The notes below the pieces were generated by a model. The model worked only from the letters and a program-made list of their open reading frames with translations, was not told the DNA's origin and did not search any database. Below, one piece after another: positions 1 to 32,000 of a stretch of 32,000 bases of DNA. Source of the stretch: Aquifex aeolicus VF5 (lineage in GTDB: Bacteria; Aquificota; Aquificia; Aquificales; Aquificaceae); the NCBI RefSeq assembly GCF_000008625.1, contig NC_000918.1, positions 720,001-752,000 of the forward strand, given 5' to 3'. Within the stretch, counting starts at the first letter, position 1, and every line of letters begins with the position of its first letter. Made by a program: the position numbers and the translations under genes.

Positions 1-1
1 G

Positions 2-652
2 CTTGAAGATATAACAAAGTTTTCTGGAAAAAACGGGGGTGTAATCAGAATAGGTGCCAGTAGTATTCCAGGAAACTACCTTCTTCCACAATTACTTGGG
101 GAATTTATTGAAAATTTTAAAGGTTATGTAAACGTGGAGCTTAGAGTAAGTGATAGCCAGGATATATATGAAAAAGTAATAAATGGAGACGTAGATTTAG
201 GAATTATAGGTTATCTGCCGAGAACAAATAAAGTGGATGCTATTAAATTTTATACCGATAGAATACTAATTGTAGGCAATCCAGAACTTGAAGATAAGGT
301 ATATACCTTAGAAGAGCTGATAAACTTACCTTTAGTTATAAGAGAAGTTGGTTCAGGAACGAGAAGTATTGTTGAAGACAAATTAAGAGAAAAAGGTTTA
401 TCCTTAAAAGAAATGAATATAGTAGCTGTATGTAACAGTAATGAAGCCGTTAAAAATACGCTTAAATACGTTAAGGGATTTTCCTTCCTTTCTAGCTATG
501 TTGTAAAAGATGATAAGTTTTTGATTAAATTAAAAGTAAAAAATTTTGACGATATAACCAGACAGTTTTACTTAATTCGAGACAAAAAACGTCCCTTACC
601 ATTTCTTACACAGGAGCTTATTAAGTTCTTAATAAAAGACATTTATGTTTAA
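2..652 (+). CDS. LysR-family transcriptional regulator, effector-binding C-terminal part (5' end outside window)
   Basis: The frame is open from base 2 (LEDITKFSGKNGGVIRIGASSIPGNYLLPQLLGEFIE...), so the ORF-track start at 134 is internal. The pattern is typical of an LTTR substrate-binding domain. Stop TAA at 650-652. Confidence 0.7.
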   Translation, partial: LEDITKFSGKNGGVIRIGASSIPGNYLLPQLLGEFIENFKGYVNVELRVSDSQDIYEKVINGDVDLGIIGYLPRTNKVDAIKFYTDRILIVGNPELEDKVYTLEELINLPLVIREVGSGTRSIVEDKLREKGLSLKEMNIVAVCNSNEAVKNTLKYVKGFSFLSSYVVKDDKFLIKLKVKNFDDITRQFYLIRDKKRPLPFLTQELIKFLIKDIYV

Positions 653-724
653 TTTTTCGAACATTTTCATTGAATAATTAAATAAATAAGTTATGTGATA
701 TTTGAATATAAGGAATTTATTAAC

Positions 725-737
725 ATGCAATATGCAT
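725..737. promoter_or_regulatory. Inverted repeat ATGCA-N3-TGCAT in the A+T-rich fdh upstream region; candidate regulator (LysR?) site
   Basis: ATGCAATATGCAT read directly. It lies about 140 nt upstream of the fdoG start, downstream of a same-strand LysR gene. No functional evidence. Confidence 0.2.
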
Positions 738-873
738 TGATACACAATAAAAAAATGTTCATATGCCTATTTTTAAAATATTGTTTTGAAAATTTTGTCT
801 TTTTTTTAAATTTTTTCATGATTTGAAAGGGGAATAAACTAAAAACTAAGAATGCTTAAAGGAGGTGAATTAC

Positions 874-3800
874 ATGGATATTTCAAGGAGGGGTTTTTTA
901 AAACTATCAGTAGGTAGTGTTGGAGCTGGGATATTAGGTGGTCTCGGTTTTGATCTTACACCTGCTTATGCACGTGTAAGAGATTTAAAAATAACAAAGG
1001 CAAAAGTAACAAAAAGTATATGTCCTTACTGCTCCGTATCCTGTGGAATACTAGCCTACTCCCTTTCCGACGGAGCGATGAATGTTAAAGAAAGAATAAT
1101 ACACGTAGAGGGTAACCCGGATGACCCGATAAATAGAGGAACTTTATGTCCTAAAGGGGCAACCTTAAGAGATTTCGTAAACGCTCCTGATAGGCTTACC
1201 AAGCCCTTGTACAGACCTGCAGGATCTACAGAATGGAAAGAAATAAGCTGGGACGAGGCTATAGAGAAGTTCGCAAGATGGGTAAAGGATACGAGGGATA
1301 GGACCTTTATACACAAGGACAAGGCTGGAAGGGTGGTGAACAGATGTGACTCCATAGTTTGGGCTGTGGGCTCACCCCTTGGGAACGAAGAGGGGTGGCT
1401 CATGGTAAAGATCGGTATAGCCTTAGGTCTCTCGGCACGAGAAACGCAGGCGACTATATGACACGCACCTACGGTGGCCAGTTTGGCCCCAACCTTTGGA
1501 AGAGGAGCAATGACTAACAACTGGGTGGACATCTCCAACTCTGACCTCGTATTCGTAATGGGAGGAAACCCGGCGGAGAACCACCCCTGTGGTTTTAAGT
1601 GGGCCATAAAAGCTCGTGAGAAGAGGGGTGCAAAGATAATATGCATAGACCCAAGGTTTAACAGAACCGCCGCTGTGGCAGATATCTTCGTTCAGATAAG
1701 ACCGGGAACAGATATAGCTTTCCTCGGAGGTCTGATTAACTATGTCCTTCAGAACGAGAAGTATCAGAAGGAGTATGTGAGACTGCACACAACAGGACCC
1801 TTCATAGTGAGGGAGGACTTCGGCTTCAAGGACGGACTCTTTACGGGATACGATCCTAAGACGAGGAGCTACGACACGACCACCTGGGACTACGAGTTCG
1901 ATCCTGCTACGGGATATCCCAAGATGGATCCCGAGATGAAGCATCCCAGATGTGTTCTCAACATCCTGAAGGAGCACTACTCGAGGTATACCCCGGAGGT
2001 CGTCTCCCAGATATGTGGATGTTCCAAGGAGGACTTCCTCAGAGTTGCAGAGGAGGTGGCTAAGTGTGGAGCTCCCAATAAGTTCATGACAATCCTCTAT
2101 GCCTTGGGATGGACCCATCACTCCTACGGAACCCAGCTCATAAGAACTGCCTGTATGCTTCAGCTTCTGCTTGGAAACATAGGTTGTCCGGGAGGAGGAA
2201 TAAATGCCCTCAGAGGTCACTCTAACGTTCAGGGTATGACTGATCTCGCCGGGCAGAACAAGAACCTCCCCACCTACATAAAGCCTCCCAAGCCGGAGGA
2301 ACAAACCCTCGCCCAGCACCTTAAGAACAGGACACCGAGAAAGCTCCATCCCACCAGCCTGAACTACTGGGCAAACTATCCTAAGTTCTTTATCAGCTTT
2401 CTCAAGTGTATGTGGGGCGACGCCGCAACGCCTGAAAATGACTTCGCCTACGACTATCTATACAAACCCGAAGGAGGCTACAACTCCTGGGATAAGTTCA
2501 TAGACGACATGTACAAAGGAAAGATAGAGGGAGTGGTAACCGCAGCCCTTAACTTCTTGAATAACACACCTAACGCCAAGAAGACGGTAAGGGCTCTCAA
2601 AAACCTCAAGTGGATGGTTGTAATGGATCCTTTCATGATAGAGACAGCCCAGTTCTGGAAGGCGGAGGGGTTAGACCCGAAAGAAGTCAAGACGGAGATT
2701 CTCGTCCTTCCAACGGCTGTATTTCTCGAGAAGGAAGGTTCCTTCACCAACAGCGCGAGGTGGGTAAAGTGGAAATACAAGGCTACCGATCCCCCAGGAG
2801 ATGCGAAAGACGAATTCTGGATATTTGGAAGATTCTTTATGAAATTGAAAGAATTTTATGAAAAAGAAGGAGGAGCTTTCCCCGAACCGATTCTCAACCT
2901 CGTCTGGCCCTACAAGAATCCATACTATCCGACTGCAGAAGAAATACTTACCGAAATAAACGGATACTACACAAGGGACGTGGACGGTCACAAGAAGGGA
3001 GAGAGGGTAAGACTCTTCACTGATCTGAGAGACGACGGATCAACTGCCTGCGGGGGATGGCTCTACTGTGGCGTATTCCCGCCTGAGGGCAACCTTGCAA
3101 AGAGAACTGACCTCAGCGATCCCCTCGGTCTGGGAACCTATCCGAACTACGCCTGGAACTGGCCCGCCAACAGGAGGGTCCTCTACAACAGAGCCTCCTG
3201 CGATGAAAAGGGAAGACCGTGGGACCCAGAAAGACCCCTCCTGAGATGGGATCCTGAAAGAGACATGTGGGTAGGTGATATACCTGATTATCCTGCTACC
3301 GCACCTCCCGAAAAGGGTATAGGTGCTTTCATAATGCTCCCAGAAGGAAAAGGAAGATTGTTTGCAGCAAAAAGCTATGTTACATTCAAAGATGGGCCAC
3401 TTCCCGAACACTATGAACCTTATGAATCTCCCGTGACGAATATTCTCCATCCTAATGTTCCTCACAACCCCGTTGCAAAAGTATACAAATCTGATCTGGA
3501 TCTGTTAGGAACTCCCGATAAATTCCCTCATGTTGCTACCACTTATAGGCTAACTGAACATTATCACTTCTGGACAAAGCATCTGTACGGTCCTTCACTG
3601 CTTGCACCAGTAATGTTCATTGAAATACCTGAAGAACTGGCAAAGGAGAAAGGTATCCAAAACGGAGACTTAGTTAGAGTTTCTACTGCAAGAGCATCAA
3701 TAGAAGCTATAGCTTTAGTAACAAAAAGAATAAAACCTCTAAAAGTTGCAGGAAAGACCGTATACACAATAGGTATACCAATACACTGGGGATTTGAAGG

Positions 3801-3912
3801 TCTAGTGAAAGGTGCCATAACAAATTTCATAACGCCCAACGTCTGGGATCCCAACTCTAGAACTCCTGAGTTTAAGGGCTTTCTTGCAAACATTGAAAAG
3901 GTGAAAACTTAA
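874..3912 (+). CDS. fdoG: Formate dehydrogenase (N/O type) catalytic alpha subunit, molybdopterin enzyme, selenocysteine-containing, Tat-exported
   Basis: ORF-track entries 865..1461 and 1474..3912 share one frame and are separated only by TGA 1459-1461. The context ...ETQATI-U-HAPTVASLAPTFGRGAMTNNW matches the FdnG/FdoG Sec site. Twin-arginine leader MDISRRGFLK. SD AAAGGAGGTG lies 7 nt before ATG 874. N-terminal CxxCxxC...C Fe-S motif (CPYCSVSCG). Confidence 0.93.
1459..1461 (+). other. In-frame UGA recoded as selenocysteine
   Basis: TGA at the position of the catalytic Sec in FdnG/FdoG/FdhF homologues. Reading continues in the same frame for more than 800 codons. Confidence 0.88.
1473..1490 (+). 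promoter_or_regulatory. Bacterial SECIS upper stem-loop
   Basis: GGuGGCC-AGUUU-GGCCCC: pairs 1473-1490, 1474-1489, 1476-1488, 1477-1487, 1478-1486, 1479-1485, with U1475 bulged. The hairpin starts 11 nt after the UGA. Counting the U of UGA as +1, the bulged U is +17 and the loop G,U are +23,+24. Confidence 0.75.
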
Positions 3913-3926
3913 GGGAGGTGTAAAAA

Positions 3927-4838
3927 ATGAGCACATTAACTACTGGTGGAACTGTAGGGCTTGGGATTAAGAGACTTTCCGCTTCTAAAGAACCAGACAC
4001 TTCCGTAAAAACTTATCCCGAACTTGCGATTCTCGTAGATGTCTCTTCTTGTATAGGTTGTAAAGCCTGTGAAGCGGCATGTCAGCAATGGCACGATACA
4101 ACTCCTCCCATACTTTCTCCAGAAGAAGTAATAAAGAGGAAAATAGCTGGTTACCAAACTCATCCCGATCTGCTGCCGGAAACATTTATGCTAATGAAGT
4201 TTAAGGAAGGAGAAACAAGCCGTGGATTTACTTGGTTTATAACCAAATACCAATGTATGCACTGCAGGGAACCGGGATGTCTGATCGCCTGCCCCTCCCC
4301 CGGGGCGGTAATCCAGTACCAGAACGGCGTGGTGGACTTCGACCACTCCAAGTGCATAGGTTGTAAAATGTGCTTGGTGGGCTGTCCCTTTGATATTCCG
4401 AGGTACGATAAGAATAACAAACCTTGGAAATGCAACTTCTGTATCGACAGGGTAAGTGCAGGTTTAGAACCAGCCTGCGTGAAGACCTGCCCAACCAACT
4501 GCCTCTCCTTCGGCTTTAAGGAGGATATGATAGAGAGGGGTAAGAAGATAGTGGAGAGATTAAAGGAGAGGGGGTACCCGAACGCAACCCTCTACGATCC
4601 TCCGGGTGTCGGTGGAACGGGATACATTTACGTTCTTCCCCACGGTGATCATGTGAAGGACTATCAGCTTCCCGAAAACCCGAGGGTGGATGCATCGATA
4701 GGTCTGTGGAAGGGTCCTCTGAAGACGATAGGAAGCATAGCCTTTTGGGGCACACTTCTGGGTGTGTTCCTTCAGTTGATACTCTGGGGACCGATAAAGG
4801 TCCTCGGCGGAAAGGAAGAAAAAAGTGAGGAGGGTTAA
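3927..4838 (+). CDS. fdoH: Formate dehydrogenase iron-sulfur beta subunit (4x[4Fe-4S], C-terminal membrane anchor)
   Basis: Multiple CxxCxxCxxxCP ferredoxin motifs and a hydrophobic C-terminal helix (IAFWGTLLGVFLQLILWG). SD GGGAGGTG precedes the ATG; 14-nt gap after fdoG. Confidence 0.9.
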   Translation: MSTLTTGGTVGLGIKRLSASKEPDTSVKTYPELAILVDVSSCIGCKACEAACQQWHDTTPPILSPEEVIKRKIAGYQTHPDLLPETFMLMKFKEGETSRGFTWFITKYQCMHCREPGCLIACPSPGAVIQYQNGVVDFDHSKCIGCKMCLVGCPFDIPRYDKNNKPWKCNFCIDRVSAGLEPACVKTCPTNCLSFGFKEDMIERGKKIVERLKERGYPNATLYDPPGVGGTGYIYVLPHGDHVKDYQLPENPRVDASIGLWKGPLKTIGSIAFWGTLLGVFLQLILWGPIKVLGGKEEKSEEG

Positions 4839-4840
4839 TC

Positions 4841-5476
4841 ATGGCGGTAGAGTACAAAAAGGCTTACGAAGAGCAGATAGAGAGGTTCTCAGCCCTCGAC
4901 AGGATTCTCCACTGGACGACAGCCCTCGCCTTCCTTTACTGTTTCCTGTCGGGGATAGGGATAGCCTACGCCAAGTTCCACTGGCTGCTGACCTTTCTCG
5001 GTGGTGGTGAATTCGCCCGCTGGCTCCATCCGTGGGCCGGCGTCGTCTTTTCAATAGGCGCGGTCCTTATGATCCTCAAATGGGCAAGGGACATGGTGAT
5101 CACTAGAGAGGACATAGTATGGCTGACGAAGATAAAAGCCTACATAAGCGGAAGGCACGAGGAACTTCCCGAGGTCGGAAAATATAATGCAGGGCAGAAG
5201 CTATACGCCTGGGTGGTCTTCCTTAGCGCTATAGTCTTTTTCCTTACGGGTATACTTATGTGGTTTCCGGAAAACTTCAGTATGGGACTAGTGCGCTGGT
5301 CTGTGGTTATACACGAGATAACTTTCATAATAGCCGGAGCCTTCACTATAATACACATCTACATGGCAACCGTCGGAGTTCCGGGCTCCATATGGGGCAT
5401 GATAGGAGGAAAGGTATCAGCCACGTGGGCTAAGTTCCATCACCCCAAGTGGTACAGGGAGGTGGTAAAGAGGTAA
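4841..5476 (+). CDS. fdoI: Formate dehydrogenase cytochrome b556 gamma subunit
   Basis: Four predicted TM helices with conserved His residues (ILHW..., HPW, HEITF, IHIY). 2-nt gap after fdoH; SD GAGGAGGG. Confidence 0.85.
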   Translation: MAVEYKKAYEEQIERFSALDRILHWTTALAFLYCFLSGIGIAYAKFHWLLTFLGGGEFARWLHPWAGVVFSIGAVLMILKWARDMVITREDIVWLTKIKAYISGRHEELPEVGKYNAGQKLYAWVVFLSAIVFFLTGILMWFPENFSMGLVRWSVVIHEITFIIAGAFTIIHIYMATVGVPGSIWGMIGGKVSATWAKFHHPKWYREVVKR

Positions 5477-5495
5477 GTGTCATGAGAAAGCTTAG

Positions 5496-6005
5496 GTGTT
5501 TGAGCAGTGGGATGCGCTCTGCGCCGTCCTTTTTTCTTTCTCAATAGCACAGGAGCTCAAAACACATGCAGACATAGTGAACCAGAAGGGCGAGAAGATA
5601 GGCAAAGCTGAGCTCATACAGACCAACAGTGGAGTTCTCATAAAGCTTGAAGCCTCAAATCTACCACCCAACGCGGAGCTTGCCTTTCACATCCATGAGC
5701 TTGGCAAGTGCGACCCTCCCGACTTTAAGTCCGCAAAGGGACACTTCAACCCCTTTAAGAAAAAGCACGGCCTTTTAAACCCCGAAGGTCCCCACGCTGG
5801 AGACATGCCCAATATTCACACCGATGATAAGGGAAACGTAAGGGTTCAGGTATTAAATCCCTTTGTAACCTTGAAAAAAGGAAAGAAAAATAGCTTATTT
5901 AAAGAAGGCGGAACGGCACTCGTCATTCATGGCGGACCTGACGACTACAAGTCTGATCCCGCGGGAAACGCAGGAAAAAGGATAGCATGTGGGGTGGTGA
6001 AATGA
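5496..6005 (+). CDS. sodC: Cu,Zn superoxide dismutase (start uncertain, see findings)
   Basis: Motifs FHIHE.GKC, GHFNP, HAGD.PN and ALVIHGG.DD...P.GNAG.RIACGV are diagnostic for SodC. The stop overlaps the fdhE ATG (ATGA). Confidence 0.85.
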   Translation: MFEQWDALCAVLFSFSIAQELKTHADIVNQKGEKIGKAELIQTNSGVLIKLEASNLPPNAELAFHIHELGKCDPPDFKSAKGHFNPFKKKHGLLNPEGPHAGDMPNIHTDDKGNVRVQVLNPFVTLKKGKKNSLFKEGGTALVIHGGPDDYKSDPAGNAGKRIACGVVK

Positions 6006-6838
6006 ATATATTCAAGCAAAAAGAAAGAGAATTTGCTTTAAATAGGATTCCTGTTTTGAAGGAAAAATTTCCAGAATCTAACCAAATACTGAACTTTTTA
6101 TCTCATATTCTTGAATACCACAATTCTATTATTTCGGAGATTTCAGATTTAAGTATATCTCTTGATAACCAAAATATAGAAAGTAGATTAGGAAAAGGTA
6201 AACCCGCTTTAAAGCTTTCAGAATATGATTTCGAACCTTTCCTCAAGTACTTTTATCCTTTATTGAATATTGTCTATGAACATGGTACCCCACAAATGAA
6301 AGAAAGAGTAGAGCATTTACAAAGTCTTGAAAAAAAAGAAATATTATCTTTAATATCTTCTTTTTTAGAAAATGGAATTTCGGACGATATGCTGAGATTC
6401 TTCCTTATATCTTATCTCCAACCTATACTCTATACATTTGCAGATAAGGTTAAATTCGAACACGAAAGATGGTTTAAAAATTACTGTCCAGTTTGTGGGT
6501 CTAAACCGTCAGTTTCATTCATTATGGATACGGAAGATTGGGAAGGAGCACGTTTTCTGAGATGTAGTGTTTGTCTTACTGACTGGCTCTATGTAAGAAC
6601 AAAATGTGTAAATTGCGGCAATGTAGAAGACGATAGTTTAGATTATTTTATAAGTTCAGAATTAGATTATATAGAAATTCAAACATGTAAAAAGTGTAAT
6701 AGTTATATAAAAATCATAGATCTTAGAAAAGATGGACTTGCAGTGCCTGATTTAGAAGATATAGCTTCTGTTAGTCTTGATTTATGGGCTCAGGAACAAG
6801 GTTTTATAAAAGTTGAAAGGAATTTTATGGGGTACTAG
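6002..6838 (+). CDS. fdhE: Formate dehydrogenase accessory protein FdhE
   Basis: Four CxxC pairs (CPVCGS, CSVCLT, CVNCGN, CKKCNS) in FdhE-like spacing. Sits in the fdh operon. ATG 6002 overlaps the sodC stop. Confidence 0.8.
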   Translation: MNIFKQKEREFALNRIPVLKEKFPESNQILNFLSHILEYHNSIISEISDLSISLDNQNIESRLGKGKPALKLSEYDFEPFLKYFYPLLNIVYEHGTPQMKERVEHLQSLEKKEILSLISSFLENGISDDMLRFFLISYLQPILYTFADKVKFEHERWFKNYCPVCGSKPSVSFIMDTEDWEGARFLRCSVCLTDWLYVRTKCVNCGNVEDDSLDYFISSELDYIEIQTCKKCNSYIKIIDLRKDGLAVPDLEDIASVSLDLWAQEQGFIKVERNFMGY

Positions 6839-6840
6839 CT

Positions 6841-7368
6841 GTGAAAAGGAGAACGTTTTTAGAATCTCTTCTATTTCTTTTTTTAATAAAAACGGGTTTT
6901 AGTATGGAACGAAAGATAGACGTTTTAGGATGTACCTTGTGGACTGATAGACTTTACAGAGTCGAACCCTATAGAATGTTATTCCAATGGGTAAAGGATG
7001 AAGGAAATGGTATTTATTCTGTAGGAATGGCTTCTATTTTAGCTGCTCTAGCGTATCCACTTTACTCGATAAAAATAAAACCTGTTGGCACTAAGCTGGA
7101 GTACGACGAAGCATTAGCAATAATTGAGGCGGGGAAAAGAGTTGCAACATTCCCGACACCTCTATCTGGCATAGTGGTAGATGTAAATGAAGAAGTGATT
7201 AAAAATCCTGAGCTTATAAATAAAAAACCTTACAGTTCTTGGATTGCTAAGCTAAAAGCTACAAACTTAGAAGAAGTAAAGAACTTACAAAGTGCAAAGG
7301 AGATAGTTAAGACGGTGAAAGATTTTATAATTTTGGAGGATGTAGATTGTTCTATTGTAGAAGAATAG
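6841..7368 (+). CDS. Glycine-cleavage H-protein-like lipoyl-domain protein with N-terminal RR-containing hydrophobic leader
   Basis: VGTKLEYDEALAIIEAGKRVATFPTPLSGIVVDVNEEVIKNPELINKKPYSSWIAKLK aligns with the GcvH lipoyl-lysine region (..ES.K....PvSG.vvevN..l...PelvN..PY..gW..k.k). Lys codon at 7135-7137. N-terminus (V)KRRTFLESLLFLFLI. GTG start lies 2 nt after the fdhE stop; the alternative ATG is at 6904. Confidence 0.7.
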   Translation: MKRRTFLESLLFLFLIKTGFSMERKIDVLGCTLWTDRLYRVEPYRMLFQWVKDEGNGIYSVGMASILAALAYPLYSIKIKPVGTKLEYDEALAIIEAGKRVATFPTPLSGIVVDVNEEVIKNPELINKKPYSSWIAKLKATNLEEVKNLQSAKEIVKTVKDFIILEDVDCSIVEE

Positions 7369-7370
7369 AA

Positions 7371-7469
7371 GGGAGAGGTTGGCCGGCTGGTGCCGCCCCG
7401 GGACTTCAAATCCCGTGGGAGGTCCCGCAAGGGAGCTCCGGAGGGTTCGATTCCCTCCCTCTCCCGCCA
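7371..7469 (+). tRNA. selC: tRNA-Sec (anticodon TCA), 99 nt, CCA encoded
   Basis: 8-bp acceptor stem GGGAGAGG/CCTCTCCC and 5-bp T stem GAGGG/CCCTC with TTCGATT loop. Anticodon loop CTTCAAA. Long variable arm closed by a GCAA loop. Discriminator G plus CCA. Confidence 0.93.
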
Positions 7470-7479
7470 ATAAGTTGTT

Positions 7480-8592
7480 ATGATTTACTTTGATAACGCG
7501 GCAACTACACCTGTACTTCCAGAAGTAAAAAACTTCCTATGTAAAGCACTAGACATTTATGGGAATCCATCAAGTGTACATACACTAGGCAAATTTGCAA
7601 GAAGTGAAATAGAAACGGCAAGAAAAACAATTGCGAATTATTTGAAAGTAAAACCGGAAAATATTATTTTTAACTCTTGTGCAACTGAAGGAAATAATAC
7701 GATAATAAGAACGATATTAAACAATAAAGATAGGGGCAATGTAGTATTATCAGCAATAGAACATAAATCTGTGAAAGAGGCAATAAAATTTTGGGCAAAT
7801 AAAAGTATAGAAATAAGAGAGATTAAAGTAAATAAAAATGGAGTAATTGATTTAGAACACCTTTACCATTTGATTGATAGTAATACAATTTTAGTTTGCG
7901 TTATGTATGTAAGCAACGAATTCGGAACAATTCAGCCTATACAGGAAATAGCTAAAATTTGCTCCGATAAGGGTGTACCATTGCTAACAGATGCAGTGCA
8001 AGCAATAGGAAAAATCCCAATTGAACTAAAAAATATATCCTATGCGACATTTTCTGGACATAAATTTCACGCTATAAAAGGAAGTGGATTTTTATACATT
8101 TCTGACGAAGCTAATTATGAGCCTCTTATAGTTGGTGGAGGACAAGAAAATGGAAAAAGATCAGGTACAGAAAATGTTGTAGGAATACTTTCGTTAGCTA
8201 AAGCACTTGAAATAATTGTTTCTAACTTTTCGCGCTATCAGGAACAGCTTAAAAAATTAAGAGATCTTTTTGAGAATCTATTGCTTGAAGCTTTGCCAGA
8301 TGCTCAAATTGTAGGAAAAGATGCAGAAAGAAGTCCCTCAATATCTTCTGTTATTATGCCTAAATTTTTCGGAGCAGAAATAGTTAATAAATTATCAGAA
8401 AAGGGAATATATTGCTCGACTGGATCAGCCTGTTTATCAGGAGAATATGAGCCGAATAAACATATGTTGAAAATGGGGTTTTCTCAAGAAAAAGCTTTAA
8501 GAATGGTACGCTTTTCATTTGGTCTTTTAAACAAAGAGGAAGAAGTAATAGAATGTATAGAAAGAATAAAAGAAATTTATAGATTAAATTAA
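7480..8592 (+). CDS. NifS/IscS-like class V PLP-dependent cysteine desulfurase (possible selenocysteine lyase)
   Basis: PLP-lysine motif SGHKFHAIKGSGFLY and active-site loop STGSACLSGE (group I SxGSAC). Length 370 aa. ATG lies 10 nt after the tRNA-Sec CCA, with no SD. Confidence 0.8.
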   Translation: MIYFDNAATTPVLPEVKNFLCKALDIYGNPSSVHTLGKFARSEIETARKTIANYLKVKPENIIFNSCATEGNNTIIRTILNNKDRGNVVLSAIEHKSVKEAIKFWANKSIEIREIKVNKNGVIDLEHLYHLIDSNTILVCVMYVSNEFGTIQPIQEIAKICSDKGVPLLTDAVQAIGKIPIELKNISYATFSGHKFHAIKGSGFLYISDEANYEPLIVGGGQENGKRSGTENVVGILSLAKALEIIVSNFSRYQEQLKKLRDLFENLLLEALPDAQIVGKDAERSPSISSVIMPKFFGAEIVNKLSEKGIYCSTGSACLSGEYEPNKHMLKMGFSQEKALRMVRFSFGLLNKEEEVIECIERIKEIYRLN

Positions 8593-8706
8593 AACGTCCA
8601 TCAACACAATTCTATAAAGGTGTAGAAAAAACAGTTTAGATATTAACTTATCACAGCCTAAAGAAAGGTAAGAAAGGCTGAAGAAGCAGTTAGAAGAACT
8701 ATTTAA

Positions 8707-8990
8707 AAAGTTAGAGAAACGAATGAGGTAGACTCGTCAATAAAAGCAAAGTCAGTAATACTGTATTTTAACGGAATATCTTTCAGAAAAGCAGTTCAAA
8801 TAATAGAACAGGAAACTGGTCTACGTGGATGAAACGAAGATAAAAGCAAGGGGCAAGCAGTATCGGTGGAAATCTTGCAGGGAGCTAAAATGCGGATGAA
8901 TACATGAAACTTTTGAAGTAGAAATGTGGTAAAGAGGTGGTTCAAGCATATTAAGCAGAGGATAAAGGGCTTTTACAAACTCTTTCTCCT
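8707..8990 (+). pseudogene. Decayed IS6-like (DDE) transposase remnant, multiple frameshifts and internal deletions
   Basis: Three short collinear segments in different frames. KAKSVILYFNGISFRKAVQIIEQETGL is HTH-like. VDETKIKARGKQY matches the first catalytic D region of IS6-type transposases. VKRWFKHIKQRIKGFYKLF matches the C-terminal ERfF..lK.R...Fy motif. There is no ORF of 60 aa or more in the 406-nt gap. Confidence 0.5.
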
Positions 8991-8998
8991 TTATTACT

Positions 8999-10590
<1,592 letters not shown>

Positions 10591-10600
10591 CTAATTAAGA

Positions 10601-10676
10601 TGGTAGGCGCGGGGGGACTTGAACCCCCGACCTCCGGCGTGTCGGGCCGGCGCTCTCCCTACTGAGCTACGCGCCT
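10601..10676 (-). tRNA. tRNA-Val (anticodon GAC), 76 nt, CCA encoded
   Basis: Reverse complement is AGGCGCG-TA-GCTC-AGTAGGGA-GAGC-G-CCGGC-CCGACAC-GCCGG-AGGTC-GGGGG-TTCAAGT-CCCCC-CGCGCCT-A-CCA. This is a clean cloverleaf with discriminator A73. Confidence 0.88.
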
Positions 10677-10703
10677 TTGCAGAATATATTATACTTCAAA
10701 TTT

Positions 10704-11984
10704 ATGAAATATTTAGGACTTTGCACAGACCTCTACGAACTCACCATGGCACAGAGTTACCTCTACGAAGGCAAAACCGGAACCGCTGTATTCTCCCTTT
10801 TTGTAAGGAAACTCCCCGAAAAGAGGAACTTCCTGATATCCGCAGGGCTCGAAACCTTGGTGGAGAGGATAAAGAACTTCAAGTTCGGAGATGAGGAGAT
10901 AAAGTATTTAAAGAGCCTGGGAATTTTTAAAGACGATTTTCTGGACTACCTCAAGGACTTTGAATTTTCTGGAAATGTTTACGCAATTCCCGAGGGAAGG
11001 ATAGTATTCCAAAACGAACCTCTCGTTCAGGTAGAAGCTCCGATTCCCGAAGCCCAACTCCTTGAGACGTTGGTAATAAATACTATACAGTTTGAGACAA
11101 TGATAGCTTCAAAGGCGGTGAGGAGTTATCTCGTGGCTAAAGGGAAGAAGCTCGTTGATTTCGGTTTCAGGCGGGCCCACGGCTTAGAAGCGGGAATCCT
11201 TGCAGCGAGGGCTTCCTACATCGCCGGTTTTGACGGGACTTCAAACGTCGAGGCGGGAAGGGAGTTCGGTATTCCCGTTGTGGGAACTATGGCACACTCC
11301 TACGTGATGATTTTTGACAAGGAAGAAGACGCCTTCAGGGCTTTTGCCAAACTCTACCCCAAGAACGCTATATTCCTGATAGACACCTACGATACCATTG
11401 AGGCGGCAAAAAAGGTCGTAGACCTCGCAAAGGAAGGCGTACCCGTTGTGGGAGTCAGAATTGACAGCGGTGATATAGTGAAGCTTTCCAAGGAAGTGAG
11501 GAAAATTCTGGACGAAAACGGACTGAAAAATGTAAGGATTATAGTGAGCGGTGGCGTTGACGAGTACAAAATCAAGGAATGGTTTGACAGAGGCGCTCCC
11601 ATAGACGCCTTCGGCGTAGGAACGAAGTTCATAACTTCCGCAGATGCCCCATACTTTGACATAGCCTATAAGCTCGTTGAGTACGAAGGAAAACCAAAGT
11701 ACAAACTCAGCCCCGGTAAAAAAACATTCCCATACAAGAGGCAGGTCTACAGGTATTACGAAAACGGAAAGATGAAGTACGACGAGACCGCCAAGTGGGA
11801 GAGCAAAAGGGAAGGAGAACCTCTGGTAGAACTCGTTATGAAAAACGGAAAGCTAATAAAGGAATTGCCTAGCCTGAAGGAAATAAGGGAAGTTGTGATG
11901 TCGGAACTAGAAAAACTCCCCGAAAATTACAAGGACATAACGAAACACTACGAGTACGAAGTAAAGATCTTAGACTGGGAGTAA
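10704..11984 (+). CDS. pncB: Nicotinate phosphoribosyltransferase
   Basis: N-terminus LCTDLYELTMAQSYL and the GTMAHSYVM motif typical of the NAPRTase family. ATG 10704 is preferred over the ORF-track start at 10677, which abuts the tRNA. Confidence 0.82.
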   Translation: MKYLGLCTDLYELTMAQSYLYEGKTGTAVFSLFVRKLPEKRNFLISAGLETLVERIKNFKFGDEEIKYLKSLGIFKDDFLDYLKDFEFSGNVYAIPEGRIVFQNEPLVQVEAPIPEAQLLETLVINTIQFETMIASKAVRSYLVAKGKKLVDFGFRRAHGLEAGILAARASYIAGFDGTSNVEAGREFGIPVVGTMAHSYVMIFDKEEDAFRAFAKLYPKNAIFLIDTYDTIEAAKKVVDLAKEGVPVVGVRIDSGDIVKLSKEVRKILDENGLKNVRIIVSGGVDEYKIKEWFDRGAPIDAFGVGTKFITSADAPYFDIAYKLVEYEGKPKYKLSPGKKTFPYKRQVYRYYENGKMKYDETAKWESKREGEPLVELVMKNGKLIKELPSLKEIREVVMSELEKLPENYKDITKHYEYEVKILDWE

Positions 11985-12470
11985 TTCTTCTTTCACAATT
12001 ATCTTTTTATTCTCTTTATCCACTTTGAGGACTATATCCGAGACAAAGGGAACGAGTAAGTTTTCCTTATCGAGAACCAGAGCGTCGTAAGGACCCATAT
12101 CCTGAACCCTTTCAACCTTTCCGAGTTTCTTTCCCTTGTCCGTTTCAACCTCCATTCCCACAAGTTCATAAGCGTAGTACTCCTCTTCTCCTAACTCTGG
12201 CAGTTCTTCCTTGGGAAGGAAAAGCTTAGCCCCTTTAAACTGTTCAACCTCGTCTATTGAATCGTACCCCTTGAACTTTATAATTACCTTGTCGTCAATG
12301 AAGTCCACCCATTCAACCTCAAAGGGAACCCAATCTCCGCCTTTTCTCTTTAAGTAAACCTTTTCAAGGTTTTCAAAGACCTCCGGAGGTGCGTAAGGTC
12401 TCACCTTGAGTTCTCCCTCAAGTCCGAAGGTGTCCAGAACTTTTCCTATTACCACGTACTCCTCCATCAA
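11970..12470 (-). CDS. rimM: 16S rRNA processing protein RimM
   Basis: IGKVLDTFGLEGELKV N-terminal RimM domain plus a PRC-barrel-like C-terminus. The 3' end overlaps the pncB 3' end by 15 nt. Confidence 0.8.
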   Translation of the reverse strand: MMEEYVVIGKVLDTFGLEGELKVRPYAPPEVFENLEKVYLKRKGGDWVPFEVEWVDFIDDKVIIKFKGYDSIDEVEQFKGAKLFLPKEELPELGEEEYYAYELVGMEVETDKGKKLGKVERVQDMGPYDALVLDKENLLVPFVSDIVLKVDKENKKIIVKEELLPV

Positions 12471-12495
12471 TTTGTAATTTTATCCCTTAAATAAC

Positions 12496-12513
12496 ATACC
12501 GACCGGTCGGTAT
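12496..12513. promoter_or_regulatory. 18-bp perfect palindrome, candidate TetR operator overlapping the -10 box
   Basis: ATACCGACCGGTCGGTAT equals its own reverse complement. Its last 3 nt are the first 3 nt of TATAAT (12511-12516). Confidence 0.6.
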
Positions 12514-12516
12514 AAT
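12511..12516 (+). promoter_or_regulatory. Consensus -10 hexamer TATAAT, 6 nt upstream of the tetR GTG
   Basis: Read directly. No SD lies between the hexamer and GTG 12523. Confidence 0.45.
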
Positions 12517-12522
12517 AATAGT

Positions 12523-13062
12523 GTGGGAACTAAGGAGAGAATTCTGGAAGTTTCAAAGGAATTGTTCTTTGAAAAGGGATATCAGGGAACGAGTGTTGAG
12601 GAGATCGTAAAGAGGGCGAACCTTTCAAAGGGAGCCTTTTACTTCCACTTCAAAAGTAAGGAAGAATTAATAACCGAAATAATAGAACGAACGCATAAAA
12701 AAATAATTTCCCTGTTTGAAGAAAATAAGGAAAAAACTCCCGAAGAACTTCTGGAAATGTTCCTTGAAGTACTCTACAGGGAGAAGAAAGTAGTTTACAT
12801 ATTCCTCTTTGACCTCCTCTGTTCCGAAAAATTCAGGAATATTTACTTTGAAAAGATAGAGGACGCTAAAAGAAGGTTTGAAAAATTCCTTGAAAAGCAC
12901 TTCCCTTCAAAGGCTGAGATACTCTCCGAAATAATACTCGGTTTCCTCAGGCAATTAATCCTGCACTACGTTATAAAGGAAGAAAGGGAACTCCCATTCC
13001 TAAAGGAAAAACTCAGGGAAGGGTTGAAGTTAATCTTCGAGGGAGTGAAAAAATGTGGATAA
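12523..13062 (+). CDS. TetR/AcrR-family transcriptional repressor
   Basis: N-terminal HTH KERILEVSKELFFEKGYQGTSVEEIVKRANLSKGAFYFHFKSKEEL. First gene of the efflux operon. Confidence 0.88.
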   Translation: MGTKERILEVSKELFFEKGYQGTSVEEIVKRANLSKGAFYFHFKSKEELITEIIERTHKKIISLFEENKEKTPEELLEMFLEVLYREKKVVYIFLFDLLCSEKFRNIYFEKIEDAKRRFEKFLEKHFPSKAEILSEIILGFLRQLILHYVIKEERELPFLKEKLREGLKLIFEGVKKCG

Positions 13063-14306
13063 TACTGCTCATCCCGACACTTTTATTCTCCTTAGGGCTT
13101 CAGGAACTATGGAAAAGTGCCCTCAAGAAAAATCCCGAAATACTTGCCCAAAAACAGGACATTAGAGCCAAGGAGTATAAACTAAAGGCTACAAAGAACT
13201 TATACTTCCCTCTCTTTGAAGCGCAGTACTCCCGCGCGTGGCTCAGTGAAAAACAAAAGCTTGAGGTATTTCCCTTTTCCTTTGATATGACGAAAAAGAA
13301 TTACGAGAACTACTCAATCTCCCTGAAGGAACTCCTCTACGACTTCGGAAGACGGGAGAAGTTAATAGACATTTCGGTAAAGGAACTAAAAGTGAGTCAA
13401 TATTTTTACGAGGAAAAGAAACAAGAAATTTTGTACAAGGTTGCGGAAAATTACTTTAACGTTCTGAGCGTTAAGGGAAAGATAAGGATTTATGAGGAGG
13501 AATTAAAAGCGGTAAAATCCCAGTACCAACTCGCAAAAGCTTACTACGAAAAAGGACTCGTTGCGATAACGGACCTTCTTCAGGCAAAGGTTCGCATACA
13601 CGAAGTTAAGGAAAAAATAAGAAAAGAAAAGGGAAATCTTGAAACGCTACTCGTGAACCTCTCAAACCTCACGGGAATAGAGAAAGAAAAATTAAGGAAT
13701 ATTCAAGAAATTGAAGGAATTCCTGAAATCAAAGATCTCAGTTATTACCTGAAAACGGCGTACGAAAGGAGGGGAATTTTAAAGGCTCAAAAGGAAAAGG
13801 TAAAAATACTTGAGAACCTTGCAAGGATAAAAGCCCTTGAGTATGCGCCACAAATTTTCGGAGGTTTAACTTACTACTACACCAACCAGAATCCAAACGT
13901 AGAACCAAAAGGTTTATTCAGTTATTACGTGGGAGCTACCCTTTCATTCCAAACTCTAAAACCCTACTACGAACACCTTTCCCTGAAGAGGGAAAAAATA
14001 AAAGCTTTAAAGGAGCTTGAAAGTCTGGAAAACTCAATAAAACTCCAAGTAAAGAGTGCTTATGAGGATGTTTTAACCGCTAAAGAAAACCTGAAAACCG
14101 CAAAAGAGAGACTCAAGTTTGCAAAAAAGTACTACGAACTCGCTTTGGAACAGTACAAAAATCAATTAATATCCCAGACGGACCTCCTTATAGCGGAAGC
14201 CACCTTAACGAGTGCAAAGGAAGCCCTCCTGATAGCGAAAAACGAACTCTGGAAGGCTTATTACAGACTCCTTTGGGCTTCTTCCCTTCTGGAGGTTGAA
14301 AGATGA
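13053..14306 (+). CDS. TolC-like outer membrane efflux protein (OMF)
   Basis: Signal-like N-terminus and two tandem OEP repeats with long coiled-coil segments. Overlaps the tetR stop by 10 nt. Confidence 0.8.
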   Translation: MWIILLIPTLLFSLGLQELWKSALKKNPEILAQKQDIRAKEYKLKATKNLYFPLFEAQYSRAWLSEKQKLEVFPFSFDMTKKNYENYSISLKELLYDFGRREKLIDISVKELKVSQYFYEEKKQEILYKVAENYFNVLSVKGKIRIYEEELKAVKSQYQLAKAYYEKGLVAITDLLQAKVRIHEVKEKIRKEKGNLETLLVNLSNLTGIEKEKLRNIQEIEGIPEIKDLSYYLKTAYERRGILKAQKEKVKILENLARIKALEYAPQIFGGLTYYYTNQNPNVEPKGLFSYYVGATLSFQTLKPYYEHLSLKREKIKALKELESLENSIKLQVKSAYEDVLTAKENLKTAKERLKFAKKYYELALEQYKNQLISQTDLLIAEATLTSAKEALLIAKNELWKAYYRLLWASSLLEVER

Positions 14307-15423
14307 AAAAGTACATAGGCGTTTTTACGGTTGTGGCTTTAATTGTGGGCTTTGGGATTTACGCCTTTTTCTTCATAAAACACAGAATTGAGTATGCCAT
14401 AACAAACGCAGTCTTCGTTAAGGCGGACGAGCTTTCTTATCTGTCCTTCAGAGTAAGCGGAAAGGTTATTGAAGTTTACAAAGACCTCGGAGATTACGTA
14501 AAAAGGGGGGAAGCCCTTGCAAAACTGGATCCGACTTATTACGAACTTGAGAAAAGAACACTTGAGAAAAAAATGAGCGCCCTCCTTGAAAAGAAAAAAG
14601 CCCTTGAGATAAAAATTCAGAAGCTGGAAAAGGGACTTCATATAAGCCTGAGTGCTAAAAAACTAAAAGTTGAGAGTTTAAAAAAGAAAAGGGAAGCCCT
14701 ACGGGAAAAACTCCTTCAAGTGGAAGAGAAAATAAAACTCGTTAAACTTGACTGGGAACGCTACAAATCCCTCTTCCAAAAAGGACTTATCCCGAGAAGG
14801 AAGTTTGAAGAAGTAGACACGAACCTGAAAGTTTTACTTCACGAGAGGGAATACCTTGAAAAGAGCATACAGGAAATTAATACGGAGATAAAAAGGGCAA
14901 AGAAAGGCATTGAAAATGCAAGGAATGAGTTTAAAACAATAGAGGAACTAAAAAAGGAACTCTCCTCCCTTGAGGAAGAAATAAAGAGCCTGAAAGAGAG
15001 GATAAAAACCGCAGAGCAGAAGATAAAAGACACGGTTTTGATTGCACCTTTTGACGGAGTAGTTGCAAAGAGGTTCATAAGCAGGGGAGACGTTGTTAGG
15101 GCGGGACAGCCGGCCTTTGCCCTTGTAAACCCTGAAAGCTTTTACGTAGAGGTTTTACTCGAAGAGACGAAACTCAAAGGCGTGAAGGTGGGAAATAAAG
15201 CTTACGTGAGACTTGACGCTTACCCTGACATCCTTTTTGAAGGAGTTGTTGAGGAGATTTCCCCCGCTTCCGCAGCGACTTTTGCCTTAGTCCCCAGAGA
15301 TGTATCCGCGGGAGAATTCACAAAAGTTGTTCAGAGGATACCCGTAAAGATAAAGATTACGAAAGGGGATTTAAGCCTTCTGAGAGTGGGAATGGGCGGT
15401 GAGGTTGAGATAAGGAGAACGAG

Positions 15424-15427
<4 letters not shown>
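14303..15427 (+). CDS. HlyD/EmrA-family membrane fusion protein
   Basis: N-terminal TM helix, long coiled coil, and a C-terminal beta-barrel motif (APFDGVVAKRFISRGDVV...). ATGA overlap with the OMF gene. Confidence 0.85.
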
Positions 15428-17998
<2,571 letters not shown>

Positions 17999-18024
17999 CT
18001 CGTGGAACTATTTTATATAAACTT

Positions 18025-18942
18025 ATGAAGATACTCGTAATCGGAGGACCTACAGCGATAGGAAAGTCAGACCTCGCATGTTGTGTAGCACAAAAGCTGA
18101 ACGGTGAAATCATAAGTGCGGATAGTATGGCGGTTTACAAGTTCATGGACATAGGAACAGCAAAACCTCTTGAGTGTATGAAAAAAGTTCCCCACCACCT
18201 CATAGACGTAGTAGAGCCGGGCGGATACTTTGACGCAAAGATTTTTGAGGAAATGGCAAAAGAAAAGATAGAAGAGATAAAAAGAAAGGGAAAAGTCCCC
18301 ATAGTCGTGGGAGGGACTTATCTCTACATTCAGGCACTCCTTTACGGGATAGACGAGACTCCAAAACCCGACTGGAATTTAAGAAATAAACTCTACGAAA
18401 TAGCCAGAAAAAAGGGAAACGATTACCTTTATGAAAAGTTAAAAGCCATAGACCCAAAATACGCAAAAAAAATACACAAAAACGATTTAAGGAGAATAGT
18501 GAGAGCTCTGGAAGTTTTCATAAACACGGGAAAACCCTTTTCCTCCTTCCACTCTTGGAACAAACCTAAAATGGACTTTGTAGGGATATACCTGAAGAGA
18601 AGTCCCGAAAGTTTATACAAAAGAATAGAAAACAGAGTTTACGACATGGTAAAGGACGGACTCCTTGAAGAGGTTAAAAAGTTATTAGAAATGGGATACG
18701 AGAACTTCCTGACTTCCGGGCAGGCTATAGATTACAAGGAATTTGTTCCCTGTGCAAAAGGGGAGAAGAGTTTAGAAGAGTGTATAAAAGAGGCGATAAA
18801 AAACACAAAGAAACAGGCAAAGAGGCAGATAAGATGGTTCAGAAAACAAGGCTGGCACGAAATAGACCTTGACAAACTGAGTATTGAAGAAGCGTGCGAA
18901 GAAGTTGTGAGGATTTATAAAGATGCAAATAAAACTAAGTGA
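18025..18942 (+). CDS. miaA: tRNA dimethylallyltransferase
   Basis: MKILVIGGPTAIGKSDLA P-loop and a DSM.VY..MDIGTAKP motif. ATG 18025 is preferred; the ORF-track start at 17878 runs antisense into gap. Confidence 0.88.
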   Translation: MKILVIGGPTAIGKSDLACCVAQKLNGEIISADSMAVYKFMDIGTAKPLECMKKVPHHLIDVVEPGGYFDAKIFEEMAKEKIEEIKRKGKVPIVVGGTYLYIQALLYGIDETPKPDWNLRNKLYEIARKKGNDYLYEKLKAIDPKYAKKIHKNDLRRIVRALEVFINTGKPFSSFHSWNKPKMDFVGIYLKRSPESLYKRIENRVYDMVKDGLLEEVKKLLEMGYENFLTSGQAIDYKEFVPCAKGEKSLEECIKEAIKNTKKQAKRQIRWFRKQGWHEIDLDKLSIEEACEEVVRIYKDANKTK

Positions 18943-19195
18943 ACACTTTTGGTATAGATGGGATAAGAGAAAGGATTTTATGCTGAAGGAAGGCATAACA
19001 CCAGAGAAGATAATAGAATTTGTATTAAATCCCGATTTAACTTTTCCTGACCCTATTTATCCAAATAGAGAATGGTGAATTAAGAAGGTAGGAAGTAGGT
19101 GTCTTAGAATTGTAATTGAATTAAAAGAAGATAAATTAGAAGTTGTAACTGCATTTTTTGATAGAACTCTCAGGAGGAAAGGACTATGCGAATAA
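18923..19195 (+). pseudogene. DUF4258-like toxin-type gene interrupted by in-frame TGA (codon 52); absent from the ORF track
   Basis: My translation: MQIKLSEHFWYRWDKRKDFMLKEGITPEKIIEFVLNPDLTFPDPIYPNREW*IKKVGSRCLRIVIELKEDKLEVVTAFFDRTLRRKGLCE. Similarity to the small DUF4258 pattern (M.i.fS.H...R...R.i....i..vl..p......r......g..lrvv......vvTa) continues across the stop at 19076-19078. The 3' end overlaps the downstream gene by 10 nt. Confidence 0.5.
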
Positions 19196-19386
19196 AGTAT
19201 TTTCCCGATACTGACACACTTATTATAGATATAAAGGAAGAACCTATAGCGGAGAGTGAATATCTTGAAGATTTAGGAGTTATAATTGACTACAATGAGA
19301 AGAACGAAATAGTGGGCTTTGAAATACTAAACTGGTCCAAATTCCAAAAAGAAGGAAAGGAACTCAAGCTTCCCGTTTATATTTAA
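19186..19386 (+). CDS. DUF2283-family small protein (antitoxin-like partner)
   Basis: MRIKYFPDTDTLIIDIKEEPIAESEYLEDLGVIIDYNEKNEIVGFEILNWSK matches the DUF2283 pattern (YD.e.D.lyi.l....aeS.e...gvi.Dyde.g.ivGiEIL.as). SD AGGAGG. Confidence 0.65.
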   Translation: MRIKYFPDTDTLIIDIKEEPIAESEYLEDLGVIIDYNEKNEIVGFEILNWSKFQKEGKELKLPVYI

Positions 19387-19452
19387 TGATGATATTTACC
19401 ATATCGCATATAAGAATAATTGAATAAATTCTCATAAAAGGAGGTGTGAAGT

Positions 19453-19749
19453 ATGGCTGAGGAAAAGAAGGAGCAAGTTCAAGAAACTAAGATGCCGACA
19501 AGAGAAGAGATTGAAAAGGTTCTGGACGAAATTAGACCCGCTCTCAGGTTTGACGGCGGTGACGTTGAACTTGTAGACGTTCAAGAGGACGGAACCGTGC
19601 TCGTTAGACTTGTCGGAGCGTGCTCAGGTTGTGGTATGTCAGTATTGACCCTGAAGGCTGGAATTGAGAGGGTATTAAAGCAAAGATTCCCTCAGATAAA
19701 AGAAGTAAAAGACGTGAATATGGACATACCCATGACTTTTGGCTTTTAA
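19453..19749 (+). CDS. NifU C-terminal-domain (Nfu-type) Fe-S cluster carrier
   Basis: [17 protein letters not shown]...[18 protein letters not shown] with a CxxC motif. SD AAAGGAGGTG. Confidence 0.85.
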
Positions 19750-21233
19750 GCCCCTTCCCTTTTCTTCCACTTCGTTCCCGCAGGAGTATCTTCCAAGACA
19801 ATTCCGAGTTCCTTTAATTTGTCCCTTATGTAGTCTGCAACTTTAAACACCTTTTCCTTTCTGGCTATATTTCTGGCTTCTATGAGTATCTGTATTAATT
19901 TCTCGTCAAAAACCTGACCCGCTTCCAGTTCCCTTTCAACCACTCTCTCAACCTTGCACTCCGGATATAAATCCTCAAGGAGTCCGAAAATCTTTTTCAT
20001 GGTGTTTAAGAGAGATTTTGACGCAAACTCGTATGCGGAGAGTTCCCTGTCCGTTATCTTTCCTTCGGAGTAAGCCTTGTTCTTTACCTTGTTCAGTTCT
20101 CCTACGAGCTTGTAGACGTGGGAAAGTGCCTCAGGGGTGTTGAAGTCGTCGCTCAGGGAAGCGTAAAAGTTCTCCTCAAACTCCTTAACTTGCTCGTAAA
20201 GGGGGTGAGTTCCTCCCTCTTTGCTTTCAACCACCTGTAGTTTTTTAAGTAGTTCAAGGTCTTCTATGGCGTTCTTCAGTCTCTCGTAAGCCTTAAGAGT
20301 CTCTTCCATCTTTTCCCATGAGAAGTCAAGGGGACTCCTGTAATGGGTAAAGAGAACCAGGAGTCTCAACACATCTGGGTGATACTTTGTGTAAACTTCC
20401 CTCAGGGTTACGTAATTTCCGAGGGATTTTGACATTTTCTGACCGCCTACGGTAACGAGTCCGTTGTGCATCCAGTATCTTGCAAAGGGTTTCCCCGTTA
20501 TCGCTTCCGCCTGAGCTATCTCGTTCTCGTGATGTGGGAACACGAGGTCAAGTCCTCCGCCGTGAATGTCTATGGTCTCTCCGAGGTGCTTAAACACCAT
20601 CGCCACGCACTCGGTGTGCCATCCCGGTCTTCCCTTTCCCCAGGGTGAATCCCAGGCGGGTTCTCCCGCCTTTGAAGCCTTCCAGAGGGCAAAGTCTAAG
20701 GGGTCCCTCTTCTTTTCGGAAGGCTCAACCCTTGCACCTGCAATTAGTTCCTCTATATCCCTCTTTGAAAGCTTTCCGTAGTCCTTGAATTTCTTGACAG
20801 AAAAGTAAACGTCTCCTTCCACTACGTAAGCGTATCCCTTTTCAACGAGTTTCTGGATAACTTCTATAATCTCGGGTATGTGCTCGGTTACCCTCGGCTC
20901 TACGTCCGCGGGTCTCACCCTTATGTTTTCCATGTCTACGTAATACCGTGCTATGTATCTGTCCGCTATCGTCATAAAGTCCGTGCATTCCTGCTTTGCC
21001 CTGTTTATTATCTTGTCGTCAACGTCCGTAAAGTTCCTTACGAACTTTACCTGATATCCTAAATGTTCCAGAAACCTCCTGAAAACGTCAAAGACTATTA
21101 AGCTCCTTCCGTGTCCTACGTGAGAGTCGTCGTAAACGGTTACACCGCAGGTGTATATTAGAACTTTAGGGGGATTTATGGGAACGAACTCCTCAACTTT
21201 TCCGGAAAGTGTGTTATATATCCTCAAGCTCAT
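19746..21233 (-). CDS. cysS: Cysteinyl-tRNA synthetase
   Basis: HVGHGR (HIGH) and KMSKSLGN (KMSKS) motifs and a CGVTVYD N-terminus. Confidence 0.95.
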
Positions 21234-21237
21234 AGTT

Positions 21238-22227
<990 letters not shown>

Positions 22228-22237
22228 TTATATTCTC

Positions 22238-22948
22238 ATGTTCAAAGTAGGAAAGGTTTCTTATTTGAACACGCTTCCTCTTTTTTACTCCCTTGAAGGT
22301 TTTGAAGTCGTGGAAGGTGTACCTTCAGAGCTTGTTGAAAAATTGAGAAGAGGAGAAATACATGCGGGAATAGTTTCCTCCGTTGAGTACTTCTTCAACC
22401 CTCAGGATTACTTTATACTTTCCGGCATTTCCATATCCTCAAGGGGTTCGGTTTGCTCTGTAAAACTCTTCTCAAACGAGCCGATGGAAAAGATAAGGGA
22501 AGTGAACATTACAAAAGCTTCACTAACTTCAAGGGAACTTCTCTTTTACCTCTTTGAAAAGAAGTTTGGTTTTGTGCCGAAAGAGAGTGAAGAAGCACAG
22601 GCAAAACTCCTTATCGGTGATGAAGCGATGGAACAAAAGGGATATAAATTCGTTTACGACCTCGGAGAGGAGTGGTTCAAACTCCACGGACTTCCTTTTG
22701 TTTTTGCTCTATTTCTCGTAAAGAGGGATGCGGACATAAGTAAAGCAAAGTTCTTAAAAAAAGAAATTAAGAAAAGTGTTAAAAACTTCTTTGAGGAAGG
22801 GATTAAAAATATTAAGAATAAAGAATACTTTAAAAACTGTTTAGATTACTCCTTAGGAGGAGAACATATAAAGTCTTTAATAAATTTTTACGCTTATCTC
22901 TCAAGGAAGTTTAAAAAGCAAGTACCGAAGTTAAAGTTCGTGCTTTAG
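22238..22948 (+). CDS. mqnA: Chorismate dehydratase, futalosine-pathway menaquinone biosynthesis (MqnA family)
   Basis: N-terminus KVGKVSYLNTLPLFYSL and ...GEIHAGIVSSVEYF are typical of the MqnA/VitK2_biosynth family. ATG 22238 is preferred over 22202, which overlaps galE. Confidence 0.7.
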   Translation: MFKVGKVSYLNTLPLFYSLEGFEVVEGVPSELVEKLRRGEIHAGIVSSVEYFFNPQDYFILSGISISSRGSVCSVKLFSNEPMEKIREVNITKASLTSRELLFYLFEKKFGFVPKESEEAQAKLLIGDEAMEQKGYKFVYDLGEEWFKLHGLPFVFALFLVKRDADISKAKFLKKEIKKSVKNFFEEGIKNIKNKEYFKNCLDYSLGGEHIKSLINFYAYLSRKFKKQVPKLKFVL

Positions 22949-22978
22949 TGTGAGTAACATCTGTATATATTAAAACTT

Positions 22979-24310
22979 ATGACTGCGGTAAGCCAAGAAA
23001 TAATGAACTACATAGAGGAGAAAGTAAACAGGGCAAGAAGCGTTCTGAGAGAACTCACTTCCCTCAAAACTTCCGTAAAGAACGAAACCCTCTTAAAAGT
23101 AGCAGAACTAATAGATAAAAACAGGGATTACATAAAGGAAGAAAACAGGAAGGACGTAGAAAAGGCAAAGGAAATGGGATTGAGACCTGCAGTTGTAGAC
23201 AGGTTGGTTCTCAACGACAAGAGAATAGACGGAATGGTAAAAGTACTCAAAGACGTTGCCTCCTTACCTGATCCTGTAGGTGAGATTATAAAAATGTGGA
23301 ATCTCCCTAACGGTCTGAAAGTGGGAAGGATGAGAGTTCCCTTGGGAGTGATATTCATCGTTTACGAGTCAAGGCCGAACGTCACTATAGAAGCCTCATC
23401 CCTTTGTATGAAGTCCTCAAACGCAGTTATCCTGAGAGGAGGCAAAGAAGCCATAAACTCTAACAAAGCACTCGTTAACCTAATAAAGGAAGCGTGCAGG
23501 GAAACGGGATTTCCCGAAGATGCTGTTCAGTTCATAGACAGATCCGAGAGGGAAATAGTGTGGGAAATCCTGAAGATGGAGGGCAAAATAGACGTTGCCA
23601 TTCCGAGGGGAGGGGAAAGCTTGATAAGGGCTGTTGTTGAACACGCAAAAGTTCCCGTCATTAAACACTACAAGGGTGTTTGCAACATTTACGTTGACGA
23701 CGAGGCTGACCTTGAAAAGGCTTACCACATAGTTTACAACGCAAAGGTTCAAAGGCCTTCCGTCTGCAACGCTGTTGAGAACCTAGTAATAAACAGAAAA
23801 ATACTGAAAGAGTTCTTCCCGAAGATGGCTTACTACCTCGGAAAGGCGGGTGTGGAACTCAGGTGTGATGAAGAAAGCCTGCAGGTTATAAAGGAAAACC
23901 CGAAACTCTCCTTTGTTAACGCAAAACCTGCAACTGAAGAGGATTACTACGAGGAGTTCTTAGACTTAATACTCGCCGTGAAGGTGGTAGACGATGTTGA
24001 CGAAGCGATAGCTTTCATAGAAAAGTACGGCTCAAAACACTCGGATGCGATAATCACGGAAAACTACACAAAGGCTATGAAGTTCTTAAGGGAAGTGGAC
24101 TCCGCCGCCGTTTACGTTAACGCGTCCACGAGATTTACCGACGGAAACGAGTTCGGACTCGGAGCGGAAATGGGGATCTCAACGGACAAGATCCATGCAA
24201 GGGGGCCCATGGCACTCGAAGAGCTGACCATACCGAAGTTCGTAATACTCGGAGAAGGGCAGGTGAGGGACAACTTCGGTGTTCCCGAAGAGTGGATGAA
24301 GGAGTTTTAA
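22979..24310 (+). CDS. proA: Gamma-glutamyl phosphate reductase
   Basis: Full-length aldehyde-dehydrogenase-like ProA pattern (YESRPNVT..A..LC.KS.NA.ILRGGKEA; catalytic Cys in RPSVCNAVENL). Confidence 0.9.
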   Translation: MTAVSQEIMNYIEEKVNRARSVLRELTSLKTSVKNETLLKVAELIDKNRDYIKEENRKDVEKAKEMGLRPAVVDRLVLNDKRIDGMVKVLKDVASLPDPVGEIIKMWNLPNGLKVGRMRVPLGVIFIVYESRPNVTIEASSLCMKSSNAVILRGGKEAINSNKALVNLIKEACRETGFPEDAVQFIDRSEREIVWEILKMEGKIDVAIPRGGESLIRAVVEHAKVPVIKHYKGVCNIYVDDEADLEKAYHIVYNAKVQRPSVCNAVENLVINRKILKEFFPKMAYYLGKAGVELRCDEESLQVIKENPKLSFVNAKPATEEDYYEEFLDLILAVKVVDDVDEAIAFIEKYGSKHSDAIITENYTKAMKFLREVDSAAVYVNASTRFTDGNEFGLGAEMGISTDKIHARGPMALEELTIPKFVILGEGQVRDNFGVPEEWMKEF

Positions 24311-24319
24311 AGGAGGCTT

Positions 24320-24754
24320 GTGATGACTCAAAAGAAGCCCATAAGGGATCTCATTGAAAGCTGTATAACAAAAGTAGAGGAACACTACAAGTTAAAGGAA
24401 CTCTACCAGAGACTAAACCAAGGGATAAACGTTGAAGAAGTTCTCAAAGAAACCGTGGAAGACTACAAGGAAAAAATGGAAAAGTACATTTTAGAAGTTC
24501 TGGAAGAAATAGAAAAGTATTGCGAGTACAGGGAGAGCTTACACGGAGATCAGAAGAAGGAAGCGGAAGAGGAACTATGCGAGTGTGAAAAAGATCTTTA
24601 CTGCACTATAGCGGAGCTCTTCGAGCTTTACCACTTCTTCAGGGAACTCGAAAACTTGAGTAAGGAACAGATAAACGAAGCGGTAAGTATACCCGTTGAA
24701 ATAATCTACAACGTTGTTTTGAAGCTAAAGGGTATAGAGGAGAAAAATCAGTGA
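24320..24754 (+). CDS. Hypothetical acidic helical protein with 5 Cys
   Basis: SD AGGAGG lies 4-7 nt before GTG 24320/ATG 24323, directly after proA. I recognise no family. Confidence 0.5.
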   Translation: MMTQKKPIRDLIESCITKVEEHYKLKELYQRLNQGINVEEVLKETVEDYKEKMEKYILEVLEEIEKYCEYRESLHGDQKKEAEEELCECEKDLYCTIAELFELYHFFRELENLSKEQINEAVSIPVEIIYNVVLKLKGIEEKNQ

Positions 24755-24787
24755 TTTTAAAGGTTCTAACCATAGAATAAAAAGCGT

Positions 24788-25714
24788 ATGGAAAGGGAAA
24801 AAAGCTTAAAAGTTCTTGCTTTTAGTTTCCTATTAATATTTCTCTTTGCTTTTATTGAATTCCTCGGCGGACTGCTCACAAACAGTTTGGCTCTCCTCTC
24901 AGATGCCGGCCACATGCTCACGGACGCTGTATCCCTTTCTATAGCACTCGTTGCCCAGTACTTAGCTCTCAAAGTAAAGACGAAGAGGACGACTTACGGA
25001 CTCTACAGACTCGAAGTTCTCGCCGCACTCGTAAACGGAGTCTTCCTCTTAGGACTTATAGGCTACATAATCCTCGAAGCTATTCACAGATTTGAAAACC
25101 CTGAACCAGTGAAACCTCAGATGATATACATAGCCTTTGCGGGACTGATTGTTAACCTCGTAGTGGGATACATACTCCTGAAGCATTCTGAAGAGAACAT
25201 AAACATTAAGAGTGCGCTGCTTCACGTGGCGACGGACACACTCGGTTCGGTTGCAGCGATAATAGCGGGGATAGCGATCGTTTTCTGGAAGTTTTACCTT
25301 GCGGACCCAATTCTGAGCGTTGCTGTAGCCCTTTTAATCCTGCCTTCCGCCTACTCGGTTATAAAGGAAACCGTAAACGTACTCCTTGAAGTTGCCCCTT
25401 CCCACATTAACACGGAAGAACTCGAAAAGGAACTCTTGAACCTTCAAGGTGTAAAAGGCGTTCACGACCTTCACGTCTGGTCCATAACACCCGGAACGGA
25501 AGTACTTACGGTTCATGTGGTTGTTGAAGACACGAGTATATGCAACGACATATTGAAGGAAGTTGAAAAGATAGCCCACAAGTACGGTATAAAACATACC
25601 ACGGTACAGCTTGAAAAGGAAGGTTACGCCTGTGCCGAGTGCTGTCCCCTTCTCTCTCCTCAAGGGTTAAAGTTCCATCACCACCATCACCACGGCCACG
25701 AGCACGAACACTGA
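24788..25714 (+). CDS. Cation diffusion facilitator (CzcD/ZitB-type) metal efflux transporter with His-rich tail
   Basis: Six TM helices, the LLSDAGHMLTD and HVATDTLGS CDF motifs, a cytoplasmic C-terminal domain, and the tail HHHHHHGHEHEH. Confidence 0.88.
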   Translation: MEREKSLKVLAFSFLLIFLFAFIEFLGGLLTNSLALLSDAGHMLTDAVSLSIALVAQYLALKVKTKRTTYGLYRLEVLAALVNGVFLLGLIGYIILEAIHRFENPEPVKPQMIYIAFAGLIVNLVVGYILLKHSEENINIKSALLHVATDTLGSVAAIIAGIAIVFWKFYLADPILSVAVALLILPSAYSVIKETVNVLLEVAPSHINTEELEKELLNLQGVKGVHDLHVWSITPGTEVLTVHVVVEDTSICNDILKEVEKIAHKYGIKHTTVQLEKEGYACAECCPLLSPQGLKFHHHHHHGHEHEH

Positions 25715-25728
25715 GTTAAATTATCTTT

Positions 25729-26226
25729 ATGGAAAAGACTTATAAACTTCCCATAGTCTTGGGAACGGATCCCGAAAACACTATAAGGATTGACAAACTC
25801 CCTCCCCTTAAGGGTGCCTTTGCGGTTCACATACACGAGTCCGAAACCGAGAACAACGCACACATAAAGCTCGAGTACGGTGATACGGAGTACTGCCTTT
25901 CCCTTTACGTGTTTAACTACCCAAAATTCTTAAGGAACGAAACCGTTAGAGTAAGGAATTACGACCTTTGGCCCAAGTGGATCATGTTTGCCGCGAGACT
26001 GCCTAACGGAAAACTCCACCCCAAAAGCGGGGGAAAAGTGTACAGGGAAGACGCCGTAATAGTTGGAGAGGGGAATTACGAACTCGAAAACCCTTTTATA
26101 AGTTTCAAATATTCGGACGGAAGGATTTTAAACTTTAGAATAGAGTTCTACAGGTACTTAAGGTACAAATCTCCGAAGTACGGTCCGAGTTTTAGGAGCG
26201 AATACTGGTTTATAGGGGTAGATTGA
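25729..26226 (+). CDS. Hypothetical protein (165 aa, beta-rich, no signal peptide)
   Basis: Long ORF whose stop overlaps the next gene's ATG by 1 nt (TGATG). I recognise no family. Confidence 0.55.
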   Translation: MEKTYKLPIVLGTDPENTIRIDKLPPLKGAFAVHIHESETENNAHIKLEYGDTEYCLSLYVFNYPKFLRNETVRVRNYDLWPKWIMFAARLPNGKLHPKSGGKVYREDAVIVGEGNYELENPFISFKYSDGRILNFRIEFYRYLRYKSPKYGPSFRSEYWFIGVD

Positions 26227-27140
26227 TGCTTTTACTGCTTCTTCTCGTCTCCATAGCGTTTTCAGTTCCCAAACTTGTAAGTCCGGAATGGTTGAAAGAA
26301 AACTTAAGTAAAAAGAATTTGGTAATTATAGAATTCGGAGATACCCAGTCTTACCTTGTTGAAGGGCACATTCCGGGAGCGGTTTTGACGGAAAAGGAGC
26401 AGTGGAGGAAGATGGATCCCGAAACGGGAGCTCTCGTGAGAAGAAGTGTGGAGTACTACGAGAAGTTATTCAGGAGCTGGGGAATAAACAACGACTCGGA
26501 GGTGGTTATCTATTACAAGGGAAACACAAGGAACGAAATACTCGGTGCAGTTTACGCCTACTGGGTATTTCACCTCCTCGGACATAAAAGGGTTGGGATA
26601 CTTGACGGAGGTTGGAAGGAGTGGATAAAAAAGGGATACCCCGTGAGTTACGAAGAACCGGAAATAAACAGGGGAAACTTTAAGGCAAAGTACAATAAAG
26701 AACTTGAAACTAACTGGAAGTACGTTTACGAAAATATAGGAAAAATACCCATAATTGACGGCAGATTGCCTGATTTTTACTTCGGTATAGGAAAGTTTCC
26801 GGCAGCTAAAAAGTACGGACATATCCCCTGTTCTGTTCCTTTCTCATGGGAGTGGTGGGTAAAGAGGGATAGAGAGACAGAAAAACTTTACATCGAATTT
26901 CCCTATTATGCAAAAGAGTTTTTAAGGAACCAAGGCTTAAAACCCGAGGACGAGGTAATACTCTTTTGCTTCGGAGGAACTGGAGCCGCTTTCCTTTACT
27001 GGGTGTTTGACGTATCCGGACACAAAAATATGAAGGTATACGACGCTTCAAAAAGGGAATGGGAAGCCCTCAACTTACCTTTAAACAGGTACGTATGGGA
27101 AACCTTTAGGGATTGTAGAAAGTTCTTTTACACTAATTAA
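26226..27140 (+). CDS. Secreted two-domain rhodanese (thiosulfate/3-mercaptopyruvate sulfurtransferase-like)
   Basis: Signal peptide MLLLLLLVSIAFS. Inactive N-terminal and active C-terminal rhodanese domains, with active-site loop CFGGTGAA. Confidence 0.78.
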   Translation: MLLLLLLVSIAFSVPKLVSPEWLKENLSKKNLVIIEFGDTQSYLVEGHIPGAVLTEKEQWRKMDPETGALVRRSVEYYEKLFRSWGINNDSEVVIYYKGNTRNEILGAVYAYWVFHLLGHKRVGILDGGWKEWIKKGYPVSYEEPEINRGNFKAKYNKELETNWKYVYENIGKIPIIDGRLPDFYFGIGKFPAAKKYGHIPCSVPFSWEWWVKRDRETEKLYIEFPYYAKEFLRNQGLKPEDEVILFCFGGTGAAFLYWVFDVSGHKNMKVYDASKREWEALNLPLNRYVWETFRDCRKFFYTN

Positions 27141-27142
27141 GT

Positions 27143-28146
27143 ATGACAGGGTATATTAGATTTTTTCTTGCTTTTCTAGTTTTAATTTCCCATTTAGGTA
27201 TTAGGTTTAAAGGAATGAATGAAGGGGTTTTTGCTGTTGTAATTTTTTATATATTAGCTGGACATGTAGTGACAAAACTTTTCCTCGAAAAGATTAAAAG
27301 TAATGATATTATTAAAAGGTTAAAAATATTTTATATAGAAAGATTTTTAAGGATTTTCCCAAGGTATGTATCAATTTTTTTCTAACTCTTGTCTTTTTAT
27401 TTCTAACCAATTACGGAAACCCCTATATAAATTTCTGCAACTTTCTTTTAAACTTACTAATAATTCCCCTTAACTACTATATGTATTTAGAAAATTGTAT
27501 AGTAATACTAACATCCACTACACCTCCTTGGTGGGCTATACCTCCTGCCTGGTCCTTAGGAGCAGAAATACAAGCATACTTTCTTCTTCCAATACTTTTG
27601 ACGTATAAAATGCTTGGCTTGAGTGTTTTCTGGATATCGTACATTATTTACTCATTGGCTAATTTAAATATAATACACTCTGATTACTTCGGTTATAGAT
27701 TAATCCCAGGAGTTATATTTATGTTTCTTTCAGGTGCTTATTTACAAAAAATAGTAAGCGGAAAAGCTTCCCGCCTGGAAATGCTTTCTTTGATAATAAT
27801 ATACATTATAAGTCTTTTTTGGCTTGTATTTTTTATAATAATTAAAGGAAAATACGGAGCTTATACAAGAGAAACCTTATTAGGCTTATTAGTAGGTATC
27901 CCTCTGGTTTACACTTTGCTAAAAATTAGAAGAAAGTTTTATTTTAATGACTTATTTGGAAAACTTTCATACGGTATATTCCTTTCACACTTTTTATCCT
28001 TTTGGATTCTTGAGTTTGTAAATTTAACACAAAATATAATATCTATGATATTCCTATCCTTAATAATTTCGGCTTCAGTATCGTATTTAATCATTACCCT
28101 TATAGAAAATAAGGTTGAAAAAATAAGATACAACCTGACGAGGTAA
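27143..28146 (+). pseudogene. Acyltransferase-3 (OafA/NolL-type membrane O-acyltransferase) split by a frameshift at a T7 run
   Basis: ORFs 27143..27385 (RFFLAFLVLISH..., ERFLRIFPRY) and 27481..28146 (W.IPPAWSLGAEIQAYFLLP) are the N- and C-terminal parts of one acyltransferase_3 protein. The second frame is open back to 27340. The frames meet at TTTTTTT 27375-27381. Confidence 0.7.
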
Positions 28147-28362
28147 AATAAGAAGGAGAAAAAAGGTTAAGCAAAACTATGTGTCTGTCCCTCGGTAACT
28201 ATTCATATACTCTATACGCATCCGTCTCATACTCCTCCGCTTCAGGTATTTTCGCCAAAATCTTTTAAAGTTGTCTTCCGTTTTTTACCACTTTTTCGCT
28301 CCCGCACTCAGGGCATCTCATAGCTTATATTCTCTTATCATCTCTTTTGTGAACTACCAAAC

Positions 28363-28368
28363 TATAAT
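28363..28368 (+). promoter_or_regulatory. Consensus TATAAT, 7 nt upstream of ATG 28376
   Basis: tataatacatagtATG, with no SD. Compare tataataatagtGTG at tetR. Confidence 0.4.
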
Positions 28369-28375
28369 ACATAGT

Positions 28376-29626
28376 ATGAGATTCTCCATAAGAAATGTTA
28401 GCGAACAGGAAGTTAAAAGGGAAATAAGACACATATTGGAAGAAGTTTCTTCCGATAAAGATGAAATATCTAATAAACATAAACCTACAACTGTAGTAAA
28501 ACCCGTTGACTTTGAAAATATAGATTTAAACTACCTGTTTTCCTTAAACGGAGCTGAATTTGTTAGAAGCGCCTACAGGTTGGTTCTTGGTCGAGAACCG
28601 GATCCTCAAGGTATAGAATATTTTCTTTCAAAATTATTCTCAGGCGAATACACTAAAGGAGATGTTATAGTACACCTTAGATTATCTAAAGAAGGTAGAA
28701 AAAGAAAAACAAAGATTAAAGGTTTTTATAAACTAGCTATACCTTTCTTTTTAAAAAGAGTACCTATAATATCTAAGTTTTATAATTTAGGCAAATTTCT
28801 GATCTTCCCTGAAAGATTTTTAAGGAGACTTATAGCTCTTGAAAATTTCTCTTATACGCATATATTGGAGCTTAAACATGAATTGTACATTTTAAAACAA
28901 TCCACAAATGAAAAAATAAGATTCCTAGAGGAAATTACTTCACCACTCAGAAAGATAGAGGTTAATAATATATGGACAAAAGAATTCAACTTTGGAATTG
29001 AGAATAAAGAAAATTTTTACGCTTCCTTTGAAAATGCATTTAGGGGAGGGTACGAAAGTATAAAAGAAAAGCAAAAAATTTACTTAGATATCTTAAAAAA
29101 AGAAGGAGTAAGAGGAAAGGTGTTAGACGTAGGTTGTGGAAGAGGGGAGTTTTTAGAACTATTAAAACAAGAAGGCTTTGAAGGCATTGGAATAGATGTT
29201 AATAATTATTTAATAGATTTATTAAAAAAGAGAGGGTTTAAAGTTTTTAATATGGATGCCATTTCGTTCCTAGAACAATTTGATGAGGCTTTAGACGCAA
29301 TAACTGCTTTTCAAGTTATTGAACATATGTCTATTAAATACTTAAAAAAATTCTTGGAACTTAGTTATAAAAAGCTTTCTAACGGTGGGCTTATAATTCT
29401 TGAAACGATAAATCCTTGGAACATAGAAGCGTTCGCAAGGTTTTACTTAGACGAAACACATGTAAGACCTATTGTGCCAGAGTATCTCTATTTTCTACTA
29501 AAATACATAGGATTTAAAGATGTTAAGGTAATTTTTCTTTCTCCTTTAGAAAAGGAAATATTCAGTTTTCAAAAATTAAAATATTACTACTTGGATTATG
29601 CGGTTATTGGAAAAAAGGAGGAGTGA
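28376..29626 (+). CDS. DUF4214-domain / class I SAM-dependent methyltransferase fusion protein
   Basis: FVRSAYRLVLGREPDPQGIEYFLSKL is DUF4214-like. VLDVGCGRGEFLELL...GIDVN is SAM motif I. ATG 28376 is preferred over the ORF-track TTG at 28271. Confidence 0.75.
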   Translation: MRFSIRNVSEQEVKREIRHILEEVSSDKDEISNKHKPTTVVKPVDFENIDLNYLFSLNGAEFVRSAYRLVLGREPDPQGIEYFLSKLFSGEYTKGDVIVHLRLSKEGRKRKTKIKGFYKLAIPFFLKRVPIISKFYNLGKFLIFPERFLRRLIALENFSYTHILELKHELYILKQSTNEKIRFLEEITSPLRKIEVNNIWTKEFNFGIENKENFYASFENAFRGGYESIKEKQKIYLDILKKEGVRGKVLDVGCGRGEFLELLKQEGFEGIGIDVNNYLIDLLKKRGFKVFNMDAISFLEQFDEALDAITAFQVIEHMSIKYLKKFLELSYKKLSNGGLIILETINPWNIEAFARFYLDETHVRPIVPEYLYFLLKYIGFKDVKVIFLSPLEKEIFSFQKLKYYYLDYAVIGKKEE

Positions 29627-29629
29627 AGA

Positions 29630-32000
29630 ATGGATAAAATTACATTTGATACGTTTTCACCTTTTTACAATATACTTTTACTGGTACACAATAAAATTGC
29701 AGATCTAATAAAAAATGAAATCGTAAATTTCTCAAAGTTGGAAGTAAAATTCCACACTTTAAACTCCGAAATAGATGAAGAAACTTTATACAGATTAACA
29801 GATTTAATAATAGCAGACAAATCAACTAAAGAAGAGTATTTAATAAAAGGAATACATGAAAATATACCAATAATTTTTATAGGTGATGATGAAAATTTAA
29901 AACCTTATATAAGTGTAGCGTTTAATACAAATGAATTGAAAGAACTTGCAGGGTTCGTGAGGTTAATTCAAATAAACAGGAGGTTAAGGAGGGCAATAAT
30001 AGAATCACAAAGAGAGAACCTGAAAATAAACGAGGACGGTATAAAAATACAAATAGAAGGATCTTTTGATAGTTCTTATAGCTTGGCTATAGTAAATAGG
30101 GAAATAGCAAGAGCTTTAAATAAATTATTTCCCGGTAAAGTTGCCCTTTATTCTACGGATGGGTACGGAGATTTTGAACCTAATGTGGAATTTTTAAAAC
30201 GGGATAAAGAAGTATACGAAATGTGGGAACGTTCCTCAAAAGGATATCATGCGGAAATAGTTATGAGAAATCCTTACCCCCCAAGGATATACGATATGAA
30301 AGGGGTTATAAACAGTATGACTTCCTACGGATGGGAGGAATCAGAATACCCTAAAGAATATCTTGAAGATTTCAATATATATTTGGACCTTCTGCCCGTT
30401 ACGTCACCTTATGTTGAAAAAGTTATGATTGATAACGGAATAGCCATACCGGTGTTTACGGTAGGACTAGGAGCGGATCACGTTTTGAGGTTAAAACCGG
30501 AGCCCTATCCCTTAAAGACAAAAAAAAGATTTAAGTTCCTTCACGTATCCTCCTGTTTTCCCAGAAAAGGTGTAGATATACTTTTAGACGCTTACACTTC
30601 CGTTTTTTCTGGAGATGATGATGTTGTATTAATTATAAAAACATTTCCAAATCCCCATAATAATGTAGAAGAACTTATAAAAAAGTACACGAAAGATAAA
30701 GAAAATCCGCCTAAGATTGAATTGATAAATAAAGATATACCTTACGAACAACTTGTTTATTTATACCAAGTGTGCAATTGTGTTGTACTCCCTTCAAGAG
30801 GGGAAGGTTTTGGACTTCCGGCAGCTGAAGCAATGCTTTTTAAAAAACCTGTTATAGTTACGAATTACGGGGGGTTTAAGTACTTTTGCAATGATAACAA
30901 TGCTTGGCTCATAGATTACAAGTTTGCAAAGGCAAAAACCCATATGAATTTACCTCTCTCATACTGGGTAGAACCGTCTAAAGAAGAATTAATGGAAAAA
31001 CTAAAGGAGATTTATACAGCTCCAGAAGAAGAAATAGCTCAGAAAACGGAGAGAGCTTATAAGGATATTATCGAAAATTTCACTTGGGATAAAACTGTTA
31101 AAAGACTAATGAGCGCAATAGAAAAGACTAAAAAGTTACCAGTTTTCTTAAAAAATGATATTAAGGTTGGAGTGATTAGTTCGTGGAATACCAGGTGTGG
31201 TATAGCTCAATATTCTGAGTTTCTCGTAGAAAACCTCTCAAGAGATATAGAAGTAAGAATCGTAGCTCCAAAAGTGCCGGAAAAAGAAATAATAAATTCA
31301 TCAAAAGAAAGCAAAAATGTTAGAAGAGTTTGGAAAAGGGTGGATAATGATCGTGATATTTCAAATATAATTGAAGAATTAAAGGATGTGGACGCCGTTG
31401 TGATACAACATCACTTTGCATACTTTGACACTAATTATTTAGGTAAACTTATAAAAGCTTTAAAGGAAAAAAGAAAGAAGGTGTTTATAACTTTTCACTC
31501 TCTTTCAGCCCCTCCTCATCAGGATCTTAGAAATATAAAAGAAAATTTAGCAAAATTGGAAAGGATTTTTGTACATTCTATAAATGATTTGAATAAATTA
31601 AAGGATAAAGGTTTAATCGAAAATGTTGCTCTTTTCCCTCACGGGGTAAATCAAGTGAAAGTAGATCACGAAACTATAAGGAACTTAAAAAGAACATACG
31701 GACTAGAGGGAAAATTTATAATAGGAACTTTTGGATACTTAAGAAAACACAAGGGTGTTAAAGAGTTAATAGAAGCATTTACTCTTTTAAGAAAAGAATT
31801 TCCTGAAGTACACCTGCTCTTATTGACGTCCCTTTATCCCTCTCAGGATTCCGTTGAGTATTTTGAGGAGTGTAAAGCTTACATAGTAAATAAAGGATTG
31901 GTTAATGACGTTACCTTTATTACGGAATATATACCTGAAGAGGACATTTATTCTTACATAAGTCTTATGGATGTCGTAGTTTACCCTTATCAATTCACAG
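29630..32000 (+). CDS. Large multidomain glycosyltransferase: N-terminal unknown/receiver-like module plus two GT4 (glycos_transf_1) modules; 3' end outside window
   Basis: Not in the ORF track because there is no stop in the window. I translated the frame from ATG 29630 (SD AAGGAGGAG) and found it open to base 32000. GT4 hallmarks: FLHVSSCFPRKGVDILLDAY..., VVLPSRGEGFGLPAAEAMLFKKPVI. A second module starts near 31160 (IKVGVISSWNTRCGIAQYS...GTFGYLRKHKGVKELIEAF). Confidence 0.75.
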   Translation, partial: MDKITFDTFSPFYNILLLVHNKIADLIKNEIVNFSKLEVKFHTLNSEIDEETLYRLTDLIIADKSTKEEYLIKGIHENIPIIFIGDDENLKPYISVAFNTNELKELAGFVRLIQINRRLRRAIIESQRENLKINEDGIKIQIEGSFDSSYSLAIVNREIARALNKLFPGKVALYSTDGYGDFEPNVEFLKRDKEVYEMWERSSKGYHAEIVMRNPYPPRIYDMKGVINSMTSYGWEESEYPKEYLEDFNIYLDLLPVTSPYVEKVMIDNGIAIPVFTVGLGADHVLRLKPEPYPLKTKKRFKFLHVSSCFPRKGVDILLDAYTSVFSGDDDVVLIIKTFPNPHNNVEELIKKYTKDKENPPKIELINKDIPYEQLVYLYQVCNCVVLPSRGEGFGLPAAEAMLFKKPVIVTNYGGFKYFCNDNNAWLIDYKFAKAKTHMNLPLSYWVEPSKEELMEKLKEIYTAPEEEIAQKTERAYKDIIENFTWDKTVKRLMSAIEKTKKLPVFLKNDIKVGVISSWNTRCGIAQYSEFLVENLSRDIEVRIVAPKVPEKEIINSSKESKNVRRVWKRVDNDRDISNIIEELKDVDAVVIQHHFAYFDTNYLGKLIKALKEKRKKVFITFHSLSAPPHQDLRNIKENLAKLERIFVHSINDLNKLKDKGLIENVALFPHGVNQVKVDHETIRNLKRTYGLEGKFIIGTFGYLRKHKGVKELIEAFTLLRKEFPEVHLLLLTSLYPSQDSVEYFEECKAYIVNKGLVNDVTFITEYIPEEDIYSYISLMDVVVYPYQFT

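Follow-up and report, generated by a model that had tools for sequence, protein, structure and literature searches.

In Aquifex aeolicus, selC, the gene for tRNA-Sec, is embedded in the operon encoding the selenium-dependent formate dehydrogenase that this tRNA serves. On balance, we regard the cluster as probably one half, that of formate dehydrogenase, of a selenocysteine island of the Aquificaceae, in which a nifS-like gene would provide a dedicated enzyme for mobilising sulfur or selenium. The DNA analysed, here called the window, is a stretch of 32,000 nucleotides from A. aeolicus. The genes present, their junctions, conservation and family assignments, and their residue signatures were observed directly; the features of the cluster are:

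1 to 652, + strand: LysR_Se regulator (NF040786), 3' two-thirds, truncated at the window start
653 to 873, + strand: lysR-fdoG intergenic region, AT-rich (GC 0.21), ending with the fdoG Shine-Dalgarno sequence AGGAGGTG
874 to 3912, + strand: fdoG (aq_1039), formate dehydrogenase alpha subunit, a selenoprotein (TIGR01553)
1459 to 1461, + strand: in-frame UGA selenocysteine codon of fdoG, sequence ATA TGA CAC GCA
3927 to 4838, + strand: fdoH (aq_1046), Fe-S beta subunit (TIGR01582, 525 bits)
4841 to 5476, + strand: fdoI (aq_1049), cytochrome b gamma subunit (TIGR01583, 300 bits)
5496 to 6005, + strand: sodC, periplasmic Cu,Zn superoxide dismutase (Pfam Sod_Cu, 139.6 bits)
6002 to 6838, + strand: fdhE, formate dehydrogenase accessory protein (FdhE_central and FdhE_C domains)
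6841 to 7368, + strand: gcvH-like gene (aq_1052, annotated gcvH1; Pfam GCV_H, 135 bits)
7371 to 7469, + strand: selC, tRNA-Sec (UCA) (ARAGORN; Rfam RF01852)
7480 to 8592, + strand: nifS-like gene, group-I PLP cysteine desulfurase paralogue (Aminotran_5, 236 bits)
8593 to 8998, no strand: non-coding low-GC spacer of 406 nt, right-hand boundary of the cluster of atypical composition

Organization of the cluster

A sequence-only reading of this DNA had described eight elements, from fdoG to the nifS-like gene, and their order and coordinates were borne out by ORF calls, ARAGORN, Rfam and Pfam/NCBIfam matches. The junctions given there (14, 2, 19, -4, 2, 2 and 10 nt) were reproduced from the ORF and tRNA coordinates, the sodC/fdhE overlap being ATGA. 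The reported lack of terminators and promoters between the genes agrees with our scan, in which promoter-like sites were not in excess (18 versus 15.6 expected by consensus) and no terminator-like site occurred on the + strand between the genes. The upstream LysR_Se gene had been overlooked.

The fdoG product is a Tat-exported molybdopterin/tungstopterin subunit with the twin-arginine N-terminus MDISRRGFLK and is 88-93% identical to its relatives; the locus tag aq_1039 is taken from PMC10052474. TIGR01553 (FDH-N alpha) matches both fdoG halves (334 and 1565 bits), and the peptide around the selenocysteine reads ...QATI-U-HAPTVASLAPTFGRG. Gene callers split fdoG at the UGA, and NCBI records of relatives sometimes give a single product of ~1012 aa. 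A hairpin, GGCCA-GUU-UGGCC, is predicted 3' of the UGA, with a folding energy no different from that of shuffled sequences. The C-terminus of FdoH forms a membrane anchor (Form-deh_trans domain). The sodC gene is a variable operon member, present in loci L087, L088 and L095 and missing from L086, L090 and L091. The fdhE start at 6002 is backed by orthologues of 278 aa. The cluster doubles as a formate dehydrogenase maturation operon.

At the left edge, the lysR frame is open from base 2, and the C-terminal 172 aa have NF040786 as their best NCBIfam match (134.7 bits); for the full-length orthologue of L087 the match reaches 319 bits, above the cut-off of 250. In L086-L091, too, fdoG is preceded by this gene. 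LysR_Se is a family of LysR regulators associated with selenium metabolism and is statistically tied to the selenocysteine trait (PMC5322559). Alignment of the lysR-fdoG spacer with five relatives revealed a conserved Shine-Dalgarno sequence and an A/T-rich dyad of the ATATAA-N8-TTATAT type that recurs near the lysR end, and a single, weak sigma-70-like match was found at 720-748. Judged from these sequence features, the region from 653 to 873 is presumed to contain the operon promoter and the regulator-binding region. At the right edge, the spacer (GC 0.35) contains no ORF and no terminator-like site in the scan; it does not resemble the 235-aa ORF found after the nifS-like gene in relatives, and its frame fragments yielded no Pfam match.

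An LbpA-type protein encoded upstream of selC

The most unexpected element of the cluster is the gcvH-like gene. It is predicted to encode a lipoate-binding protein of the LbpA type that carries a twin-arginine signal peptide. The protein falls below the GcvH equivalog cut-offs and is 38% identical to the LbpA of an sHdr-DsrE cluster (P0170). Among 37 homologues, K99 (the lipoyl-lysine position), Cys31 and Cys170 are invariant and the RR motif is conserved in at least 90%; two cysteines and a lysine constitute the LbpA signature (PMC6067878). The family is confined to the Aquificaceae and was found only in the fdo/selC cluster. The GTG start at 6841 is backed by an N-terminal extension kept in 36 of the 37 homologues; public annotations place the start later, giving 143 or 154 aa.

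selC is embedded between two protein-coding genes

The selC gene has the anticodon UCA and an encoded CCA end (ARAGORN) and scores 71.9 bits against RF01852 (gathering score 47); the A at position -1 agrees with A. aeolicus pre-tRNAs (PMC12439589). Its sequence is nearly invariant in six relatives. In all 28 Aquificaceae loci selC lies immediately 3' of the gcvH-like gene (gap 0-15 nt), and the stop codon of the preceding gene lies right next to tRNA base 1 or overlaps it. The ATG of the nifS-like gene follows the selC CCA by 9-12 nt in six of six aligned genomes, leaving no room there for a promoter or terminator, and the selC junctions are kept at the nucleotide level. No Shine-Dalgarno sequence occurs in the 10-nt A. 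aeolicus leader before the nifS-like gene.

Alternatively, selC might be transcribed alone, its promoter lying concealed within the last part of the preceding coding region; the nifS-like gene would then start independently, and the close packing would reflect nothing but genome compaction. The A. aeolicus genome is compact, and E. coli selC sets a precedent, being monocistronic with its own promoter and a 25-nt leader (PMC12439589). The last 30 nt before selC are well conserved in nucleotides, yet they also encode conserved residues. We consider separate transcription improbable: the consensus scan gave no promoter-like match on the + strand from 7000 to 7370, the junctions of 0-2 and 9-12 nt are kept across genera at ~50-65% protein identity, and strand and order are identical in 28/28 loci.

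Conservation and composition

The comparison of selC neighbourhoods proposed in the earlier reading, made here across Aquificaceae loci, showed that the selC linkage is kept: the order fdoG(Sec)HI-(sodC)-fdhE-gcvH-like followed by selC is found in 28 of 28 loci. The complete arrangement lysR-fdoGHI-(sodC)-fdhE-gcvH-like-selC-nifS-like recurs in eight distinct loci of the Aquifex/Hydrogenivirga type, and in L091 the same unit has entirely different flanking genes. The eight elements thus recur together, as expected of one conserved unit, but only in part of the family: the nifS-like gene follows selC in all eight loci of the Aquifex/Hydrogenivirga branch and in none of the 19 Thermocrinis/Hydrogenobacter-type loci, although these retain selC and the sel genes together with an fdoG of the Sec type. 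As the latter loci decode selenocysteine in both fdoG and selD, the nifS-like gene is dispensable for selenocysteine decoding and for formate dehydrogenase maturation.

The description of the module as self-contained was overstated, as the window does not contain selD, selA or selB. These genes are carried on a separate A. aeolicus contig that is not joined to the window; in relatives they are located nearby, and in A. aeolicus they probably sit just upstream of the window. GC3 is low (0.19-0.28) in lysR (0.23), fdhE (0.22), the gcvH-like gene, the nifS-like gene (0.19), selD, selA and selB, compared to ~0.5 in neighbouring genes. This shared anomaly indicates a common history of the nifS-like gene with lysR, fdhE, the gcvH-like gene and the sel genes.

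The nifS-like gene product

The nifS-like gene encodes a protein of 370 aa with an invariant catalytic SGHK Lys195 and GSAC Cys318. Its best NCBIfam match is TIGR03402 NifS (353 bits, under the cut-off of 531), and the closest PDB entry is 1ECX, a NifS-like protein of T. maritima. The C-terminal tail LRxxSP[LF][WY] of NifS/IscS is missing; such a tail is typical of enzymes of this type that work with a U-type scaffold. The orthologue clade comprises ~19 proteins of 55-66% identity, all from Aquificota, after which identity drops to 43%, and was observed within the selC/fdo cluster only. Around generic NifS homologues, no tRNA-Sec was found within 10 kb in 60 control loci, and selB, LysR_Se, fdoG, fdhE or the gcvH-like gene occurred in none of 80.

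The final gene had been proposed to encode a lyase releasing Se(0) from selenocysteine for selenophosphate synthesis within a dedicated selenium-supply cassette. The selC-formate dehydrogenase-nifS-like layout is real and conserved, the gene lies directly behind selC, and SclA, encoded beside selD, offers a precedent. However, Lys, Ser and Leu (EH-K, S-GHK, C-L) replace Asp146, Val256 and His389 of the Sec-specific human SCL. Generic desulfurase residues at these specificity positions do not indicate a Sec-specific lyase, and we do not read the product as one. The protein scores 103 against the SclA cut-off of 525 and 175 against the TIGR01977 cut-off of 377, and its motif is of group I rather than group II. 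With selA, selB and selD outside the proposed unit and the gene missing from other Sec-decoding Aquificaceae, the strict version of a self-contained cassette is very unlikely to hold. A role as selenium donor is a plausible hypothesis.

It is likewise improbable that the product is a general small desulfurase (of the YrvO/NifZ kind, acting in tRNA thiolation or similar) that simply rode along as the 3'-terminal gene of a mobile formate dehydrogenase/Sec island, with no particular tie to selenium or formate dehydrogenase. In L091 mnmA, which encodes a classical sulfur acceptor, comes next after the nifS-like gene, and it also adjoins generic NifS in 5 of 80 control loci; the gene is missing from sister genera, and the A. 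aeolicus island is compositionally foreign and mosaic. But mnmA is a neighbour in that one locus only, the nifS-like gene lies 9-12 nt behind selC in 8/8 loci of the clade whatever the flanks, and the clade is known only from the selC/fdo cluster.

A closer competitor is a sulfur donor dedicated to formate dehydrogenase, serving the terminal sulfido ligand of Mo/W-bisPGD and/or the Fe-S clusters of FdoG and FdoH, five in all, with its place behind selC incidental to selenium. The gene ends a formate dehydrogenase operon that also carries the maturation factor fdhE, and its product carries the residues of a generic cysteine desulfurase. Free cysteine in cells greatly exceeds free selenocysteine, which also favours sulfur. 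In E. coli, FdhF, FdnG and FdoG require IscS-derived sulfur, delivered via FdhD, for the Mo/W sulfido ligand (PMC6239281). On the other hand, an fdhD-like gene was found in none of the examined loci, the same formate dehydrogenase is matured in sister genera that lack the nifS-like gene, and its composition matches selD, selA and selB as much as fdhE. Neither acceptor gene, selD or fdhD, lies directly beside it, and gene context does not separate sulfur supply from selenium supply. In vitro, NifS-like proteins hand selenium to SelD, and the gene for SclA lies beside selD (bioRxiv 10.1101/2020.02.07.939272; PMC2276186). We tentatively favor transfer of selenium to SelD, at somewhat less than even chances, with provision of sulfur for the Mo/W=S ligand and the Fe-S clusters a close second that is nearly as likely.

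A model for the selenocysteine island

We propose that LysR_Se heads a single long transcription unit, fdoG(U)-fdoH-fdoI-sodC-fdhE-lbpA-like-selC-nifS-like, which it would regulate. The tRNA-Sec would be made within the operon mRNA and excised by RNase P, which is protein-only in Aquifex, together with 3' processing. Output of the tRNA would thereby be coupled to expression of the fdoG mRNA, which contains the UGA and is the main client of the tRNA, and after excision the nifS-like gene would remain on a 3' fragment whose leader is just ~10 nt long. The nifS-like gene would encode a lineage-specific group-I desulfurase, gained only in the Aquifex/Hydrogenivirga branch, that most likely mobilises sulfur or selenium as an enzyme-bound persulfide or selenosulfide to a presumptive acceptor, maturing the selenoenzyme. 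Elsewhere, sel genes cluster and move with fdhA (PMC1794560).

Comparison with known systems

The earlier reading knew of no described operon type with this arrangement. The exact layout does differ from described clusters, but the general idea has been published: clustering of selenocysteine genes with fdhA, LysR_Se, and NifS-like genes beside selD have all been reported previously. In the selA-selB-selC/fdhA clusters (Zhang, Romero, Salinas, Gladyshev 2006, PMC1794560), Sec-decoding genes and a Sec-containing formate dehydrogenase alpha gene are likewise grouped and apparently co-transferred. In Aquifex, however, selC is not part of a selAB operon but the penultimate cistron of the selenoprotein operon, and the LbpA-like and NifS-like genes flanking it belong to none of those described clusters. 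SclA of Enterococcus faecalis (EF_2568) is also a PLP enzyme of the NifS family that is linked to selenium genes and proposed to feed SelD (PMC2276186; bioRxiv 10.1101/2020.02.07.939272). It belongs to group II (RXGXHCA; TIGR01977/NF040779), whereas the Aquifex protein belongs to group I (GSAC) and is far below both cut-offs; SclA is linked to selD and a selenium-dependent molybdenum hydroxylase, the Aquifex gene to selC and formate dehydrogenase.

The regulator upstream of fdoG belongs to LysR_Se/HrsM, NF040786 (Lin et al. 2015, PMC5322559), and adjoins selenocysteine genes. In Aquifex it lies directly upstream of the selenoprotein operon on the same strand, whereas in the Thermocrinis/Hydrogenobacter type it heads a lysR-selB-selA-selD operon. 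The gcvH-like protein shares with the sHdr LbpA (Cao et al. 2018, PMC6067878) the GcvH fold, the lipoyl-lysine and the two N- and C-terminal LbpA cysteines. The sHdr LbpA, in contrast, is cytoplasmic and encoded with shdr genes; the gcvH-like protein carries a twin-arginine signal and is encoded in a formate dehydrogenase/selC operon of Aquificaceae only.

E. coli fdnGHI and fdoGHI-fdhE (PMC6239281) specify the same three-subunit, Tat-exported selenocysteine enzyme, with an operon fdhE and a desulfurase requirement for the sulfido ligand, but these operons are without a tRNA, desulfurase, SodC or lipoate-binding protein, and the monocistronic E. coli selC is located elsewhere. Release of a tRNA from a mixed precursor is known from tRNA-mRNA co-transcripts such as E. 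coli thrU-tyrU-glyT-thrT-tufB and, in some Proteobacteria and Nitrospirae, from selC genes that lie within selB or overlap it (PMC12439589; PMC13188914), the latter also sharing with Aquifex the coupling of selC to a gene of the selenocysteine pathway. Unlike these co-transcripts, Aquifex selC is coupled to a client mRNA and lies between two protein cistrons, with gaps of 0-2 and 9-12 nt.

Results

The cluster is a predicted formate dehydrogenase operon that includes selC

The sequence-only reading had placed eight elements, fdoG(Sec)-fdoH-fdoI-sodC-fdhE-gcvH-like-tRNA(Sec)-nifS-like, on a single strand between 874 and 8592. All eight were recovered at these positions, and the junctions of 14, 2, 19, -4, 2, 2 and 10 nt were reproduced. 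A consensus scan likewise detected no terminator-like site on the plus strand between the genes and no excess of promoter-like sites. Family searches gave the order after fdoI as sodC, fdhE, the gene for a GCV_H-domain protein and, after the tRNA-Sec gene, a class-V aminotransferase gene. The product of the latter is 100% identical to the 'cysteine desulfurase family protein [Aquifex aeolicus]' encoded on a 1,551,335-bp contig.

Features of the cluster in window coordinates
874-3912, plus strand: fdoG, with an in-frame TGA at 1459-1461 and the twin-arginine N-terminus MDISRRGFLK
5496-6005, plus strand: sodC
6841-7368, plus strand: gcvH-like gene
7371-7469, plus strand: selC, the tRNA-Sec gene (ARAGORN: tRNA-SeC, anticodon tca)
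7480-8592, plus strand: nifS-like gene

The first three genes encode a Sec-containing formate dehydrogenase-N/O (FdnGHI/FdoGHI), as indicated by three subunits above equivalog cut-offs, a UGA at the active-site position and a twin-arginine signal on the alpha subunit. Both halves of fdoG match formate dehydrogenase-N alpha (TIGR01553, 1565 bits), fdoH matches the beta equivalog (TIGR01582, 525 bits) and fdoI the gamma equivalog (TIGR01583, 300 bits). A SECIS hairpin was predicted after the fdoG UGA, but its energy equalled that of shuffled sequence and it was dropped as evidence. The presence of a periplasmic superoxide dismutase gene in the operon of a periplasmic formate dehydrogenase suggests that an oxygen-sensitive enzyme is shielded in this way in a microaerophile. 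As an insert, sodC is variable: it is present in A. aeolicus, in the compared loci L087, L088 and L095 and in many Thermocrinis-type loci, and absent from the operon in L086, L090 and L091.

The tRNA-Sec gene was assessed by its covariance-model score relative to the gathering threshold, a UCA anticodon, an extended acceptor stem and a long variable arm. It scored 71.9 bits with Rfam RF01852 (gathering threshold 47), matching model positions 1-91 in full, and is thus a bacterial tRNA-Sec. Throughout the Aquifex/Hydrogenivirga tier, base 1 of the tRNA is abutted or overlapped by the stop codon of the upstream gene, and nucleotide alignment placed the CCA 9-12 nt before the nifS-like ATG. The base at -1 is an A. 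Once the tRNA is excised, the nifS-like mRNA would be nearly leaderless. The A. aeolicus leader from selC to this ATG (7470-7479, AUAAGUUGUU) is without a Shine-Dalgarno sequence; the corresponding spacer reads GGGGGAG in L087 and L090 and GGGGAAG in L088. At L086 10001-11200, automatic calling had stretched the nifS-like ORF to 399 aa, overlapping the tRNA-Sec gene (9982-10081), and mis-calls of this kind may conceal selC in other assemblies. An integrase-type genomic island at selC was considered and rejected: the selC 3' end does not recur in the window (with up to 3 mismatches), and no relevant repeats were detected there. No integrase was found among the genes neighbouring the cluster in the window and in the relatives' loci inspected. 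A tRNA-Val gene (GAC; 10601-10676, minus strand), located between pstB and the nicotinate phosphoribosyltransferase gene, bears no relation to the Sec cluster.

Upstream of fdoG, bases 2-652 belong to an ORF that is cut off at the left end of the window and that the sequence-only reading had not named among its elements. It encodes a LysR protein. The best family of this protein is NF040786, which is associated with selenium metabolism, with 134.7 bits for the 172 aa of this copy, which is cut by the window start (the curated cut-off of 250 applies to the whole protein); the full-length orthologue in L087 reaches 319.4 bits, above that cut-off. The gene, lysR_Se, lies directly upstream of fdoG wherever a contig of the Aquifex/Hydrogenivirga tier reaches that far (window, L086-L091). 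Alignment of the lysR-fdoG intergenic regions (window 653-873, L086-L091) revealed a common SD, AGGAGGTG, and, near the lysR stop, a common A/T-rich dyad of the ATATAA-N8-TTATAT type, which is a candidate LysR_Se binding site.

On the 3' side of nifS-like, the window has a low-GC non-coding stretch of 406 nt (8593-8998). In its place, Hydrogenivirga-type relatives have a 235-aa ORF that begins 5-8 nt after nifS-like. Its N-terminus resembles a signal, an aromatic residue is located at the C-terminus, and neither Pfam nor NCBIfam gave a match. We rejected the non-coding stretch as a remnant of this ORF, as tblastn detected no similarity between them. A decayed transposase was rejected as well: frame fragments such as 'VYVDETKIKARGKQY' appear transposase-like by eye and gave zero Pfam matches.

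selC linkage is general, nifS-like linkage is restricted to one tier

Loci were collected from contigs encoding orthologues of the NifS-like or gcvH-like protein and from metagenome contigs scanned with the gcvH-like alignment, followed by tRNA scans and tblastn. In 28/28 loci, window included, fdoG-fdoH-fdoI-(sodC)-fdhE is located upstream of the gcvH-like gene, and in the same 28/28 a tRNA-Sec gene begins 0-15 nt past the gcvH-like stop codon. Only loci of the Aquifex/Hydrogenivirga tier have nifS-like behind selC, namely the window, L086, L087 (H. caldilitoris), L088/L089, L090 (Hydrogenivirga sp. 128-5-R1-1), L091, L095 and L096, and the gene is absent from 19 loci of the Thermocrinis/Hydrogenobacter type (L092-L094, L097-L112). 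Hence, of the single selenium unit described from the sequence, the placement of selC in the fdh operon proved to be conserved, whereas the attachment of nifS-like is confined to one tier.

In several of the Thermocrinis/Hydrogenobacter-type loci, a lysR-selB-selA-(transglutaminase)-selD operon runs head-on into selC, and its selD has an in-frame UGA ('RASG*AAKVGPGD'). At L098 7615-13762 and L100 7615-12730 the selD stop abuts the tRNA-Sec 3' end. Both are complete Sec islands that have no desulfurase gene. The L091 unit from lysR to nifS-like has unrelated flanks, with an amidohydrolase gene upstream and mnmA downstream. In this one relative (11187-12260), nifS-like is thus followed by the gene for tRNA 2-thiouridylase, a classical partner of small dedicated desulfurases.

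A genome scan with the NifS-like protein, for which the back-translated patterns were generic, yielded 80 distant NifS loci and zero orthologues, and these loci were kept as negative controls. tRNA-Sec occurred in 0/60 loci around generic NifS homologues, and selB, LysR_Se, fdoG, fdhE and the gcvH-like gene in 0/80, while mnmA was adjacent in 5/80. That the NifS-like protein of the cluster is a general or tRNA-thiolation enzyme appears improbable to us.

Composition links nifS-like to the Sec genes

In A. aeolicus, GC3 is 0.19-0.28 in lysR, fdhE, the gcvH-like (LbpA-like) gene and nifS-like and 0.50-0.64 in fdoGHI and sodC, with neighbouring genes at about 0.5; the composition of the cluster is uniform in relatives. 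By sliding GC3, the block edges do not coincide with gene borders: two lie within fdoG, near 1000 and 3200, and one within fdoH, near 4200. Low-GC3 blocks span 2-1000, 3214-4167 and 6002-8592, and high-GC3 blocks 1234-3200 and 4227-5860. This pattern suggests a recombinational mosaic, in which low-GC and GC-typical versions of one cluster would have recombined in A. aeolicus. A recent replacement of fdoGHI as the explanation for its 90% identity with relatives was discarded, as the relatives conserve fdoGHI alike among themselves. Two more low-GC3 genes (0.26-0.27) at 27481-29626, encoding an Acyl_transf_3 protein and a DUF4214-methyltransferase protein, are probably another acquired segment.

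The remaining sel genes were identified on L114, a contig whose SelB is 100% identical to A. aeolicus SelB. Here, 7526-11749 carries selD and selA on the minus strand and selB on the plus strand, followed by a transglutaminase-like gene, in agreement with the selB-transglutaminase-lysR order in L086. GC3 of selD, selA and selB is 0.23-0.26, in the low range also recorded for nifS-like, lysR, fdhE and the LbpA-like gene, unlike that of gyrB and the transglutaminase-like gene, which have typical GC. L114 and the window do not overlap, so that a position of selD-selA-selB next to the window cluster in A. aeolicus is only probable. With respect to the cluster criterion of Zhang 2006, by which selA, selB and selC should adjoin the selenoprotein gene, selC lies inside the fdh operon, and in L087, L088 and L090 selA and selB lie next to it. 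The anomalous composition in common indicates a joint history of nifS-like and the Sec genes, which agrees with the reported travelling of the Sec trait with fdhA (PMC1794560).

The NifS-like protein is a group-I desulfurase with generic active-site residues

The NifS-like protein possesses the hallmarks of group-I NifS/IscS cysteine desulfurases, PLP-Lys195 (SGHK), the catalytic Cys318 (STGSACLS) and His95 (EH motif). These three residues are invariant across its clade and the outgroups. The protein scores 236 bits with Aminotran_5, and the closest solved structure is that of the Thermotoga maritima NifS-like protein, 1ECX. Scores remained below the curated cut-offs for NifS (TIGR03402, 353 vs 531 bits), IscS (TIGR02006, 232 vs 643) and NF002806 (241 vs 304). 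The protein also falls outside the SclA/TIGR01977 type (NF040779, 103 vs 525 bits; TIGR01977, 175 vs 377) and carries the group-I motif rather than the group-II RXGXHCA expected for SclA. About 19 Aquificota proteins with 55-66% identity make up the tight clade of its orthologues, and the next matches fall to 43%. The clade stops ~20 residues short of the LRxxSP[LF][WY] tail that is present in outgroup NifS/IscS and contributes to scaffold (IscU/NifU) binding. The absence of this scaffold-binding tail suggests that the NifS-like protein is a specialised and not a housekeeping enzyme.

Three residues set the Sec-specific human lyase apart from generic desulfurases (Collins et al. 2012, PMC3266270), namely Asp 146 after the EH motif, Val 256 before GHK and His 389 after the catalytic Cys. 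At these positions the window protein reads IEH-K-SV, TF-S-GHKF and GSAC-L-S, and its clade has K, S and S/T/A/V/F/L, Lys being the generic residue of group-I desulfurases. Given this generic pattern, Sec specificity is not predicted, and we regard a strictly Sec-specific lyase as very unlikely. Generic bacterial NifS-type enzymes do cleave Sec and can supply SelD in vitro (bioRxiv 10.1101/2020.02.07.939272). Transfer of Se from the NifS-like protein to SelD is a tentative reading, to which we assign somewhat less than an even chance. Alternatively, the enzyme may supply S for the formate dehydrogenase Mo/W=S ligand and Fe-S clusters by the IscS-FdhD route (PMC6239281), a possibility that we place on the unlikely side. 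Whichever of these readings holds, the NifS-like protein is only accessory, because sister genera do without the gene.

The gcvH-like gene encodes an LbpA-type protein with a twin-arginine signal

The gcvH-like protein is the least ordinary member of the cluster. All 37 homologues have in common an RRxF[LI]K twin-arginine motif, a stretch of hydrophobic residues and an A/S-M-G site, and K99 (the lipoylation position), Cys31 and Cys170 are invariant. A lipoyl-Lys together with one N-terminal and one C-terminal Cys is the signature dividing sHdr LbpA from GcvH (Cao et al., PMC6067878). The gcvH-like product carries this signature, and both Cys align with those of the LbpA protein P0170, which an exhaustive profile search returned as the best signal-less relative (38% identical). 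P0170 is encoded within an HdrA/HdrC/HdrB-DsrE-LbpA-radical-SAM cluster (L113). Scores with the GcvH models were insufficient (TIGR00527, 56.9 vs 115.85 bits; NF002270, 81.6 vs 117 bits). Compared to GcvH, the Lys position is kept, but the protein bears a twin-arginine signal, and neither gcvP nor gcvT occurs near the gcvH-like gene. A lipoprotein reading with a lipobox at 'VLGC' was rejected because charged residues separate 'VLGC' from the hydrophobic region.

Among 5.8 billion proteins, a word-based search identified 49 members of the signal-bearing family, and the named members belong without exception to Aquificaceae genera or unclassified metagenome bins. Among 1.84 billion representatives, the family constitutes one full-length cluster. 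Public records list the gene as gcvH1/aq_1052 with later ATG starts (143 or 154 aa), by which the twin-arginine signal is cut off; in the soluble proteome, aq_1052 went undetected (PMC10052474). Assignment to the LbpA type corrects the 'gcvH1' annotation in A. aeolicus metabolic reconstructions (PMC10052474).

Discussion

Gene content, order, junctions, conservation and family signatures were observed directly. Beyond these, we propose that a single promoter in the AT-rich region 653-873, probably under LysR_Se control, would give rise to one precursor RNA spanning the cluster. tRNA-Sec would be freed by RNase P (A at -1) plus 3' processing, and nifS-like would be translated off the 3' fragment left after tRNA release. 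The location of selC within the operon would couple tRNA-Sec synthesis to that of fdoG mRNA, which suggests a simple means of keeping tRNA-Sec supply in step with what one dominant selenoprotein mRNA requires.

SelD, SelA, SelB and tRNA-Sec of A. aeolicus have already been structurally characterised. For the in vivo route of Se to selenophosphate synthetase, the selC-linked desulfurase paralogue is a concrete, testable candidate. A 2026 review describes the Se donor system for selenophosphate synthetase as 'incompletely elucidated' and bacterial Sec lyases as 'ambiguous' (PMC13188914). Current concepts are not overturned, and if the desulfurase is an ordinary sulfur donor, the cluster amounts to a neat maturation operon of the usual sort. 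Its promise lies mostly with the LbpA-like protein and with the Se-donor question, which can be tested.

The sequence-only reading had known of no described operon type with this arrangement. Several of its aspects are published: sel genes cluster and transfer together with fdhA (PMC1794560), LysR_Se has been reported (PMC5322559), and a NifS-like Sec lyase occurs beside selD (PMC2276186; bioRxiv 10.1101/2020.02.07.939272). selC overlapping selB (PMC13188914) and mixed tRNA-mRNA operons (PMC12439589) have been described as well. The literature searched contained no report of selC as a cistron in the operon of its client selenoprotein, of a group-I NifS paralogue fixed behind selC, or of a Tat-signal LbpA-type protein.

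The Tat-signal LbpA-like protein might be exported and serve as a chalcogen carrier, lipoylated and/or cysteine-based, in partnership with the cytoplasmic NifS-like protein, a speculative reading that we think has only a slim chance of being correct. Two modes are conceivable. Periplasmic Se could be caught as selenotrisulfide on the dithiol and fed to the Sec pathway, or persulfide sulfur or reducing power could re-sulfurate and protect the oxygen-exposed periplasmic Mo/W-Sec centre, alongside SodC. If true, a lipoate-binding protein would for the first time be placed in the periplasm, a selenoenzyme would have a new accessory system, and the newly recognised non-canonical lipoate-binding proteins would gain a possible periplasmic role. 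The sHdr LbpA proteins are cytoplasmic and encoded together with shdr, dsrE and lipoate-ligase genes, whereas the gcvH-like gene belongs to an fdh-selC operon in 28/28 loci and its product bears a Tat-type signal.

Follow-up and report, generated by a model that had tools for sequence, protein, structure and literature searches.

An LbpA-like lipoyl protein with a candidate Tat leader is encoded in the selenocysteine formate dehydrogenase operon of Aquificaceae

To our knowledge, the lipoyl proteins characterised so far are all cytoplasmic or located in the matrix of organelles: the E2 subunits of the 2-oxoacid dehydrogenases, GcvH, and the LbpA proteins that act in sulfur oxidation. The closest described relatives of the protein discussed here, the product of aq_1052 ('gcvH1') of Aquifex aeolicus, are the LbpA proteins of sHdr systems (Cao et al. 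2018, eLife, PMC6067878), with which it shares the GcvH fold, the E-[SA]-G-K lipoyl motif, a cysteine near each terminus and an extended C-terminal helix. The signature of LbpA is a pair of conserved cysteines that GcvH lacks, located towards opposite ends of the protein, and the authors of that study likened the C-terminal one to that of SoxY (PMC6067878). LbpA proteins are leaderless, start at a Met that is internal in aq_1052 and are encoded in clusters with hdr, dsrE, tusA and lipoate-ligase genes, whereas the aq_1052 protein has a twin-arginine (RR) leader of its own, an insert of 4-5 residues before FQW and a formate dehydrogenase operon as its setting. Canonical GcvH (TIGR00527) is alike in fold and in the position of the lipoyl lysine, but the aq_1052 protein is only ~25-30% identical to it and differs in its two extra cysteines, its N-terminal leader and the lack of gcvT/gcvP neighbours.

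Two other known systems invite comparison. SoxY is also a small carrier, exported to the periplasm, with its substrate on a C-terminal cysteine; this is a functional analogy only, as SoxY has an unrelated fold, no lipoyl cofactor and another partner enzyme. FdhE is encoded in the same operon as the lipoyl protein, with the two genes translationally coupled, and neither FdhE nor FdhD has any sequence or fold kinship to it. FdhD is a sulfur-relay factor whose partner is a cysteine desulfurase, and we know of no case in which FdhE or FdhD is exported.

The lipoyl-protein gene occupies 6841..7368 on the forward strand of the window (the whole 32,000-nt stretch of A. aeolicus VF5 DNA that was analysed), starts with GTG and encodes 175 aa, with a translation that opens VKRRTFLESLLFLFLIKTGFSMERK. 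Residues 48-161 match Pfam GCV_H (PF01597; E 1.2e-39, 135 bits) in the profile check that the initial annotation had proposed. That annotation had described the C-terminal ~110 aa as GcvH-like; the fold is as it said, and the length is not, since the alignable region spans ~145 aa (residues ~27-172). The AF2 model of the 175-aa protein has a pLDDT of 90, and its best Foldseek matches are H-proteins with target-normalised TM-scores of 0.72-0.90. Lys99 (AAA, 7135..7137, +; in the motif IEAGK), located at the hairpin turn, is invariant in 37 aligned sequences and is aligned with the lipoyl lysine of E. coli GcvH (in ESVK), bearing out its earlier assignment as the lipoyl-attachment residue, so that both the fold and the lipoyl lysine of the GcvH family are present. 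Homologues (n=49) are mostly 173-175 aa long, and the named ones are almost all from Aquificota, together with one MAG labelled Acidobacteria.

The two cysteines lie at opposite ends of the domain and are both invariant in the alignment. Cys31 (TGT, 6931..6933, +) is in the N-terminal strand and aligns with that of LbpA and of other two-Cys relatives, and Cys170 (TGT, 7348..7350, +) is in the C-terminal helix and aligns with the C-terminal Cys of LbpA proteins. A reading of V-L-G-C31 as a lipoprotein site was considered and rejected: charged residues (e.g. MGKDIK) intervene between the hydrophobic stretch and the Cys, the residue at -2 is frequently Lys or His, and the Cys lies inside a confident beta-strand in the AF2 model.

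When compared with profiles of GcvH proper, the protein scores 56.9 against a cutoff of 115.85 for the equivalog TIGR00527 and 81.6 against a cutoff of 117 for NF002270, and seven orthologues give similar values below both cutoffs. In a profile search against 1.84 billion representatives, where the whole Aquificaceae clade forms one cluster, the next full-length match after that cluster was P0050 at 113 bits, with canonical GcvH at ~68 bits or less. P0050 is encoded in an sHdr cluster (locus L028) with the order hdrB-hdrA-hyp-hdrC-hdrB2-lbpA-dsrE-P0050-radical SAM, and P0050 and its neighbour there are the LbpA copies of Aquificaceae. The initial annotation had called for a phylogeny against LbpA-type and GcvH proteins; in a neighbour-joining tree the Aquificaceae proteins form a single clade of their own (bootstrap 100), whose sister is the LbpA/two-Cys group (bootstrap 66). 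Membership of the GcvH-family fold is upheld and the identity is corrected towards the LbpA type: by these comparisons, the aq_1052 protein is nearer to the two-cysteine lipoate-binding proteins of the LbpA type than to GcvH proper. It has the cysteine pair of LbpA (C31 and C170), and its genomic context is not the hdr-like sulfur-oxidation cluster of LbpA, the gene following fdhE in 22/22 loci.

The operon upstream, on the same strand, encodes a formate dehydrogenase. The fdoG/fdnG-type alpha subunit gene (874..3912; Pfam Molybdop_Fe4S4, Molybdopterin and Molydop_binding; TIGR01553 formate-DH-alpha, 1554 bits) contains an in-frame TGA (Sec) at 1459-1461, with the translation running ...QATI*HAPT across it, and its product carries the leader MDISRRGFLK. 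It is followed by fdoH (3927..4838, +), for an Fe-S beta subunit with a C-terminal transmembrane helix (Pfam Fer4_11, Form-deh_trans), and fdoI (4841..5476, +), for a cytochrome b gamma subunit (Pfam Ni_hydr_CYTB, E 5e-31). FdoGHI is an FDH-N-type periplasmic quinone-linked complex. A Cu/Zn superoxide dismutase gene, sodC (5496..6005, +; Pfam Sod_Cu, E 1e-40), is inserted in the operon before fdhE (5987..6838, +; Pfam FdhE_central, FdhE_C), which encodes the formate dehydrogenase accessory protein. On the other side of the lipoyl gene, 2 nt past its stop, is selC (tRNA-Sec; 7371..7469, +; ARAGORN; Rfam RF01852, 71.9 bits), and then a gene for a NifS/IscS-like class V PLP enzyme of the cysteine desulfurase / selenocysteine lyase type (7480..8592, +; Pfam Aminotran_5, E 6e-70), whose best NCBIfam matches, NifS and IscS, are all below cutoff.

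The neighbours returned by Pfam and ARAGORN agree with the fdh/selC unit described before, including FdoG with its SRRGFLK-type leader. The earlier statement that no glycine-cleavage partner lies nearby agrees with the Pfam scan, which found no gcvT, gcvP or lpd among the window ORFs. There is no selD in the window, an Rfam scan of the window returned two tRNAs only, and a scan of 600-9200 for promoters and terminators gave counts no higher than those expected from shuffled sequence. The order fdoG(Sec)-fdoH-fdoI-(sodC)-fdhE-lipoyl gene is kept in 22/22 Aquificaceae loci, with fdhE directly 5' of the lipoyl gene in every one and sodC between fdoI and fdhE in about half. Directly 3' of the lipoyl gene, selC is found in 21/22 of these loci; L112-L114 have it there too. 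The NifS-like gene is linked in the Aquifex/Hydrogenivirga branch only and is absent in the Hydrogenobacter/Thermocrinis branch; in Hydrogenivirga, selA and selB are located just upstream.

The candidate twin-arginine signal peptide, MKRRTFLESLLFLFLIKTGFS, corresponds to aa 1-21 (6841..6903, +), its GTG being coupled to the fdhE stop codon (TAG, 6836-6838). The translation from GTG 6841 is the one quoted in the initial annotation, and the RRxFL motif and short hydrophobic stretch noted there are present. Conservation in orthologues had been set in advance as the test on which the leader would stand or fall, and the leader passes it: all 22 orthologous Aquificaceae loci have ATG as the upstream start, abutting or overlapping the fdhE stop, often as ATGA, and the RR is invariant despite synonymous changes. 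At the DNA level, where the set comprises 23 sequences (the window copy and the 22 loci), the RR columns are 23/23 Arg, spelled by 3 to 5 different codons, and variability at codon positions 1/2/3 of the leader is 0.53/0.36/0.66, a coding-type pattern. The ATG starts, the RR invariance and the codon-position pattern rule out that the leader merely results from an ORF extended too far. The RR is set in an (S)RRxF/L-L/I-K context in 48 of 50 distinct N-termini, with a short run of hydrophobic residues and then a basic c-region behind it; MISRRILLS, MKRRDFLK and MRRREFLK are among them, and the window copy has MKRRTFLE.

The window copy is the weakest leader of the set, with a GTG start, no strong Shine-Dalgarno sequence, Glu replacing Lys after RRxFL and a hydrophobic stretch of 8 residues; a stronger orthologue example is MISRRILLSFFFSIPLIGRTRAM. 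Four of the five shorter database entries that were checked are gene-call artefacts with the leader in frame upstream: P0048, P0043, P0028 and P0027, which might be taken for leaderless proteins, are seen at the DNA level to have mis-called starts. P0039 also looks mis-called, as judged from the entry rather than from DNA. The only true leaderless lineage is that of P0025 (locus L113), which retains both cysteines and selC.

How do these leaders compare with described Tat signals? An S-R-R-x-F-L-K-like RR lies near the N-terminus in the same 48 of 50 N-termini, Lys or Arg is found ahead of the conserved Met in ~21/23 sequences, and candidate cleavage sites of the AxA type are available (ARA, AEA and AGA; GFS in the window copy). 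Pro or Gly, candidate helix breakers, is present in most leaders, and in most there is a Pro in the h-region. The basic c-region, the AxA-like sites and the h-region Pro agree with the Tat features reviewed in PMC7317946. The same review gives an h-region of at least 12 aa, of moderate hydrophobicity and with a helix breaker towards its end, and the uncharged stretch of the leaders is 8-15 residues long, with a median of 11 aa and a length of 8 in the window copy. The leaders are also more hydrophobic than that of FdoG (mean Kyte-Doolittle 2.05 versus 1.56). The Tat-signal HMM TIGR01409 (cutoff 16.7 bits), which is passed by the FdoG leader (19.5) and by the Dehalococcoidia protein P0222 (18.5), reported 0/8 Aquificaceae leaders, a result in which the speed filters of HMMER may have dropped weak matches. 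In the AF2 model the leader is a low-confidence helix. TatC is present in A. aeolicus, and a literature search on GcvH/LbpA in combination with Tat, signal peptide or fdhE found nothing relevant.

Right after the likely signal-peptidase site is Met22 (ATG, 6904..6906, +), a conserved internal codon at which translation could start. All 23 DNA-level sequences have such a start-capable codon 5-9 residues before Cys31; it is ATG in most, TTG in L005, L006 and L008, and GTG in L016. In the alignment, the Met22 position is that of the initiator Met of the leaderless LbpA relatives, and in the leaderless L113 it provides the sole start. Met22 may be a relic of the ancestral LbpA start and, possibly, a second site of initiation, although ATG 6904 has no clear Shine-Dalgarno sequence upstream. 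Given the conserved start-capable codon and a leaderless lineage that uses it as its only start, a cytoplasmic form may exist.

The explanation that we favour, and in which our confidence is about even, is that aq_1052 encodes an LbpA-type lipoate carrier that is exported by Tat and is a dedicated accessory of the periplasm-facing, Sec-containing FdoGHI in Aquificaceae. Translation would begin at the upstream codon coupled to fdhE (GTG 6841 here, ATG in other loci), the domain would fold and be lipoylated in the cytoplasm, and the (S)RRxF/L-L/I-K leader would direct the folded holo-protein to TatABC, with cleavage predicted at the small-x-small site immediately before the conserved Met. After export, FdoG would be served by a swinging thiol carrier made up of the lipoyl dithiol and both cysteines; the load of the carrier, speculatively, could be two electrons or sulfane S/Se. 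Its most likely job would be maintenance or maturation, the reduced selenol and the sulfido-Mo/W site being kept or restored under microaerobic conditions, a task that would sit beside that of the periplasmic SodC, whose gene is often part of this operon. We know of no periplasmic lipoamide reductase, which counts against an exported carrier.

Somewhat more tentatively, at a little under even confidence, this would amount to lipoate-dependent chemistry outside the cytoplasm: a Tat-exported, pre-lipoylated dithiol/persulfide (or perselenide) shuttle of the LbpA type, tied to a Se- and Mo/W-containing formate dehydrogenase and perhaps reduced with electrons from formate. If true, the exported lipoyl carrier would bring a new cofactor into the periplasmic toolbox and be a rare example of a lipoic-acid protein outside the cytoplasm, and the attachment of the cofactor to a folded domain in the cytoplasm would provide a concrete reason for Tat dependence. 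The much-studied FDH-N/O class would gain an additional accessory factor, and the finding would be relevant to the survival of oxygen-sensitive Sec and Mo=S sites in microaerophiles.

On a rival reading, translation effectively starts at ATG 6904 and the product is a cytoplasmic H-protein paralogue serving (reverse) glycine cleavage and one-carbon metabolism; its leader would have little function, and its place beside formate dehydrogenase would reflect no more than the entry of formate into the reductive glycine route. Such a route, drawing on this formate dehydrogenase, has been put forward for A. aeolicus, with aq_1052 listed as GcvH1 (PMC10052474), and the conserved internal start-capable codon and the natural leaderless variant (L113) would both fit. 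We nevertheless consider this decidedly unlikely: the GcvH equivalog scores are far below cutoff, the two-cysteine pattern resembles that of LbpA and is lacking in GcvH, the RR leader has an ATG start in 22/22 loci and a coding-type substitution pattern, gcvT/gcvP are absent nearby, and the dehydrogenase is an FDH-N-type periplasmic quinone-linked complex. GcvH paralogues of A. aeolicus are reportedly active in heterologous glycine cleavage assays, a point in favour of the cytoplasmic paralogue; against it, another paralogue, gcvH4 (aq_1108), has a tag adjoining that of gcvPA. This pairing with aq_1109, the tag of gcvPA, is taken from PMC10052474. The internal codon also bears on dual targeting, in which the fdhE-coupled start would yield an exported form and the internal start a cytoplasmic one, so that one carrier acts on FdoG with FdhE before export and again after it. 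The presence of the codon in all 23 DNA-level sequences, its match to the initiator Met of leaderless LbpA relatives and its use as the sole start in L113 would be expected of such an arrangement. Only two independent replacements of the ATG were seen, however, and the probability that both would keep a start-capable codon by chance is ~0.05, a weak argument; ATG 6904 lacks a clear Shine-Dalgarno sequence, and Met22 is equally explicable as a structural residue at the mature N-terminus. We regard dual targeting as unlikely.

A leader that is not cleaved could serve as a short membrane tether, or as a binding handle for FdhE or the Tat receptor, and the protein would then be an assembly escort that stays at the cytoplasmic face or travels with FdoGH. 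Translational coupling to the assembly-factor gene fdhE is consistent with such a role, as is a leader that is atypically short and unreported by TIGR01409. Its 8-15 uncharged residues are too short for a transmembrane helix, however, and cleaved Tat signals typically show the AxA-like sites and basic c-regions that are present here; since we also know of no escort protein with an RR peptide of its own, we find this role improbable. In a further reading the protein, exported or not, would serve the selenium pathway rather than the enzyme: selenite or selenide would be bound as selenotrisulfide or perselenide on the lipoyl dithiol and the cysteines, and the Se would be handed on, with the NifS-like enzyme, to selenophosphate and Sec-tRNA synthesis. 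The placement of selC directly after the gene in 21/22 loci would suit this, as would the NifS-like gene that comes after selC in one branch and the selA and selB genes just upstream in Hydrogenivirga. Dihydrolipoate is reported to form stable selenotrisulfides. A selenium role nonetheless seems to us quite unlikely, as the Hydrogenobacter/Thermocrinis branch lacks the NifS-like gene, the window has no selD, and the linkage to selC is simply explained by FdoG being the local selenoprotein.

RR leaders are also found on GcvH-like proteins of Dehalococcoidia/Chloroflexota (P0222, P0231 and P0107), which NCBI labels 'twin-arginine translocation signal domain-containing protein'. They resemble the aq_1052 protein in having a GCV_H domain with the lysine and an N-terminal Cys-x(4-6)-DRLY motif, with an RR leader ahead of them. 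They differ in their long canonical Tat signal, which passes TIGR01409, their lipobox-like Cys, their S/T-rich linker, the lack of the C-terminal Cys and their context, which is either ars operons or DsbD_2/rhodanese/lipoylation genes. As they lie on a separate branch, the leader was acquired independently. As far as predicted signals go, this Tat-lipoprotein family shows that there is a precedent for GcvH-like proteins with Tat signals and that the theme recurs, and an independent, surface-tethered counterpart in Dehalococcoidia arsenic-resistance operons would suggest a wider, unrecognised class of extracytoplasmic lipoyl proteins.

The only mention of aq_1052 in the literature that was searched is in a proteome table, and its product was not detected by mass spectrometry in an A. 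aeolicus soluble extract (PMC10052474). LipM of B. subtilis has been reported to be unable to modify A. aeolicus GcvH2, H3 and H5 (bioRxiv 10.1101/419234), which by implication would make H1, the aq_1052 protein, a competent acceptor. The public start sites of aq_1052 give proteins of 143 or 154 aa; both cut off the leader, the 143-aa version also lacks Cys31, and earlier biochemistry, if it relied on these annotated starts, which seems likely, used a truncated protein.

The lipoyl-protein gene is an ORF at 6841-7368 on the forward strand that opens with GTG 2 nt past the fdhE stop TAG (6836-6838) and encodes 175 aa, with the N-terminus VKRRTFLESLLFLFLIKTGFSMERK. Pfam GCV_H covers residues 48-161 (E 1.2e-39) and K99, within IEAGK (codon 7135-7137), is aligned to the lipoyl lysine of E. 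coli GcvH, which bears out the GcvH-type fold and lipoyl lysine proposed in the initial annotation. The AlphaFold2 model, built on a 37-sequence alignment, has a pLDDT of 90, with values above 95 from about residue 30 onward and a low-confidence helix at residues 1-22; its top Foldseek matches are solved H-proteins. As had also been claimed, there are no glycine-cleavage genes among the window ORFs scanned against Pfam.

This gene, aq_1052, carries the long-standing annotation gcvH1, with start sites that truncate it: its public entries (P0001 and P0002) are 154 aa (from ATG 6904) and 143 aa in length, and the shorter form, which probably starts at the TTG of codon 33, loses the leader plus Cys31. 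The 143-aa form is given as 16.2 kDa, and mass spectrometry of a soluble extract did not pick up the protein (PMC10052474). A. aeolicus GcvH2, H3, and H5 are reportedly not modified by B. subtilis LipM (bioRxiv 10.1101/419234), the implication being that GcvH1, the aq_1052 product, can act as a competent acyl acceptor. Full-text literature searches returned no account of the aq_1052 leader, its LbpA-like nature, or a link to formate dehydrogenase.

The protein scores well under the NCBI GcvH equivalog thresholds (56.9 vs 115.85 and 81.6 vs 117). When 1.84 billion cluster representatives were searched with a profile of the family, the entire fdo-linked clade fell into one representative, and the next full-length match was P0050 (113 bits), an Aquificaceae protein, followed by a series of proteins of ~137-158 aa, most covering about profile positions 27-172; canonical GcvH reached ~68 bits or less. 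The P0050 gene lies in locus L028 in the order hdrB-hdrA-hyp-hdrC-hdrB2-GCV_H-dsrE-P0050-radical SAM, which is an sHdr/LbpA sulfur-oxidation cluster. LbpA proteins have two strictly conserved cysteines, one near each terminus, that are absent from GcvH (eLife, PMC6067878); C31 and C170 of the lipoyl protein, invariant in the family alignment, align with these, and the E-[SA]-G-K motif is common to both groups. In a neighbor-joining tree the formate-dehydrogenase-linked proteins form a clade (100% bootstrap) that is sister to the LbpA/two-Cys group (66% support). Judged by these scores, residues, and tree position, GcvH is not the accurate label: the protein is an LbpA-like lipoate-binding protein that carries an RR leader. 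We also note that P0051, P0070, P0071, and P0099 are fusions in which a TusA-like domain follows an LbpA-like two-cysteine lipoate-binding domain at the C-terminal end; P0070, from a Bathyarchaeia MAG, is named a TusA family sulfurtransferase.

In the window, the gene order is a lysR fragment, fdoG, fdoH, fdoI, sodC, fdhE, the lipoyl-protein gene, selC (7371-7469), and a NifS-like gene. Translation of fdoG gives the leader MDISRRGFLK, confirming the SRRGFLK motif noted earlier, and an in-frame TGA for selenocysteine. The order fdoG(Sec)-fdoH-fdoI-(sodC)-fdhE-lipoyl-protein gene is found at 22/22 fetched loci, with sodC included in about half of them between fdoI and fdhE, and tRNA-Sec lies 2-15 nt downstream of the lipoyl-protein gene in 21/22 as well as at loci L112-L114. 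Given this constancy, the gene is a permanent part of the accessory tail in the operon for a periplasm-facing, Tat-exported selenoenzyme, and it is coupled translationally to the assembly factor gene fdhE. At 7369-7469 of the window, selC starts 2 nt past the lipoyl-protein stop codon with no terminator between them, and processing of the operon transcript probably yields the tRNA; a metagenomic gene call, P0045, runs on into the tRNA.

Cu/Zn superoxide dismutases of the SodC kind are usually periplasmic; the window copy (5496-6005, forward strand), read from its putative start GTG 5496, begins VFEQWDALCAVLFSFSIAQE, with no positively charged n-region. The one locus of the 22 at which ARAGORN gave no selC downstream, L012 (8001-9394), is labelled 'Acidobacteria bacterium', yet it carries an Aquificaceae-type operon whose FdoG is 61-69% identical to that of the window, and the bin is possibly mis-assigned. 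In Hydrogenivirga caldilitoris (L110/L111, 1-2818), selB and lysR, then selA farther out, lie directly upstream of the operon and form, with selC and the NifS-like gene, a compact selenoprotein island.

A search over 5.8 billion proteins gave 49 homologues, mostly of 173-175 aa and with full-length coverage, and nearly all of the named ones are from Aquificota (one MAG is labelled Acidobacteria). Their N-termini align as M-x-(x)-RR-x-F/L-L/I-K/S, then ~8-15 uncharged residues and a basic c-region. Loss of the leader in orthologues had been named as an argument against it, and the leader is conserved: RR is present in 48/50 distinct N-termini, and at the DNA level, examined at 22 Aquificaceae loci, the upstream start is ATG in all 22, located 1-5 nt past the fdhE stop or overlapping it as ATGA. 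Both Arg columns are Arg in 23/23 sequences through AGG, AGA, CGA, CGG, or CGT codons. Pairwise differences by codon position are 0.53, 0.36, and 0.66 in the leader and 0.31, 0.20, and 0.60 in the mature domain; the leader ordering is that expected of coding sequence, and its weaker constraint relative to the mature domain is typical of signal peptides. Most copies have Lys or Arg in the c-region, sites such as ARA, AEA, or AGA, and a Pro or Gly close to the end of the hydrophobic stretch, in agreement with the Tat features summarized in PMC7317946, where A. aeolicus TatC crystal structures are also recorded. Of five seemingly leaderless entries, P0048 (Thermocrinis albus), P0043, and P0028 have the leader in frame upstream at the DNA level, P0027 corresponds to L010, which has the full leader, and P0039 is probably another case of this kind.

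Alongside the fold, the lysine, the two LbpA-type cysteines, the RR leader with its coupled ATG, and the invariant operon position, all observed directly, we set the following model. The protein would be lipoylated in the cytoplasm, where the attachment enzymes are assumed to act, exported folded through Tat, and cleaved immediately ahead of a conserved Met; in the periplasm its lipoyl dithiol and cysteines would serve FdoG as a carrier of the thiol, persulfide, or perselenide type, most plausibly so that the oxygen-sensitive Sec and Mo/W-sulfido site of these microaerophiles is maintained or matured. We give such an exported carrier serving formate dehydrogenase roughly an even chance. We know of no lipoate-dependent carrier working in the periplasm so far and, if export is true, this would to our knowledge be the first. 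A role in selenium supply instead of enzyme maintenance seems unlikely. The near-constant neighbor selC speaks for it; the NifS-like gene follows selC only in the Aquifex/Hydrogenivirga branch. A cytoplasmic one-carbon GcvH, which shares the fold and lysine and has to be set against the sub-threshold scores and the lack of glycine-cleavage genes among the scanned window ORFs, ranks just behind as improbable.

The leader itself has points of weakness. The curated Tat-signal model TIGR01409 reported 0/8 Aquificaceae leaders and does report FdoG (19.5 bits vs a cutoff of 16.7); the uncharged stretch is short (median 11 aa) and exceeds the FdoG stretch in hydrophobicity (Kyte-Doolittle 2.05 vs 1.56). 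The window copy is the weakest, with a GTG start, an 8-residue stretch, and Glu in place of Lys after RRxFL. A leader retained as a non-cleaved tether or escort, which the short stretch and the TIGR01409 result favor and the AxA-like sites disfavor, is the least probable of the alternatives. Most sequences have a Met 5-9 residues ahead of Cys31 (window codon 6904-6906), and the codons that replace ATG at this position are TTG or GTG (L005, L006, L008, L016), a possible sign of a second initiation site and of the ancestral LbpA start. In one Aquificaceae lineage (P0025; L113, 1468-1965) the RR leader is absent altogether and the gene starts at the otherwise-internal ATG, 11 nt past the fdhE stop, retaining both cysteines and the adjoining selC. 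Since the internal Met is aligned to the initiator Met of leaderless relatives, the leader looks like an addition upstream of the ancestral start, and there may be a second, cytoplasmic isoform; dual initiation with two locations is unlikely as the main account but heads the alternatives to the exported carrier.

The profile search also gave P0107, whose relatives are Dehalococcoidia/Chloroflexota proteins of 198-259 aa (genes at L105 8001-8753, L106 8001-8699, L107 2896-3657, and L108 6001-6753). Their leaders are long canonical Tat signals that pass TIGR01409, and NCBI names already say so; a lipobox-like Cys and an S/T-rich linker are also present, and the GCV_H domain retains the lysine and the N-terminal Cys. 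Because this family sits on a separate branch of the tree from the Aquificaceae clade, GcvH-like domains have gained Tat leaders at least twice, and this raises the general plausibility of exporting such a domain. The genes lie in arsR-arsD-arsA operons, some of which add rhodanese, MauE/DoxX, and an SBF-family transporter (Pfam SBF/SBF_like), and one lies between a DsbD_2 membrane protein gene and rhodanese, LplA-like, and radical-SAM genes. Arsenite binds vicinal dithiols, which makes it suggestive that an arsenic operon encodes a candidate surface protein with a lipoyl dithiol.
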